Of a stretch of 64,000 bases of DNA, positions 1 to 64,000 are shown in pieces (within the stretch, counting starts at the first letter, position 1; each line of letters begins with the position of its first letter). This DNA is from Parcubacteria group bacterium (GTDB lineage Bacteria; Patescibacteriota; Patescibacteriia; Buchananbacterales; UBA6539): NCBI GenBank assembly GCA_002687175.1, contig NYZP01000030.1, positions 227 to 64,226 of the forward strand, written 5' to 3'. A program made the translations under genes and the position numbers. Below the pieces are notes generated by a model that was not told where the DNA came from, did not search any database, and saw only the letters and a program-made list of their open reading frames with translations.

Positions 1-21
1 TTATGTTTAAAGATAAATATT

Positions 22-285
22 ATGACCAATAAGATAAGTGAAAACTCTAACCGGGTGAAAAAAATTACTTGCAGAGCTATGGGCGGTGCCTGTGATCACG
101 AGATCACTGGGGAAACTGCCGATGAAATGATTCAAAAATCACAGCAACATGGTATGGAAGCCGTTAACAATGGTGATCAAGCTCATATGGAAGCTATGGA
201 AAAAATGAAAAATATGAGTCCAGAAGATCAAGGAAAGTTTGGAGAAGATTTTAAGAATAAGTTTGATTCTTTGTCAGACGCTTAA
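22..285 (+). CDS. DUF1059-family small metal-binding protein
   Basis: 87 aa; motif C-x6-C-D...GET..EM...H typical of DUF1059. Confidence 0.6.
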   Translation: MTNKISENSNRVKKITCRAMGGACDHEITGETADEMIQKSQQHGMEAVNNGDQAHMEAMEKMKNMSPEDQGKFGEDFKNKFDSLSDA

Positions 286-310
286 AAATATTTGAAGTTT
301 ATTGTAACTA

Positions 311-340
311 AAAACCGTCACCTTAGAAGGTGACGGTTTT
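311..340. terminator. bidirectional intrinsic terminator
   Basis: perfect hairpin AAAACCGTCACC-TTAGAA-GGTGACGGTTTT between convergent genes, A-run and T-run on either side. Confidence 0.7.
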
Positions 341-361
341 AAAATTGATTTTCGTATAAAA

Positions 362-961
362 TTAATCGCCATTTAGTGAAGTCATAAGATTTCTTTTTCG
401 AACTTCAATTACTAAATCAACTTTATCTTCATCAATACCCTTTGCTATTGCTTCCTGTTTTAATTTTTCAATTGCTGCAGTTAATTCTTCTGGTATAGTA
501 CCTTCTTTATAGTCGGTTTCTCTTAAACTTCTACGGTCTTCAAATCCTTTAGCTTCTGGATAGTGTTCTACTTCAAGTATTTGGATGTCTTTAGATAGTT
601 TTTCTAAAAGTGTATAAGTGAATTCTGCTGGCTCCTTATCAAGTATTGCAGATTCATTTTCTTGATGAAATTTTTGAGTTTTACTACGCATAATTCCAGT
701 TTCACCAAACATTTCGGATAGTTCATTTAAAACTTTGTCTCTTTCTTCCACTAGAGATGAACCCTTATCTTCCTTTTGAAGCTTTTCATATTGAGCTTGA
801 GCCTTTTTATTATCAATTTCTTCATTACTCTCGGCTAAGGCAACTGAACCCCACTCATAACCTATTTCTGCCAATTTGTTTTTAATTTCCATGTATTTTC
901 GAACAAGCCCTTTAGCCGCCGCTTCTTGCTCTGGGCCAATTTCTACTTCCATTTTCGTCAT
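362..961 (-). CDS. hypothetical acidic coiled-coil protein
   Basis: 199 aa ORF, no recognised motif. Confidence 0.5.
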   Translation of the reverse strand: MTKMEVEIGPEQEAAAKGLVRKYMEIKNKLAEIGYEWGSVALAESNEEIDNKKAQAQYEKLQKEDKGSSLVEERDKVLNELSEMFGETGIMRSKTQKFHQENESAILDKEPAEFTYTLLEKLSKDIQILEVEHYPEAKGFEDRRSLRETDYKEGTIPEELTAAIEKLKQEAIAKGIDEDKVDLVIEVRKRNLMTSLNGD

Positions 962-1048
962 ATAATAAATTATTACTAATAATAATTATATCTTAGCATT
1001 TTTGAATACTGTGTCAATCAATAACTATTTTATGGTAAACTATGATGT

Positions 1049-1678
1049 ATGAAGATACTTCTAACCTCAAGTGGTCTATTTATCCCTAAATTTTTACCAG
1101 CAATAGTTAAAAAGCCAATTGAACAAGCTAAAATTGGATGGGTGACTACTGCTTCAAAAGGTGTTGAAGATTTAACATATCTTGGACAACATCGAGATAT
1201 GATGAATGAGCTGGGATGGAATTTCGAAGAAATTGATATTGATGGAAAATCTCAAGCTGAATTAAGAAAATTGTTTTCTGATAAAGATGTTGTTCATGTT
1301 GAAGGTGGAAATACCAACTATCTCTTAATGGCAATTAGAAAAACAGGCTTTGATCAAATAATTAAAGAGTTAATTGAAAGAGGTGTGATATATGTCGGTT
1401 CCAGCGCCGGTAGTTATATTATGTGCCCAACCATTGAAATGGCTACCTGGAAAAAGGATAATAAACCGAGATATGGTTTGAAAGATTTAACTGGCTTAAA
1501 TTATGTTCCATTTTTATTATTTGCTCACTATAAACCTGAATATGATGAAATTTTAAAAAAGGCACTTAAGAATATTAAGTATCCTCTAAAAATTATTACT
1601 GACAAACAAGCTATACTTGTTGATGACAAAAAAGTAGAGCTGCTTGGAGAAGGTGAAGAAATAAAACTTAATTTATGA
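1049..1678 (+). CDS. peptidase E / S51 family dipeptidase
   Basis: 209 aa; GGNT and SAGS motifs of S51 class-I glutamine amidotransferase-like fold. Confidence 0.7.
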   Translation: MKILLTSSGLFIPKFLPAIVKKPIEQAKIGWVTTASKGVEDLTYLGQHRDMMNELGWNFEEIDIDGKSQAELRKLFSDKDVVHVEGGNTNYLLMAIRKTGFDQIIKELIERGVIYVGSSAGSYIMCPTIEMATWKKDNKPRYGLKDLTGLNYVPFLLFAHYKPEYDEILKKALKNIKYPLKIITDKQAILVDDKKVELLGEGEEIKLNL

Positions 1679-2169
1679 GAGTTCCCATTAGAAAACCCGG
1701 TAAATTTACCCACCAAAAAGCTGATCATAATTTAACTCAGGCTAAGCTTGATGAGCTTAAAGAAAAGTTGAAGAGGGTCAAGGCTAGTCACAAACCAGCA
1801 GCTGAAGAACTGGCTCGACTTAGAGAATTAGGTGATTTATCGGAAAACGCTGCTTATCAAATAGCCAAAGGAAAGTTAAGAGGTATTAATCAGCGAATTA
1901 CTGATTTAACTAATCAAATTAATTACGCCGTGGTAATTAAACCAGCAAATTCTGGAGTGGTTCAGTTGGGCAATACTGTGACTGTTAAAATTAATGGTGA
2001 GGAAAAAGAATATTTAATTTTAGGATCAAATGAAGCTGATCCGGGCCGTAATATTATTTCTCATAATTCACCAATTGGTGCAGCTTTAATGGGACGGCGA
2101 AAAGGGGACGAGATAGAAGTTGAACAACGAAAAAATATTATTAAATTCAAGATTATTAAAATTATTTAA
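1675..2169 (+). CDS. greA: transcription elongation factor GreA
   Basis: 164 aa; GDLSENAAY motif and C-terminal FKBP-like domain. Confidence 0.85.
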   Translation: MRVPIRKPGKFTHQKADHNLTQAKLDELKEKLKRVKASHKPAAEELARLRELGDLSENAAYQIAKGKLRGINQRITDLTNQINYAVVIKPANSGVVQLGNTVTVKINGEEKEYLILGSNEADPGRNIISHNSPIGAALMGRRKGDEIEVEQRKNIIKFKIIKII

Positions 2170-2178
2170 AATTCAACT

Positions 2179-2892
2179 ATGCAAATCATTGTCTTAGATA
2201 CTGAAACCACAAATCTGGACGACAAAGCCAGATTGGTTCAACTAGCATACAAAAATATGAATACTGGAGAGGAAGTTGACCAGTATTTTAAACCACCAGT
2301 ACCAATTTCTTTTGGTGCCATGGCGACACATCATATAACTGAAGAAATGATTGCTGACAAGCCTCAATTTGACGGTAGTGATCAGCAAAGCAAAATTATA
2401 AGTCTACTTGAAGATAATATTTTAGTAGCCCACAATGCACTGTTTGATATTAATATTTTAAGAAACGAAGGGGTACGCACACATCAATATATTGATACCT
2501 TACGTTTGTCCATGCATTTGCTAGATACCGAGCAATATAAACTTCAGTTTTTAAGATATGCCTTGGGTTTGAAGGTTAAAGGCACGGCTCATAATGCCCT
2601 CGGAGACATAGCAGTTCTGGAACTTTTATTTAATCATTTAATAAATGAAGCAAAAGAAAAATTTTCTTTAAGTTCCGATGAAGAGATTTTTGGTAAAATG
2701 ATTGAGCTAACCAAAACACCTGTGCTTTTAAAAAAATTTGCTTTTGGTAAACATGCCGGAAAAACATTTGAGCAAGTCAATGAAACTGATCAAGGTTATT
2801 TGAAATGGCTTTATGAAAGTGAGTCAAAGAAACCTCAGCTTAAGCAAAGTGAGGAATTAGTTTATACTTTAAAAAAGTATTTAAATTTATAA
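2179..2892 (+). CDS. DEDDh 3'-5' exonuclease (ExoX-like) with C-terminal DUF3820-like domain
   Basis: 237 aa; N-terminal VLDTETT exo motif, HNALFD, C-terminal FGKHAGKTFEQV...GYLKWL. Confidence 0.7.
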   Translation: MQIIVLDTETTNLDDKARLVQLAYKNMNTGEEVDQYFKPPVPISFGAMATHHITEEMIADKPQFDGSDQQSKIISLLEDNILVAHNALFDINILRNEGVRTHQYIDTLRLSMHLLDTEQYKLQFLRYALGLKVKGTAHNALGDIAVLELLFNHLINEAKEKFSLSSDEEIFGKMIELTKTPVLLKKFAFGKHAGKTFEQVNETDQGYLKWLYESESKKPQLKQSEELVYTLKKYLNL

Positions 2893-2896
2893 TAGT

Positions 2897-3091
2897 ATGG
2901 ATGGAAATATTAGAGAAAATATAGAGCCAGGTCAAGAGGTTGATATTGTGTTAAAACATCATCAACACAGCGGTGAACTAACCCGAGGGATTGTCGCTGA
3001 TATTTTAACCAAATCGTTGGATCATCCTCACGGGATCAAGGTTAGATTAGAAACAGGAGAAGTTGGCAGAGTCCAAGAGATTATTGAATAA
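2897..3091 (+). CDS. YwbE-family protein (DUF2196)
   Basis: 64 aa; GIVADILT...HPHGIKVRLETGEVGRV signature. Confidence 0.65.
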   Translation: MDGNIRENIEPGQEVDIVLKHHQHSGELTRGIVADILTKSLDHPHGIKVRLETGEVGRVQEIIE

Positions 3092-3103
3092 ATATTACTA
3101 TTT

Positions 3104-3137
3104 AAAAAAAGCCCCGCCTTGAGAGACGGGGTTTTTT
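3104..3137 (+). terminator. intrinsic terminator
   Basis: GCCCCGCC-loop-GGCGGGGC? stem CCCCG/CGGGG followed by TTTTTT. Confidence 0.65.
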
Positions 3138-3283
3138 AAAGACTTTGAAAGACTAATTTATGATTTCATCCGATAGCTTTCAACCAGTCGGTTTTCTTTC
3201 AAAATCTTAATTCTTAAATATATATTTTTAAAGAATAGATCACTATACACTATCTAAGTTTTTTTGTCAATAGTGGTAGTTTT

Positions 3284-5077
3284 TTAGCCTTTTCTGGAAG
3301 CTCTTATTCTATCAACTTCTTTTAACTGCTGTTTTCGTAATCTAACACTTTTTGGCGTAATTTCTAAATATTCATCATCATTCATAATTTCCATCCCACT
3401 TTCAATGGTAAGTTCTAACGGTGGTGTTAAAGCAATAGCTTCGTCGGCTCCGGAAGAACGCATGTTAGTTAGTTGCTTACCTTTAATAGGGTTAACTGCC
3501 ATATCATCGCCTTTAGAGGCATCGCCAATAACCATGCCTTCATAGACCTCAGTGGTTGGGGCAATATAAAGCTGACCACGAGTTTGTAAATTATTTAGCG
3601 AAAATCCTAAGGCTTTTCCGGTTGCCATGGAAATCATAGAGCCAGTTGATCGTTTGGTGATTGCTCCAGCATGAGGTTTAAAATCAATGACCCGTGAGGC
3701 CATGATACCAGCACCTTTAGTATCAACAATAAACTCACCACGATAGCCTAAAAGGCCACGAGTGGGAATTTCAAACAGTAAACGGGTTTGGCCATTATGC
3801 TGATTCATGTCAGTCATTTTGCCACCACGCTTGGACAGTTTTTCAATGACCGCACCGGAGGATTCGGTTGGCGTATCAATTGTTACTTCTTCAAATGGCT
3901 CAAATTTTTTACCCTCAATTTCTTTAGTAATAACCTGAGGTTGAGAAATTTGCATTTCATAGCCTTGGCGTCTCATATTTTCTAATAATATGGCAATATG
4001 CATTTCGCCACGGCCGTGGATGCGGTAACGGTCTTTGGCTGAAAAATCAATATTCAAACCAACATTAACTTCCAACTCTTTTTTTAATCGTTCATCAAGT
4101 TGACTGTTGGTAACAAAAGTTCCTTCTTTGCCGGCAAAAGGAGAGTTGTTAACTAATAGGTCTAAAGAAATTGTTGGTTCGTCAATTGAAATAGCTGGTA
4201 AAGCTTCTTGGTATTCAGTTTCACAAATTGTTTCACCGATATCAATGTCGGAAATACCAGCAGCCATAATAATGTCTCCGGCTTTGGCTGTTTCTACTTC
4301 TTTTCTATCGAAACCTTCAAAGGTAAATAATTTTGTAATACTGGCCTTACGATTTTCTCCTTTACTGTTTTTAATAACTACTTTTTGAGCTTTAGCAATG
4401 GTACCTTCATATATACGGCCAACCGCTAACCGACCTAAATAATCATCATAAGCTAAATTAAAAGGTTGCATCCGCAACTGTGCTTCAACATCATTAGGAG
4501 CAGGGGAGACATATTCTAAAATGGTATCTAACAACGGATCCATATTATCAGAATTATCATCTAAATTTTTTTTAGCTAAACCTTGGACACCAATTGAGTA
4601 AACGGTAATGAAATCAAGTTGATCATCATTGGCACCTAAATCCATGAAAAGTTCTAATACTTGATCATGTGCTTTGTGAGGATCTGCTGCTGGTTTATCA
4701 ATTTTATTTAAAACAACAATTGGCTTTAAACCAAGCTCTAAAGATTTTTTTAAAACAAATCTGGTTTGAGGCATTGGTCCTTCTTGAGCATCAACAATTA
4801 ATAGTACTGAATCAATGGAACGCAAAACACGCTCAACTTCTGAACTGAAGTCAGCGTGACCAGGAGTATCAACAATATTAATTTTAGTATCCTTATATAT
4901 TAATGAAGCGTTCTTGGCATAAATTGTAATACCTCGTTCTTGTTCTAAGGTATCAGAATCCATGCTAACGCCGTCACCAATCATCCCAGTTTGTTTCATC
5001 ATGGCATCAACCAAAGTTGTCTTTCCATGATCAACGTGAGCAATGATCGCTATATTTCTAGTTTCTTTATAATTCAT
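3284..5077 (-). CDS. typA: translational GTPase TypA/BipA
   Basis: 597 aa; AHVDHGKTT G1, DTPGH, NKID motifs, TypA-specific C-terminus. Confidence 0.9.
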   Translation of the reverse strand: MNYKETRNIAIIAHVDHGKTTLVDAMMKQTGMIGDGVSMDSDTLEQERGITIYAKNASLIYKDTKINIVDTPGHADFSSEVERVLRSIDSVLLIVDAQEGPMPQTRFVLKKSLELGLKPIVVLNKIDKPAADPHKAHDQVLELFMDLGANDDQLDFITVYSIGVQGLAKKNLDDNSDNMDPLLDTILEYVSPAPNDVEAQLRMQPFNLAYDDYLGRLAVGRIYEGTIAKAQKVVIKNSKGENRKASITKLFTFEGFDRKEVETAKAGDIIMAAGISDIDIGETICETEYQEALPAISIDEPTISLDLLVNNSPFAGKEGTFVTNSQLDERLKKELEVNVGLNIDFSAKDRYRIHGRGEMHIAILLENMRRQGYEMQISQPQVITKEIEGKKFEPFEEVTIDTPTESSGAVIEKLSKRGGKMTDMNQHNGQTRLLFEIPTRGLLGYRGEFIVDTKGAGIMASRVIDFKPHAGAITKRSTGSMISMATGKALGFSLNNLQTRGQLYIAPTTEVYEGMVIGDASKGDDMAVNPIKGKQLTNMRSSGADEAIALTPPLELTIESGMEIMNDDEYLEITPKSVRLRKQQLKEVDRIRASRKG

Positions 5078-5193
5078 CGTTTAGGTTTTTAGCTTGTAGC
5101 TTTTTAGGCTTTTTAAAAAATAAAAAGGTCGCTAAATTGACCTTGTAATCAAAAACTTAATATAGCACTAATTTTTGACTTTGTCAATGAAAA

Positions 5194-5222
5194 TCGTCAA
5201 AACTTGTTGTTTTTGGTATAAT
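5194..5222 (+). promoter_or_regulatory. candidate sigma70 promoter with extended -10 (TGgTATAAT)
   Basis: TGGTATAAT at 5214-5222, weak -35 TCGTCA 17 bp upstream; immediately precedes ATG 5229. Confidence 0.4.
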
Positions 5223-5228
5223 GAATTC

Positions 5229-6914
5229 ATGAAGAGGATATTCAAATCTAAAATTTTTTGGGTCATCATAGTCCTTTTAGTAATTGGAGGACTTGCTTTG
5301 GTTCAATTTTTAGTCAGTAGACAGCAGATAGAATATATCACTGAAGAGGTAAAAATTGGCGATGTTAAGCAAACTGTATCGGCTACTGGTCAACTAAAGT
5401 CAGCCATCGATATTGAACTAAATTTTAAAACTACCGGAAGATTAAATTCGTTGAATGTTTTTGTTGGTAGCAAGATAATAAAAGGCCAGCAGTTAGCTAC
5501 CTTAAGAGCGGTTGATTTACAAATTGATATAAATATCGCTAAGGCGAACTTACTTGAAGCTCAAGCAAATTTACAGAAAATTTTAGCAGGTGCGACTAGA
5601 GAGGAAGTAGCTTTAAAAGAAGCAGAAGTAGCTAAGTCTGAATCAGCCTTAACAAGTGCTAAATCAGATTTAATTAATAATGAAATTATATATACTCAAG
5701 CATTAAATAATGCTGAGGACAATTTGTTAAGGGATATTAACAGTTCATTAAGTAAAGCCAGTTTTTCTTTGCAGGAAATGGACGACACTATAAATTTTGA
5801 AGGTAACGCAAATAATTTTAATACTTTTAATGGTAGTTTAGAAAATAGTTTTTTATTAAGTTATGACATAGCTAAAGAAAAATTTAGCATTGCCGATGAG
5901 TCCTATAGCTTAACTATTGTAAGTCCAACTAAACAAAACATCGAAATTACTGCTGATCGGACACTAAGTGCATTAATGCAGGTCAGTGATACTTTAGATG
6001 ATTTGAGTAGTTTATTGGACTTTGTTTTAACTAATGCCAATCTAACTATAACCAAATTAGATACTTTAAAAACAACTATTAATACTGAGCGAACAACAAC
6101 CAATACCAGCATTGATACGGTGGTAACTGAAAACCAAGATTTAATCGATGCTCAAATCGATTATGATACTAAAATCGTTGATACCCAAAACGATATCAAT
6201 GAAGCCGAAAAAGCACTGGTTAAAGCACAGGCTGATCTTAATTTAATCAAAGCACCGGCTAGATCAGAAGATATTTTATTAGCCCAAGCTAAAGTGAGCA
6301 AAGCTGAAGCTGATTTGGCTCAGGCCCAAGAGGGTTTATCCGATACAATTATTATTGCTCCACAAGATGGGATTATTACTAATATTAACTATGAAATTGG
6401 TGAACAAACTTCATTAACCACAGCAATCATTGAAATGTCGGCCAGTAAAAATTTTAAAATAGAAGTTGATATACCAGAAAGTGACATAGCCAAAGTGGAA
6501 GTTGGTGATTTTATCAATGTGACCCTAGATGCTTTTACTGAGGATGATATTTTTAAAGCTGAAGTTGTTAGTATTGATCCAGCGGAAACTGAAATTCAAG
6601 ATGTTATCTATTTTAACGTCACTGCACTATTGAACGATTCTCAAGATGAATCAATCGCTGAGTTAATACCAAAGATTAAACCAGGAATGACCGCTAATAT
6701 TGAAATTTCTACGGCTGAAGTAAATAATGTTTTAATTATTCCATTTCGAGCAGTTAAAGAAATTGAAGGCCGAAAAATAGTTGAGGTTTTAGAAAATGAA
6801 AAACCTCGAGAAGTTACTATTAGTACTGGTTTACGTGGTGATGAAGGAGAAGTTGAAGTAACTTCAGGTTTAAATGTTGGCCAAAATGTTATAACTTCGG
6901 TAAGAGAAAAGTAA
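5229..6914 (+). CDS. HlyD/MacA-type periplasmic adaptor (membrane fusion protein) with long coiled coil
   Basis: N-terminal TM, long coiled-coil, C-terminal beta-barrel (IIAPQDGIITNINYEIGE); ORF track offers TTG at 5175 but ATG 5229 follows promoter. Confidence 0.7.
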   Translation: MKRIFKSKIFWVIIVLLVIGGLALVQFLVSRQQIEYITEEVKIGDVKQTVSATGQLKSAIDIELNFKTTGRLNSLNVFVGSKIIKGQQLATLRAVDLQIDINIAKANLLEAQANLQKILAGATREEVALKEAEVAKSESALTSAKSDLINNEIIYTQALNNAEDNLLRDINSSLSKASFSLQEMDDTINFEGNANNFNTFNGSLENSFLLSYDIAKEKFSIADESYSLTIVSPTKQNIEITADRTLSALMQVSDTLDDLSSLLDFVLTNANLTITKLDTLKTTINTERTTTNTSIDTVVTENQDLIDAQIDYDTKIVDTQNDINEAEKALVKAQADLNLIKAPARSEDILLAQAKVSKAEADLAQAQEGLSDTIIIAPQDGIITNINYEIGEQTSLTTAIIEMSASKNFKIEVDIPESDIAKVEVGDFINVTLDAFTEDDIFKAEVVSIDPAETEIQDVIYFNVTALLNDSQDESIAELIPKIKPGMTANIEISTAEVNNVLIIPFRAVKEIEGRKIVEVLENEKPREVTISTGLRGDEGEVEVTSGLNVGQNVITSVREK

Positions 6915-6933
6915 ATTCAAATAAAACAAAATT

Positions 6934-7662
6934 ATGCAAGAAAGGAAATTAATTTCCGTTAAGGGACTAAAAAAAGAATTTGTCTCTGGTGAAGTGGTTA
7001 CTAAAGTTTTGAAAGGTCTTGATTTCGAAATTGCTAAGGGTGAATTTATAGCCATAATGGGGCCATCAGGCTCAGGAAAATCAACGTTAATGCACGTCTT
7101 AGGATTTTTAGAAAGATTGACCGAAGGTCAATATTTTTTTGATAATGAGGATATTTCACAATTTACTGACGAAAAATTAGCAAAGTATCGAAATAATAAA
7201 ATCGGTTTTATTTTTCAAACTTATAATTTACTTCCTAAAACCTCAATTTACGACAACGTTAAATTGCCCTTGATTTACGCTGATATAAAATCAAACGAAA
7301 TGGACAAGAGAGTTAAGCAGGCAGTAGCAGCAGTTGGTTTGACTCATCGTATAGATTTTTTATCAAACCAATTATCTGGTGGCGAGCAACAACGAGTAGC
7401 CATTGCTCGGGCCTTGGTCAATAACCCAAGTGTTATTTTTGCTGATGAACCAACCGGAAATTTAGATTCAACAGCCGGACAACAAATTATGAAGATTATC
7501 CAAGACTTAAACAAGAAAGGTAGGACTATAATATTGGTTACTCATGAACAAGATACTGCCGAACATGCTAAACGAATCATCCACATCAAAGACGGATTAA
7601 TTGAAAGTGATAAAAATGTTAAAAATCAACGCAATGCCATGAATCACAAATTACAGAAGTAG
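6934..7662 (+). CDS. ABC transporter ATP-binding protein (MacB/LolD-type)
   Basis: 242 aa; Walker [10 protein letters not shown], signature LSGGEQQR, Walker B IFADEPT. Confidence 0.9.
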
Positions 7663-7664
7663 TT

Positions 7665-8906
7665 ATGAATTTAATTGAAAGTTTCATTAGTAGTATTAAA
7701 AATATCAGAGCGCATAAACTGCGTTCGTTTTTAACTATGCTCGGAATGATTATTGGAATTTCAGCAGTAATTATTATTTTATCACTTGGCGCTGGAGCTC
7801 AAGGTTTAATTTTAGATCAAATCAGTGGAGTCGGTACGAATTTAATTGGTGTATTACCAGGTCAGGCCGAAGAAGATGGTCCACCGGCCTCTATTTTAGG
7901 CATTACTGTTACTACCTTAAAATTCGAAGATGCCCAGGCTATTGGTGAAAGTCGGAACGCCCCAAATGTTCAGGATGTGGCTGCTTATGTTCGGGGAACT
8001 GCCACGGTAGTTTATCGCAATAAGGATGTAGGAACCAGCTTTACTGGCACAACCGCTAGTTATTTAGATGTTGAAGAAACTGATGTTAAACAAGGAAGAT
8101 TTTTTGATCAGTCAGAAGAAGTGGGCATTCATCGGGTAGCCGTTTTAGGTAGCACATTAACTAAAGATTTATTTGGTGAACAAAATCCAATCGGTCAAAA
8201 TATTAAAATTAAAAAAGAACTTTTTCGAGTAGTAGGTGTAATGAAAGAAAGGGGAAGTAGTTTTTTTGTAAATCAAGACGATGAGATTTTTGTTCCTTTA
8301 CAGACAGCCCAAAAGATTTTGTTGGGAATTAATCATTTAAATTTTATTAGAGCCAAAATTGATAGCCCAGAAAATATTGAACAAAGCCTCGAAGATATTA
8401 AAGTAACTCTTAGGGAAAAACATGACATTGATAATCCTGAAGAAGATGATTTTACAGTCAGAAGTACCCAAACAGCCACTGATATATTAACCCAAGTAAC
8501 CAATGCTTTAAAATTTTTCCTAGTCGCTATTGCTTCGATTGCTTTAATCGTCGGTGGTATTGGCATTATGAATATAATGTTAGTGGTGGTGAACGAACGA
8601 ATAAGGGAAATCGGTCTACGTAAGGCTTTAGGGGCCACTAGGAAAGATGTTATCGGTCAATTTATCATGGAAACGGTTATAATCTCACTAATCGGCGGAG
8701 TAATTGGTATTATCATTGGAGCCTTAATTTCAGTTATTATTTCACTAGTGATTAATTATTTAGGTTTTTCTTGGCAGTTAGTAATTTCTTTAAGTTCAAT
8801 ACTAATTGCTGTAACATTTTCAATTATCGTTGGTTTAGTTTTTGGAATTTATCCAGCCTTAAAAGCAGCTAAGCTAGATCCAATTACTGCTTTAAGATAC
8901 GAATAA
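7665..8906 (+). CDS. ABC transporter permease, FtsX/MacB family
   Basis: 413 aa; N-terminal TM, large periplasmic domain, C-terminal 3 TM with GIMNIMLV motif. Confidence 0.85.
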   Translation: MNLIESFISSIKNIRAHKLRSFLTMLGMIIGISAVIIILSLGAGAQGLILDQISGVGTNLIGVLPGQAEEDGPPASILGITVTTLKFEDAQAIGESRNAPNVQDVAAYVRGTATVVYRNKDVGTSFTGTTASYLDVEETDVKQGRFFDQSEEVGIHRVAVLGSTLTKDLFGEQNPIGQNIKIKKELFRVVGVMKERGSSFFVNQDDEIFVPLQTAQKILLGINHLNFIRAKIDSPENIEQSLEDIKVTLREKHDIDNPEEDDFTVRSTQTATDILTQVTNALKFFLVAIASIALIVGGIGIMNIMLVVVNERIREIGLRKALGATRKDVIGQFIMETVIISLIGGVIGIIIGALISVIISLVINYLGFSWQLVISLSSILIAVTFSIIVGLVFGIYPALKAAKLDPITALRYE

Positions 8907-8907
8907 T

Positions 8908-10155
8908 ATGATTTCTGAGTCATTAAAAATTGCAATTGATGCTTTAAAGAATAATTTATCACGAACGGTCTTAACCGTACTGGGTATTGTAATTGGAATT
9001 TCTTCAGTGATTACCGTTATTGCGGTAGGGCAAGGTATTAAACAATTTGTTGTTAAACAAGTTGAGGGTTTTGGACCTGACTTAATTGAAGTTGAAATTA
9101 AAGTTCCGTCAGCCGGTAAAACTTCTTCGGAAAATGCCGTTGGCATCGCAACTGGTATTGAAATTACGACCTTAACAATTAATGATCAGCAAGCAATTAA
9201 TAAATTGCCTAATATCAAAAATTCTTATGCCGGTTCAATTGGCCAACAAATTGTTTCATTTGAGGATAAAAATAAACAAGTTTTATTATTTGGGGTAACT
9301 TCGGAGTTTATTAATATTGATACCGCTAATGTTGAAACCGGAAGATTTTTTACAGATGATGAGGATCGGTCATTAGCCAATGTAGTTGTCATTGGATCAA
9401 AGGTTAAAGAAGAAATTTTTGGTGATGGTGACCACTTGGGTAAATTAGTAAAAATGGGTAATCAAAAGTTTCGTGTTATTGGTGCCCTTGAGAGTAGGGG
9501 AACTACCTTTGGTTTTGATATGGATGATATGATTTACGTTCCTACCAGAACGTTGCAGAAAAAAATTATGGGTGTTGACCACGTTAGTTTCATGATGGTT
9601 CAAGTTTTTGACAGCACAATAGTTGAAGAAACTGCCGAAGAGATAACCTGGCTATTACGTGACCGGCATGATATTACTGATCCTGATAAAGACGATTTTC
9701 ATGCCACTTCCATGGCAGAAGCCTTAGAAATTCTCGATACGGTATTTTGGGCAATATCACTTTTATTAATAGCTGTAGCCAGTGTCTCATTAATTGTTGG
9801 TGGTGTAGGTATTATGAATATAATGTATGTGTCAGTAATGGAACGGGTGTACGAAATAGGTTTACGTAAAGCTGTTGGTGCTTCCAGAAAAGAAATTTTA
9901 AATCAATTTTTATGGGAAGCAATTATTATTACTTTCTTTGGAGCAGTTATTGGAATAATTGTTGGCGTTATATTATCGTTAATCATTACTTTTGCAGCTA
10001 AATCACAAGGTCTTGATCTACAATTAATCATTTCCTTTTCCTCAATTGTTTTATCTTGTGGCGTAGCTGTTATGATTGGATTGGTTTTTGGTATTTTACC
10101 GGCTCGTACTGCTGCTAAAATGGATGTAATTCAAGCTCTTAGATATAATAAATAG
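8908..10155 (+). CDS. ABC transporter permease, FtsX/MacB family (paralog)
   Basis: 415 aa; same architecture, GIMNIMYVSV motif. Confidence 0.85.
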   Translation: MISESLKIAIDALKNNLSRTVLTVLGIVIGISSVITVIAVGQGIKQFVVKQVEGFGPDLIEVEIKVPSAGKTSSENAVGIATGIEITTLTINDQQAINKLPNIKNSYAGSIGQQIVSFEDKNKQVLLFGVTSEFINIDTANVETGRFFTDDEDRSLANVVVIGSKVKEEIFGDGDHLGKLVKMGNQKFRVIGALESRGTTFGFDMDDMIYVPTRTLQKKIMGVDHVSFMMVQVFDSTIVEETAEEITWLLRDRHDITDPDKDDFHATSMAEALEILDTVFWAISLLLIAVASVSLIVGGVGIMNIMYVSVMERVYEIGLRKAVGASRKEILNQFLWEAIIITFFGAVIGIIVGVILSLIITFAAKSQGLDLQLIISFSSIVLSCGVAVMIGLVFGILPARTAAKMDVIQALRYNK

Positions 10156-10189
10156 TAAATTTAAAAAAGAATTTGTAAACCAGTCGTTA

Positions 10190-10385
10190 AAACATGAAGC
10201 CTCGCGCAAGAGAGAAAAGATACCGTTATACGCCAAGGCATCAGCGCCTTTGGTACAAAATCAAGAGATTTATAAGAAGGCTATCACGGCCTGTAGATGA
10301 CGAGACACTAAAGTGTCTTAAATCTCAAAACAAACAACGACCCCAGGTTTCATTACCCGGGGTCGTTTCACGTCCAAAAAAACGT
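10190..10385 (+). ncRNA. GC-rich structured intergenic element, possible small RNA (unassigned)
   Basis: GC well above flanks; hairpins GACAC-TAAA-GTGTC, GACCCC...GGGGTC; overlapping 66-aa ORF has implausible composition. Confidence 0.25.
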
Positions 10386-10403
10386 ATATTTTAATATCTT
10401 TAG

Positions 10404-11660
10404 TTGATAGAGTATCTCTGTTATAATAGGGATGTGGAAAAACTCTCAAAATCTCAGATTTTATTACTCATTACTATTGTTATCCTGATAATAACGGTTT
10501 ATTTTATTTACTTATCTAAGGATGAAAATATTGAGCCAGAAATTCTAAATGTAAATTCTGGCGGTACTGTTTTAGGAACCTCAACGACTACGGCGACTAT
10601 TGATCTAAATTTTGCAATGTCCGGAACTTTATCAATATTGAATGTTACTGTTGGAGATGATGTTAAGGTTGATCAAATATTGGCTCAATTAAATGCTACT
10701 GACTTGATACTTAATCTGAATCAACAAAAGTCTAATTTAGCTGAGGCTCAGACAGATTTAGATAAGTTAAAAGCTGGACCAACTGATGAAGAAATTGCCG
10801 CATTACAATTAGCCATTAATCAAGCTGAAGCTGATTTGGTTATTGCCCAAAAAAATTTAAATAGTGCGGCATCAACCACCAGTAAAATAATTGATGATCA
10901 GCAATCAGCAGTACTGGTTGTAGTCAAGGAGGTTTTAGCGGCCGCTAATATTTCTTTACAGGAGATTTTTGATACCCTAAACTATAAAGGCAGTAGTAGT
11001 AATTTTTTAACTACCAATACGGAGTTACTAAAACAAGTAGAGGCTGGTTACAATTTAGCATTAACTAAAATTGATGAAGCAGAATTGGCTTATAATTTAG
11101 CCAAGTTTAATCTTGATGGTGATTTTACTGATAATCAAATAGACCAAAGTGTTACCTTAACTTTAATTGCTTTGCCTGAAGTTGCTAAAACTTTAACTGA
11201 CTTAATCGAGCTATTAAACTTTGTGACTTTAACTTCTGTTTTAAATCAAACGGACTTGGTTATCTTAAATACTACTATTAATGCTGAACAGTTGGGTACT
11301 GATTTAAGTATTACTGATTTACAAACCTCCCAGAATGATTTAGCCGAGATTAGAGCAACACAGGAAATAAAACTTACAGCAGCTAGTGATCAAGTTAGCG
11401 TTAGTGAAAAAAAATTTATTGAGTCTGAATCAGAATTAGAACTTAAGCTGGCGCCAGTTAGTCAAGAAGACATTGTACTACTTCAAGCTAAAGTTAGTAA
11501 GATTAGAGCTGACTTGGCGAGAGCTCAAACAAGATATAATCAATCAATATTACGTTCACCAATTGCTGGAGAAATTAGAGCCATTAATTTTAATATTGGA
11601 GAACAAATAAATTCAGAACAACCGGTTATTATAATTTCAACAGATTATAGTAAAAATTAG
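10404..11660 (+). CDS. HlyD-like adaptor paralog, C-terminally short
   Basis: 418 aa; TM plus coiled-coil similar to 5229-6914 protein but ends soon after the lipoyl-like motif (RSPIAGEIRAINFNIGEQ); start uncertain, a GTG at 10431 follows TATAAT plus AGGG. Confidence 0.6.
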   Translation: MIEYLCYNRDVEKLSKSQILLLITIVILIITVYFIYLSKDENIEPEILNVNSGGTVLGTSTTTATIDLNFAMSGTLSILNVTVGDDVKVDQILAQLNATDLILNLNQQKSNLAEAQTDLDKLKAGPTDEEIAALQLAINQAEADLVIAQKNLNSAASTTSKIIDDQQSAVLVVVKEVLAAANISLQEIFDTLNYKGSSSNFLTTNTELLKQVEAGYNLALTKIDEAELAYNLAKFNLDGDFTDNQIDQSVTLTLIALPEVAKTLTDLIELLNFVTLTSVLNQTDLVILNTTINAEQLGTDLSITDLQTSQNDLAEIRATQEIKLTAASDQVSVSEKKFIESESELELKLAPVSQEDIVLLQAKVSKIRADLARAQTRYNQSILRSPIAGEIRAINFNIGEQINSEQPVIIISTDYSKN

Positions 11661-11665
11661 TTACT

Positions 11666-12778
11666 ATGTTTCTACAAAAATTATTTTCAATATTCAAAAG
11701 CTTTGACTGGATTCTTTTAGGTGCGGTTTTCTTATTGATTTGTTTTGGATTGGCCGCTATCTACAGCGTTACTATCAGCTTTGAAGAGGCTAGTTTTTTA
11801 AACTTTAATAAACAGATCATTTTTGCGGTTATTGGTTTAATTGTTCTTTTTATAATTAGTTTTTTTGACTATCGATTTTGGCAGGATTATAGCTACCTAG
11901 TATATTTGGCGGTGGCTATAATTTTAGTAGCCGTTCTATTCTTTGGTACAACTGTCCGAGGCACCACTGGTTGGTTTTCCATTTTTGGAATAAATTTTCA
12001 GCCAGTGGAATTAGCCAAAATTGCTTTGATAATATTTTTGGCATATTTTTTGAGCAATAAAGGAGCATTAATTAAAGAACCTAAAAATTTTATTATCACC
12101 CTTTCTGGTACTGGTTTATTTTTCTTGTTAGTTATGCTACAGCCTGATTTTGGATCAGGCGTTATTTTGTTTTTAGTTTGGCTTTTAATAGTTGTTTTTT
12201 CCGGAGCCAGCAAAAAACATTTAATTATTACCGGTCTGGGTTTAATGGCTCTGGCAGTAGTTGCTTGGTTCTTCTTATTTGCTGATTATCAAAAAGATCG
12301 AATTTTAACATTTGTTAATCCAACTTCTGATCCCTATGGTAGCGGTTATCATGTACGTCAAGCAGTAACGGCAGTTGGCGCTGGAGGATTTCTAGGGCGA
12401 GGGTTAGGTTTTGGGTCTCAGTCACAGCTAAAATTTTTGCCGGCTAGCCAAACTGATTTTATCTTTGCCGTAATTGCCGAGGAGTTAGGTTTTCTGGGGG
12501 TTAGCTTAGTTTTTTTCCTGTGGGGATTAATTTTTTGGCGGTTAATTCGGGCGGTTAAAATAATGAAAGATAATTTCTCGGCTCTCTTTATTCTAGGTGC
12601 ATCAGCAATTTTTTTCAGCCAGATAATTATTAATATTGGAATGAACATTGGTTTAGTACCAGTGACCGGTATTTCTTTACCATTCCTTAGCTATGGTGGC
12701 AGTTTTTTATTAATAAGTCTGGTTTTAATTGGTATTATTGAAAGCATGATTATACGGAATCAACGCTTAGGTGCTTAA
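11666..12778 (+). CDS. SEDS family peptidoglycan glycosyltransferase (FtsW/RodA)
   Basis: 370 aa; 10 TM, conserved SEDS motifs (GSQSQLKFLP, PFLSYGGS). Confidence 0.85.
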   Translation: MFLQKLFSIFKSFDWILLGAVFLLICFGLAAIYSVTISFEEASFLNFNKQIIFAVIGLIVLFIISFFDYRFWQDYSYLVYLAVAIILVAVLFFGTTVRGTTGWFSIFGINFQPVELAKIALIIFLAYFLSNKGALIKEPKNFIITLSGTGLFFLLVMLQPDFGSGVILFLVWLLIVVFSGASKKHLIITGLGLMALAVVAWFFLFADYQKDRILTFVNPTSDPYGSGYHVRQAVTAVGAGGFLGRGLGFGSQSQLKFLPASQTDFIFAVIAEELGFLGVSLVFFLWGLIFWRLIRAVKIMKDNFSALFILGASAIFFSQIIINIGMNIGLVPVTGISLPFLSYGGSFLLISLVLIGIIESMIIRNQRLGA

Positions 12779-12784
12779 GATAAT

Positions 12785-12813
12785 TTGACTATTTTTGTGA
12801 TTTAGGCTATATT
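12785..12813 (+). promoter_or_regulatory. sigma70-like promoter TTGACT-17-TATATT
   Basis: hexamers with 17 bp spacer 12 bp upstream of ATG 12825. Confidence 0.5.
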
Positions 12814-12824
12814 GTTACTAACCT

Positions 12825-13160
12825 ATGGGGGAGAAATTATTCAATTTATTTAGTGATAATCCCACTCTAATAACACATTGCCCGGTTTGCAATGTACGTT
12901 ATAACCCTCTAGAAGCTAGGGTGTTAGAGGAGGGGGAAAGTGCGCACCTAGTTTATATTAAGTGCCGTCAATGCCAGTCAGCGATACTGGCATTAATTAT
13001 TGCTAATAATTCCGGTATTAGTTCCATGGGACTAATAACTGATTTGAGCAGTGATGACGTTTTAAAGTTTAAATCAGACAATGCTATTAGTTGCGATGAT
13101 GTGATTGAAGTGCATCAATTATTAAATAAGGAGAAAGTACTAATTGAATATTTTGATTAA
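12825..13160 (+). CDS. hypothetical zinc-ribbon protein
   Basis: 111 aa; CPVC...CRQC pair. Confidence 0.5.
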   Translation: MGEKLFNLFSDNPTLITHCPVCNVRYNPLEARVLEEGESAHLVYIKCRQCQSAILALIIANNSGISSMGLITDLSSDDVLKFKSDNAISCDDVIEVHQLLNKEKVLIEYFD

Positions 13161-13190
13161 ATATTAACTTTACAAAGGAGTAGGTAATAA

Positions 13191-13925
13191 ATGCCTGAAC
13201 AAATAAACCTTAAGGTAAAGACCAGAAGCGAGGTCGGAAAAAAAGTAAATAATTTAAGAAAGCAGGGTCAAATCCCGGCTATTTTGTATGGGAACAAAAT
13301 GGATCCAGCAAATTTATCTGTTGATTATTCAACTTTTGAAAAAGTTTTTAAAAAAGCTGGAGAAAGTACTTTAATTGATTTAGAAATTGATGATCAAAAA
13401 CCAATTAAAGTTTTAGTTCAAGACTATCAAATTAATCCAGTATCTGATAAATTTATTCATATTGATTTTCAACAAATCAATATGACTGAAAAACTTCATG
13501 CCACGGTTGAGCTTAAATTTATTGGCGAGCCACCAGCCGTAAAAGAATTTGGTGGTGTTTTAATTACCAGTATCGATAATTTGGAAGTTGAATGTCTACC
13601 ACAAGATCTAGTTCACCAAATTGAAATTGATCTATCAAGTTTAGAAAAAATTGATGATTCAATTCACGTTGCTGATATCAAGGCTCCGGAAGGTATAACA
13701 ATTTTAAATACCCCTGATAATGTAATCGTCCTAATTCAAGCACCAAGAACAGATAAAGATATGGCCGCTCTTGAAGAAAAACCAGACGGTGAATTGCCAT
13801 CAGTTGTCGGCACCGAAGGCACAGAGGGTATTGAAGGTGAAACTGCTGAAAAAGGTGAAGGCGGTACTGAAGTTAAAGCCGAAACAGATAAGACCAAACC
13901 AGAAGATAAAGCAGAGAAGAAATAA
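13191..13925 (+). CDS. rplY: 50S ribosomal protein L25 / general stress protein Ctc with acidic-lysine-rich C-terminal tail
   Basis: 244 aa; strong RBS AAAGGAG; L25 N-terminal and Ctc beta domain motifs. Confidence 0.85.
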   Translation: MPEQINLKVKTRSEVGKKVNNLRKQGQIPAILYGNKMDPANLSVDYSTFEKVFKKAGESTLIDLEIDDQKPIKVLVQDYQINPVSDKFIHIDFQQINMTEKLHATVELKFIGEPPAVKEFGGVLITSIDNLEVECLPQDLVHQIEIDLSSLEKIDDSIHVADIKAPEGITILNTPDNVIVLIQAPRTDKDMAALEEKPDGELPSVVGTEGTEGIEGETAEKGEGGTEVKAETDKTKPEDKAEKK

Positions 13926-13954
13926 TTTTTATATAAAAAATTATCTAATTTAAC

Positions 13955-13976
13955 CCAGACCTTAAGGTCTTTTTGT
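13955..13976 (+). terminator. intrinsic terminator
   Basis: AGACC-TTAA-GGTCT followed by TTTTTGTGTTT. Confidence 0.6.
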
Positions 13977-14009
13977 GTTTGAACCCCACTCGTTTAAGGA
14001 GAATTAACC

Positions 14010-14219
14010 ATGGGAGCAGACTCAAATTGTGGATTTGAGGACGACGAAGAGGTTATTCATGAATACATGCGTATCTTGAACGTTTCCGGCCAGAGTATCG
14101 CTAGAGCTTTTTTAGACGGGCTTCCGGAAAACCAGCGTAGCCGGGTTACCCCAGACATCAATCTTCTGGTCGCGACGCGGGCCGCGCGTCTCACCGCACG
14201 GCGCCAAAGAGAAACCTGA
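14010..14219 (+). CDS. GC-rich small ORF (69 aa) with strong RBS; protein or RNA element uncertain
   Basis: AAGGAG 7 nt before ATG; about 50% GC versus about 35% flanks; own terminator downstream. Confidence 0.35.
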   Translation: MGADSNCGFEDDEEVIHEYMRILNVSGQSIARAFLDGLPENQRSRVTPDINLLVATRAARLTARRQRET

Positions 14220-14273
14220 TACCCATATCTAACTTTCTCTGCCCAGAAAATTGCGGTAATAATCTACTGCAAC

Positions 14274-14318
14274 TGCACGACTTAGAACATCGCCGTTCAA
14301 GCCGTGCTTTTTTAAGTA
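14274..14318 (+). terminator. intrinsic terminator
   Basis: GCACG...(inner GAAC-ATCGCC-GTTC)...CGTGC followed by TTTTTT. Confidence 0.5.
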
Positions 14319-14369
14319 GAATTTCATACTTTTAATTAAAGTAAAAATATTATAAAATACTAATATTAT

Positions 14370-15407
14370 ATGTTTAAAAATTTAAAGAATTTATTTAATA
14401 TTTCTCCTCGACTATGGATTCTAATTGCTGGTGCCGTTTTAACGGCTGATTTTTTTCTGCTATATTTTATAGCTACGGAGAACAGTTTTAATTGGCAATT
14501 TGGCAAAATTCGTCCAGTAGATCAAATGAATCATCGTTTGCTAGACGGTGAATTAGTAGCAAAAGATATATCATCATTAAAACCAATTGTTGTGATGATG
14601 GAGAATCACTCGCTAAGTAGACCAACTGCTGGCCTGGAAAATGCCAGTATAATTTACGAAACAATCATCGAAGGTGACATAACCAGATTTTTGGCTATTT
14701 TTGATCCAACTATTGAAGCTAAAAAAATTGGACCAGTTCGATCAGTCAGACCTTTTTTTGTCGAAATTGCCGAAGAGTGGAATCCAGTTTTATTCCATGC
14801 TGGAGGTAGCCAGGACGCTATGTATAAGTTAACTTATAGTAAAGTTGATAATGTAAACGAGATATCAGGAGATGGCATTTATTTTTGGCGTGACACTCAG
14901 CGAGCAATGCCCCATAATCTTTTTACCTCAATTAATCAAATCAAAAGAGCAATTGAAGCTAAAGAGATAGATTTGGCAGCAGATTTTGAACCTTGGTTAT
15001 TTAAAAATGATGGTCTAGACAGACCAGAGGCGGACGCAAAATTACATGAAGTAGTAAAAGTTAATTTTAACAATAATCCATTATATCAAGTTGAGTATAG
15101 GTATAATCAAGAAGATCATAACTATACTCGCTACTTGGCTGGAGAAATTCATAAAACTGACAGGGGCATATTTCTCAAAGCAAATAACATTATTTTTCAA
15201 CATGTAAATTTTGATGTTGTTGATAGCTATGGCAGATTAGATGTCAACGTCACGGGAAAAGGCCGAGCAGAGATTTTTCAAGATGGTAGGATAATTGAAG
15301 CCTATTGGCAAAAACCAAAGAACAGTAGAACCAAATTCTATGATTTGGGTAATCGAGAGATAAAATTTAACCGAGGAACTATTTGGATTGAGCTAGTTTT
15401 TAACTAA
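14370..15407 (+). CDS. DUF3048 (YerB-like) membrane-anchored protein
   Basis: 345 aa; N-terminal TM; PIVVMMENHSLSRPTAGLENASIIYETIIEGDITRFLAIF signature. Confidence 0.75.
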   Translation: MFKNLKNLFNISPRLWILIAGAVLTADFFLLYFIATENSFNWQFGKIRPVDQMNHRLLDGELVAKDISSLKPIVVMMENHSLSRPTAGLENASIIYETIIEGDITRFLAIFDPTIEAKKIGPVRSVRPFFVEIAEEWNPVLFHAGGSQDAMYKLTYSKVDNVNEISGDGIYFWRDTQRAMPHNLFTSINQIKRAIEAKEIDLAADFEPWLFKNDGLDRPEADAKLHEVVKVNFNNNPLYQVEYRYNQEDHNYTRYLAGEIHKTDRGIFLKANNIIFQHVNFDVVDSYGRLDVNVTGKGRAEIFQDGRIIEAYWQKPKNSRTKFYDLGNREIKFNRGTIWIELVFN

Positions 15408-15441
15408 AACCCTTTGTAATTAGCTTCTTATATTTGTATTC

Positions 15442-15470
15442 TTGACATGAATACTTTTTTTATTTAACAT
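15442..15470 (+). promoter_or_regulatory. sigma70-like promoter TTGACA-17-TAACAT
   Basis: perfect -35, 17 bp spacer; same -10 hexamer as the rnpB promoter. Confidence 0.5.
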
Positions 15471-15477
15471 ACTAATA

Positions 15478-15863
15478 TCACTACATTTGGAGAAGGGAGG
15501 ATAAAATCGACTTGGATGATGTAGTACAGTATCGTTTTTTTACGCGGCAGTCTTGAACTTATCTCATGCGAGGGGTACAACCATTTCCATAGTTACGAGC
15601 CAACGATGAGTTGACAGAAATTCAACAAGAATATCTGTAAAAACTTCCGACTAACGGAGTTACTATGAATTGGCCAACCCAAGGCACAGACCACTGATTC
15701 AAGACGAACGAACCCACAGGGGAATGTTATGCGCAATTTGCATTTGTGGAGTTCTGGAATGCCCAACAAGATCACTTTGGAGCGGGAAAGACCACCGCCC
15801 CTATAGATTCATTTTGGCTCGAGATTCGCACCTAAGCAATGCGTCTTCTCGGGCCACTTTTTT
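15478..15863 (+). ncRNA. unassigned structured ncRNA (~385 nt), independent transcription unit immediately upstream of dnaX
   Basis: GC-rich island between promoter 15442-15470 and terminator 15816-15863 (GGCUCGAGA...UCUCGGGCC plus U6); no plausible ORF; canonical SRP/tmRNA/6S motifs not recognised. Confidence 0.5.
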
Positions 15864-15902
15864 CTTGATTAAAATAAAAAAATAGGCTATTATTTCAATG
15901 CT

Positions 15903-17498
15903 ATGGATCTAACATTATATCGAAAATATCGCCCTCAAAGCTTTAAAGAAGTTATTGGGCAGAACCATGTTAAAACCACGGTTCAAAGTGAAATTGAAAC
16001 TGGTAAAGTGGCTCATGCTTATCTATTTTCTGGTCCTCGTGGTCTTGGTAAAACTACTATGGCCCGGCTTTTGGCAAAAGCGGTTAATTGCTTAAAAGTA
16101 AAATCTGGTAGTAGTGAACCATGTAACAGCTGTGACGCTTGTACTGAATTAATGGCGGCTAAGTCGCTAGATATCATTGAAATCGATGCGGCGTCACATA
16201 CCGGGGTTGATAATGTTCGGGAAAATATTATTGATAATGCTCGGTTTACCCCAACAAGTCGTAAATTTAAAGTTTTTATTATTGATGAAGTTCACATGCT
16301 GTCAGTATCAGCATTTAATGCCCTGTTAAAAATTTTAGAGGAACCACCAGATCATGTAATGTTTATTTTGGCTACTACCGAAATTCATAAAGTTCCAGAA
16401 ACTATTATTTCTCGTTGTCAGCACTTTGAATTCAGAAAAGTAACCGAGGCCGAAATTGTCGGTCGTTTAAATCAACTTGTTACAAAAGAAAAAAGATCAG
16501 TTGATAAATCAATTTTAGAAAATATTGCTTATTATGCAGATGGTGGTATGCGTGACGCTGAAAGTTTACTCGGTCAAATTTTATCTTTAAGTGATAAAGA
16601 AATTACCCCTGAGCAAGCCGAGTTAGTGCTACCACGATCTCGTTTTGATTTAGTTTTAGAATTTATTGCTTATTTAAGTAAAAAGGATTCAACCGCCGCG
16701 ATCGGCTTAATAAATCGGTTAGTTCAGGAAGGAATTGATTTAGAAAAGTTTAATGTTGAACTAATTGAAGTGTTAAGAAAAATTTTACTGATAAAAATAA
16801 ATCAAGATTTAAGTAAATATACTAGTGGTTTGAATAAAGATCTGGAAAAAAGAGTAACTGATATTTCTAAAGATATGACACTCAATTTTTTAGTTAGAGC
16901 AACAGAAATTTTTATGGCTAAACAGCAAGATCTTAAATTCGCCACTATTTATCAACTGCCATTAGAATTAGCAATTTTAGAAATAATTGGTTCCAACCAG
17001 GAAGAAGTTAATGATAATGATAACGATGTAGATTCATCAAATAATAATAAACCTCTAGCAACACCTAAAGTAGATAATAAGATTACAGAGAGGCCAAAAC
17101 CAGAAGTGAAAAAACAAGTTAATAGTGCTGTTGCTGTCAGACTAACTTTAGATCAAATTAAAGAAAAATGGGGAGAAGTTTTACAAAATTTAAAGCAGTA
17201 TAATCAAAGCCTAGCTTCAGCTTTAAAGATTGGCCAACCGGGATCGGTAAAAGATGATGGAACACTAGAGGTTTGCTTTAAACATAAATTTCATCAAGAA
17301 AGAATTAACGACACCAAAAACAAAAAGATTTTAGAAAGTGTCCTAGAAGAAATTTTTGGGGTTAAGCTAATTGTTAGAACATTAGTTGTTAAAGAACTGC
17401 CTGATAAGGAAGTCATAGTCGAAGCGGTTGCTGAAAAGCCAGCCGATGATTCCTTGGATAATATTTTAAAAACATTTGGCGGTCAGGTTGTAGATTAG
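15903..17498 (+). CDS. dnaX: DNA polymerase III subunit gamma/tau
   Basis: 531 aa; GPRGLGKTT Walker A, zinc Cys cluster CNSCDAC, SRC arginine finger. Confidence 0.9.
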   Translation: MDLTLYRKYRPQSFKEVIGQNHVKTTVQSEIETGKVAHAYLFSGPRGLGKTTMARLLAKAVNCLKVKSGSSEPCNSCDACTELMAAKSLDIIEIDAASHTGVDNVRENIIDNARFTPTSRKFKVFIIDEVHMLSVSAFNALLKILEEPPDHVMFILATTEIHKVPETIISRCQHFEFRKVTEAEIVGRLNQLVTKEKRSVDKSILENIAYYADGGMRDAESLLGQILSLSDKEITPEQAELVLPRSRFDLVLEFIAYLSKKDSTAAIGLINRLVQEGIDLEKFNVELIEVLRKILLIKINQDLSKYTSGLNKDLEKRVTDISKDMTLNFLVRATEIFMAKQQDLKFATIYQLPLELAILEIIGSNQEEVNDNDNDVDSSNNNKPLATPKVDNKITERPKPEVKKQVNSAVAVRLTLDQIKEKWGEVLQNLKQYNQSLASALKIGQPGSVKDDGTLEVCFKHKFHQERINDTKNKKILESVLEEIFGVKLIVRTLVVKELPDKEVIVEAVAEKPADDSLDNILKTFGGQVVD

Positions 17499-17682
17499 AT
17501 AGACAGTAAATATTCGGGGATCGTCCACCTACGCCAAAGCTTCGGTGGACAAGTCTAACGGCTTAGCCCCATAACTCGGGGATCGTCTAATCCCCGACAT
17601 AAAGTCGGGGCAGGGTCCGGACGCCAGACATGGTTTGTCCTGTCCAAACTTCGGAGATCGTCTAACGTCCCCGCCCCATAAC

Positions 17683-17753
17683 TCGGGGATCGTCTAATGG
17701 TAGGACGCCTGGTTCTGGTCCAGGTAATCTAGGTTCGAATCCTGGTCCCCGAG
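17683..17753 (+). tRNA. tRNA-Gln (anticodon CUG), no encoded CCA
   Basis: cloverleaf folds by hand: acceptor UCGGGGA/UCCCCGA with U1-A72 and G73 (bacterial Gln identity), D arm GUCU/GGAC, anticodon stem CCUGG/CCAGG loop UUCUGGU, T arm CUAGG-UUCGAAU-CCUGG. Confidence 0.85.
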
Positions 17754-17938
17754 TTATGGGGCGGGATAAATAGGACGCCAGGTGGCGCCTGCCCCGCCGC
17801 ATGGCGGGGGATCCTGGTAATCGGGGTTCGCGCGAAGCGCCTGTCTCCGAGGCTTGTACAGGAATCATGCTTGTCCGCCAAAGCCTGGAGGGCGTAGGTG
17901 GTTCCCTGAGCCAATAAATAATAAATAAATAAAATTTA

Positions 17939-18718
17939 ATGGACCCTAAATATCAGCAGATTATTGATTTTATCAAGGAGTCTGGAGAGGAGATTGTAGA
18001 ACAATTTGGAAAAATTAAATATATTGATGTTAAACATCGTTTCACCAGCGAATACGATTTAAAAATTGAACGAGGCTTTGAAAAAATTGTTAAAGGTTTT
18101 GGTGAAGGCCATAAACTTTATGCTGAAGAAGAACACGATGCCTTTAGCGAGGCAAATAATTTGTGGGTAGTCGACCCAATTAGTGGCACACGATTTTTAA
18201 TTGAAGGCACAAAGTACTACTCCATTGTGGCTACTCATGTGCAAAATGGAAAATCATTATTCTCGGCGGTGTATGGTCCCAGTATTAATGAATTTTTTGT
18301 AGCTATGGCTGGTCAAGGTTCATTTTTGAATGATAAAAAAATTACTATTAATCCTAGTCAACCAAATCCTAAAATAATATTTAAAGTTTCTGATGAGTGG
18401 AAAGATTTAGAAGCTGCTGAAAGAGTTCGTTTGGTGCTAAAAACTTTCAATTTCGAAGAAGTTGAAAAATCAGAAGCGCTAAATTACAGCAATGTTGCCT
18501 GTGGTCGAGCTGACTGCTTTGTTTTACTGGGTAAAGATTCTTTTCCCAGTTTTGCTGGTCAATTAATAGTGACCGAAGCGGGAGGTGTTTTTAGCAATAT
18601 TAAAGGGGAGTCCATAATTAATCACGATGATAAAATTTTTATTGCCGGTGAACAAACTATTAATGACAAGATCTTACCGTTAGTCCAAAAGGCTCTCGGC
18701 TCTTATTACATTAATTAA
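17939..18718 (+). CDS. inositol monophosphatase family protein
   Basis: 259 aa; WVVDPISGT metal-binding motif. Confidence 0.75.
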   Translation: MDPKYQQIIDFIKESGEEIVEQFGKIKYIDVKHRFTSEYDLKIERGFEKIVKGFGEGHKLYAEEEHDAFSEANNLWVVDPISGTRFLIEGTKYYSIVATHVQNGKSLFSAVYGPSINEFFVAMAGQGSFLNDKKITINPSQPNPKIIFKVSDEWKDLEAAERVRLVLKTFNFEEVEKSEALNYSNVACGRADCFVLLGKDSFPSFAGQLIVTEAGGVFSNIKGESIINHDDKIFIAGEQTINDKILPLVQKALGSYYIN

Positions 18719-19264
18719 ATGTCACTTGAAAAATCTAAAATAAAATTAGAAACTGGGGATCAAGCTCCTGATTTTAGTTTACTGGGTATTGATGATAAAC
18801 AATATTCACTGGCTGATTTTACTGATTTTGAATCAGTTTTAATAATTTTTATGTGCAATCACTGCCCCTACGTAAAAGCTAAAATTGATGTTTTGAATAA
18901 TCTTCAAAAAAAGTATAGTTCTCAATTAGCGATTGTTGGAATCAACAGTAATGATCCTAATTATCCAGGAGAGGGAATGGAGTTGATGAAAGAATTTACC
19001 AAGGAACATAAAATAAATTATTTTTATCTACTTGATGATTCACAAGATACAGCAAAATCTTATGGCGCTACTTGCACACCAGATCCATTTTTATTAAACA
19101 AAGAACACAAGTTAGTTTTCCATGGACGACTTAATAATCAAATGCAACCAGAAGATAAGTCGACTGAAGAGACCATGGAGTTAAAAATTGAACAGCTTCT
19201 GAAGAATGAAAAAATCAGTGACGATTTTTTACCCTCAATGGGGTGTTCTATTAAATGGTTATAA
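18719..19264 (+). CDS. thioredoxin-fold protein (redoxin/AhpC-TSA-like) with CxxC
   Basis: 181 aa; CNHCPY motif. Confidence 0.65.
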   Translation: MSLEKSKIKLETGDQAPDFSLLGIDDKQYSLADFTDFESVLIIFMCNHCPYVKAKIDVLNNLQKKYSSQLAIVGINSNDPNYPGEGMELMKEFTKEHKINYFYLLDDSQDTAKSYGATCTPDPFLLNKEHKLVFHGRLNNQMQPEDKSTEETMELKIEQLLKNEKISDDFLPSMGCSIKWL

Positions 19265-19282
19265 ATTATTAAAATAAATATT

Positions 19283-19537
19283 ATGTTAGATAAATTTAAA
19301 GAGTTAGGAAAACTTAAGGCCTTACAAGACCAAGCAAAAAATGAAAGATTCGAAGCAAATAAGGATGGTGTTAAAGTTGTGGTCAATGGTAGCTTTAACG
19401 TAGAAGAAGTAGTTTTAAATTCGGAATTAACAGTTGAGCAACAAGCTGACATTGTTAAAGAGTGTTTTAATGATGCTATTAGAAATGCTCAAATGGGAAT
19501 GGCCCAAAAAATGCAAGGTTTAGGACTAGGAATGTAA
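19283..19537 (+). CDS. ybaB: YbaB/EbfC nucleoid-associated protein
   Basis: 84 aa; characteristic N-terminal helix, beta core and C-terminal Q/M-rich tail. Confidence 0.7.
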   Translation: MLDKFKELGKLKALQDQAKNERFEANKDGVKVVVNGSFNVEEVVLNSELTVEQQADIVKECFNDAIRNAQMGMAQKMQGLGLGM

Positions 19538-19604
19538 ATATTGACTAATTTTAGTCATATTGCTACCATAATTGTATATATTATTAATAATAATACAAAA
19601 ACTT

Positions 19605-20423
19605 ATGATGTTTAATAAAAAAGTATTAATCGCCACGGTATTCATTTTCGCCCTAGGTGCTTACATCACAGTGGTAAATGCTAGTCATTCATAGGGAAAT
19701 TATCACTGGGGAAGAACAACAAGTACTTTTACCCTTGAGCTTGGAGACAATCTTTCTTCAGATTGGGATTCTTATTTAGTAACTACCAGCAGTGACTGGA
19801 GCCAATCAACTGCTCTTGATACAATTATAAAATCAGGTAAAGGTAAAAGAAACTGTCGAGCCACTGATGGTCGTGCTGAAGTATGTAATAGCAGTTATGG
19901 TAATAATGGTTGGTTAGGAATAGCTCAAATTTGGATTAGCGGCGAACACATCACTAAAGGTGTTGTTAAAGTTAATGATTCTTATTTTGATACTCCTACC
20001 TATGATACTCCAGCTTGGAGAAATGTAGTTATGTGTCAGGAGGTTGGACACATCCTTGGTCTTGGTCACGTAGATGAAGATTTCAATAACCCACCATCAG
20101 GTACCTGCATGGATTATTCAGCTGATCCGGAACCAAATCAACATCCAAATCAACATGATTATGACATGTTAGAAATAATCTACGCTCACCTTGATAGTGT
20201 TGATACCTATAAATCTTCTGATGACGATGGCGGTGGTAACGGTAATAATGGTAGAGGCGGTGGTAGAGGTAAGCCAGAAGGAGTTGGCAACAACATGGAC
20301 TTAAATGACCCATCAGCTTGGGGACAATCTATTAAAGAAGATGCCCAAGGAAATAAATCTTTATTTGTAAAGGATTTAGGTAATGGTGAAAAATTATTCA
20401 CCTTTGTTACCTGGATTCAATAA
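19605..20423 (+). pseudogene. secreted metzincin-like protein interrupted by in-frame TAG (19692-19694); catalytic motif QEVGHILGLGH
   Basis: signal peptide MMFNKKVLIATVFIFALGAYITVVNA, then TAG, then a 243-codon stop-free continuation in the same frame to 20423; HExxHxxGxxH-like motif with first His replaced by Gln (CAG). Confidence 0.55.
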
Positions 20424-20452
20424 GTTGATAGCTTAAATTAAAAATCCTTAAA

Positions 20453-20482
20453 CAGCCCGCTATATTCTAGCGGGCTGTTTTT
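20453..20482 (+). terminator. intrinsic terminator
   Basis: 10-bp perfect stem CAGCCCGCTA/TAGCGGGCTG plus TTTTT. Confidence 0.7.
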
Positions 20483-20573
20483 ATATCATTGACAATTTAG
20501 AAAAAATATAATAGTATAATTTATCGTTCATTGAATGTTAAATACTACTCAACTTGGAAAGGAGGTATACCCA

Positions 20574-21131
20574 ATGCCTACCTATAGGATGATTCGCTGT
20601 GGCACAGACTATTCTTTTGTGATTGTAGTAACACCAGCAGATACTGACCCTATGTCAGAGGATGGTACTTTTTATCGGTACCTTAGGGAAGATGACGGAG
20701 ATGACCCAGCAGTTTTTTATGAAATAGAAAGACTAACAGCCGTTGGTTATTTTGGTGGCATATATGACGGATCTCGTGCTTTTGCACCAAGAAAACGTTT
20801 CGAATCCCTTGACGCCATATTGGAATTTATCCATGGTGATGACCATTCAATACGAGTCAAGGTTACAGCAGATGAAGCTGGAGAAGTGCTTGTTGGTTAC
20901 GGATATCTTCAAGAAGCTGTGATTGTATATATTGTAAGAGCACCTGACGGTAAATTAAGGAGTAGAAAAAACCCAGAAGAAAAGCCATCTGAAAAAGAAA
21001 TTTCTGAGTGGGGCGGACAGTTGATAGTTGAAGGTAACCATCACAAAATTGTACTTGATGATGGTAGGGAAGTTTACGATTTCCAAGTTCACTGGGATGA
21101 AGTTCTTGAAGGAGAGGAGGAACACGTATGA
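20574..21131 (+). CDS. hypothetical protein, GC-elevated
   Basis: strong RBS AAAGGAGG 8 nt upstream of ATG 20574; about 42% GC. Confidence 0.55.
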   Translation: MPTYRMIRCGTDYSFVIVVTPADTDPMSEDGTFYRYLREDDGDDPAVFYEIERLTAVGYFGGIYDGSRAFAPRKRFESLDAILEFIHGDDHSIRVKVTADEAGEVLVGYGYLQEAVIVYIVRAPDGKLRSRKNPEEKPSEKEISEWGGQLIVEGNHHKIVLDDGREVYDFQVHWDEVLEGEEEHV

Positions 21132-21349
21132 AGAGAAAATTATCGTTATTTTGGATTATCCATTTCAGTAGCAAGCCTAATGAACGACACGAAGTAATTG
21201 CTCTGACCAAGGGTCAAGCTATTGAAAAAGCTTGCTTAATATACAGGCTTAAAAAAAGACATGTTGTAACTGCTTTTCATGTAGGCAAAGCCAGAGAAAA
21301 GCATAGGTCCTATCTTACCAGGAGATTAAGGGAACTACATTCTTGGTAA
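21128..21349 (+). CDS. small basic hypothetical protein, translationally coupled (ATGA overlap)
   Basis: 73 aa, pI very basic, 4-nt overlap with upstream gene. Confidence 0.45.
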   Translation: MKRKLSLFWIIHFSSKPNERHEVIALTKGQAIEKACLIYRLKKRHVVTAFHVGKAREKHRSYLTRRLRELHSW

Positions 21350-21388
21350 TTAGTATTCATTTCAGTTAGCTTAATCAGGTTAACAACC

Positions 21389-21422
21389 AAAGCTCAATGA
21401 TAATATCAAAGAGCTTTTTTTA
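21389..21422 (+). terminator. intrinsic terminator
   Basis: AAAGCTC...GAGCTTT hairpin plus T7. Confidence 0.55.
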
Positions 21423-21466
21423 TTTTAAATTTTGTTAATTAACAAATTTTTGCTAAGATTAGGTTA

Positions 21467-22561
21467 ATGTTATTTGGACTTATAAATTTAATAGTAATTG
21501 CCCCGATGATTCTTTTTTCTCTTGGGGTTACTTATCTTTTAAATAATGGCGAACCAACATATAAAGTCTTGACACGACCGGAAAAAATAGAGGTCAAAGC
21601 CATCTACATGACTGGTTATACGGCTGGCTGGAAAGCACGCAGGGAAGAATTAATTAATTTGATTGAAACTACCGAGCTTAATGCCGTGGTTATAGATATT
21701 AAAGATTCTACTGGTAGGATCTTTTTTGATACTAATATACCATTAGTTAATAAAATTGGTGCCGAGGATATTAGAATTCCTGATTTAGCAGAGTTAGTCC
21801 AGGATTTAAAAAGCAGGGGAATTTATACTATTGCCAGGATGGTGGTGTTTCAAGATCCCTATTTAGCCAGAAGTAAGCCGGAAATCGCTTTAAATGCAAA
21901 ATACGGTGGCCTTTGGCGTGATTGGAAAGGTCTATCTTGGGTTGACCCAACCCAAAAGTTTGTTTGGGATTATAATATGGATTTAGCCAAAGAGGCAGTT
22001 AAATTAGGCTTTGATGAAATTAATTTTGATTATATTCGTTTTCCTTCGGATGGCAATATTAAACAAATCTCTTTTGCAAATCTAAAGGATAGCAGTTCCC
22101 TTGGTAAGTCAGAAGTGATGAAGAGTTTTTATGAGTATCTAAATGAAACCCTAAGCTATGTACCAGTTATTACTTCGGCTGACATGTTCGGCATGGTTCT
22201 TTGGCGTGATGATGGTTTGAATATTGGTCAACGGTTTGACGATGCCGCTCCTAATTTTGATTTCATAGCTCCGATGGTATATCCATCTCATTATCCTTCT
22301 GGTTTTGAAGGTTTTGCTAATCCAGCGGCTCATCCTTACGAGGTTATCTATCGCAGTTTAATCCAAGTTGAGGACAGACTAGTTGACTCACGAGCTCAAC
22401 TTAGGCCTTGGCTCCAGGATTTTGATTTAGGTGCAGTTTATACTCCAGAGATGATACGTTTACAAAAACAGGCAACTTATGATGGCGGTGGCAATGGTTG
22501 GTTTTTATGGAATGCCTCTAATAACTATACCGTAGGCGGACTTGAGTTAGCCATAGAATAA
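21467..22561 (+). CDS. putative glycoside hydrolase-like (GHL/DUF4015-type TIM barrel) membrane-anchored protein
   Basis: 364 aa; N-terminal TM; IYMTGYTAG...VVIDIKD pattern. Confidence 0.55.
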   Translation: MLFGLINLIVIAPMILFSLGVTYLLNNGEPTYKVLTRPEKIEVKAIYMTGYTAGWKARREELINLIETTELNAVVIDIKDSTGRIFFDTNIPLVNKIGAEDIRIPDLAELVQDLKSRGIYTIARMVVFQDPYLARSKPEIALNAKYGGLWRDWKGLSWVDPTQKFVWDYNMDLAKEAVKLGFDEINFDYIRFPSDGNIKQISFANLKDSSSLGKSEVMKSFYEYLNETLSYVPVITSADMFGMVLWRDDGLNIGQRFDDAAPNFDFIAPMVYPSHYPSGFEGFANPAAHPYEVIYRSLIQVEDRLVDSRAQLRPWLQDFDLGAVYTPEMIRLQKQATYDGGGNGWFLWNASNNYTVGGLELAIE

Positions 22562-22670
22562 TGGCTTAACTTGTGGATAATTTGGTAAATTTTAATTTGC
22601 TCTAAATGGTCGTTTTTGTTAAAGTGTACTCACATTAAAAATTAGATATACCTCCTTAAGGTTTTATCAT

Positions 22671-24173
22671 ATGTATTTAGAATTTTTATCATTTAGGAGG
22701 AGGGTTAAGGCCACATTTACGGTAGGTCTTTTTTTTATATTAATAATTTTTTTATTATTAGCTGCTCCAGTAAGTGCAGAAACTAACAACTCAATTTCCG
22801 GACGTATTTTTGAAGACCTTAATTTTAATGATGTTCTAGATGATGGTGAGATTATTCTAGAAGATTGGACATTAAATTTGTACAAAGCTGACAATCTAGT
22901 TAGTTCACAAAAAACTAATGAAGCCGGTAAATATTTTTTTGGTAATTTAGCTTCCGGGGAATATTCGTTAAAGTTAACAATTCCTGATAAGTGGTTAGCA
23001 GTTTCCGCTAGTTTAGTAACTGTTAATGTTGCTACTAACTCTAGTCAAGAAATAAATTTTACTGCCTATAAGATATTTAGAGAGGAGCCAGTTTTAAGTC
23101 CGATGATGACATTGACTAATCAAAGTGTTGAAGTGTTATCACCAACCTCTGTTAGGATTACTTGGTTTACCAATAAAGAAGCTACGACTCAAGTTGTTTT
23201 TGATAAATCAGGTGTTAGTAATGATCAGCTGATAATTAGTAACAATAGTTTAAGCTACAATTTTTCATCAGTAATAGATTTCAATGGAAATACTTTTCAT
23301 TCAGTTATTTTGACTGACTTAGACCCGGCGGCAACCTATAACTATCGCGCTGCTTCAATTCCTAATCCCAGACAATGGCGTGGTTCACCTCGGATTTATA
23401 CTGACGAAGTAGATTTTGTTACCGATAAATTACCACCAGAGGTTAGTCAGCCATTACCAAGTACAACAATTGAGGAACAGGATCCTGTTTCAGAAATAAT
23501 ACCTGATGGGCAAGTTTTAGGAGTTAAAAAAGATTTAGCGGTGACTGAAGTTGTTTCCGAGAAAAATTTAGTCATTGAAGACCCTGACGAGAAAGACCAA
23601 AGTGAAGAAGTAGTATTGAATGAAGAATTACCAATTAATGTTGCAAATCCTTCACTAGACTCATTCAACTGCCGGCCACATATTTGGATTCTGCTAATTT
23701 TAAATGTATTTGCGATCGTAGTACTTAGATCAAAAGGTCAAAGAACAAAAAGTAATAGGGTTCAAAGACTTTGGTATTTAGTGGCAATTCTGGTGGCAGG
23801 GCCAACAACACTTGGTTACCCAGGTTGCTGGTTGATAACTTGGTTAGTATTTACTTTAGTATTATCAATAGCTATTATAGCCGGGTTTAAAAGTAAACCA
23901 CCAAATAACAATTCAGGGCCGTCATATATAGTTCCCGAAAAACCGCCAACCATTCCTAAAATTGTAGATACCATTAATGATAAACAAACTGTTGAAAAAC
24001 CCGAAATAAAATCATCAATTGAAAAAGTAAATAATGAGGTTAATACGAACGCAACTTCTCCGCCAATTAATTTACCACCGCCATCATCGTCACCAATAAC
24101 ATCGCCTCCAGCTGAACCAAAAAATGATCCCAATCAACCAGATCCACCGCCAGACAACCGATTTCCTCTTTAG
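22671..24173 (+). CDS. cell-surface protein with Cna-B/SdrD-like and fibronectin-III-like domains, C-terminal TM and Pro-rich tail
   Basis: 500 aa; signal peptide, GRIFEDLNFNDVLDDGE Cna-B-like, FN3-like VRITWFT, TM segments near C-terminus. Confidence 0.6.
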   Translation: MYLEFLSFRRRVKATFTVGLFFILIIFLLLAAPVSAETNNSISGRIFEDLNFNDVLDDGEIILEDWTLNLYKADNLVSSQKTNEAGKYFFGNLASGEYSLKLTIPDKWLAVSASLVTVNVATNSSQEINFTAYKIFREEPVLSPMMTLTNQSVEVLSPTSVRITWFTNKEATTQVVFDKSGVSNDQLIISNNSLSYNFSSVIDFNGNTFHSVILTDLDPAATYNYRAASIPNPRQWRGSPRIYTDEVDFVTDKLPPEVSQPLPSTTIEEQDPVSEIIPDGQVLGVKKDLAVTEVVSEKNLVIEDPDEKDQSEEVVLNEELPINVANPSLDSFNCRPHIWILLILNVFAIVVLRSKGQRTKSNRVQRLWYLVAILVAGPTTLGYPGCWLITWLVFTLVLSIAIIAGFKSKPPNNNSGPSYIVPEKPPTIPKIVDTINDKQTVEKPEIKSSIEKVNNEVNTNATSPPINLPPPSSSPITSPPAEPKNDPNQPDPPPDNRFPL

Positions 24174-24178
24174 ATATA

Positions 24179-24204
24179 GCCCCTCGTTAAAAACGAGGGG
24201 TTTG
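24179..24204 (+). terminator. intrinsic terminator
   Basis: CCCCTCGTT-AAAA-ACGAGGGG plus TTT. Confidence 0.6.
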
Positions 24205-24251
24205 ACAAATTAGGTCTATAATATTATATTTTAAAAGTTTACATTAAATTT

Positions 24252-25352
24252 TTGAAAATGTTTTTGTTAAAAAGTATAAAATCAGATAAAAAACACAACA
24301 AGCTAAAAAATTTTAGACGACTTATTATCGCTGAGAAAAAAGAGTTCAGTCAACTGCTGACTGGAAAAGAAACTTCCAAAAAATTTTTTAAAGACTCAGG
24401 AAATTTATTAAAAGATTTTTTTATTCCTTATTCAGGAAATAATCATAAACCAAAAATTTTAAGATCAGATAGCCTGGCCAGTTATGCGATCATAGCAATA
24501 ATTGTAAAGATGTTTACTGTTGGCTTCTTGTTTTTAGCTTATCCCAATCCGGCCCAACTTAGTTCTATTGTCGCTTCGAATATTATTAATTTAACAAATC
24601 AATCTAGACTAGATAGTGGACTTAATAAGTTGTCAGAAAATTCATTATTATCTTCATATGCTTTAGCCAAGGCCGAGGATATGATGAATCGAAATTATTT
24701 TAGCCATGATACCCCTGAAGGCAAACACCCCTGGCAATGGATTAATCGGGGTGAGTATGACTATATTTATGCTGGAGAAAACATGGCCATGGATTTTATT
24801 AGCGCAGAAACAGTTCAGGCCGCATACCTGAAAAGTCCCAGTCATCGACAAAATATTTTAAATTCAAATTATCAAGACATTGGTGTTGCCGTCTTGCATG
24901 GAGAACTAAATAATAAACAAACTACTTTACTGGTAGTTTTTTTCGCTACTAAGAGAAGTGATTTGCTTGATTTAGGGACTAAGCCAGCTATAGCTATAAA
25001 TAACGATAATGCAACTTTTTTAGATACTGATTTGATTGAGCAGCCAACCGTTGCCGGAGTTCAAACGATTGTCCAAGACAATAAATCTAATGATGGTGTG
25101 GTACATGTTGCTGCTACTCAAAAATCTGGTAAATCAGTGGTTGATTTTGTGGTTGAGTATTCAAATATTTTCTTTTTAGCATTTTTGTTTTTTATTTTAA
25201 TATCATTGGTAGCTAATATAATTATCAAGGCAAAAATTCAGCATCCGACGATAATTTTACAAAGCCTTGCCGTAGTTTCTTTATTGGCCGCATTGTTGCT
25301 TGCTAAAATTCACTTTATTGAAAAGGTTACGTCACAACTTTTAATACTCTAA
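24252..25352 (+). CDS. CAP/SCP (PR-1-like) domain membrane protein
   Basis: 366 aa; YFSHDTPEG...AGENMA...SPSHRQNIL CAP motifs, N- and C-terminal TM. Confidence 0.7.
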   Translation: MKMFLLKSIKSDKKHNKLKNFRRLIIAEKKEFSQLLTGKETSKKFFKDSGNLLKDFFIPYSGNNHKPKILRSDSLASYAIIAIIVKMFTVGFLFLAYPNPAQLSSIVASNIINLTNQSRLDSGLNKLSENSLLSSYALAKAEDMMNRNYFSHDTPEGKHPWQWINRGEYDYIYAGENMAMDFISAETVQAAYLKSPSHRQNILNSNYQDIGVAVLHGELNNKQTTLLVVFFATKRSDLLDLGTKPAIAINNDNATFLDTDLIEQPTVAGVQTIVQDNKSNDGVVHVAATQKSGKSVVDFVVEYSNIFFLAFLFFILISLVANIIIKAKIQHPTIILQSLAVVSLLAALLLAKIHFIEKVTSQLLIL

Positions 25353-25378
25353 ATAATCATTTAGTTAAAAAAGATATA

Positions 25379-25399
25379 GCCCCAAAACGGGGTTTTATT
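25379..25399 (+). terminator. intrinsic terminator
   Basis: GCCCCAAAACGGGGT plus TTTATT. Confidence 0.55.
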
Positions 25400-25427
25400 G
25401 TCTTAAAAATTGTGTTATATTAAGGTT

Positions 25428-26987
25428 ATGGCAAATTCTAAAAAAAAACAAAAAAAGCAAAATAATTCTAAATCAGAAGATGTAAAAAGTGATTTTATAA
25501 CGGTTGCTTCTCATCAATTAAGAACTCCAATTTCGGCAATTCGCTGGTCACTCGACACTTTACTCAGTGCCCGAACAGGCAAATTATCTGACAAACAAAA
25601 AGAAATAGTATCTCAAGCTTATCAGAATAATAAATTCATGGTTAAGGTAGTTAATGATTTGTTGAGAGTCTCTCGCCTCGAGGAGAAAGGAATTAATCTT
25701 GTTCCTAAATTTGTAAATTTTGAAAAATTAGTTAAGGAACTCTTATCACGTCATAAATATTTTGCTGATGCTTGCAACTGTAAAATAAGTATCGTAGTTG
25801 AAAATAATTTGCCTAAAGTTTACATCGACCCTTTGCAAATCAAGCCCGTCATTAATGGATTAATAGACAATGCCATTCGTTATGGCCGAGACAAAGGAAC
25901 TGTAAAAATTAATTTAAAGAAGTCAAAAAATCGTGTATTGTTTAAAATAGAGGACAAGGGTATCGGTATTCCGCTTAATCAGAAAGACCTTGTATTTTCT
26001 CAATTTTTTAGAGCGCAAAATGCCATGAAAACACAGACCGAAGGATTAGGCCTTGATTTATATCTGGCAAAAAAAATTATTGAAGCTTCTGGCGGCGAGA
26101 TTAATTTTAGTAGTGTGGTAAATAAAGGAACAATTTTTAATGCCTATTTGCCAATTTCAAAAAATCAGGTTAAAGAAAATGATGATGAAAAAATAAAAAA
26201 AATTGTAGAGGAAAATCCAGAAGATATTTTGAAGAAAGAAAGAGAATTTGTATCAATTACCGTTCATGAATTAAAGGCACCGCTAGGATTAAGTAAATGG
26301 AGTCTAGAGATGTTAAAGGGTGGCAAATCAGGGAACCTAACTGAAAAGCAACTTGGGTTAATTGATCAAGTTTATCGAGGGAACGAAAGATTACTAGTGC
26401 TGGTTCGTGATTTATTAAATTTGTCAAAGCTTCAAGAAGGTAAATTTGAAATTAAGCCAGAGCGAATACAACTTTCTAAAGATATTTTTCAAGTAGTTGA
26501 TGGGTTTCATATAGAAGCTAAAAGAAAAAATATAAATTTACAACTAGTGAAGCCAAAAAATAAATTACCAAAAGTTATCGCAGATAGAAATCGGATTGCT
26601 CAAGTGGCAACTAATCTAATTTCTAATGCCATCAAATATACACCCGCTAACGGTAAGGTAATTGTGTCCTTAAAAAAAATTAGTGGTAAAAAACTTGAAG
26701 ATATGAGTGATGATAATACTACTGTTAATATTAATCATACTGATAATAAAAAAGGGTATTTAGTATTTTCTGTTAAGGATAGTGGTATTGGTATTTCAGA
26801 CAAAGATCAAAAAAAATTATTTAGTCGTTTTTTTAGAAGTGAAAAGGTCTTAGAATCTGAAACTGAAGGAACTGGTCTTGGGTTATATATCACCAAGTCA
26901 ATTATTAATCTACATAAGGGTGATATTTGGTTTAAAAGCAAGTTGGGTCATGGATCAGAATTTTATTTTAGTTTACCAATAGCTTAA
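25428..26987 (+). CDS. cytoplasmic histidine kinase with two tandem HisKA-HATPase cores
   Basis: two H-boxes (ASHQLRTP and TVHELKAP) each followed by N/G1/G2 boxes (DNAIRYG...GLGLDLYLAKKII and SNAIKYT...GTGLGLYITKSII); no TM; ATG 25428 has AAGG 4 nt upstream (ORF track 25410). Confidence 0.8.
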   Translation: MANSKKKQKKQNNSKSEDVKSDFITVASHQLRTPISAIRWSLDTLLSARTGKLSDKQKEIVSQAYQNNKFMVKVVNDLLRVSRLEEKGINLVPKFVNFEKLVKELLSRHKYFADACNCKISIVVENNLPKVYIDPLQIKPVINGLIDNAIRYGRDKGTVKINLKKSKNRVLFKIEDKGIGIPLNQKDLVFSQFFRAQNAMKTQTEGLGLDLYLAKKIIEASGGEINFSSVVNKGTIFNAYLPISKNQVKENDDEKIKKIVEENPEDILKKEREFVSITVHELKAPLGLSKWSLEMLKGGKSGNLTEKQLGLIDQVYRGNERLLVLVRDLLNLSKLQEGKFEIKPERIQLSKDIFQVVDGFHIEAKRKNINLQLVKPKNKLPKVIADRNRIAQVATNLISNAIKYTPANGKVIVSLKKISGKKLEDMSDDNTTVNINHTDNKKGYLVFSVKDSGIGISDKDQKKLFSRFFRSEKVLESETEGTGLGLYITKSIINLHKGDIWFKSKLGHGSEFYFSLPIA

Positions 26988-27005
26988 AATTAATAATTTA
27001 AGCTT

Positions 27006-27386
27006 ATGAAAAAAGTAAAAATCCTCATTATTGAAGATGACAAATCACTGGTTAGGATTATTGAAGAAGCCCTTGATATAGATAAGTTTAAGGTCGTATT
27101 GGCTTTAAGCGCAGATGAAGGATTGGATAAAGCTTTCTTGGAGAAACCAGATTTAATCGTACTTGACATAATGTTACCAGGACAAAGTGGTTTTAATTGT
27201 CTTAAAAAGCTTAAAGAGAACAAGAAAACCAAAAATATTCCAGTTATTATTTTATCCAATCTAGGACAAGATGAAGAGATTAGGCAAGGTCAAAAATTGG
27301 GTGCTATTGATTATTTAGTTAAAGCTGATTTCACGATTGATGAGATTATTAACAAAATAGTAAAATACACAAGTAAGAAAAAATAA
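27006..27386 (+). CDS. stand-alone response regulator receiver (CheY-like)
   Basis: 126 aa; DD...D phospho-acceptor LIVLDIMLPG, no output domain. Confidence 0.85.
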   Translation: MKKVKILIIEDDKSLVRIIEEALDIDKFKVVLALSADEGLDKAFLEKPDLIVLDIMLPGQSGFNCLKKLKENKKTKNIPVIILSNLGQDEEIRQGQKLGAIDYLVKADFTIDEIINKIVKYTSKKK

Positions 27387-27407
27387 ACTTACAAGGTAAT
27401 TTAGGTT

Positions 27408-28322
27408 ATGGCAATTAAAACAATTAAAACAAAGGAACTAAACTGGTACTACTTAACTGACTTTTCAAACAAGGAGTTAGATTTTTTAAAAAATAATTTT
27501 AAATTTCATCCACTTGATTTAAAAGATTGTGCTGGTGAAATTCAACGTACTAAAATTGACAGCTATAAAAACTATTTATTTTTAGTTTTTCAATTACCAA
27601 CTATAGAGAAGAAATCAAAAAGAGTTGGTATTGAGCAAATTTATATTTTTGTTGGTAAGGATTATTTAGTAGTTATTGGTCCAAAAAAAGTAAAGTCTTT
27701 GGCTAATATTTTTTATAAAGCAGTTAATAATAATAGTTTTAAAGAAGACGTTACTATGCAAGGTAGCGGCTATCTGTTATACCGGATTTTGGATTCACTA
27801 CTAAGGTCAAGCTGGACTGTTCACCAATACCTTGACCAAGAAATTGGCAGTGTTGAACTTGAGATTGATGCTGGACGTGGAAAAAAATTAGTTTTTGATA
27901 TTGCTTTCTTAAGAAGAATTATTTTACAACTTAAAACTATTATTGACCCCCAACGTCTTGTCACCAATACTTTAAGTAGGATGAATACAAATTTTTTAGG
28001 AAAAGACATGGCAGTCTATTTTGATGACCTTGATGATTTCATCGAGAAAAATTTATTCATTTTAGAAAGCTATAAGGATCGAATATTAAGCTTGCATGAA
28101 ATAAATGAGTCATTAATTTCATATCGAACGAACACGATCATGAAAATTTTAACCATTTTTTCCGTCGCTTTACTGCCATTAACTTTATTAACGGGAATCT
28201 ATGGTATGAACGTTGATTTACCTTATACTAATACTCCAGGCAGCATCTGGATTATATTTGGTATTTTAAGTTTATTTATTATCGGTATTTTTTTGGTTTT
28301 GAAAAAGAAAAATTGGATATAA
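27408..28322 (+). CDS. corA: CorA-family Mg2+/Co2+ transporter
   Basis: 304 aa; YGMN motif and two C-terminal TM. Confidence 0.85.
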   Translation: MAIKTIKTKELNWYYLTDFSNKELDFLKNNFKFHPLDLKDCAGEIQRTKIDSYKNYLFLVFQLPTIEKKSKRVGIEQIYIFVGKDYLVVIGPKKVKSLANIFYKAVNNNSFKEDVTMQGSGYLLYRILDSLLRSSWTVHQYLDQEIGSVELEIDAGRGKKLVFDIAFLRRIILQLKTIIDPQRLVTNTLSRMNTNFLGKDMAVYFDDLDDFIEKNLFILESYKDRILSLHEINESLISYRTNTIMKILTIFSVALLPLTLLTGIYGMNVDLPYTNTPGSIWIIFGILSLFIIGIFLVLKKKNWI

Positions 28323-28343
28323 TTTAGAATAAAATTTGAGTGT

Positions 28344-29351
28344 ATGGGACGTTTTGATATTGTAACAATTGGTGGTGCGGTTAAAGATTTTACTTTTTAT
28401 ACTGACGCTGGCAAGTTTTTTTCTACCCCAGAAAATTTAACAGCTCAACGAATGTTAGCATTCGAGTACGGAGCTAAAATTAATATTAAAGAAGCTCACA
28501 CCAATTTTGGCGGTGGGGCAGCTAACGCGGCTGTATGTTTGTCTAGACTAGGTTTTAAAGTAGCTACACTATCACGTTTAGGTAAAGATGAAATCGCTAA
28601 TGAAATACTTAAAAATTTTAAGAGCGAGAAAGTTAATACCAGTTTTATCCAAATAGATAAAAAGTTGGCTTCAGGGTATTCATTTATTTTAGCCACTGAT
28701 AAAAAGGAGAGGGAACACATTTCTTTTTCGTTTAGAGGGGCGATTGATAATTTACATTTTAATGTTAAAAATTTGTCACGACTTAGCTGTGATTGGATAT
28801 ACCTAACTTCATTATCTGGTAAAGGATGGCTCAAGACTTTAAAAACAATTTTTGATTTCGCGTCCCAGAAAGGTATTAAAATAGCTTGGAATCCCGGCAA
28901 TCATCAATTACAAAGCGGCAAGAAGATTCTTTCACCTTATTTAAAACAAACAGATATTTTAATTTTAAATAAGGATGAAGCAATTGAACTGGTACTTTCC
29001 GGAGTAAAACTAGGTAAAAAAAATCCAAAGCATTTTAATAAACCAATTTATTTATTAAATATTTTAGGGGAATGGGCCCCAAAAATTTCTTTGGTTACTG
29101 GTGGAAAACAAGGAGCTTGGGCTTATGACGGAGCTAACATTTACCGCACCAGCATAGCTAATAAAAAAGTTCTTGATACAACTGGAGTAGGAGATAGCTT
29201 TAGTTCCACATTTTTAGCCGGCCTAATAGCTAATAAAAATAACATTAACAAAGCTTTGAGGTGGGGGGTAGTTAATAGCGGATCAGTAGTTTCTAAGGTT
29301 GGTGCCCAAAATGGTTTACTAAGCCGTAAGAGCTTAAATGATAAAATATGA
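28344..29351 (+). CDS. PfkB-family carbohydrate kinase
   Basis: 335 aa; GGAANAA and DTTGVGDSF motifs. Confidence 0.8.
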   Translation: MGRFDIVTIGGAVKDFTFYTDAGKFFSTPENLTAQRMLAFEYGAKINIKEAHTNFGGGAANAAVCLSRLGFKVATLSRLGKDEIANEILKNFKSEKVNTSFIQIDKKLASGYSFILATDKKEREHISFSFRGAIDNLHFNVKNLSRLSCDWIYLTSLSGKGWLKTLKTIFDFASQKGIKIAWNPGNHQLQSGKKILSPYLKQTDILILNKDEAIELVLSGVKLGKKNPKHFNKPIYLLNILGEWAPKISLVTGGKQGAWAYDGANIYRTSIANKKVLDTTGVGDSFSSTFLAGLIANKNNINKALRWGVVNSGSVVSKVGAQNGLLSRKSLNDKI

Positions 29352-29929
29352 AAGTGATTATTCAAATATCAGGACGGCATTGTCACATTTCTCGAAAAGA
29401 CCTCGATATAGTATATGGCAAAGGCTACAAGTTAAAACCAATAAAAAAATTGTCACAAACTGGTCAATTTGCTTCTCAAGAGACGGTAACTATTAAAGTG
29501 GGAAATAAAAAAATTGAAGATATTAGGATACTGGGTCCGGTTAGAAAAAATACTCAGGTAGAAATTTCTCTATCTGGTGGACATCGTTTAAATATTAAAC
29601 CGCCGATCATTAGGCATGTTCACCCTGAATCTGCCGGTGGTTGCATTCCGGCTGAGATTATTGGTCCAAATGGTAAAGTTAGAAGCTGTGCCATTATTGC
29701 CGCTCGGCGACACTTACACACTAACCCCAAAACTGCAAAAAAGTTAAAGATTAAAGATGGACAATTAATATCTCTTAAAACGTCTGGAAAAAGGAGTGTT
29801 ATATTTAACAATATTCTTGTCAGAGTCCATCCAAGTTTTAAAACTCGGGTACACTTGGATACTGACGAAGGTAATGCCGCTGGGTTAATAGGCGGAGAAA
29901 AAGGGGAACTTATGCTAAATAACTCTTAA
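29348..29929 (+). CDS. pduL: PduL-type phosphate acyltransferase (phosphotransacetylase/propanoyltransferase)
   Basis: 193 aa; two PduL repeats each with RHxH (GRHCHIS; RRHLHT). Confidence 0.75.
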   Translation: MKVIIQISGRHCHISRKDLDIVYGKGYKLKPIKKLSQTGQFASQETVTIKVGNKKIEDIRILGPVRKNTQVEISLSGGHRLNIKPPIIRHVHPESAGGCIPAEIIGPNGKVRSCAIIAARRHLHTNPKTAKKLKIKDGQLISLKTSGKRSVIFNNILVRVHPSFKTRVHLDTDEGNAAGLIGGEKGELMLNNS

Positions 29930-30063
29930 TATAAAATTATGGATTCAGGATTAATGTGGACAACTTTGATAATAATTTTCATCGGAGTCGTGGCAGGACT
30001 TATTGTTAAATCTAAACTCTAATCATTTTTAAAAAAATTAAACAAAAGTGTTAGTTTTTAATT

Positions 30064-31236
30064 ATGTCAAAACTAAAAAAGTACATTTTAGTTGTAAACT
30101 CAGGTTCGGCTACTCTTAAGTTTAAAATATTTAATCAAGAAAATTTTGAAGTAGCAGTCACCGGTATAGTAGAAAAAATTGGTTTACCAGGTTCTTTTAT
30201 AGCCATTGAAGAAAAATCATCTAAAAGAATGATGATGAAAAATTATCCTGGTGGTATCGATAGTCATCAGCAAGCTTTGGAAGTTATTTTTTCATTTTTA
30301 AAACACTGGAAAAGAAAAATTAAAGTTATTGGACATCGTATTGTTCACGGTGGTCAAAATTATACCAAGCCAACCATTTTAACTAAATCAGTATTAGCAA
30401 AACTTAAAGAATATAATCAACTCGCTCCGTTGCATAATCCGATTAATTTAAGCTGCGTTAATATTTGTTTGAAAGATTTACCGAGTATAAAAAACGTTGC
30501 CGTATTTGATACAGCTTTTTATAAAACAGTTCCCGAGCATGCATTTCTTTATGCAATTCCTTATAAGTACTACAAAGAATTAGGCATCAGAAGATATGGC
30601 TTTCACGGTATTTCTCATCAATATGTGGCTAATAAAACAGCGGAAAAACTTAACAAACCATTAAAAAAGTTGAGGCTTATAACTTGTCATCTTGGTTCAG
30701 GGTCGTCAGTTACTGCTATAAAATTTGGTAAACCAATAGATACCTCGATGGGTTTTACTCCCTTAGAGGGTGTTACTATGGGAACCAGGAGCGGTGATAT
30801 AGATCCCTCGGTTGCTTTTTATTTAATGGATAAGCTGGATCTTGACGTACGAGAAGTAGAAAAAATACTAAATCAAAAGTCAGGTTTAAAAGGAATCTTT
30901 GGCTACAGTAATGACATGCGTGACATTATGATTGCTGCTGGCTATAAAATCAAAGACTACAAAGCTACCAAAAAATTTAATCTTCAAGAACAGAAACAAG
31001 GAAAATTAGCATTGGCTATGTATATTTATGATATAGTTCGTTATATTGGTGGTTATACCACGGTTATGGGCGGCATTGATTACATTATTTTTACTGGTGG
31101 AATTGGCGAAAGAAATCAAACTGTCAGAAATCTAATTACCAAACAAGTAAGAAAAGCCTGGCCTAAAGTAAAGTCTTTAGCCATACCAACTAACGAAGAA
31201 TTAATGATTGCCCAACAAGTGAATGATTTTAGTTAG
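30064..31236 (+). CDS. ackA: acetate kinase
   Basis: 390 aa; VLVVNSGSATLKFK N-terminus, conserved ASKHG-like catalytic motifs. Confidence 0.9.
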   Translation: MSKLKKYILVVNSGSATLKFKIFNQENFEVAVTGIVEKIGLPGSFIAIEEKSSKRMMMKNYPGGIDSHQQALEVIFSFLKHWKRKIKVIGHRIVHGGQNYTKPTILTKSVLAKLKEYNQLAPLHNPINLSCVNICLKDLPSIKNVAVFDTAFYKTVPEHAFLYAIPYKYYKELGIRRYGFHGISHQYVANKTAEKLNKPLKKLRLITCHLGSGSSVTAIKFGKPIDTSMGFTPLEGVTMGTRSGDIDPSVAFYLMDKLDLDVREVEKILNQKSGLKGIFGYSNDMRDIMIAAGYKIKDYKATKKFNLQEQKQGKLALAMYIYDIVRYIGGYTTVMGGIDYIIFTGGIGERNQTVRNLITKQVRKAWPKVKSLAIPTNEELMIAQQVNDFS

Positions 31237-31254
31237 AGTATAGATATATGCCCA

Positions 31255-31371
31255 GTAGTGAAACTTTGATAAGGTCACCAAAAGCAACTTGCTTAGCAAT
31301 AGTAATATTTGTTAAAATAATTAATTAGTTACAACCTATATTTTAAACTAAATCAAAGTTCTACTACTGGG
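31255..31371 (+). repeat. 19-bp near-perfect inverted repeat (CCCAGTAGTGAAACTTTGA / TCAAAGTTCTACTACTGGG) spanning the ackA-murJ intergenic region, 3' arm abuts murJ ATG
   Basis: arms at 31255-31273 and 31353-31371, 18/19 pairs with one G-U. Confidence 0.6.
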
Positions 31372-31372
31372 T

Positions 31373-32980
31373 ATGCTAAAAAAAATATTTAATAGTAAGT
31401 CAAAAACTATCACGTCTGCTGCCATCATTTTAGGGGTGGCTTCTTTAGTCTCAAGATTTTTAGGAATTTTAAGAGATCGGATACTGGCCGGAGAATTTGG
31501 TGCTGGATCAGAGCTTGATATGTACTATACGGCTTTTAGATTTCCTGACCTAGTTTTTAACTTATTGGTCTTAGGTGCTTTATCTGCTGGCTTTATTCCA
31601 GTTTTTACGAGCTATATGTCCAACAAAGATAAAGCTTGGGAATTGGTTAATGTTGTTTTGAATGTAATGTTTTTTAGTCTTATATTAATTTCAACTTTAG
31701 CTATTATATTAGCTCCCTGGTTAGTAAAACTTATTGCTCCTGGATTTAATGGCGAGCAATTAGTAACAACGACCGCACTAACTAGAATTATGTTTTTATC
31801 TCCCATTCTTTTGGGAATTTCCGGAGTCTTTGGTAGTGTGTTACAGTCATACAAAAGATTTTTTATATATTCTTTGGCACCAATTTTATATAATCTTGGT
31901 ATTATCGTTGGTGCTTTGTTTTTTACAATTAAATTTGGGATTTTTGGTTTAGCCTGGGGGGTTGTTTTTGGTGCTTTTATGCACATGTTAGTCCAAACTA
32001 TCGCCATAACCTTTTTAGGGTATCATTACAAATGGTCTTTTAGCATAACTCATAAAGGCTTATTGAAAATACTAAAAATGATGGTGCCAAGAACTTTAGG
32101 ATTAATTATTACCCAGATAAATTTTTTAGTAGTAACTATTATTGGTTCAACCTTGGCCGTTGGCAGTATTGCTATTTTTAATCTAGCCAACAATATTCAA
32201 AGTTTTCCGTTGGGACTTTTTGCTATTTCTTTTGCTATTGCCGCTTTTCCAACTTTGTCTGAGTTAGCCAATAAAAAAAAGCAGTTTATTGAGGCAGTGT
32301 CATTAGCCATTAGACAGATTTTATTTTTAATAGTTCCAGCCTCGGTTTTATTGATTATTTTGCGAGCGCAAATTGTTAGAATTGTCCTTGGCAGTGGACG
32401 GTTTGACTGGGAAGATACCATTTTGACTTTAGAAACTTTATCACTATTTGCTTTCAGTTTATTTGCCCAAGGTCTGATATTAATTTTAGCTCGTGCTTTT
32501 TATGCTCAGCATGACAGTAAAACACCTTTTTATACCGGTCTAGTTTCTGCCTTTGCCAACATTATTTTAGCAGTGATGCTAGTAGACCAGTTTGGTGTAA
32601 GTGGCTTGGCCTTAGCATTTTCTTTATCAACAATTCTAAATTTTGTACTATTATCATTAATATTACATTATCGTTTAGGGAGTCTGGATGGTCAAAGAAT
32701 TACTATTTCCACAATAAAGATCACTACTGCTACATTTATGTTAGCCATTGTTGCTCAAGCTGCTAAATACCCCCTAGAACAAATTAGTGGTACCCAAACT
32801 TTTATGGGAGTTACCGCCCAAGCATTAACCGCAATTATTGCTGGGTTAGCAACTTATTTTGTTGTTTGCTATTTTTTAAAGAGCGAAGAGCTTAATATTT
32901 TTATTTCGGCTCTTAAACGTAAAATATCCAGAAGGCCAGTTATTGCCGAGGAGATTGAGGAGACAGAAAAATTAACTTAA
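31373..32980 (+). CDS. murJ: lipid II flippase MurJ
   Basis: 535 aa; MurJ/MviN N-terminal signature RDRILAGEFGAG and 14 TM. Confidence 0.85.
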   Translation: MLKKIFNSKSKTITSAAIILGVASLVSRFLGILRDRILAGEFGAGSELDMYYTAFRFPDLVFNLLVLGALSAGFIPVFTSYMSNKDKAWELVNVVLNVMFFSLILISTLAIILAPWLVKLIAPGFNGEQLVTTTALTRIMFLSPILLGISGVFGSVLQSYKRFFIYSLAPILYNLGIIVGALFFTIKFGIFGLAWGVVFGAFMHMLVQTIAITFLGYHYKWSFSITHKGLLKILKMMVPRTLGLIITQINFLVVTIIGSTLAVGSIAIFNLANNIQSFPLGLFAISFAIAAFPTLSELANKKKQFIEAVSLAIRQILFLIVPASVLLIILRAQIVRIVLGSGRFDWEDTILTLETLSLFAFSLFAQGLILILARAFYAQHDSKTPFYTGLVSAFANIILAVMLVDQFGVSGLALAFSLSTILNFVLLSLILHYRLGSLDGQRITISTIKITTATFMLAIVAQAAKYPLEQISGTQTFMGVTAQALTAIIAGLATYFVVCYFLKSEELNIFISALKRKISRRPVIAEEIEETEKLT

Positions 32981-33046
32981 TATTATATAGTATCAATAAT
33001 TAGTCACCTTGCGGCTTTTATTTTTTTCGTATAAACTACAAGAATT

Positions 33047-34822
33047 ATGAAAAAAATTAAGAACTTTTGTATTATTGCCCATATTGATCACGGAAAGTCA
33101 ACCTTGGCTGATCGCTTTTTGGAATTAACCAATACTATAGAAAAAAGAGACATGAAGGCACAGCTCCTTGATCAAATGGACATTGAACGTGAGCGGGGGA
33201 TTACCATTAAATTACAACCAGTTAGGATGAGTTGGCGTGATTATGAATTTAATTTAATTGACACTCCCGGCCATGTTGATTTTAGCTACGAGGTATCACG
33301 TAGTTTAGCGGCAGTTGAAGGAGCTGTTTTACTTGTTGATGCCACTCAAGGAGTTCAAGCTCAAACAGTTGCTAATTTATATTTAGCTTTAGAACAAGAC
33401 TTAACAATCATACCAGTAATAAATAAAATAGACTTACCAAATGCTCAAGTTAATAAAGTACGCCATGAAATTTGTAAATTAACCGATAGCAACCCTGATG
33501 ATGTTTTATTAATTTCCGCTAAAACAGGTGAAGGAGTGGAGCAAGTTTTACAAGCAGTTGCTGACAGGATAAGTTCACCAAAAGATGATAATGAAAAAAA
33601 TCTAAAGGCTTTAATTTTTGATTCAAACTTTGATGAATATCGAGGTGTTATAGCACAAGTTCGTATTACCCAAGGACAAGTTAAGGCCGGGGATAAAGTA
33701 ACCTTTTTTTCAACACATAAAACCGCCGATGTACTAGAAGTTGGTTTTTTTAACCCTAAGTTTAAAAAAACTGACGTTTTAAGATCCAGTGATATTGGTT
33801 ATATTGTTACCGGGCTAAAAGAAATTGAGCTCTGTCAGGTTGGTGATACTATTGCTCCGGCTGGTATTAATATTGAACCATTGGCCGGCTATAAAGAAGT
33901 TAAGCCAATGGTCTTTGCTGGACTTTTTTGTAAAGAAGGCAATGAATATCCCAAACTTCGTGAAGCTATTGAAAAACTAAAATTAAATGATGCCGCTCTA
34001 ATTTATGAGCCAGAAAACTCTAAAGCTTTGGGGTTTGGTTTTCGTTGTGGTTTTTTAGGGTTATTACATCTTGAAGTAATCCAAGAGAGACTAAGAAGAG
34101 AGTATAATCTAGATTTAGTAGTAACTGTACCAAGCGTTGCCTATAAACTTAAACAAAAAAATGGTAAAGAGTCGGTTGTCCATAGCCCTCAAGAGTTACC
34201 CAGTCCAGAGTCAATTGATTCTGTTGCCGAACCATTGATGAAGGCTGATATTTTTTCGCCCAAAGAATACCTGGGACAAATAATGCAACTTCTAGCCCAA
34301 AAAAGAGGAACCTATCTTGATACCGAGTACCTCGATGAAAATTTGGCAGTTCTTCACTATCATATTCCATTGACTACTCTCTTGGTTGATTTTTATGATA
34401 AATTAAAAAGTGTTTCCTCGGGTTATGCTTCCTTGAGTTATGATTTTTTGGAATACCAGCCAACCCAAGTCATAAAACTTGATATTTTAGTTGCCGAAGA
34501 AAAAGTAGAATCTTTAAGTTCAATTGTTTATAAAGATGAAGCTTATTCAGTTGGCAAAAAAATAGTTAACTCTTTGAAGGAAACATTACCTCGTCAAAAT
34601 TTTGTCATTAAAATACAAGCAGCAGTCGGTGGTAAAATTATAGCTGCTGAACGGTTATCGGCTTTTCGTAAAGATGTTACCGCTAAACTCTATGGCGGAG
34701 ATTATACCAGAAAAAGAAAATTACTGGAGAAGCAAAAAAAAGGTAAGAAAAAAATGATGGCTCAAGGTCAGGGTCGTGTTGACATACCACCAGAAGCATT
34801 TTTAGCGGTTTTAAAAAAATAA
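33047..34822 (+). CDS. lepA: elongation factor 4 (LepA)
   Basis: 591 aa; GTPase motifs and LepA-specific C-terminal domain. Confidence 0.9.
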   Translation: MKKIKNFCIIAHIDHGKSTLADRFLELTNTIEKRDMKAQLLDQMDIERERGITIKLQPVRMSWRDYEFNLIDTPGHVDFSYEVSRSLAAVEGAVLLVDATQGVQAQTVANLYLALEQDLTIIPVINKIDLPNAQVNKVRHEICKLTDSNPDDVLLISAKTGEGVEQVLQAVADRISSPKDDNEKNLKALIFDSNFDEYRGVIAQVRITQGQVKAGDKVTFFSTHKTADVLEVGFFNPKFKKTDVLRSSDIGYIVTGLKEIELCQVGDTIAPAGINIEPLAGYKEVKPMVFAGLFCKEGNEYPKLREAIEKLKLNDAALIYEPENSKALGFGFRCGFLGLLHLEVIQERLRREYNLDLVVTVPSVAYKLKQKNGKESVVHSPQELPSPESIDSVAEPLMKADIFSPKEYLGQIMQLLAQKRGTYLDTEYLDENLAVLHYHIPLTTLLVDFYDKLKSVSSGYASLSYDFLEYQPTQVIKLDILVAEEKVESLSSIVYKDEAYSVGKKIVNSLKETLPRQNFVIKIQAAVGGKIIAAERLSAFRKDVTAKLYGGDYTRKRKLLEKQKKGKKKMMAQGQGRVDIPPEAFLAVLKK

Positions 34823-34859
34823 AAAGCTGACCAATTTTTTGATCAGCATGCCCAGCTTG

Positions 34860-35369
34860 TTAAGCTGGAGAACCTTCTGTTGATAGCCCCTGGCCATTTT
34901 TTTTGCGCAAACGTGCGAATCTTTCGGCCCAATGAGTTAGTCGACTCACTTTGCTTTTTGGTTCAGTTTTAGCTAAAGCTTTTTCGTCTTTCGGGGTAAT
35001 ACGCAATACCTCAATCAAGTAACTCACAAAAGCCTTGGTGACAGCCGCCCTGGACTTGAAATCGTGATATCCCGTTACAAAATTCAAGGAAGCTTCTTTG
35101 AATTCTTGAAAAGCCGCTTCTTGCTCTTGACTCTCTTCTAGAGCTTTGGCTAGAGCAGCATTCTTTTCGGCAACCTCTTTTTCCAACTGCTGGTTGGCGC
35201 TCGCCAGGTCCTGCCTGTATTTTTCTTCAGTTGCTAAAGCTTTTTCAAGCTTCGCTATTTCTTCCCTGGTTTTTTGGTCAGGGCCAAACCAAGTATTAGC
35301 CCAATAGTGAACCTTTTCTCCAAAACTTGACCAAAGTCCGGAGAAGAAAAAACTGATGTTATTCAGCAT
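34860..35369 (-). CDS. hypothetical coiled-coil protein, GC-elevated
   Basis: 170 aa from ATG 35369 (RBS AGAGAGGTG); ORF track extends to 35423. Confidence 0.5.
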   Translation of the reverse strand: MLNNISFFFSGLWSSFGEKVHYWANTWFGPDQKTREEIAKLEKALATEEKYRQDLASANQQLEKEVAEKNAALAKALEESQEQEAAFQEFKEASLNFVTGYHDFKSRAAVTKAFVSYLIEVLRITPKDEKALAKTEPKSKVSRLTHWAERFARLRKKNGQGLSTEGSPA

Positions 35370-35400
35370 AGTTACACCTCTCTGATTTGATGAAATAAAT

Positions 35401-35526
35401 TTAGTAAAAACCACCACCACCAACTAAATGGGCACCAGCTGTGAAAAGAACCATGGTTATAGAGATCATTATTGCTACAATGATCCAAATCACCCTGACT
35501 ATTTTTCGTTGTCTTTTAAGGCTCAT
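35401..35526 (-). CDS. small single-TM protein (41 aa), co-directional upstream of coiled-coil gene
   Basis: MSLKRQRKIVRVIWIIVAIMISITMVLFTAGAHLVGGGGFY; below ORF-track cutoff, found by reading. Confidence 0.3.
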   Translation of the reverse strand: MSLKRQRKIVRVIWIIVAIMISITMVLFTAGAHLVGGGGFY

Positions 35527-35613
35527 AGTAAAAAATATTATACCATCATTGAAAAATATAGACAACCAGTGTCTAAAATGTTATACTAATATCCTTTGTT
35601 AAATACAAAAAAT

Positions 35614-37329
35614 ATGGATAAAAAGTGGCACTTAGCCGAAAAGGTTGATAAAGACTTCCTAGAAAAATTTCCGGAAATTAACAATACTGTTTTACAATTA
35701 CTGCACAATAGAGGAATATCCTCGGAAGCAGATATTGATAAATTTTTGAATTCCGATTACCTAACGGATCTTCATGATCCTTTTTTATTTAGAGATGGTA
35801 AAAAAGCGGTTGAACGAATTTTGAAAGCCATAGAGGGTAAAGAAAATATTGTGGTCTATGGAGACTATGACGCCGACGGGGTAACTTCAACAGCAGTCAT
35901 GGTAGAAACTTTGGAGGCCTTAGGTTCTAAAGCAAAAGTTTACATACCTTTTCGTGAGACAGAGGGTTATGGTTTAAATATGGAAGCAGTTAAAGGTTTA
36001 GTAAAAGAAAAGGCGAACCTAGTTATTACTGTTGACTGTGGCATTTCTAATGTCGAGGAAGCAGAATTTTTACAAAAAGAAGGTGTTGATATTATTATTA
36101 CAGACCATCACCAAGAACCAATTGAATTACCAAAAGCTTTTGCTATTTTAAACCCTAATGTCAAAGCTGAGACTTATCCCTTTCGCAGCTTGGCCGGTTG
36201 TGGTGTTGCCTTTAAGCTGTGTCAAGGGCTCATTAAAGAGCATCAAAATTATAAAGTAAAGCAAGTTGATGAAGGCTTTGAAAAATGGTTGCTTGATATA
36301 GTGGCCATTGGCACTATCGCTGATATGCAACCAATACTAAATGAAAATAGAGTACTGGTAAAATATGGCCTAGTAGTTTTACAAAAGACTAAAAGATTAG
36401 GGATTCTAAAATTAATTGAGTTTATGAGTAGCAAGCTAACCTCAATCGATGAAAGAGTCGTTGGTTGGCAAATTACTCCTCGCTTAAACGCTGCTGGTCG
36501 ACTTAATCATGCCAGCGCGGCTTATCAATTATTGATAACCGAAGACGTAGCTGAAGCCGAAAAATTAGCCAATGAGCTTAATGACACCAACAAACAACGG
36601 CAGCAAATAACCGAAAAAATTGGCCTAGAGGTAAATGAGCAAATTGGCGAAGTTAAAGGTCAAAAAATACTAATTGCCGTTGGTGATGGCTGGCCGATTG
36701 GTGTTGTTGGCTTAGCGGCTGGACGATTAAGCAATAAACATCATTTACCCAGCTTAGTTATCAGTCGATATAATGGTGAAATAATTGGTTCAGGGCGCAG
36801 TATTTCGGAATTTAATATTATTAAAGCCCTACAGCAGTGTGATGAGTTACTAACTCGTTATGGTGGACACCCCCAGGCTTGTGGCTTTACTATTAAAGAT
36901 GAGGAATCTTTAATAAAATTTAGAACTAAGCTAGAAGAAATTGCTCTAGCTGAGCTAGGAGATCAAAAATTGGTTCCCACGGTTGATATTGATTCGGAAA
37001 TTAAATTAGAAGAAGTTAACTGGGATTTATTTAAACAACTAGAAAAATTTATGCCTTATGGCCAAGGTAATAATAAGCCAATATTTTTAAGCAAGGATCT
37101 GACGGTTAGTCAATGTCAAACTGTTGGGCCAGAAGGTAAACATTTAAGACTAATAGTTAAACACCAGACTGAAATTATTCGAAAAACTATTGGCTTTGGT
37201 TTTGGGCACCAGTTTGGTGAATTAAAAGAAGGCGACAAAGTTGATATGGTTTTTGAAATTGATATAAATGAATGGAATGGTAATAGGGAATTGCAGTTAA
37301 GAATTATAGACTTGAAGTCAAGTGATTAA
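35614..37329 (+). CDS. recJ: single-stranded-DNA-specific exonuclease RecJ
   Basis: DHH (GDYDADGVTS, TDHH) and DHHA1 motifs; ATG 35614 preferred over TTG 35596. Confidence 0.85.
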   Translation: MDKKWHLAEKVDKDFLEKFPEINNTVLQLLHNRGISSEADIDKFLNSDYLTDLHDPFLFRDGKKAVERILKAIEGKENIVVYGDYDADGVTSTAVMVETLEALGSKAKVYIPFRETEGYGLNMEAVKGLVKEKANLVITVDCGISNVEEAEFLQKEGVDIIITDHHQEPIELPKAFAILNPNVKAETYPFRSLAGCGVAFKLCQGLIKEHQNYKVKQVDEGFEKWLLDIVAIGTIADMQPILNENRVLVKYGLVVLQKTKRLGILKLIEFMSSKLTSIDERVVGWQITPRLNAAGRLNHASAAYQLLITEDVAEAEKLANELNDTNKQRQQITEKIGLEVNEQIGEVKGQKILIAVGDGWPIGVVGLAAGRLSNKHHLPSLVISRYNGEIIGSGRSISEFNIIKALQQCDELLTRYGGHPQACGFTIKDEESLIKFRTKLEEIALAELGDQKLVPTVDIDSEIKLEEVNWDLFKQLEKFMPYGQGNNKPIFLSKDLTVSQCQTVGPEGKHLRLIVKHQTEIIRKTIGFGFGHQFGELKEGDKVDMVFEIDINEWNGNRELQLRIIDLKSSD

Positions 37330-37332
37330 TTT

Positions 37333-37737
37333 ATGATTGGTAAAGTAACAATTCACACCGATGGAGGAGCCAGGGGTAATCCCGGACCAGCTGGGATTGG
37401 TGCAGTTTTAGATTTTGATGGTCAACAAAAAACTTTTAAGGAATATATTGGTGAGACTACCAATAACCAGGCTGAATATAAAGCGGTTATTTTAGGTTTA
37501 GAAAAAGCTAAGGAGCTTGGAGCGGAAGAGGTTGATGTTTTCTTGGACAGTGAATTGGTCCAACAACAGCTAAATCAAAAGTATAAAGTTAAAAATATTG
37601 ATTTACAGCCTTTATTTATTCAGGCTTGGAATTTGGGAATGAATTTTAAAAAAGTAAAGTATATTCATGTTGGCCGAAATGATAATAAACTGGCAGATAA
37701 ATTAGTCAACGAAGCTCTGGACGAAGCTGGTAAATAA
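37333..37737 (+). CDS. rnhA: ribonuclease HI
   Basis: 134 aa; DGG..GNPG, TNN.AEY, D..L catalytic motifs. Confidence 0.85.
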   Translation: MIGKVTIHTDGGARGNPGPAGIGAVLDFDGQQKTFKEYIGETTNNQAEYKAVILGLEKAKELGAEEVDVFLDSELVQQQLNQKYKVKNIDLQPLFIQAWNLGMNFKKVKYIHVGRNDNKLADKLVNEALDEAGK

Positions 37738-37902
37738 AAAAACCGCCAGTTGACGAGTTATCAAACTAGAAGCAAAGTCTCTTTCGAGCAAAATGGTTAT
37801 TACACCTATTCTTAGCTTCATGATCGTTCAGTAACTCACTGGCGGACCTAGAGGCTGGTGGGGCTGGTTTGCCCCAGGCATTTGGCAAAAATAATTTTAT
37901 CA

Positions 37903-37926
37903 AATAAAAAATACCTCGTCAAGAGG
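37903..37926 (-). terminator. intrinsic terminator of rnpB (minus strand)
   Basis: minus-strand CCUCUUGACGAGG hairpin followed by UAUUUUUUAUUU. Confidence 0.6.
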
Positions 37927-37931
37927 AATTT

Positions 37932-38686
37932 TTTATTGTCCAAGCAAACTGATAAGCCGAATTTTGTATTCCCTCACTTTTTCTAAAAGTGATGGATGAT
38001 GATCATCTATCTTGACTGTTTGTTGCCAAACAGCTCATGCTGCTTACCAAATTTAGCATTGCACCAGGTAGAGTTTACCACGACATCCTGTCACCAGGAG
38101 CCGAGTTAAGAAGCGTTACGCTGAAGGGATATCCCGTATTCAGCACAGCACACCTTAACACTTTTCACATTTGGCCAGCGCTACGCGCTGAAAATTATAA
38201 GTCCAAAATCACAAATCACAAATAATTTATTTGGAATTTAATGTTTTGAATTTTGAATTTGCAGTGCGCAGCACTGACTTGTATAGTCTCTGTGGAACTG
38301 GTCCTCTTTTACCGTTACCAGCAAAAGGGTGGGCGTTACCCACTACCGCTTTATGGTGTTCGGACTTTCCTCCCCCCACTTTCTAAATTCTATTATTTGT
38401 CTATACTTTTTTGAATACGCTTTTTTAAATGACCATAACTTCCTTTAAACTGTTTTAATGATCTTTCTCTTTTTTGTGCATCCTCTTTAAATTTATAGGC
38501 CTCGTAATAAACTAATTCTAAAGGCCTAAAATTTTTAGTAAATTTTGATTCACCATTTGTATGCTCTTTTACTCTTCGCTGTAAATTATTTGAATATCCA
38601 ATGTATAATTTACCATCTTTGAGTTTTAAAACATACATATAGAACATAGAAAGTGGGGGGCGATCATCTAGCTTACTTAGACAATT
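37932..38686 (-). ncRNA. rnpB: RNase P RNA, bacterial type A, with a ~275-nt insertion in P3 that contains the GIY-YIG ORF
   Basis: minus strand: P4 5' GGAGGAAAGUCCGAACACC (38355-38373), GGUAACGCC / ACAGAGA / GGUAAACUCUACCUGGUGCAAUGCUAAAUUUGG blocks colinear with the E. coli M1 RNA sequence as recalled from memory (no alignment was run), P4 3' ACAAAAUUCGGCUUA (37953-37967), P1 UUGUCUAAGUAAGC (38671-38684) pairs with GUUUGCUUGGACAA (37936-37949), P2 GAUGAUC/GAUCAUC, P3 arms CCCCCCACUUUCU (38648-38660) and AGAAAGUGGGGGG (38372-38384). Confidence 0.85.
38393..38647 (-). CDS. GIY-YIG nuclease superfamily protein (YhbQ/UPF0213-like), encoded inside rnpB P3 loop
   Basis: 84 aa; MFYMYVLKLKDGKLYIGYSNNLQRRVKEH GIY-YIG motifs; ATG directly follows the P3 5' strand. 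Confidence 0.75.
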   Translation of the reverse strand: MFYMYVLKLKDGKLYIGYSNNLQRRVKEHTNGESKFTKNFRPLELVYYEAYKFKEDAQKRERSLKQFKGSYGHLKKRIQKSIDK

Positions 38687-38689
38687 GCT

Positions 38690-38718
38690 ATGTTATCATA
38701 AAAATAATACTTTGTCAA
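38690..38718 (-). promoter_or_regulatory. rnpB promoter TTGACA-17-TAACAT (minus strand)
   Basis: plus-strand TGTCAA 38713-38718 and ATGTTA 38690-38695; predicted TSS a few nt before P1. Confidence 0.5.
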
Positions 38719-38773
38719 GAGTTAAGTTGATTTTTAAAGGGTTTTCTGCTACTATAAGGCTAATCAAAACCCT

Positions 38774-40177
38774 ATGAAACGCTCAGAATTGCTATTTACC
38801 GCGGCAAAGCCACCTCTTGATTACTTGGCACTGGTCTTTGCTGCTATTACTGCATTTTTTATCCGTTACCTGCCTTCAGTTCAATCTATTAGGCCGGTAA
38901 TTTTTAATTTATCCTTTAAAGAATATTTTGGCATCGCCTTAATTATTTCTGCTGTTTGGATAATTATTTTTATTTTAGCTGGACTGTACACCATTGGTGG
39001 CGTGAAAAAAATTCGTGATGAGCTTGGCAAGATATTCGTTGCCTGTACCGCCGGTTTAGCCACAGTGCTTGGCATCATGGTCTTTTCTCGGTTTTTGTTT
39101 GATTCACGATTTATCATCATCACTGCTTGGGTACTAGCAATTATTTTTGTTAGCTTTGAGCGCCTGATCATACAGCTAACTCAGCGACTGGCTTACAGGG
39201 CGGGTATTGGAACTCACCGAATAATAATTATTGGTAATGGTCAGATAGCCAATGAGTTAATTAAAGAATTTACTACTAGGTTCAGCTTAGGTTATAGAGT
39301 GGTTGACAAATTTTCGCAATTTGACTCCATGACTGCTGAAAAAATAAAACATCTTGCCAAAATTGATGCTGTTGATGAAATAATACAAATAAACCCAAAC
39401 CTAGAAGCTAAACAAACCTCCGAGCTAATTGATTTAGTTAATGAATACCATTTAGATTTCAAATATACCGCTGATTTATTAGGTACTCAGCTGACGAATT
39501 TAGAAGTAACCACTTATGCTGGCTTACCAGTGGTCGAGGTTAAAAAAACTAGATTAGATGGTTGGGGTAAAATATACAAAAGAAGTTTTGATATTATTGG
39601 TTCAATCATGTTTATTGTTTTGCTTTCCCCAATTATGTTAATAATTGCTCTTGCCATCAAGCTAGATTCAAAAGGACCAATCTTTTTCAAATACAAGAGG
39701 ATAGGGGAATACGGAAAAGCCTTTGATTATTTAAAATTTAGATCGATGATTCCCGATACTCATAAGTATCGGTTTGACAAGGAGTTCTTGAGTAACCAAG
39801 AAAATTTAAGACAAGGAAGTCCAATGATGAAATTTAAAGGTGACCCTAGAATTACTAAAGTAGGAAAATTTATTCGTCGTTTTAGTTTAGATGAACTACC
39901 AGAACTTTTCATAGTACTCTTTGGTAAAATGAGCTTAGTCGGTCCCAGGCCACATGAAGTAGAAGAAGTAGAAAAATACCAAAAACATCATAAAAAATTA
40001 TTAACTATAAAACCAGGAATGACTGGAATGTCACAGGTTTCGGGCAGATCTGATTTAGACTTTGAACAAGAAGTGAAACTGGATACTTTTTACATTGAAA
40101 ACTGGTCAGTAGGACTTGATTTACATATTTTAATAAAAACTCCACTGGCGATACTTAAACGAAGGCGGACACAATGA
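38774..40177 (+). CDS. polyprenyl-phosphate hexose-1-phosphate transferase (bacterial sugar transferase, WbaP-like)
   Basis: 467 aa; 4-5 N-terminal TM, C-terminal sugar transferase domain (KFRSM, DELPQL-like ELPELF, GPRP). Confidence 0.85.
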   Translation: MKRSELLFTAAKPPLDYLALVFAAITAFFIRYLPSVQSIRPVIFNLSFKEYFGIALIISAVWIIIFILAGLYTIGGVKKIRDELGKIFVACTAGLATVLGIMVFSRFLFDSRFIIITAWVLAIIFVSFERLIIQLTQRLAYRAGIGTHRIIIIGNGQIANELIKEFTTRFSLGYRVVDKFSQFDSMTAEKIKHLAKIDAVDEIIQINPNLEAKQTSELIDLVNEYHLDFKYTADLLGTQLTNLEVTTYAGLPVVEVKKTRLDGWGKIYKRSFDIIGSIMFIVLLSPIMLIIALAIKLDSKGPIFFKYKRIGEYGKAFDYLKFRSMIPDTHKYRFDKEFLSNQENLRQGSPMMKFKGDPRITKVGKFIRRFSLDELPELFIVLFGKMSLVGPRPHEVEEVEKYQKHHKKLLTIKPGMTGMSQVSGRSDLDFEQEVKLDTFYIENWSVGLDLHILIKTPLAILKRRRTQ

Positions 40178-41292
40178 AATTAGCTTTAATCCATGATCAT
40201 CTAACACAAGAGGGCGGTGCTGAGAAAGTACTTAAAGTTTTTCATGATATTTACCCAAAAGCCCCAACCTATACTTTATTTTATGATAAAAAAAAGATGA
40301 GTAAAGTTTTTGAAGGTAAAGATATCAGAACATCTTTCTTGCAAAATTGGCCAGGTGCTTTAAAACACTATCAGTGGTTTTTACCTTTTATGCCAACGGC
40401 TACTGAAAGTTATGACTTGATGGATTATGACGTTGTGATCTCTTCATCTTCGGCAATGTCAAAAGGAGTAATCACCAGATCAAATACCCTGCATTTTTGT
40501 TACTGCCACACCCCAACTCGCTACTTATGGTCGGACACACACCGTTATATTGATGAACTAAAATATAATCGATTAATTAAAAGATTCATCCCACCAGTAC
40601 TGACCAAATTAAGAGCCTGGGATCAGTTAGCCGCTCAAAGAGTTGATTTCTTTATTGCTAATTCTAAGAACGTGGCTGATCGAATTCAAAAATATTATCG
40701 TCGAGACAGTATCATTATTCATCCACCGGTGGCGACTAACCAATTTAAAATAAGTGATAAAATCGAAAATTATTATTTGACTGGTGGAAGACTAGTAGCT
40801 TATAAAAGATTTGATATTGCAATTCAAGCATTTAATCGCTTAGGAATCCCACTAAAGATTTTTGGTTCTGGCCCAGAGCTGAATAATCTGAAACGGTTAG
40901 CCAAATCAAACATTGAATTTTTGGATAGAGTTAGCCAGGATGAATTAGCCAAACTTTATAGTCGCGCAACGGCATTTGTTCATCCACAAATTGAAGATTT
41001 TGGCATTACCGCAGTGGAATCCATGGCTGCCGGACGTCCAGTTATTGCTTATGCTGCTGGCGGTGCCTGTGAAACAGTTGTTGATAAAAAAACCGGAAAA
41101 TTTTTTGATGAACAAACATGGGAGGCTTTAGCTGATGCCATTGTTAGGTTTAAACCAGAAGATTTTAAACCAGAAGAGGTTAAAAATTATGCTCAACAAT
41201 TTAGCGAGGAGAGATTTAAAAAAGAGATTACTAATTTAGTTGAAGCTGAGTGGGAAAAATTAAAAAGTACTCAAATTAAGTGCGGAATATAA
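40174..41292 (+). CDS. GT4-family glycosyltransferase
   Basis: 372 aa; C-terminal EDFGITAVESMAAGRPVIA (E-x7-E) motif. Confidence 0.8.
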   Translation: MKLALIHDHLTQEGGAEKVLKVFHDIYPKAPTYTLFYDKKKMSKVFEGKDIRTSFLQNWPGALKHYQWFLPFMPTATESYDLMDYDVVISSSSAMSKGVITRSNTLHFCYCHTPTRYLWSDTHRYIDELKYNRLIKRFIPPVLTKLRAWDQLAAQRVDFFIANSKNVADRIQKYYRRDSIIIHPPVATNQFKISDKIENYYLTGGRLVAYKRFDIAIQAFNRLGIPLKIFGSGPELNNLKRLAKSNIEFLDRVSQDELAKLYSRATAFVHPQIEDFGITAVESMAAGRPVIAYAAGGACETVVDKKTGKFFDEQTWEALADAIVRFKPEDFKPEEVKNYAQQFSEERFKKEITNLVEAEWEKLKSTQIKCGI

Positions 41293-41306
41293 GTGGTCAA
41301 TAATTA

Positions 41307-41331
41307 TCTAACTTATGCGTATTGGTGTTGA
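41307..41331 (+). repeat. 25-bp direct duplicate of the start of the 41406 gene (CTAACTTATGCGTATTGGTGTTGAC)
   Basis: identical except 1 nt to 41399-41423; the copy opens an 8-codon ORF ending in a GC hairpin. Confidence 0.6.
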
Positions 41332-41405
41332 CCCCGCATAGTGCGGGGCAAGACAAGGAAAGATACGAATCATAGTATGTTGACCATAATCTAATTTTCT
41401 AATTT

Positions 41406-42530
41406 ATGCGTATTGGTGTTGACGTTCGCTGTTTAACGGAGCCCTATTATTCTGGAATAAGCGAATACACTTACAATTTATTAACCCATCTATTTAAAAT
41501 TGATTCTGAAAATCAATATTTTTTGTTTTATAATTCATCTAAAGAATTAAAAGCACCTAAATTTGATTATCCTAACGTTACTTATAAGAGTTTTAAATAC
41601 CCAAATAGACTTTTTAACTTAGGCCTAAGCCTTTTCAAAATTGCAGAAATTGACAAAATGATTGGTGGAGTTGATATTTTTTTAACACCAAATATTTTAT
41701 TTTCAAATCTTTCTAAGGATACTAAAAAGATTCTAATTGTCCATGATTTAACGTTTGAATTATACCCAGAATTTTTTACCCTAAAAAAACGCTTGTGGCA
41801 TAAATTAATTGGTCCCAAGAATCTTTGTCAACAGTCAGACGTTATTATTAGTATTTCAGAGAATACCAAGAATGACATTGTTAAATTATATAACTTGGGC
41901 CCAGAAAAAATTAAAGTTATATATCAAGGGGTTAATGAAATGTACTTTGATCAAATTTCTGAAGCAAAAAAGATTGAAGTTAAGACTAAGTATCACTTAC
42001 CTGATGATTACATTTTTTACTTAGGTAATCTTGAACCACGGAAAAATGTTGAAAGTTTAATTTTGGCCTTTGAAAACTTGAAAAATCAATCAGCTAACCT
42101 GGTAATTGCTGGTGGTGAGGCTTGGAAATATAAAAAAATTTACAAAATTTGGCAAGATTCTCCGGTAAAAAAACGAATTAAATTTTTGGGTTATGTTGAT
42201 GCAGCTGACAAGCCAGCTCTTTATTCATTAGCAAAAATTTTTGTTTATCCTTCAATATATGAAGGGTTTGGTTTACCGCCGCTAGAATCCATGGCCTGTC
42301 GTACGCCAGTTGTTAGTAGTTTTAATTCATCTTTGGTAGAAGCAGTTGGTTCGGCCGGCCTACTAGTTGATCCAAATAATACCAATGAATTGTCTAAAGC
42401 CATGGAGCAGTTAATAACTGATGATAAGCTTTCTGATTTATTTATAGAAAAAGGGTTAAAACAAGTCCAGCAATTCCGTTGGCACAAGACGGCTGAAACA
42501 TTCATTAATATTTTTAAAAAAATTACATGA
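41406..42530 (+). CDS. GT4-family glycosyltransferase
   Basis: 374 aa; EGFGLPPLESMACRTPVV motif. Confidence 0.8.
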   Translation: MRIGVDVRCLTEPYYSGISEYTYNLLTHLFKIDSENQYFLFYNSSKELKAPKFDYPNVTYKSFKYPNRLFNLGLSLFKIAEIDKMIGGVDIFLTPNILFSNLSKDTKKILIVHDLTFELYPEFFTLKKRLWHKLIGPKNLCQQSDVIISISENTKNDIVKLYNLGPEKIKVIYQGVNEMYFDQISEAKKIEVKTKYHLPDDYIFYLGNLEPRKNVESLILAFENLKNQSANLVIAGGEAWKYKKIYKIWQDSPVKKRIKFLGYVDAADKPALYSLAKIFVYPSIYEGFGLPPLESMACRTPVVSSFNSSLVEAVGSAGLLVDPNNTNELSKAMEQLITDDKLSDLFIEKGLKQVQQFRWHKTAETFINIFKKIT

Positions 42531-43645
42531 AAATTGGAATTGATGCCAGAATGTATGGATCTGAATCTACAACCGGTCTTGGAGTATACGTAAAAAGCTT
42601 AACCGATAAACTTTTCTCTATTGATCAGAAAAATAAGTACTTTTTATTTATGAACGAGCCAGGTTTCTCTAAATTTCAGCCACCTAGTCAAAATGTTAAA
42701 AAAATTAAAGTTGATATCCCGTGGTACAGTTACACCGAACAGCTAAAATTTCCAAAAATATTACTAAGCCAAAAGCTGGATCTCGTGCATTTCCCTCATT
42801 TTAATGTTCCGATCTTATATCCCAAAAAATTTATTACTACAATCCATGACATTACACCAAAATTTTTTCCTGGGCCCAAGGTGAAAAAATCATTGACACG
42901 AAAAATTGCTTATCAAACTGTCTTCCGGAATGGCTTAGCAAGAGCTAAAAAAATTATCACTATTTCTGAATACACGACAAAAAATTTAGTGAATTTTTTT
43001 AACGCTGACAAAAGTAAAATAGTCATAATTTACAATGGTTTCAATGAAAAAATTAGTGAAGTTAAAGATGAAGAATTAATAAAAAACTTTAAAGCTAAGA
43101 ATAACATAACCAAACCATTTATATTTTATGTTGGGGTTTGGCGCGATCACAAAAATTTACCTGGTTTAATTAAAGCATTTAACATTCTACGGCAAGATTT
43201 TAAACAAGATTATCAACTAGTCTTGGCTGGGAAACAAGACGGAAGATACCCAGAAATTTTGGCGACAATAAATAACTCACCCTTTAAATCAGACATTATT
43301 TTACCTGGTTATGTGGCAGATGAAGACCTACCGTTATTCTATTCAGCAGCTGAGCTGTTTGTACTGCCGTCATTTGCCGAAGGTTTTGGTTTAGTTAGTT
43401 TAGAATCTATGGCTTGCAACACCCCAGCGATTAGTTCCAAAACTACCAGTTTACCAGAAATTTTAGAGGATGCCTCTTTATATTTTGATCCTTATGATCC
43501 TCATGATATGGCTAAAGTCTTTATGTCAGTCATAGGTGACAGGGAAAAGTATAAAAGCTTGCAATCATTAGGACTTGATCAAATAAAAAAATACAGCTGG
43601 GATAAGTGTGCTCAACAAACATTAGCAATTTATCAATCAGTATAA
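42527..43645 (+). CDS. GT4-family glycosyltransferase
   Basis: 372 aa; EGFGLVSLESMACNTPAI motif. Confidence 0.8.
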   Translation: MKIGIDARMYGSESTTGLGVYVKSLTDKLFSIDQKNKYFLFMNEPGFSKFQPPSQNVKKIKVDIPWYSYTEQLKFPKILLSQKLDLVHFPHFNVPILYPKKFITTIHDITPKFFPGPKVKKSLTRKIAYQTVFRNGLARAKKIITISEYTTKNLVNFFNADKSKIVIIYNGFNEKISEVKDEELIKNFKAKNNITKPFIFYVGVWRDHKNLPGLIKAFNILRQDFKQDYQLVLAGKQDGRYPEILATINNSPFKSDIILPGYVADEDLPLFYSAAELFVLPSFAEGFGLVSLESMACNTPAISSKTTSLPEILEDASLYFDPYDPHDMAKVFMSVIGDREKYKSLQSLGLDQIKKYSWDKCAQQTLAIYQSV

Positions 43646-43701
43646 TTTGTGTTATAATAAGTTAAAATTATAGACTAATATAACTCCTAATATTTCTTGG
43701 G

Positions 43702-46086
43702 ATGCCATTAAAATCAAAAAAAAATAAAAAAAATACCCAGCCTAAAGTTAGTGATAGATTAACAATTAATAGTTCTAAGGCTAAAAAATCTAGCTATGTT
43801 GTTAATTTAAAAAATCCTAACCAAGGAATATTTGAAGATAATTTTTCTTTGAAACAATCTAATTTTTCAAAGACTAAAACAGTACCAAAAACACCAAGCC
43901 TAAGATTAAAGCCGACCTCTAAAAAACGCAATAAAGTAGGGGTTAATTTTATTTCAACAAAGAAATCAAGACCTAAGTTTAAAAAATCAATCGTTAAAAA
44001 AACACCAATTTTAGAGCTAAGTAAGGAAAGCAAGGATGCTCCCCTAACATTTAGCAGTCCACAGAAAGCAGAGGAGTTAGAAGATATTTTTGCTCCAGCA
44101 GTTCATGAAAATTTTTTAAAAATTAGTTTACCATATAATTGGCAAAAAAAATTGACCGTTTTTGTTTTGATCTCGGTGGTTTTAATTTTACCACTGCAAG
44201 CCGTTACCTATTACCAAGATTTACAAGATGTTAAAGACAAAATTTTACTAATCACCAATGAAGCTATTGAAAACCTTAAATCTGGTCAACAGGCAGCGTC
44301 AGAATTAGATTTAACCACGGCTGATTTTGATTTTGACCAAGCCAAAAGTAATTTTGCATTAGCTCAGCAAGAGGTCAGTAATCTTAATATTTTAAGCAGT
44401 GAAATTCTAAAATTATTACCAGCCCAAGAGCAATCAGTTGAGAATGGACTTAATTTACTTCAGGCTGGAGAAATCATTGCTGAAACCGGACAAATTTTAA
44501 TTAATAGTGGGCAAAATTTGCTCTCCGGAGGCAACCTAACAGATTACTACAAGTCTTTAGTCACTTTTGAGTCAAGCTTAAGGTTAGTAATTGATAAGTT
44601 TAAGCAAGCAAAAGAAAAAATTGAAAATATTGATCCTAATTTCTTACCACCAGAGCATCAAGAAACATTTACTAAAGTTTTGACTCAGCTACCAAGTATT
44701 CATCAAGGATTAATCAACGTTTATGATATTAATCATACGTTACTAAAACTTTTGGGACATGAACAATGGCAACGCTACTTAATTGTTTTTCTCAATAATA
44801 ATGAACTAAGAGGTGGTGGTGGGTTTATGGGCAGTTTTGCTATCTTAGACATTGATCGTGGAGAGATTAAAAATTTAGAAGTTCCAGGCGGTGGCACCTA
44901 TGATATCCAAGGCCAGTTAGTACCCCGCGTTATTTCACCTGAACCGCTACATTTAATTAATTCCCGGTGGGAATTTCAAGATTCTAACTGGTGGCCTGAC
45001 TATCCAACTTCAGCTAAAAAAATGCAATGGTTCTATCAAAATGCTGGTGGCCCTAGCGTAGATGGAGTGATTACTATAACTTCTACTTTAATGGAAAGAT
45101 TATTAGACGTTTTTGGCCCGATCAGTATGCCAGAGTATGGACGTGATATTACTAGCGAAAATTTTGTAATTGAAACCCAAAAAATTGTTGAATTGGAATA
45201 CGACAAAGAAGAAAATAAACCTAAGCAATTTATTGCAGACTTGACGCCACGACTTTTAGACCTAATTTTTTCTGCTGATAATGATCAGCTAGCCGACTTA
45301 TTTAATACTCTGAAAAAAGGTTTAAATGAAAAACAGTTTATTGTCTATTTTAACGATCAACAGACTCAAGAGTTAGTTGCTAATTTTGATTGGAGCGCTG
45401 AAATAAAAGAAACTGATGGTGATTACTTGTCAGTAGTTCACAGCAATATCGCTGGCGGAAAAACCGATGGTGTTATAAAGGAAACAATTGAACATCAAGC
45501 TGAAATTCAAAACGATGGTTCAATTATTAATACAGTTAAATTAATCAGACGGCATACTGGTGTGGCCGGAGAAAATATTTTTACCGGTGTCCAAAACAAC
45601 AGTTATGTTAGATTTTATGTTCCTTTAGGCAGTGTGTTACTAGAGTCGTCCGGTTTTGAAAAACCACCAATAGAACTTTTTGAAGAACCGGAAGATGATT
45701 ATGTAGCCGATATTGACTTAATTAGTGTTGAGAGTAACCATACAAAAGACGAAGCATCTGGCATGGATGTTTATAAGGAAAGTGGTAAAACAGTTTTTGG
45801 TCACTGGCTTCAACTAAAGCCTGGTGAAATTGGCCAAGCGATAATAAAGTATCGCTTACCTTTTAAGCTAGCTCTTGAAGGCAAAAATATTTTCTACTAC
45901 AGTTTATTAGCTCAAAAACAAGCTGGCAGCATAGGTAGTAATCTTAAGAGTAATTTGATACTTAATAATAATTTTAAGCCAATGGCTAAGTTTCCAGCAG
46001 AACTGGCCAGTGATGACACAGAGGTCAGTTTTAACAAATCACTTACCACTGATCAATTCTACGGTGTTGCTTTAGTCAATAAATAA
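43702..46086 (+). CDS. DUF4012-domain membrane-anchored protein (polysaccharide-locus associated)
   Basis: 794 aa; basic N-terminus, one TM, NNNELRGGGGFMGSFAIL DUF4012 signature. Confidence 0.65.
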   Translation: MPLKSKKNKKNTQPKVSDRLTINSSKAKKSSYVVNLKNPNQGIFEDNFSLKQSNFSKTKTVPKTPSLRLKPTSKKRNKVGVNFISTKKSRPKFKKSIVKKTPILELSKESKDAPLTFSSPQKAEELEDIFAPAVHENFLKISLPYNWQKKLTVFVLISVVLILPLQAVTYYQDLQDVKDKILLITNEAIENLKSGQQAASELDLTTADFDFDQAKSNFALAQQEVSNLNILSSEILKLLPAQEQSVENGLNLLQAGEIIAETGQILINSGQNLLSGGNLTDYYKSLVTFESSLRLVIDKFKQAKEKIENIDPNFLPPEHQETFTKVLTQLPSIHQGLINVYDINHTLLKLLGHEQWQRYLIVFLNNNELRGGGGFMGSFAILDIDRGEIKNLEVPGGGTYDIQGQLVPRVISPEPLHLINSRWEFQDSNWWPDYPTSAKKMQWFYQNAGGPSVDGVITITSTLMERLLDVFGPISMPEYGRDITSENFVIETQKIVELEYDKEENKPKQFIADLTPRLLDLIFSADNDQLADLFNTLKKGLNEKQFIVYFNDQQTQELVANFDWSAEIKETDGDYLSVVHSNIAGGKTDGVIKETIEHQAEIQNDGSIINTVKLIRRHTGVAGENIFTGVQNNSYVRFYVPLGSVLLESSGFEKPPIELFEEPEDDYVADIDLISVESNHTKDEASGMDVYKESGKTVFGHWLQLKPGEIGQAIIKYRLPFKLALEGKNIFYYSLLAQKQAGSIGSNLKSNLILNNNFKPMAKFPAELASDDTEVSFNKSLTTDQFYGVALVNK

Positions 46087-46218
46087 ACCAGACCCCACTC
46101 TAAAGAGTGGGGTATCAGGGCGGGGTTTATTGCAAGGTGTCGGCTCCGCCGACAATATTATTTACTAATTGCCCTCATCCGCACGCTGAAGCGCACGGTA
46201 CTCGGGCATACAATATAA

Positions 46219-48129
46219 ATGAAAAAAGACAGATTAAAACAGTTAAAAAAAAATTATAAAAAAACCAGTGATTTAGCAGTCCAGAAAGGTTTGATGAATA
46301 TTTACAGCAATAAGGATGGCAGCTTACCAGACATCTCACATTTAGATGTAAGACGTAAGAGTCGTCTCAAGATTTTTTTAATAAGTTTTGTTGGTATTGC
46401 CATCATTCTAGCGGCTATTGTTTGGCTCGGTTTTATTGTATTTAATCCAGACAGTACCGTCTCCAATCAGAGTATAAAACTTGAAATAAAAAGCCAACAA
46501 AGTATCGCATCTGGTGACGAAGTTATATATATATTAAACTATGCCAATGTTGAAAAAGTACCCTTAAATGATGTTGAAATAATTTTTCGCTTTCCCGAAG
46601 GTTTTGAATTTACCTCGGCAACTCCGGAGCCAACCAATGATTTTAATACCTCTTGGGATATTGACCAGTTAGCAAAAAATGCCAGTGGTAAGATTGAAAT
46701 TAAAGGTAAACTAATTGGTGAAGTCGGTTCAATCAAAACAATCAGTGCAACAGCATCATATCGACCAGAAAATTTTAGTTCTATCTTTAAAGATATTCAG
46801 TCATTCAGCAGTCAAATTACTTCATCTATTTTAGAAATTAATGTCGAGGGACCTGAACAAATTTTACCAGAAAAAAAGGCTACTTATAAAATTTTATACC
46901 GTAATGATTCAGATCAAGATTTAGCCAAGATCAAAGTGCTAGTTGACTATCCGGCAAATTTTATTTTTCAAGAAGCGTTACCAGAGCCATTTCATAAAGA
47001 AGAAGATGCTCGTAATTTAAATAATCAATGGATTATTGAGAATTTAGAAAAAAATCAAGAGGGTGAAATAGAAATTACGGGCGGATTTTTAGCTGATGAA
47101 CAAATACCCAGCGCAAATTTTAACGTCCAAATTGGTTTTTTAGACGAAGAGTTTGATGAATTTTCATTACAACAAGAAAAATCAATTTCTACTGAAATTA
47201 TAGAATCAAATTTAAGTATGAATTTGATTGTCAATGGTTCAAATCAGAATCAGCCAATTAGCTTTGGGCAAATACTAACGTATTCAATTGTCTACAAGAA
47301 TTTAGGTCAAAAAGATTTAGACGATGTTTCTTTTACTATAACTTTGGATTCAGATATTTTAAATTTTGAGGAAATTGAGGATAAAAATTTTGGAATCATT
47401 GATAATAATTCTATCACTTGGGGTAAAGATCAAATTTCAGAATTAGATTTAGTGAGACCTCTAGACGAAGGTAGCATTGATTTTTCAATCAAAGTTTTAG
47501 ACTCAACCGATGTTAATCTTGATACTGATAATTTGCAGGTTAAAAGTAAAAGTCAGGCCAGCTTGATTAAGATTGGTGATTTAGAAATTGAGGAGTTAGA
47601 CATATCAAGTAACGAGATTTTAAATAATATAAATACCGATATTCAACTAAAAGTTGAGGGAAGATATTTCAATGAAGATAATATCGCTGTTGGCACTGGA
47701 CCACTACCACCAGTAGTCGGCGAAAGAACAACTTTTAGAATCTATTGGTATATTGCTAATAGTTTGCATGAGGTATCAGATGTCGTGGTCAGTGCTGTGC
47801 TACCCGATGGTGTTGAGTGGGTTGATAAGTATTTGGTGAAAACTGGTCAAATAAGCTATAGCGATAAAGATAACCGTGTTAGTTGGTCAATCAATAAAAT
47901 TTCCGCTGGTCAAGATTTTCAAGATATTAATACTTGGTTTGACGTAGCTGTAATTCCTACTAAACAACAAGAGGGTAAACTCTTAATTCTAAGCGATCAG
48001 ACATTCTTAGTAGCCACTGATGAACAAACTGAATCAGAAATTTCAAAAAGTGGCAAAGCCGTTACTTCAAATTTAGAAAATGACCCAGTCGGTGGTGGAC
48101 GAGGTTTAGTGATCGATATCACTGAATAG
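46219..48129 (+). CDS. large secreted/membrane-anchored hypothetical protein (beta-rich repeats)
   Basis: 636 aa; N-terminal TM; no known catalytic motif. Confidence 0.55.
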   Translation: MKKDRLKQLKKNYKKTSDLAVQKGLMNIYSNKDGSLPDISHLDVRRKSRLKIFLISFVGIAIILAAIVWLGFIVFNPDSTVSNQSIKLEIKSQQSIASGDEVIYILNYANVEKVPLNDVEIIFRFPEGFEFTSATPEPTNDFNTSWDIDQLAKNASGKIEIKGKLIGEVGSIKTISATASYRPENFSSIFKDIQSFSSQITSSILEINVEGPEQILPEKKATYKILYRNDSDQDLAKIKVLVDYPANFIFQEALPEPFHKEEDARNLNNQWIIENLEKNQEGEIEITGGFLADEQIPSANFNVQIGFLDEEFDEFSLQQEKSISTEIIESNLSMNLIVNGSNQNQPISFGQILTYSIVYKNLGQKDLDDVSFTITLDSDILNFEEIEDKNFGIIDNNSITWGKDQISELDLVRPLDEGSIDFSIKVLDSTDVNLDTDNLQVKSKSQASLIKIGDLEIEELDISSNEILNNINTDIQLKVEGRYFNEDNIAVGTGPLPPVVGERTTFRIYWYIANSLHEVSDVVVSAVLPDGVEWVDKYLVKTGQISYSDKDNRVSWSINKISAGQDFQDINTWFDVAVIPTKQQEGKLLILSDQTFLVATDEQTESEISKSGKAVTSNLENDPVGGGRGLVIDITE

Positions 48130-49260
48130 ATGTTTAAAATTTTAAAAAAATCTAAAAAATCTCAGGCGAGATTAACAGAATTAAAATTGTCCCATGGTAA
48201 AATAATGGGTCCTTTTTTTATGCCAATTGCTACCTATGGTGCGGTTAAAAATTTGGATACTGCTGAGCTCAAAAGTTTAGGTGCTCAAATAATTCTATCA
48301 AATACCTATCACTTAATGTTGGCTCCAGGTGAAAAAATAATCAAACGGGCAGATGGTTTGCATAAATTCATCAACTGGTCAGGTCCAATTCTAACCGATT
48401 CCGGTGGGTTTCAGGTATTTTCATTAGCTCAACATCGAAAAATTAGAGAAAAAGGTGTAACTTTTGCTGATCCAAAAAATGGTAATAAATATTTGCTAAC
48501 TCCCGAGAAATCAATTAAAATTCAAACAGACCTTGGTGTCGATATCGCGATGGTTTTAGATGAAGTTGTTGGCTATCCGGCATCAAAAAAGATGGTCAAA
48601 GAAGCTATGAATCGAACAACTCGTTGGGCTAAACGATCAAAAGAAGCTAGACAGTCAAAAAAAATGAAACTGTTTGGTATAGTCCAAGGCGGTATATACA
48701 AGGATCTCCGCCTGACCTCAGCTAATGGCCTAGTAAAACTAGACTTTGACGGCTATGCTATTGGTGGTGTCGCCGTTGGAGAACCACGAAATAAAATGAA
48801 GCATATACTAAGTTGGACGGTTCATGAGCTACCAGAAAATAAACCACGTTACCTAATGGGTCTAGGTAGGCCAGAAGAGATTATTCAAGCAGTAAAGCAG
48901 GGGATTGACATGTTTGATTGTGTTATTCCTACCCGCGAAGCCCGCCACGGCCGGCTATATCTTTGGACAAACACTCACGGGCGAGGCGTCTCTGTCTCGC
49001 CGTCACGGTCGGGCAAGGATGCCCGACCTATATTAAGGGGAAAATTTTATCAAACCATCAATATCACTAATGCCAAATTCGCTAAAGACTTAAAGCCAAT
49101 TAATCAAACTAATCTAAAACAATATTCAAAAGCTTACTTGCATCATTTATTTAAAACCAGTGAACCTCTTGGAATGAGACTGGCTACACTTAGTAATCTT
49201 AATTTTTATTTAACCTTAATGTCTGAATTACGGCAAGCAATTAAAAATAATAAACTATGA
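48130..49260 (+). CDS. tgt: queuine tRNA-ribosyltransferase-like protein, lacks the C-terminal CxCxxC...H zinc motif and has an in-frame GC-rich insertion
   Basis: 376 aa; LTDSGGFQVFSL and MFDCVIPTR motifs; no Cys in the zinc-site region; inserted NTHGRGVSVSPSRSGKDARP encoded by two GC hairpins. Confidence 0.75.
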   Translation: MFKILKKSKKSQARLTELKLSHGKIMGPFFMPIATYGAVKNLDTAELKSLGAQIILSNTYHLMLAPGEKIIKRADGLHKFINWSGPILTDSGGFQVFSLAQHRKIREKGVTFADPKNGNKYLLTPEKSIKIQTDLGVDIAMVLDEVVGYPASKKMVKEAMNRTTRWAKRSKEARQSKKMKLFGIVQGGIYKDLRLTSANGLVKLDFDGYAIGGVAVGEPRNKMKHILSWTVHELPENKPRYLMGLGRPEEIIQAVKQGIDMFDCVIPTREARHGRLYLWTNTHGRGVSVSPSRSGKDARPILRGKFYQTINITNAKFAKDLKPINQTNLKQYSKAYLHHLFKTSEPLGMRLATLSNLNFYLTLMSELRQAIKNNKL

Positions 49261-49586
49261 AACTTACTTTAGTCCATCAAGCAACCCAAGAAGCTGCTAT
49301 AAAAATTATTGATGACAAATTAAATGAATTGCTTGAGCAACAACATGAAGGTATTGAAGTGTCTGATTCAGTCAAGGAATGGGATGACAATATCATGCGT
49401 TTTTCGTTTAGTGTTCAAAAGCTACTTTTTACCTTAGAATTTTCCGGAAATTTGATTGTCACTGATGAAGAAGCCATCCTGGAAGGAGATTTACCAGGTC
49501 TTTTATTAACATTTGTTTCTGAAGATAAGGTTAAAGAAATATTGACCGAGGAATTCAATAAACTTTTTAACATTGAATCAAAGTAA
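49257..49586 (+). CDS. hypothetical protein
   Basis: 109 aa acidic ORF, overlaps tgt stop by 4 nt. Confidence 0.45.
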   Translation: MKLTLVHQATQEAAIKIIDDKLNELLEQQHEGIEVSDSVKEWDDNIMRFSFSVQKLLFTLEFSGNLIVTDEEAILEGDLPGLLLTFVSEDKVKEILTEEFNKLFNIESK

Positions 49587-50116
49587 TGAGTCAACCAAAA
49601 TTTACGGCCGTGGTAGTTTCGACTATTGACGGAAAAATTGCCAAAAATTCCAAACATAATGTCAACTGGTCGAGTACTGAAGACAAAGTATTTTTACGTC
49701 AAAAAATAGCAGAACATGATGTCGTGGTAGTCGGCCGCACAACTTTTAAGGTTGCCAGGAAGGCTTTAACCAAGAAAAAATTTAGTAGTCGAAATTATAT
49801 TGTTTTAACCAGATCGGTTAAAACTTTTAAAAAAGACAGTCCACAAATAACTTACCTAAACCCGAGCAAGGTCAATTTAAAAAAATTCGTCGGAGATCTA
49901 GGCTATAAAAAAATTTGTGTCTTAGGTGGTACTCAAATTTATAGTCTACTTTTAAAGAAAGGTTTAATAGATGAAATTTATTTAACTATTGAACCGTTAG
50001 TTTTTGGCTCTGGGCTTAATTTTCTTGATGGCCAATTACCAACAACTATTTTCAAACTAATTGCTGTTAAAAAATTAAATAAGTCAGGCACTATTCTATT
50101 ACACTATAAAAAGTAA
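49586..50116 (+). CDS. dihydrofolate reductase-like (RibD C-terminal domain family)
   Basis: 176 aa; VVSTIDGKIA...VVVVGRTTF pattern. Confidence 0.65.
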   Translation: MSQPKFTAVVVSTIDGKIAKNSKHNVNWSSTEDKVFLRQKIAEHDVVVVGRTTFKVARKALTKKKFSSRNYIVLTRSVKTFKKDSPQITYLNPSKVNLKKFVGDLGYKKICVLGGTQIYSLLLKKGLIDEIYLTIEPLVFGSGLNFLDGQLPTTIFKLIAVKKLNKSGTILLHYKK

Positions 50117-50144
50117 TTGACAGCATATTTTTTTTACTTATACT
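50117..50144 (+). promoter_or_regulatory. sigma70-like promoter TTGACA-16-TATACT
   Basis: immediately after DHFR-like stop; drives the GC-rich RNA below. Confidence 0.45.
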
Positions 50145-50150
50145 CTGGTT

Positions 50151-50346
50151 ATGGAATGTGTCGTTTGGTAGTGCTGGCGCGCAATGCCGGTGGAATACGC
50201 GATGATGACCAGATCCTTCAGGGATAAGATGAGAGACCGGCCAAGGCCTGGTCTTACTCGGCGCTAGATGAACCGGTAAAAAAGCCCCGACGACGTTAAC
50301 ATTTCCTGCCCTAGCTGATATCCAGTCAGTTGGGGCTATTTTTTTA
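50151..50346 (+). ncRNA. unassigned structured ncRNA (~200 nt) with own promoter and terminator
   Basis: GC-rich, multiple hairpins (CUGGCGCGC...GCGAUGAUGACCAG; AGACCGGCCAAGGCCUGGUCU), terminator AGCCCCGAC...GUUGGGGCU plus U8 at 50283-50346; no ORF. Confidence 0.45.
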
Positions 50347-50347
50347 C

Positions 50348-50376
50348 TTGACTTTTCGGCAATAAAAGAATATTAT
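50348..50376 (+). promoter_or_regulatory. sigma70-like promoter TTGACT-17-TATTAT
   Basis: upstream of 50432 gene which has RBS AAAAAGGAGG. Confidence 0.45.
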
Positions 50377-50431
50377 AAATTTGGTTTAAGATTCTATTGG
50401 GGAAAGGTGAGAAGCCAAAAAGGAGGCGGTA

Positions 50432-50734
50432 ATGGTTCAAATTCTGATCAGTTACTGGTACCTGTTCCTGCTGGCCATCATCCTTATACTAGGATTTCTT
50501 TGGCCAGGTTGGTTGACCAGATTGGCAACCAAAAACAACATTGTCCTTTATCGAGCAATATCGAAAAAGGGTGGATGGAAAATACTTTGGATAATCCCAT
50601 TTTTAGGCATCCCGCTAATACTCAGGTCAATACTGAAAAGTGTACACCGAAAAGAGCGTAAAAAGGAAAGATGGACTGATGCCGATGGTGGATTAACAGA
50701 AGAGGGTTGGGGAAACAGCAGTAAAAAAAGTTAA
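50432..50734 (+). CDS. small membrane protein (2 TM) with basic C-terminus
   Basis: 100 aa; strong RBS; overlapping 84-aa ORF 50407-50661 rejected. Confidence 0.55.
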   Translation: MVQILISYWYLFLLAIILILGFLWPGWLTRLATKNNIVLYRAISKKGGWKILWIIPFLGIPLILRSILKSVHRKERKKERWTDADGGLTEEGWGNSSKKS

Positions 50735-50807
50735 CGTACATTCTACCGAAACTTTCGTAAGTTTCGGTTTTTCTTTTAGCAATTTTATGTTATAATATGA
50801 AACAAAT

Positions 50808-51185
50808 ATGACTAATAATATTTTTTATACTTCACTCAGGTATGTCATTGTAGAGTTAATCGGTGATGTTTTATATTGGCCGTTGTGGTGGTACTCTAAA
50901 GGGTTGGTAAAGACCGGCCTTTTTTGTTTGACTGAAATTAAAGCAAAACAAGAACGCTTAGGCTTGCTAATTTGGGTTAAAAATTTATTTACTCCAATGT
51001 TTGGGCAGCAAGATTTTGAAGGAAGAGTAATAAGTTTTTTTGCAAGGTTAATCCAAATAATTTTTCGTTCAATTATTTTATTGTTGTATGTAGTTTTGCT
51101 GCTGCTTTTCTTTTCAGCTTGGATTGCATTACCAGTCATTATTTCATTTCAATTGATAGATAACTTGTTATGGTTATTTACCTAA
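50808..51185 (+). CDS. hypothetical membrane protein
   Basis: 125 aa, 3 predicted TM. Confidence 0.5.
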   Translation: MTNNIFYTSLRYVIVELIGDVLYWPLWWYSKGLVKTGLFCLTEIKAKQERLGLLIWVKNLFTPMFGQQDFEGRVISFFARLIQIIFRSIILLLYVVLLLLFFSAWIALPVIISFQLIDNLLWLFT

Positions 51186-51192
51186 AAAAATA

Positions 51193-53964
51193 ATGCCTAA
51201 AGAAAAAGTTCAACAACAAAAACTACAAATTTTAAAGTGTGAGCACTGCACCGGAAGTGGCTTAGTACAAAAAAGGGTGTGTGATTTCTGTCTGGGGTTT
51301 GGCATGTTGGCCTGGACTGGAGACGAGTTATTGTATTGGAATAAAAGAATCAATTTAGTCCAAATCGGTAAAGATCGAGTTAAGTTGCTGGTGACAAATT
51401 TTATTAATCTGTCGCTTTTTTTATTTGGAACACTTGGTGTTTTGATGCTTGGCTGGGTCATGGTTTCATTTATTGAGACAGATTTTCTATTTTGGAAATT
51501 TTACAAGATAAGAAACTGGCAAATGACTATTTTTTGGTTGTCCATGCTAACAAATGGCTATTTAGTCTATCGATTTCAAAAAGCTTGGGACAAAATAAAA
51601 TTTATACCAAAACAAAAGTACCAAACCACAAATGTACCTTTTAGAAAAATTAGTTGGTCAGAAGTTAAAGATTTACCTAAAAATAAAAAAATAAACATCA
51701 CAGATTATTTTACTATCGAGGCTCAAACAGCAGTTAATAAATCTTGGCAATTAACTAATCGTTATGAAGATAATCAAACAGACCCTATTCATTTGCTAAT
51801 TGCTTTGCTAACTTACAATCAAACCCAGGTAATTTTTGCCCGCTTAGGAGTCCCTTTTTCAAAGTTAAAAAGTAAAATTAGAAACACGCTTTCAGCTCAA
51901 CCAGAACATAATAAAGGGATGGTTATCTTGAGTACACAAATGAAAGAAATAATTTTTAGATCTTACTTCCTTGCTCGACAACTTCGACAAAAAAAAGTAG
52001 AAATTACCGAACTGTTAGAAGAACTAGTCACTCAAGACAATAAGGTTAACGAACTTTTGTATGATTTGAATATAACAGTTGATAAAATCAGAAACGTTAC
52101 TGCTTGGCTCAGAATCAAACAGCAACTAAGAGATAATTTAAAACGTTTCAAGCAAAAGGCAACCTTAAGACCAAGAAGTTCCATGAATCGAGCGATGACT
52201 GCAGTGGCTATTCCAACTCTTGATACTTTTAGCCAAGATTTAACACTGCTGGCTCAAACAGGGTATTTGTTACCGTGTATTGGACGGGACAAAGAAATTG
52301 AAGAAATTTTTAATATCATGCATGGTGGAACCAGACGAAGCGTTATTTTAATTGGCCAACCAGGAGTGGGTAAAAATACCATAATTGATGGTATTGCTCA
52401 AAGGATGGTTGAGGATAATGTCCCTGATTTTTTAAAAGATAAAAGGTTAGTAAATTTAAGTGTTGCTAAAATCGTTAGTGGAGCTACTCCCGTGGAAGCA
52501 CAAAAACGCTTAATGACAGTAATTCATGAAATCAGAAGGTCGGGAAATATTATTTTATTCATTGAAAATGTTGATAAAATGATTGGTATTTCTGCAGGGC
52601 GCCAGGGAAGCATTGATTTAGCAGATGTTTTGTCACAAACTTTATCTAACAATAATCTTTTAGCTTTAGCCACCACCACCCCCGATGATTACCGTAAATA
52701 CTTTGAAGGAAAAAGTTCTTTGGATAATGTGTTTGAAAAAGTAGATATTACTGAAGTATCAGGAAATGAAGCAATTCAAATTTTAGAAGCTAAAGCCGGT
52801 TCAGTAGAATACCAAAACGAAGTATTCTTTTCTTATGATGCTATTGCCCAGACTGTTAATCTTTCCGACCGTTATTTACACGAACGCTATTTACCAGAGA
52901 AAGCGATAGAAATTATTCAAGAAGTTGCCACAAAAGTTAAGCAAGAAAAAGGCAAAGATAGCACGGTGACTGCCAACGATGTGGCAACTGTTATTTCTAA
53001 CAAAACAAACATTCCGCTGACTGAAATTACTCAAGAAGAGTCAAAAAAATTACTTAACCTTGAAGATAAAATTCACCAAAGAGTTATTGGGCAAGATGAA
53101 GCAGTCACTGCAGTGGCGGCAAGTATACGTCGTGCCAGGGCTGAAATGAGAGATACTTCAAAGCCAATTGTTAATTTGTTATTTTTAGGACCAACAGGCG
53201 TTGGGAAAACCGAACTGGCGAAATCAGTAGCCGAAGTCTATTTTGGTAATGAAAAAAACATGATTCGTCTTGATATGTCAGAATATCAAGATAAAACCAG
53301 TATTAATCGACTAATTGGTGCTCCACCAGGTTACAGTGGAGCCGGTGAAGGCGGTTATTTATCTGAGGCAGTTAGAAAAAAACAGTTTTCTTTGATACTC
53401 CTGGATGAAATTGAAAAAGCCCATCCTGATATTTTAAATATTTTTTTGCAGGTGTTAGACGATGGTCGTCTGACTGACAGTTCTGGCCGAACCATTGATT
53501 TTACCAATACAATAATTATTGCTACTTCAAATGCTGGTACCAGGTTCATCCAAGACCAGGTAAAACAAAAAATGCCAATTGGCGAAATCAAGCAACAATT
53601 GATTGATTCTAAGTTAGGAAAATTTTTTAGGCCAGAGTTATTAAATAGGTTCGATGGCATTATTGTATTTAAACCCCTAACTCTCGACGGTGTTGAAAAA
53701 ATTGCTCAGTTAATGATTAAAAAAGTTGGTAAAACCTTAGAAGAAAAGGGGATTACCCTAGACGCTAGCGATGAGGCAGTTAAAGAAATTGCTACTGCTG
53801 GTTTTGATCCGCAATTCGGTGCCAGACCTCTACGTCGGGTGATTCAACAAAAAGTGCAGGATCCACTGGCTAACTATTTACTATCAGGAAAGATTGATCG
53901 TCGTGATAAAGTGATGATTGAGGCTGGTGGAGAAATAAGTATTAAAAAAGCAAAAAAAATATAA
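51193..53964 (+). CDS. Clp/Hsp100-family double-AAA+ ATPase with N-terminal zinc ribbon and transmembrane helices
   Basis: 923 aa; CEHC...CDFC ribbon, 2-3 TM, Clp_N-like repeat, AAA1 GQPGVGKNTI, AAA2 GPTGVGKTELAK, short middle domain; no clear IGF/VGF ClpP loop. Confidence 0.8.
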   Translation: MPKEKVQQQKLQILKCEHCTGSGLVQKRVCDFCLGFGMLAWTGDELLYWNKRINLVQIGKDRVKLLVTNFINLSLFLFGTLGVLMLGWVMVSFIETDFLFWKFYKIRNWQMTIFWLSMLTNGYLVYRFQKAWDKIKFIPKQKYQTTNVPFRKISWSEVKDLPKNKKINITDYFTIEAQTAVNKSWQLTNRYEDNQTDPIHLLIALLTYNQTQVIFARLGVPFSKLKSKIRNTLSAQPEHNKGMVILSTQMKEIIFRSYFLARQLRQKKVEITELLEELVTQDNKVNELLYDLNITVDKIRNVTAWLRIKQQLRDNLKRFKQKATLRPRSSMNRAMTAVAIPTLDTFSQDLTLLAQTGYLLPCIGRDKEIEEIFNIMHGGTRRSVILIGQPGVGKNTIIDGIAQRMVEDNVPDFLKDKRLVNLSVAKIVSGATPVEAQKRLMTVIHEIRRSGNIILFIENVDKMIGISAGRQGSIDLADVLSQTLSNNNLLALATTTPDDYRKYFEGKSSLDNVFEKVDITEVSGNEAIQILEAKAGSVEYQNEVFFSYDAIAQTVNLSDRYLHERYLPEKAIEIIQEVATKVKQEKGKDSTVTANDVATVISNKTNIPLTEITQEESKKLLNLEDKIHQRVIGQDEAVTAVAASIRRARAEMRDTSKPIVNLLFLGPTGVGKTELAKSVAEVYFGNEKNMIRLDMSEYQDKTSINRLIGAPPGYSGAGEGGYLSEAVRKKQFSLILLDEIEKAHPDILNIFLQVLDDGRLTDSSGRTIDFTNTIIIATSNAGTRFIQDQVKQKMPIGEIKQQLIDSKLGKFFRPELLNRFDGIIVFKPLTLDGVEKIAQLMIKKVGKTLEEKGITLDASDEAVKEIATAGFDPQFGARPLRRVIQQKVQDPLANYLLSGKIDRRDKVMIEAGGEISIKKAKKI

Positions 53965-54989
53965 TGTTTTATTTTGTACCATTATTAATAGCATTTACTA
54001 TTTCATTAGTTTTAACACCACTAGTAAGAAAAATTGCACTTCTCACTCGCATTATTGATGCTCCAGTTGCTAGGAAAATTCATAAAAAACCAACTCCACT
54101 TTTAGGTGGCGTCGCTCTTTTTTTATCATTTTTTATTACCACAGTTATTTTTTGGATTTTTGGTTATATTACTGACTCAAAAATTTCTGATATAAATATT
54201 ATAGCAATTCTAGCTGGAGGATTTGTTTTGATTATTGGAGGACTGCTTGATGATAAATATAACTTTAAACCATATCAACAAATACCATTCCCAATTATCG
54301 CTGCCGGAATAATAGTTTTTTCTGGCATCAAGATTCAATTTATTTCAAACCCTCTGGGAGGCATTTTAGAATTTTCATTATTAGCCGGAATACTTTTAGC
54401 CTTTTTCTGGATCCTGGGAATGATTTACACCACCAAATTACTGGATGGTCTTGATGGCCTAGTAACTGGTGTAACGACCATTGGTGCTTTTATAATTTTT
54501 GCAGTCAGTCTTTTTTGGGATGTCCCTTCTTCTGGAACTTCTGTGTTAGCGTTAATCCTGGCCGGAGCCAGTCTGGGTTTTTTAATATTTAACTGGCATC
54601 CAGCCAAAATTTTTTTAGGAGAAGGCGGAAGTGTTTTTTGTGGTTTTATGCTGGGAACTTTAGCTATTATATCAGGATCAAAGATTGCTACCGCTTTATT
54701 AATTTTGGGTATCCCAATTTTAGATGTTTTCTGGGTTATTGCAAACAGAATCTGGCAAGGCAAGTCCATCGCCAAAGGGGATAATAAACATCTGCATTTC
54801 AGACTTTTAGATATCGGGTTATCACACCGGCAAACTGTTATTTTTTTATACTTTTTAACCGCAGCCTTTGGTGTAACTTCACTTTTCCTGCATTCCAAGG
54901 GAAAAATTATTGCCTTAGGAATTCTGGCCGCTGTGATGATAATATTAGCCAGTAGTTTAATGCTAATCTACAAATTTAAAAATGAATAA
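53964..54989 (+). CDS. GT4-fold polyprenyl-phosphate N-acetylhexosamine-1-phosphate transferase (WecA/TagO/MraY family)
   Basis: 341 aa; 10-11 TM, DDxxN-like LLDDKYN motif. Confidence 0.75.
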   Translation: MFYFVPLLIAFTISLVLTPLVRKIALLTRIIDAPVARKIHKKPTPLLGGVALFLSFFITTVIFWIFGYITDSKISDINIIAILAGGFVLIIGGLLDDKYNFKPYQQIPFPIIAAGIIVFSGIKIQFISNPLGGILEFSLLAGILLAFFWILGMIYTTKLLDGLDGLVTGVTTIGAFIIFAVSLFWDVPSSGTSVLALILAGASLGFLIFNWHPAKIFLGEGGSVFCGFMLGTLAIISGSKIATALLILGIPILDVFWVIANRIWQGKSIAKGDNKHLHFRLLDIGLSHRQTVIFLYFLTAAFGVTSLFLHSKGKIIALGILAAVMIILASSLMLIYKFKNE

Positions 54990-55434
54990 AAATAATAGAC
55001 TACTAATTATTTCATTACTCTTGGTAGCTTCTGCATTTCTTTTGCTAAGTCAAAATAAAAACCAAAGTTACCTAAAAATTAATGACAGCACGATTAAGGT
55101 TAAGGTTGCTAAGACGGTACAAGAACAAACTATTGGGTTGGGTGGAGAGTTGAATTTAGCCGAAAACCAGGGAATGCTCTTTGTATTTCCTGATCAGCAA
55201 GTTAGAAATTTCTGGATGAAAGACATGCTTTTTCCAATTGATATTATCTGGATTCAAGATAATTACATTATCGCCATTGAAAAAAATGTTCCTATTCCTA
55301 CTGGCGATCAACAAAATATTCCCCAGTATCGTTCACCACAACCAGTTAACTATGTCTTGGAAGTTAATGCTGGGTTTACTGATAAGACCAACATTGCAAT
55401 AGGTAATGAAGTTGATTTTTTCTTACTTGACTAA
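54982..55434 (+). CDS. DUF192-domain protein
   Basis: 150 aa; signal/TM plus FWMKDMLFPIDIIW signature. Confidence 0.7.
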   Translation: MNKNNRLLIISLLLVASAFLLLSQNKNQSYLKINDSTIKVKVAKTVQEQTIGLGGELNLAENQGMLFVFPDQQVRNFWMKDMLFPIDIIWIQDNYIIAIEKNVPIPTGDQQNIPQYRSPQPVNYVLEVNAGFTDKTNIAIGNEVDFFLLD

Positions 55435-55483
55435 TTTTTCAACAAACTATACAATATATAAACCTTAAATATAATATATAAAT

Positions 55484-55789
55484 ATGTTAGCAGTTATAAA
55501 AACTGGTGGAAAACAGTACCTGGTCAAAAAAGGAGATAAAATTAAAGTAGAGAAGCTTCCTGGTAAAGAGGGTAGTGCTGTTAAATTTGATACTTTGTTA
55601 ACTACCGATGAAAAAGGTGTAAAAGTCGAAATTGGCAAACCACTTTTAAAATCTAAGGTGGAAGCCAAAATTTTAAAACAAGATAAAGACAAAAAGCTGG
55701 TAGTGGTTAAGTACAAATCAAAAACTCGATATACTAGACGCATTGGCCATCGCCAACCATTTTCTCTTGTAGAAATTGAAAAGATTTAA
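55484..55789 (+). CDS. rplU: 50S ribosomal protein L21
   Basis: 101 aa; MLAVIKTGGKQYLVKKGD N-terminus. Confidence 0.9.
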   Translation: MLAVIKTGGKQYLVKKGDKIKVEKLPGKEGSAVKFDTLLTTDEKGVKVEIGKPLLKSKVEAKILKQDKDKKLVVVKYKSKTRYTRRIGHRQPFSLVEIEKI

Positions 55790-55800
55790 TTTTTAAGCAA

Positions 55801-55835
55801 AAAAAAATAGCCCCACGACCTAGGGGTTGTTTTTT
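55801..55835. terminator. bidirectional intrinsic terminator between rplU and recR
   Basis: A7-GCCCCACGACCTAGGGGT-T6. Confidence 0.6.
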
Positions 55836-55841
55836 AAATAC

Positions 55842-56444
55842 TTAAATTTCTTTTCGTCCCTTCAAGGCATTACCTAACGTTGTTTCATCAGCATATTCTA
55901 GATCGCTACCAGTTGGTAACCCTTGAGCTAAACGGGTAACTTTCAAATTACTAAACTGCTTTAATAATTTAGTTAAATAAAGTATTGTGGTCTCGCCTGG
56001 TAAATCTGAATTAATGGCTAAAATAATTTCCAACACGTTATCAGTCTTAATCCTGTCTAGAAGCTGTTTAATATTAAGTTGCTCGGGGGTAATCCCGTCT
56101 AGCGGATCAATCACTCCACCTAAAATATGGTAAACTCCTTGATACTCATTGGTTTTTTCTAGAGCAAATAAATCTTGTGGCTTAGCTAAAATGCAAATAA
56201 CCGTTGAACTTCTTTGACTATTGCCACATATTGAACACGGACTGGCTTCAGCATAATTTTGACATTTTGCGCAAACAGTAACCGTGTTTTTTAAATGCTG
56301 CATAGCATCACCAAATTTAGCCAGGTCTTCTTTGGGACGTGTCAATAAATGGAAAACTAAGCGCTCGGCAGTCTTCGGTCCAATGCCGGGCAACCGTGAA
56401 AATTGATCAATAACTTTCTTAATGGTTTGAGGATACGCGGACAT
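55842..56444 (-). CDS. recR: recombination protein RecR
   Basis: 200 aa; HhH LPGIGPKTAERL, C4 zinc finger CAKCQNYAEASPCSIC, Toprim. Confidence 0.9.
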   Translation of the reverse strand: MSAYPQTIKKVIDQFSRLPGIGPKTAERLVFHLLTRPKEDLAKFGDAMQHLKNTVTVCAKCQNYAEASPCSICGNSQRSSTVICILAKPQDLFALEKTNEYQGVYHILGGVIDPLDGITPEQLNIKQLLDRIKTDNVLEIILAINSDLPGETTILYLTKLLKQFSNLKVTRLAQGLPTGSDLEYADETTLGNALKGRKEI

Positions 56445-56737
56445 TAATTTTTAGTGCTGACCGAGTAAATAAGAGTAATAGTACCAACCCAGATAGGAGC
56501 TAACACCGGTAAAATAACATTAACGGAAATACCAATAAATTTTAAAATAAAGCCCATAGCAACCGTTAGAATTGAACCAAAGATTATGGCGATAATCAAT
56601 GTCTTAGCTTTGTTATCTTTAGGTGGTTTTTGATGAGGTAGAGATTCCAAAGGTGGAGAAATTGGCTGTTCGTTTATATCACCTGCCGGATGTGGCGGAG
56701 CTGGTGGACGATGTGATGGTTTTGGTGGTGGAGGCAT
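56444..56737 (-). CDS. Pro-rich small membrane protein
   Basis: 97 aa; PPPPKPSHRPPAPPHP N-terminus, 2 TM. Confidence 0.5.
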   Translation of the reverse strand: MPPPPKPSHRPPAPPHPAGDINEQPISPPLESLPHQKPPKDNKAKTLIIAIIFGSILTVAMGFILKFIGISVNVILPVLAPIWVGTITLIYSVSTKN

Positions 56738-56742
56738 AAAAA

Positions 56743-58128
56743 TTACTCAAATTTAATTTCTTCGTCACTAATTTTTCGATCAACGCTCCTGAAAGTTACA
56801 TTATTTTGATCAAAGAATAGTTGAATTTTTCCAGTTGGCCCATTACGATGTTTAGCTACTATAATATCAGCTAAATTAGCTTTGTCAGGCGGTAAATCTT
56901 TTTGATAGGTAGCGTCACGATAAATAAATAATACCACATCAGCGTCTTGTTCAATAGAGCCAGAATCTCTAAGATCAGCCAAGCGGGGAATATGAGTTTC
57001 TCTTGACTCAACACTACGAGATAATTGCGACAAAGCTAACACTGGTACATTAAGCTCACGAGCAATTGCTTTTAAATTTCGAGATATTTCAGAAACTTCC
57101 TGGACTCTATTTTCTCTATTGCCAGAGGTGCCTTCCATTAATTGAAGATAATCAATAATAATTAATCCTAAGCCATGTTCAGTCTGTAGTCTACGGGCTT
57201 TGGTTCTAATTTCCATTACATTAGAATTAGCCGAGTCATCAATATAGATTTTAGCCTCAGACAGAACTCCCATGGCATGATTAATTTTGGAAAAATCATC
57301 ATTTTCTCCTTGATCTGATAATTTACCAGTTCGCATCTTCCAGAGATCAACTCCCGCTTCTGAACAGAGTAGTCGATCAACCAGTTGTTCTTTGGACATT
57401 TCTAAACTAAATATGCCAACTGGTATCTTGGCTTTAGTTGATACATTTCGAGCAATGTCTAAGGCAAAAGTAGTTTTACCAACTGATGGCCTGGCAGCCA
57501 GAATAATTAAATCTGATTTTTGCAAGCCAGCTAAAACATTGTCCAAATCATTATAATAAGTTGGCACTCCTCTTAATTTACCAGATTCACGATGTAGCTC
57601 ATCAATTCGATCAAAAGCTTCCGTTAAAACATCAGAAATTGGCATAAAAGTTCTTTTAAGATACTTCTGAGAAACCCCAAATAACCTTTGCTCGGCTTTA
57701 TCAAGAAGAGAATCAACTTCTTCGGTCTCCTGAAACCCCAATTCGGTAATTTCTGAGGCCGCTGAGATCAGTCGCCGTAAAGTTGCTTTACTTTGAACAG
57801 TTTTAGCATAATGAGTAACGTGGCTGGAAGTTGGTACGGTATTAGCTAAACTGGTTAAGTAGCTCCGACCGCCAACAGTATCTAGATGACCTTTTTCTTC
57901 AAGTCGACTGCCTAAGCTCAATAAATCAATAGGTTCACGCCTTTCATACAAACCCTTAATACTTTCAAAAATAAGGCGATGCCTGTCATTATAAAAATCA
58001 TCGGCGTTGATAATATCAGCAATTTTAATAATAGCATCTTTATCAATCAGTAAAGACCCGAGCAACGATTGCTCCATTTCTAGATTTTGCGGTGGAATTT
58101 TTTCTTTGGTTTCGCTATGTTGAGCCAT
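56743..58128 (-). CDS. dnaB: replicative DNA helicase DnaB
   Basis: 461 aa; Walker A GKTTFALD-like ARPSVGKTTF, RecA-fold motifs H1-H4. Confidence 0.9.
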   Translation of the reverse strand: MAQHSETKEKIPPQNLEMEQSLLGSLLIDKDAIIKIADIINADDFYNDRHRLIFESIKGLYERREPIDLLSLGSRLEEKGHLDTVGGRSYLTSLANTVPTSSHVTHYAKTVQSKATLRRLISAASEITELGFQETEEVDSLLDKAEQRLFGVSQKYLKRTFMPISDVLTEAFDRIDELHRESGKLRGVPTYYNDLDNVLAGLQKSDLIILAARPSVGKTTFALDIARNVSTKAKIPVGIFSLEMSKEQLVDRLLCSEAGVDLWKMRTGKLSDQGENDDFSKINHAMGVLSEAKIYIDDSANSNVMEIRTKARRLQTEHGLGLIIIDYLQLMEGTSGNRENRVQEVSEISRNLKAIARELNVPVLALSQLSRSVESRETHIPRLADLRDSGSIEQDADVVLFIYRDATYQKDLPPDKANLADIIVAKHRNGPTGKIQLFFDQNNVTFRSVDRKISDEEIKFE

Positions 58129-58389
58129 GAGAAAAAGTAGAGTTATATTTTATTGGTGAGTACATCTTACACTACTTTACCCGTCCATTTCAAGTGTTTT
58201 TAAACCAAAACTTGGCCACATATTATCCACCCCGCCTGTTTAGTAGCAACCGTCTTGCCAAAAAGCCCTTTTCTTGTTAGTATTGAATTTGTTTAAAACA
58301 TTACCGTGGGGCGTAAGCGCCCCTAGCCATTAATCAATGCAAGCACAAGAAAAGTAACAGTTGTGGCTAAACAAAATTAATAGAATCGT

Positions 58390-58465
58390 GGGGCGTTAGC
58401 TCAGTTGGTAGAGCAGCAGCCTTTTAAGCTGAATGTCGGGGGTTCGAATCCCTCACGCCCCACCA
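58390..58465 (+). tRNA. tRNA-Lys (anticodon UUU) with encoded CCA
   Basis: GGGGCGU/ACGCCCC acceptor, D arm GCUC-AGUUGGUA-GAGC, anticodon loop CUUUUAA, T arm GGGGG-UUCGAAU-CCCUC, discriminator A, CCA. Confidence 0.85.
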
Positions 58466-58487
58466 ATCGCCTATTAGGCGATTTTTT
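58466..58487 (+). terminator. intrinsic terminator after tRNA-Lys
   Basis: AATCGCC-TATT-AGGCGATT plus T6. Confidence 0.65.
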
Positions 58488-58525
58488 GGTAGAATAACAA
58501 TATATATAAATATTATTAACATGCT

Positions 58526-58990
58526 ATGTCCAAAATAAAAATCATCTTTGTAGTCATGTTTACGGTCTTTGTATTTGGTTTTATCAAATTTTATCTGAAA
58601 TTTCCAGATGTCAATTCCGATGCTCTTGGAACTGTAATTACCGTATCTAGTATTCTGTTTGGATTTTTGGCTGGTTTTTTTATTAATGAATTATGGTCTA
58701 GGTATACAGAAATTCGCTCTATTCAAGGAGCTCGTCTATCTGATAGTTTAAATATGATTAATTATGCTGAAAATTTCTACGGCAACATTAAGTTTAAAAA
58801 TGATTTCAAAAGAAGAATAGAAGCTACTGCTTTTGTAGATGAAATTATAAATTGGGACGAGGGACAGCTAGAAACTTCTTATTGGCAAAATATAGAACGT
58901 TCTTTTGATTTTATAAAAGATGAGAGGTTAAAGGAAGTAAATCAAAAATATACTTTGATGACATGCTTGGTATGCACAACCGAACTGTAA
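58526..58990 (+). CDS. DUF4239-like membrane protein, N-terminal part (likely frameshifted gene)
   Basis: 154 aa; N-terminal TM plus soluble region; continues in another frame as 58963-59388. Confidence 0.45.
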   Translation: MSKIKIIFVVMFTVFVFGFIKFYLKFPDVNSDALGTVITVSSILFGFLAGFFINELWSRYTEIRSIQGARLSDSLNMINYAENFYGNIKFKNDFKRRIEATAFVDEIINWDEGQLETSYWQNIERSFDFIKDERLKEVNQKYTLMTCLVCTTEL

Positions 58991-59388
58991 GTGCTATGAT
59001 ACGACTTGATACACTGTATAAGGAGAGGCTTTTTGTTGCTGAGTGGATGTTGCTCTACACTTTGTCATTAATAATAGCTCTTTCAGTTCTCTTTATAAAT
59101 ACAGAAAATTTATTTTTTCAGATGGTTGTGCTTATTTTTCCTGCCGTTATTTCTTTAGCCTTGTTTATTATAAACTACCTAGATAAGCTTGCTTGGAGCA
59201 GAGAAAGTGTTACTTTGGAACCCAACCAAAGATTATTTGATGCTATAGGCAAAAAAAGATTTTACCTCAAGAGAAACATTAAATATCTAAAAAAATCTAC
59301 CAAAAGATACCGTACAGAGGATGAATTAACAGATGAATTACAAAAAATTCATTCCGATATTTTAAATAAAAGAAAAAGCCAATCTTAG
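58963..59388 (+). CDS. DUF4239-like membrane protein, C-terminal part (2 TM)
   Basis: 141 aa; overlaps upstream ORF by 28 nt in a different frame. Confidence 0.45.
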   Translation: MLGMHNRTVSAMIRLDTLYKERLFVAEWMLLYTLSLIIALSVLFINTENLFFQMVVLIFPAVISLALFIINYLDKLAWSRESVTLEPNQRLFDAIGKKRFYLKRNIKYLKKSTKRYRTEDELTDELQKIHSDILNKRKSQS

Positions 59389-59403
59389 CTCTTCTGGTCC
59401 AGT

Positions 59404-59477
59404 GGAGCGTCTCTTAAACAAATGGTCGGGCCGAGCCTGTGCTGAACTTGTTTCAGTAAATCCCTCACGCTCCACCA
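59404..59477 (+). other. degenerate tRNA-Lys-like element with intact 7-bp acceptor stem, discriminator A and CCA; 3' 19 nt near-identical to tRNA-Lys 3' end
   Basis: GGAGCGU...ACGCUCC-A-CCA; shares GCUGAA and AAUCCCUCACGC(C/U)CCACCA with tRNA-Lys; D, anticodon and T arms do not fold canonically. Confidence 0.6.
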
Positions 59478-59488
59478 CTTTAAAAACT

Positions 59489-59514
59489 AGTCGTTAAAAT
59501 CGGCTATTTTTTTT
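59489..59514 (+). terminator. intrinsic terminator
   Basis: AGUCG-UUAAAAU-CGGCU plus U8. Confidence 0.6.
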
Positions 59515-59688
59515 AAATTTATTCATACTGTGATACAATGTAAAAACGTTGATAGACACTAATCAAATAAAATATGTGGACATTTCTCAAGAAATTCCAC
59601 AAGAGGAATATGATTGCCTGGTCTCAACCGGATATTACTCAAAACACTTCGGAGAGTGAAAATAATTAATAATTTAACTATTTAATCT

Positions 59689-60345
59689 ATGAAAAAACTT
59701 TTGATTTTTAGTTCATTAGGGTTACTGGCATTGGCTGGCTGCACTCAAAGTACTAATACTAATGTTAATACGGCCGTCAGTAATGAAAATACTAATCAGG
59801 CAGTGACTAATACCAACACTAACTCAACTAACACTAATACCAATACTACTATGACCGATGATTCAATAACCCAAGCTGTGCTCAAGACTAACCTTGGAAA
59901 TATAACCTTAGAATTTTATAGTGAAGATTCTCCCAAGACTGTTGAAAATTTTCTTAAGCTAGCTAAAGATGGCTTTTATGATGGCACTAAATTTCATCGA
60001 GTAATCAAAGATTTTATGATTCAAGGTGGTGATCCACTCAGTAAAGATGATGTAAATAAAGCCAGGTGGGGAACTGGTGGGCCAGGATATCAATTTGCCG
60101 ATGAGTTTAATAGTCATAAATTAGTAAAAGGATCATTGGCCATGGCTAACTCGGGACCAAATACTAATGGCAGCCAATTTTTTATTGTTACTGCTGACAG
60201 TACACCTTGGCTTGATGGAAAACACACCAATTTTGGTTGGGTTACCTCTGGCCTAGAAATAGTTGAGCAAATTCAAGCAACTGCTGTTGATCCTTCTGAT
60301 AAACCACTAGAAAATGTTATCATTGAATCAATAGAGTTAAAATAA
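59689..60345 (+). CDS. cyclophilin-type peptidyl-prolyl cis-trans isomerase, lipoprotein
   Basis: 218 aa; lipobox LALAGC, TN-rich linker, FHRVIKDFMIQGGD cyclophilin motif. Confidence 0.85.
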   Translation: MKKLLIFSSLGLLALAGCTQSTNTNVNTAVSNENTNQAVTNTNTNSTNTNTNTTMTDDSITQAVLKTNLGNITLEFYSEDSPKTVENFLKLAKDGFYDGTKFHRVIKDFMIQGGDPLSKDDVNKARWGTGGPGYQFADEFNSHKLVKGSLAMANSGPNTNGSQFFIVTADSTPWLDGKHTNFGWVTSGLEIVEQIQATAVDPSDKPLENVIIESIELK

Positions 60346-60375
60346 TCAAATTTCTTTGAAAGGAGATGAAAATAA

Positions 60376-60633
60376 ATGGGAAAACATAAAAAAGGTCCTC
60401 ACATGATAACTTTTTTACTACTACTTGTTGGCGGCATCAATTGGGGACTTCAAGGAGCTTTAAATTGGGATATCAGCCAACTTTTTGGTGGTATGGAAAA
60501 TATCGTATCACGAATTATTTTTGTCTTAATTGGCTTATCTGCTGTCTATGAAATCGCAACTCACAAGAAGAACTGTAAAAAATGTAACCCTAATGAGGGG
60601 ATGAAACCACTGGCACCATCTGCTGGAAATTAA
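60376..60633 (+). CDS. DUF378-family small membrane protein
   Basis: 85 aa; LLLVGGINWGLQG signature. Confidence 0.6.
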   Translation: MGKHKKGPHMITFLLLLVGGINWGLQGALNWDISQLFGGMENIVSRIIFVLIGLSAVYEIATHKKNCKKCNPNEGMKPLAPSAGN

Positions 60634-60737
60634 GCAACTTCATAATTTTTTATATTAAATAAAGTCACTGTTTTGGTGACTTTATTTATTTTTTTAAAAT
60701 AGTAATTTTGTCAATTTTTTGTTATAATATATAAACT

Positions 60738-63440
60738 ATGGAAAAAACTCTTTGGCATACTTTACCCATAACTAAAGTCTTTAGTAAGCTACACACTGAT
60801 AAATCAGGGTTGGATAATAACGACGTAAAAAAAAGATTAAAAAAATTTGGGTACAATAAATTACCTGAAGAAAAAGGACTTTCTACAGCCAGAATTATTC
60901 TGAGCCAATTTAAAAGTCCCTTAGTTTACATTTTAATTGGTGCTGCATTAATTTCTCTTGTTTTACAAGATTATGTTGATATGACCGTCATTTTACTGGC
61001 GGTTTTTTTAAATACTATTTTAGGATTTTATCAGGAGAATAAAGCTAACAAAGCAATTAGTCACTTAAGAAAATTAATAGATCGAAAAGCTAAGGTTTTG
61101 AGAAATAATAATGCTGTTGAGGCTAGTGCCAAAACATTGGTTCCTGGTGACGTTATAATTCTAGAGGCTGGTGATAAAATTTCGGCTGATGCTAGACTAA
61201 TATCTTTTGATAATTTTCAAGTAATTGAAGCATCTTTAACTGGTGAATCAGTACCATCTGAAAAAAAACTAAAGTTATTAGATAAAGGAGCAGTATTAGC
61301 TGATCGTGAAAATATGGTTTTCAGTGGCACTGTAGTAGCGACCGGTAGAGCTAAAGCTATAGTTTGTGAAACTGGCATTAATACTGAGTTAGGGCAAATA
61401 ACTAAGCTAGTTAAAGACACTAATGAAGAAAATACCCCGTTACAAAATCAATTAGCAGCCCTGAGCAGATTTTTATCATTTATTGTTCTAGGAGTCGCCG
61501 TACTAATAATTATTGTCGGAAAATTGCAAGGCCGTACAATTTTTGGTTTTGGCCATCAAGCTCGTGAAGGTATGTTGAATACGGCAGCTGCGGTTGCGGT
61601 AGCAGCCATCCCCGAAGGCTTACTGATCGCTGTTACTGCTATTCTGGCCATTGGGATGCAAGCTATCCTAAAACGAAAAGCGTTGGTTCGTAAATTAGTA
61701 GCGGCAGAAACCTTAGGTAGTATATCGATTATATGTACTGACAAAACTGGTACATTGACTGAGGGAAAAATGCAAGTTTCCAGAATAATAAGTTTAGGTG
61801 AAGAAATTTCATTAAAAAAATCATTTCAATACCACGACACAACTCAACTGAAAGACCACGATTTAATGATTAAAATTTCTTTACTTTGTAATAATGCCGT
61901 TATTGAGAATCCTGACGAAGAATTAGAAAAAAGAAAAATACTGGGCAGTCCCACTGAAAGTGCGTTGTTAGTTGGTGCTATTCAGGCTGGTATTCCATAT
62001 AAATCTATCGAGAAAAGACAAGCACGTATTGCTGAAATTCCCTTTGATTCAGCAACTAAGTATATGGCCACTTTAAATAAATTAGATACCAAAAAAAATG
62101 TTATCTATATTAAAGGGGCTCCAGAAAAAATTATTTCTATGTCATCAAAAGTCAGAATAAACGGCAAGACTGAAAAGTTAACAGAAGGCAAAATAAAGTC
62201 ATTAAAACAAAAATATGAAAAGTTGACCAATCAAGGTTTAAGAGTTTTAGCCTTTGGCTATCGACAGGTACCTAATGACAATAAACTAGTGCTCAAGGAT
62301 GAGTTACATGACACAATTTTTATTGGATTTATTGCCCTACAAGACCCTCTTCGGGTTGAAACTAAGGAAACATTCAAATTAACTAAAATAGCAGGCATTA
62401 GACCAATCATTATTACTGGTGACCACAAATTAACGGCCAAAGCTGTAGTAGCAGAGCTTGGTCTAAAAATTGAAGAAAAAAATATTTTAGAAGGTAGTGA
62501 CCTTGATAAGATGAGTGACGAAAAACTAGCTAAAAAAGTCAGGAGTATTGACATCTATGCCAGAGTAGAGCCAAAACATAAACTGCGTATTATTGACGCC
62601 TGGCAAAAAAAAGGTGAGGTAGTGGCGATGACTGGTGATGGAGTTAACGATGCTCCAGCCATTAAAGCAGCTGATGTAGGTATTGCCCTAGGTTCAGGGA
62701 CTGATGTCGCTAAAGAAACTTCCGATATAATTTTACTGGACAATAATTTTAAAACAATCGTTGCCGCTATTGAACGTGGACGAGTTATTTTTGATAACAT
62801 TAAAAAAAATGTTCTGTATCTATTATCCGACAGTTTTTCAGAGATAATTTTAATTATCGGTGCTTTATTGTTAGCTTTGCCGTTACCAATTTTACCGGCT
62901 CAAATTATTTGGATTAATTTAATTGCTGACGGCTTACCAAGTTTAGCTCTTACTCAAGAAAAAGGTGAAAAGGAAGTAATGTTAGATAAACCACGCAAAA
63001 AATCAACAAAAATATTGGATGGCGAAATGAAAACATTGATATTTATTATCGGTATCGTTACTGATATAGTTTTACTAACTTTATTTTATTTGTTAGTTAA
63101 TCAAAATAATTTTGATATTACACGTATTAGAACAATTATTTTTGCCGCGATTGGAATTGATTCTTTGCTTTATGTTTTTTCCTGCCGGAGCTTACGTCAC
63201 ACCATTTTCCAAATGAATCCATTTTCAAACTTATATTTAATTGGCGCCGTAGCCATAGGACTCATTTTACAATTCCTGGCAATCTATTTACCTGTTCTAC
63301 AAAAAGCTCTTGAAACTATTCCTTTAGGACCAACCGATTGGCTGATTGTGGCCGTATTAGCAATAATTAAAATCATTGCTATTGAATTTGGAAAATATTA
63401 CTTTATTATCAAAAAATCTAAAGTCCAAGTTCATGTCTAA
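60738..63440 (+). CDS. P-type ATPase, Ca2+-type (P2A/P2B-like cation transporter)
   Basis: 900 aa; ICTDKTGTLT phosphorylation site, TGDGVNDAPA hinge, PEGL in M4, 10 TM. Confidence 0.9.
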   Translation: MEKTLWHTLPITKVFSKLHTDKSGLDNNDVKKRLKKFGYNKLPEEKGLSTARIILSQFKSPLVYILIGAALISLVLQDYVDMTVILLAVFLNTILGFYQENKANKAISHLRKLIDRKAKVLRNNNAVEASAKTLVPGDVIILEAGDKISADARLISFDNFQVIEASLTGESVPSEKKLKLLDKGAVLADRENMVFSGTVVATGRAKAIVCETGINTELGQITKLVKDTNEENTPLQNQLAALSRFLSFIVLGVAVLIIIVGKLQGRTIFGFGHQAREGMLNTAAAVAVAAIPEGLLIAVTAILAIGMQAILKRKALVRKLVAAETLGSISIICTDKTGTLTEGKMQVSRIISLGEEISLKKSFQYHDTTQLKDHDLMIKISLLCNNAVIENPDEELEKRKILGSPTESALLVGAIQAGIPYKSIEKRQARIAEIPFDSATKYMATLNKLDTKKNVIYIKGAPEKIISMSSKVRINGKTEKLTEGKIKSLKQKYEKLTNQGLRVLAFGYRQVPNDNKLVLKDELHDTIFIGFIALQDPLRVETKETFKLTKIAGIRPIIITGDHKLTAKAVVAELGLKIEEKNILEGSDLDKMSDEKLAKKVRSIDIYARVEPKHKLRIIDAWQKKGEVVAMTGDGVNDAPAIKAADVGIALGSGTDVAKETSDIILLDNNFKTIVAAIERGRVIFDNIKKNVLYLLSDSFSEIILIIGALLLALPLPILPAQIIWINLIADGLPSLALTQEKGEKEVMLDKPRKKSTKILDGEMKTLIFIIGIVTDIVLLTLFYLLVNQNNFDITRIRTIIFAAIGIDSLLYVFSCRSLRHTIFQMNPFSNLYLIGAVAIGLILQFLAIYLPVLQKALETIPLGPTDWLIVAVLAIIKIIAIEFGKYYFIIKKSKVQVHV

Positions 63441-64000
63441 TTCTTTAGTCTATAAATATTTAATTCTAAATGATGATGAAAATGTAATTAAAATAGTTAG
63501 ACAGCGTTCGCTACAGCTCTTTCAATCAATAATTATTCCGATCATTCTTATAATTTTACCTTTTTTCTTTCTTTATCCTTTATTTAACTGGGGTAATAAA
63601 GGTATTATTCTTTTTTCTAGCTTAGTTTTTATTGGATTAATTTGGTTAATTAGAAATGTAGTAATCTGGTATCTTCAAATTTTTATAATTACCGATAAAC
63701 GTGTAGTTGATATTGATCAAAAAGGAATGTTTCGTAAAACTGTTTCCGATATACCACTGACAAAAGTGGGTGATGTTTTTTATCAAGTCAATGGGATTTG
63801 GCAAACTATATTTAGAATAGGTAATATTTATCTAGTATTAACCGATAGTAAAACTAAAATTGAAATTAAAAATATTGCTCAACCTAGTAAAACCCAACAG
63901 CTTGTTCTTCAGCTAAAGGATGATTTTTTAAAGCAAGCAAAAGATACAAGCTCACTTTCCACAAAAGATCTAATTGAATTAATTGAAAAAATAAAGTTAA
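63433..64000 (+). CDS. bPH_2/YdbT-like membrane protein, 3' partial (runs off window)
   Basis: ATG overlaps ATPase stop by 8 nt; open to window end; two N-terminal TM then PH-like region. Confidence 0.5.
   Translation, partial: MSNSLVYKYLILNDDENVIKIVRQRSLQLFQSIIIPIILIILPFFFLYPLFNWGNKGIILFSSLVFIGLIWLIRNVVIWYLQIFIITDKRVVDIDQKGMFRKTVSDIPLTKVGDVFYQVNGIWQTIFRIGNIYLVLTDSKTKIEIKNIAQPSKTQQLVLQLKDDFLKQAKDTSSLSTKDLIELIEKIKL

Follow-up and report, generated by a model that had tools for sequence, protein, structure and literature searches.

Probable remnant of a second tRNA-Lys gene at an insertion hotspot in a marine Patescibacterium

Prophages and genomic islands reportedly use tRNA genes as integration sites, leaving attL/attR repeats of the tRNA 3′ segment. 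tRNA pseudogenes arise by duplication and decay, e.g., through tandem duplication and random loss in organelle genomes. The tRNA-like domain of tmRNA, viral tRNA-like structures (TLS) and mascRNA are functional and conserved, with a T arm stacked on the acceptor helix. In yeast mitochondria (GC clusters) and in Rickettsia (palindromic elements), short GC-rich hairpins are spread through an AT-rich genome and also occur inside genes. Phage T4 SegB, a free-standing GIY-YIG homing endonuclease encoded in a tRNA gene cluster, cuts at the 3′ ends of tRNA genes, and its site contains the conserved T-stem-loop motif (PMC2330249). Group I introns published from Patescibacteria tRNA genes lie at anticodon-loop position 35/36 (PMC13011429) and are therefore not applicable to the tRNA-Lys relic described here.

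We analyzed a 64,000-nucleotide stretch of a Parcubacteria group bacterium genome (contig NYZP01000030.1), hereafter the window, which carries a working tRNA-Lys(UUU) gene and, about 1 kb downstream, a 74-nt unit (59404–59477) resembling it. We favor the view, to which we give a probability of roughly 0.6, that this unit is what is left of another tRNA-Lys gene, formerly complete and now dead, after duplication or replacement at an insertion hotspot.

The working gene and the 74-nt unit

The intact gene, called by ARAGORN, scores 73.5 bits against the Rfam tRNA model. The hairpin proper at its 3′ end spans 58465–58483 and is followed by a T run (Table 1). A mini-relic lies upstream: in it, GTGGGGCGTAAGC corresponds to tRNA-Lys positions −2 to +11 with one mismatch and continues into a GC hairpin (GGGGCG/CGCCCC). 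The mini-relic aligns with the upstream relic of a relative, L128, as ACC(A/G)TGGGGCGT(T/A)AGC, followed by the GC hairpin. The 9-mer GTGGGGCGT has three occurrences in the window, versus 0.11 expected.

Table 1. Features of the tRNA-Lys locus; positions are those of the window.
Feature	Position	Strand	Basis
Mini-relic of tRNA-Lys, upstream of the gene	58306–58329	+	GTGGGGCGTAAGC match
Intact tRNA-Lys(UUU) gene, encoded CCA	58390–58465	+	ARAGORN; Rfam RF00005; cloverleaf fold
Intrinsic-terminator-like hairpin and T run, 3′ of intact tRNA-Lys	58465–58490	+	hairpin 58465–58483
N-terminal half of frameshifted PF14023 (DUF4239/Bestrophin-like) membrane-protein gene	58526–58990	+	
Zone with the single frameshift	58920–58955	+	three-frame translation; alignment to full-length homologues
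C-terminal half of the PF14023 gene, in a different frame from the N-terminal half	58963–59388	+	
Relic 5′ acceptor strand GGAGCGT, G3 to A	59404–59410	+	
Relic segment CTCTTAAACAAATGGTCGGG	59411–59430	+	MAFFT alignment to six tRNA-Lys genes
Inserted or replaced T-loop sequence, about 28 nt, two small hairpins	59431–59458	+	fold; alignment
Relic 3′ segment: T-loop end, T stem 3′ strand, acceptor 3′ strand, A73, CCA	59459–59477	+	
Terminator-like hairpin and T8 run, 3′ of the relic	59488–59514	+	hairpin 59488–59506

The original prediction held that the 3′ 19 nt of tRNA-Lys recur downstream, and they do: AATCCCTCACGCCCCACCA (58447–58465) is repeated as AATCCCTCACGCTCCACCA (59459–59477), starting at A58 in the T loop and matching at 18 of 19 positions, with a single mismatch, C70 to T, in the acceptor 3′ strand. 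The 19-mer has no third match in the 64 kb at up to three mismatches, and none of 100 shuffles gave a match. The predicted helix is found at the predicted place: GGAGCGT (59404–59410) pairs perfectly with ACGCTCC (59467–59473) into a 7-bp acceptor helix, 9 bp when the flanks are counted, followed by discriminator A73 and CCA. The dinucleotide directly ahead of the 5′ end, GT, is common to the relic and the intact gene.

Between these ends, CTCTTAAACAAATGGTCGGG is collinear with the anticodon loop, the 3′ anticodon stem, the variable loop and the start of the T stem, matching the tRNA-Lys genes of relatives at 15 of 22 positions by manual count, including all eight positions of ATGGTCGG. The D arm and the 5′ anticodon stem, about 24 nt, are deleted, and the sequence placed in the T loop is weakly GC-rich. 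The collinear alignment to six genes, the 19-mer and the 5′ 7-mer, for which the chance of falling in the correct 36-nt span is about 6e-4, together indicate descent from a tRNA-Lys gene; with its 5′ acceptor strand retained, along with sequence collinear from the anticodon loop via the variable loop to where the T stem begins, the relic must go back to a whole tRNA gene. The anticodon-loop remnant, CTCTTAA, contains CTT as its anticodon, and the relic might instead be the leftover of a tRNA-Lys(CUU) gene that became dispensable in an AT-rich reduced genome. Isoacceptors normally differ by compensated stem pairs, and the relic has its own terminator, both as expected of such a leftover. Yet this origin seems improbable: none of 28 related dnaB-linked tRNA-Lys(UUU) loci has an adjoining CUU gene, some having tRNA-Thr instead; relics in relatives exactly reproduce the UUU gene next to them, CTTTTAA included; the T-to-C change is just one among seven interior mismatches; and across the T arm and acceptor 3′ strand, 18 of 19 positions agree with the UUU gene.

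The minimum-free-energy fold of the relic (−22.3 kcal/mol, z = −2.3) includes the acceptor helix and, besides it, two unrelated hairpins. The D, anticodon and T arms had been predicted to fold no longer, and none is left in this fold: the T stem has at most 3 bp, which close about 31 unpaired or rearranged nucleotides. ARAGORN makes no call, Rfam tRNA gives no match even at E ≤ 10, and a scan of 58200–59700 at the same threshold assigns the relic to no Rfam family. The copy has its own terminator-like hairpin and T run (59488–59506), also as predicted; hairpin and T8 run probably belonged to the second tRNA gene copy as its terminator.

The enclosed gene and the nature of the insertion

The DNA between the two copies contains two ORFs, both halves of one PF14023 gene of about 287 aa, which has full-length homologues of about 285 aa (E down to 3e-93). 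The PF14023 profile scores ORF1 at 24.3 bits, under the 32-bit cut-off; the repaired protein matches PF14023 proteins of about 285 aa with E = 3e-93, and the reading frame is broken once. The frameshift anticipated for this gene is thus real, and its site has to be moved to about 58920–58955, since the interval first proposed, 58965–58990, is only the overlap of the ORFs. Part or all of the region is present in five further assemblies: one GenBank MAG, one Logan assembly and three ENA assemblies that come from other samples, Tara Oceans among them. An intergenic SNP at 58355 is the sole departure from 100% identity. Both the frameshift and the complete downstream copy are covered by the MAG, by the Logan contig and by two of the ENA contigs; the remaining ENA contig includes the frameshift and ends at 59406. 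The downstream copy is thus complete in four other assemblies, and the frameshift zone is identical in all five; with five assemblies agreeing over parts or all of the region, an assembly artefact or a sequencing-error frameshift was rejected.

The locus resembles the tRNA sites of prophages and islands: foreign DNA lies just 3′ of an intact tRNA, a distal repeat runs from the T loop to CCA, and the locus varies between genomes. Integration of a small element by a tyrosine recombinase at a T-loop site could have produced it; the 19-nt repeats would be attL and attR, and later deletion would have removed the integrase along with most of the cargo. Integration at such a site is expected to leave a direct repeat from A58 to CCA around accessory DNA, here about 1 kb long, and the region after tRNA-Lys is variable between genomes. 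Such an origin is nonetheless quite improbable. No recombinase or integrase gene or fragment is present in or beside the insert, whose only ORFs are the PF14023 halves, in line with the original prediction. Unlike at prophage and island sites, the distal repeat lies within a mutilated copy of the whole gene, so that the supposed attR has a 5′ acceptor strand (about 6e-4 by chance) and an anticodon/variable-loop segment, which are unexpected in an att half-site. Viral contigs hold no matching attP, a search of IMG/VR with the 19-mer returned three unrelated matches, and no PF14023 homologue was found in phage genomes. The idea that the PF14023 gene travels with tRNA-Lys was rejected as well: its homologues elsewhere (P0001, P0005 and P0011) lie in unrelated contexts with no tRNA nearby.

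The claim that DNA was inserted at the tRNA 3′ end is supported in part. The locus is an insertion-type scar at a tRNA gene; the repeat starts at A58 in the T loop, like those at classic integration sites; relatives are hypervariable in the sequence 3′ of tRNA-Lys; and the enclosed accessory gene is frameshifted, with no recombinase. A simple attL/attR pair does not fit descent of the relic from a whole gene.

The tRNA-Lys locus in relatives

The order dnaB, tRNA-Lys, P-type ATPase is conserved, and each relative has different genes in between. The distance from the tRNA to the ATPase gene is less than 100 nt in L074, about 2.3 kb in the window and 3–5 kb in L125 and L126. All of the nearest relatives, at 80–85% DnaB identity, have different content after tRNA-Lys and none has the islet; at this identity, a true empty site is not obtainable.

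Relics of tRNA-Lys recur at this locus. In the window and related Patescibacteria loci, counting copies within 2 kb at E < 0.05, mutilated partial same-strand copies accompany 10 of 29 tRNA-Lys genes and 3 of 22 other tRNA genes. The copies beside tRNA-Lys in relatives lie upstream as well as downstream, may be nested, and are often broken in the T loop, some with GC-rich hairpin inserts. L125 and L057 have GC hairpins inserted exactly between TTC and GAT of the T loop, the same position as in the window relic; in L016, a similar insert is displaced 3′ by one stem-strand and falls in the T stem 3′ strand; and in L128, L011 and L074 the hairpins are in the D region. The 3′ repeat of L126 starts at position 60. 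Displaced 3′ fragments in L125, L126, L063 and L057 are followed, as judged by eye, by a hairpin and a T run. The relic resembles other tRNA pseudogenes in that the second copy loses its cloverleaf by deletions and insertions and its ends stay recognizable; it differs from the organelle examples in lying in a streamlined bacterial genome, in the same gene being affected across the clade, and in the linked hairpin inserts and nuclease genes.

Three of the mutilated tRNA-Lys copies adjoin small GIY-YIG nuclease genes. In L126 the order is tRNA-Lys, GIY-YIG gene, a 17-nt 3′ repeat and a terminator; in L011 and L010, a 5′ fragment is followed by a GIY-YIG gene or remnant and then by the intact tRNA. 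The Patescibacteria proteins, 78–88 aa long and UPF0213-like (PDB 1zg2, 1ywl), consist of the catalytic domain only, without a DNA-binding domain. The likeness to T4 SegB lies in a GIY-YIG ORF among tRNA genes, found in these three relatives exactly between tRNA-Lys and its fragment, and in break points that cluster in the T loop, the window repeat running from A58. In contrast to SegB, the Patescibacteria proteins are putative nucleases with a catalytic domain only, and the tRNA-Lys locus of the window has no GIY-YIG gene or remnant; the sole GIY-YIG gene in the window (38414–38647) adjoins rnpB. Breaks in the hairpin loops of tRNA genes, foremost the T loop, by small GIY-YIG nucleases or GC-rich palindromic elements are a possible trigger, which we infer tentatively; both agents are found at the same positions in relatives.

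Nested fragments of itself surround the tRNA-Gln gene of the window. Among them, the outer relic is split in the D loop, and its sole difference from the live gene is a compensated change, G5:C68 to A5:U68. Scans at gathering thresholds over the whole window and 15 related loci found no group I intron or other Rfam family near tRNA or GIY-YIG genes.

Short GC-rich hairpins in this AT-rich genome are found in tRNA relics and also within tgt, where they are apparently in frame. Scattered GC-rich hairpins recall, in appearance, the yeast GC clusters and Rickettsia palindromic elements.

A search of the literature for mutilated tRNA copies, GC hairpins and GIY-YIG genes flanked by inverted repeats in Patescibacteria found no description.

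The compensated acceptor pair and the history of the relic

The original prediction took the A3:U70 pair as evidence for selection on the unit as an RNA. Under neutral in-place decay, two end substitutions would form a compensated pair with a chance of about 0.7%, so some constraint, past or present, acted on the helix. Agreement with the live gene is closer at the ends (24 of 26 positions) than in the interior (15 of 22; Fisher p = 0.04), a contrast that fits gene conversion from the neighboring gene and also selection on the helix. Acceptor stems covary widely among the live tRNA-Lys genes of the clade; hence, copies diverging while both were working tRNAs would differ by compensated pairs. 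In the window, L011 and L128, the live genes all have G3:C70, which makes A3:U70 derived or foreign. No live tRNA-Lys with GGAGCGT/ACGCTCC (A3:U70) was found among relatives or in a metagenome scan for a donor with the pattern GG[AG]GCGT..TCCCTCACGC[CT]CCACCA; the scan contained no relic either, and the 35 tRNAs that it returned were set aside as unrelated, being mostly tRNA-Ala with G3:U70 and tRNA-Lys of high-GC organisms. Most likely, the compensated pair dates from the time of the copy as a working allele and does not reflect present selection.

The original claim reads the unit as a functional tRNA-like minihelix: a 74-nt RNA would be produced, and selection would preserve its acceptor helix and CCA, for instance as a substrate or decoy of RNase P, the CCA-adding enzyme or LysRS, or to process or stabilize the 3′ end of an upstream transcript. 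The perfect 7-bp helix with its compensated pair, improbable under neutral decay, is retained together with A73 and CCA; the ends are better conserved than the interior; a terminator lies directly 3′; and the sequence is identical in all four other assemblies that cover the relic. The assemblies are, however, clonal and so give no information about constraint on the relic. The same compensated signature is seen in the shattered tRNA-Gln relic, and in most relics of relatives the acceptor is unpaired. Searches of 80 related genomes, metagenome contigs and viral contigs found no orthologue or homologue of the unit. The coaxial acceptor/T-arm helix that minihelix substrates need is gone, no promoter-like site was found just upstream of the relic, and the sole upstream gene is a pseudogene. 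The relic shares with the tmRNA domain, viral TLS and mascRNA an acceptor helix, a discriminator base, CCA and the lack of a normal anticodon arm; unlike them, it has no T arm, detectable homologues or Rfam match. A functional minihelix is therefore very unlikely, and selection on the relic as an RNA is, on the sequence evidence, unsupported.

If the unit is instead the remnant of a second gene, its history may be reconstructed as follows. The tRNA-Lys site would be an ancient hotspot between dnaB and the P-type ATPase gene, where DNA inserted at or next to tRNA-Lys placed a second gene copy downstream of the working one. The PF14023 accessory gene could have come with the insertion or entered between the copies later. 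One copy would have remained functional; the other would have been disabled by loss of the D arm and the 5′ anticodon stem and by small hairpins entering the T loop, retaining its two ends, CCA and its own terminator. A3:U70 would have been fixed while this copy was still a working tRNA allele, either in a related lineage or before decay. As an RNA, the relic would have no present role, its terminator at most ending read-through from the frameshifted gene.

A broader and rather unlikely reading is that, in this Patescibacteria lineage, structured-RNA genes (tRNA-Lys, tRNA-Gln, tRNA-Glu and RNase P RNA) have been repeatedly invaded via their hairpin loops by tiny elements. Taken as a whole, at that same low standing, this reading would have as invaders GC-rich palindromes and catalytic-only GIY-YIG units of about 300–400 bp with inverted repeats of 20–33 nt. 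Some events would copy the target, with the old copy split or mutilated and the working one kept, and nested palindromic “fossil beds” would surround tRNA genes, the 74-nt relic being one such fossil. With its helix and CCA kept, the relic may, on this reading, be processed into a small RNA.

The relic is a small piece of genome archaeology: a streamlined marine Patescibacterium keeps insertion scars at a tRNA hotspot, where an accessory gene has recently been broken. It also carries a caution, in that a pseudo-RNA can inherit such a compensated stem pair from its working past, and the pair is no proof of present selection. The mutilated and nested tRNA copies, hairpin inserts and mini GIY-YIG genes flanked by inverted repeats across the clade matter more, if confirmed: they would represent a so far undescribed route of mobile DNA through RNA genes, in a phylum with reduced genomes and unusual rRNA and tRNA insertions, and the pattern could account for broken contigs in such MAGs and for tRNA genes that are missed or spuriously called there.

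The downstream copy of tRNA-Lys and the gene between

The last 19 nt of tRNA-Lys(UUU) recur with one mismatch at the end of the 74-nt downstream relic; within 64 kb this segment has just two matches at up to three mismatches, and none in any shuffle. GGAGCGT at 59404-59410 is perfectly complementary to ACGCTCC at 59467-59473, which is followed by A and CCA. This 7-mer is expected about twice per window by chance, with a chance of ~6e-4 of falling in the correct 36-nt span. The acceptor helix is present in the minimum-energy fold of the relic (-22.3 kcal/mol, z = -2.3), reaching 9 bp when the flanks are included, and a terminator-like hairpin with a T run lies downstream of each copy, intact and relic. 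Neither ARAGORN nor Rfam (E <= 10) found a tRNA in the unit, and no other part of the cloverleaf is left. The 19-nt repeat, paired acceptor ends, A plus CCA, terminator and lost arms of the original prediction are all confirmed at the sequence level.

Alignment with the tRNA-Lys genes from the window and five relatives divides the relic into five parts (Table). The interior CTCTTAAACAAATGGTCGGG matches at 15/22 positions by manual count, and its ATGGTCGG is an exact match to the relatives. The 5' acceptor strand, a collinear interior and the 3' part are all represented, which makes the copy a mutilated whole tRNA gene and not an integrase-type 3' half-site. An integrase islet is quite unlikely: it would leave the 5' half of the copy unexplained, and no recombinase was found in or near the insert, as predicted. 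Decay of a separate tRNA-Lys(CUU) isoacceptor would account for a CTT in the loop remnant, but it is unlikely given that a CUU gene occupies this position in none of the relatives, whose relics copy the UUU gene exactly.

Features of the window and of related loci (L-numbers, relatives unless specified)
Feature	Location	Description
Upstream tRNA-Lys relic	58306-58329	small
tRNA-Lys(UUU)	58390-58465	ARAGORN; Rfam 73.5 bits
PF14023 ORFs	58526-58990; 58963-59388	
Downstream relic	59404-59477	
19-nt repeat	59459-59477	
Relic part 1		acceptor 5' strand
Relic part 2		~24-nt deletion: D arm and 5' anticodon stem gone
Relic part 3		CTCTTAAACAAATGGTCGGG, collinear with anticodon loop, 3' anticodon stem, variable loop, T-stem start
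Relic part 4		small hairpins, ~28 nt, in place of T loop
Relic part 5		T-loop end, T stem 3' strand, acceptor 3' strand, A, CCA
tRNA-Gln(CUG)	17682-17754	
tRNA-Gln nest	17505-17905	
RNase P RNA	37937-38395 (- strand)	Rfam 120 bits
GIY-YIG ORF	38414-38647	in unit 38372-38660 (- strand)
Intergenic hairpin cluster	46091-46153	GC-rich; CCCCACTCTAAAGAGTGGGG, GTCGGCTCCGCCGAC
376-aa ORF	48130-49260	intact
Hairpins in 376-aa ORF	48975-49030	GC-rich; GGCGAGGCGTCTCTGTCTCGCC, GGTCGGGCAAGGATGCCCGACC
tRNA-Lys copy	L125	20 nt past tRNA-Lys: positions 31-57, 46 nt (two GC hairpins), positions 58-74, terminator
T-arm insertion	L057	30 nt GC hairpins between TTC and GAT
tRNA-Lys copy	L016	positions 22-61, 53 nt, positions 62-70
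Downstream 3' fragment	L026	21 nt
Downstream 3' fragment	L063	13 nt
Upstream 5' fragments	L128, L074, L011, L010	GC hairpins in D or anticodon region
GIY-YIG at tRNA-Lys	L126	tRNA-Lys, 88-aa GIY-YIG gene, 17-nt repeat of tRNA 3' end, terminator
GIY-YIG at tRNA-Lys	L011, L010	gene or remnant between 5' fragment and intact tRNA gene
Extended acceptor stems	L016 7040-7160; L074 3960-4060	
tRNA-Glu(CUC) loci	L068 5010-5300; L060 1537-1830	terminator, inverted T-arm copy, ~130 nt GC-rich, direct 17-nt 3'-end repeat, second terminator
GIY-YIG ORFs	L021 4749-5042; L043 1428-1720; L056 6482-6878	20-33-nt inverted repeats
tRNA-like sequence	L132 ~5269-5346 (- strand)	78 nt; IMG/VR contig

The two ORFs that lie between the copies are halves of a single PF14023 (DUF4239/Bestrophin-like) gene: the first by itself falls under the Pfam cut-off, and the joined 287-aa protein matches ~285-aa PF14023 proteins with E down to 3e-93 and coverage up to 100%. 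The predicted frameshift is real and single, but alignment places it at ~58920-58955 rather than 58965-58990. Apart from this shift neither half is damaged, so the break is recent. Elsewhere, PF14023 homologues have unrelated surroundings in which no tRNA lies close by, and the gene is a sporadic accessory gene.

Comparison was made with five other assemblies: GenBank MAG GCA_002434675.1, one from Logan, and three ENA assemblies of other samples, including one from Tara Oceans. Each is 100% identical to the window over the part that it covers, except for an intergenic SNP at 58355. The frameshift is spanned, with the same sequence, by all five and the whole relic by four, the fifth contig stopping at 59406; therefore, neither is an assembly artefact. 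The contig that stops at 59406, L136 (ENA, window organism), does so right where the relic starts, and that of L010, among the closest relatives (DnaB 80% identity), ends 192 nt past tRNA-Lys (1-270); tRNA-fragment repeats at such loci may break assemblies.

The compensated acceptor pair and a tRNA-Gln control

The relic has A3:U70 where the window's live tRNA-Lys has G3:C70. Under neutral in-place decay, the chance that both sole end substitutions make a compensated pair is ~0.7%, and some constraint evidently acted on the helix. The claim that the pair argues for selection on the relic as an RNA is not supported: present selection is neither the sole nor the simplest source of that constraint. 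Acceptor stems covary freely in working tRNA-Lys genes of the clade (GGGGCGT, GGGGGTA, GGGTCGT, GCGCCTA and others), and two copies diverging while both work would therefore differ by compensated pairs.

The window holds a second case. tRNA-Gln(CUG) is surrounded by GC hairpins and by fragments of itself, a nest of ~400 nt that folds at -208 kcal/mol (z = -9.1), with three 5' fragments upstream and one mutilated copy downstream; a perfect 20-nt inverted repeat at the flanks of the live gene adds 13 bp to its acceptor stem. The outer relic, its D loop split by an inner unit and its downstream part interrupted by more inserts, cannot be a one-piece tRNA-like RNA. In its acceptor, TCGGAGA / TCTCCGA, the sole difference from the live gene is nevertheless a compensated change of G5:C68 to A5:U68, which favours inheritance of the tRNA-Lys pair from a working allele.

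Some observations run counter to the reading as a relic: G3:C70 is common to the live tRNA-Lys of the window, L011 and L128, a search for a live A3:U70 tRNA-Lys found none, and the ends match better than the interior (24/26 vs 15/22, p = 0.04). The better-kept ends would be explained by gene conversion from the live neighbor or, equally, by helix selection. A functional minihelix is very unlikely, as the copy has neither a T arm nor an upstream promoter, no homologue was found, and the upstream gene is not live. The relic is judged non-functional with a probability of about 0.6.

The 3' flank of tRNA-Lys and mutilated copies in the clade

The source names of DnaB matches place the host, a Patescibacterium, in the Buchananbacteria/Falkowbacteria neighborhood. 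The gene order dnaB, tRNA-Lys(UUU), P-type ATPase is old, and the tRNA-to-ATPase interval differs in gene content in every relative: the ATPase starts <100 nt past tRNA-Lys in L074, three genes intervene in the window, and in L125 and L126 the interval holds about 4-6 genes, all unrelated. This variability marks the 3' flank of tRNA-Lys as an insertion hotspot, and to this extent the proposed insertion at the tRNA gene stands, although the copy derives from a whole gene rather than a half-site. The relic belongs to a known kind of feature, the pseudo-tRNA scars left at hotspots of insertion beside tRNA genes.

Each tRNA gene of the window and related loci was searched against the 2 kb on either side of it; 10/29 tRNA-Lys genes vs 3/22 other tRNA genes had significant partial copies on the same strand. 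Break points concentrate in the T loop, where the window's 19-nt repeat also starts (A58), and by eye a hairpin with a T run comes after most displaced 3' fragments, as it does in the window. The window's upstream relic can be aligned with that of L128, so that some relics are long-lived; the 9-mer GTGGGGCGT occurs 3 times in the window against 0.11 expected.

At two tRNA-Lys genes with nearby relics, a complementary leader and trailer lengthen the acceptor stem, with a perfect 15-nt repeat in L016 (AATTTGTCCAAACCT / AGGTTTGGACAAATT). The tRNA-Glu(CUC) arrangement in L068 and L060 is a scar too, palindromic in form, at a different tRNA gene.

GIY-YIG units, GC hairpins and a possible origin

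Directly upstream of RNase P RNA, a 78-aa ORF encodes a UPF0213-like GIY-YIG catalytic domain alone, with a 22-nt inverted repeat on both sides, one arm being the rnpB leader plus first 12 nt; AGATGATCGCCCCCCACTTTC, upstream of the ORF, pairs with the rnpB 5' end better than rnpB's own 3' end does. The RNase P RNA probably carries insertions, since it spans 459 nt vs a 367-position model. Together with similar ones in relatives, these ~290-400 bp units resemble a very small mobile element, or may reflect insertion within hairpin loops. The GIY-YIG genes or remnants beside tRNA-Lys in L011 and L010 match Pfam at E = 5e-13 to 2.5e-17.

GC-rich hairpins also occur in an intergenic cluster, in a genome otherwise of 35% GC, and within an ORF that looks like a tRNA-guanine transglycosylase, where they seem to have been inserted in frame, recalling Rickettsia palindromic elements. 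The tRNA-like sequence GGGGCGTTGATAGC...CAAATCCCTCACGCTCCACCA in L132 combines a G3:U70 acceptor with CCA, yet ARAGORN does not call it; this viral contig may thus carry a tRNA-like element of tmRNA-like or alanine type.

A second tRNA-Lys copy would have come from an event of insertion or replacement, after which deletion and loop insertion would have disabled one copy; the trigger in the lineage may have been breaks at tRNA-gene hairpin loops, caused by small GIY-YIG nucleases, palindromic elements or both. The nearest precedent is the GIY-YIG homing endonuclease SegB of phage T4, which has the T-stem-loop motif within its recognition site and cuts at the 3' ends of tRNA genes (PMC2330249); unlike SegB, the Patescibacteria proteins consist of the catalytic domain alone, and they are UPF0213-like. 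No GIY-YIG gene lies at the window's tRNA-Lys locus, and 5/9 of those in the loci examined lie away from any RNA gene.

The pattern across the clade, of which no description was found in the literature searched, comprises mutilated and nested whole-gene copies, GC hairpin inserts in D/T loops, and mini GIY-YIG genes between inverted repeats of 20-33 nt. It is a more interesting lead than the single relic.
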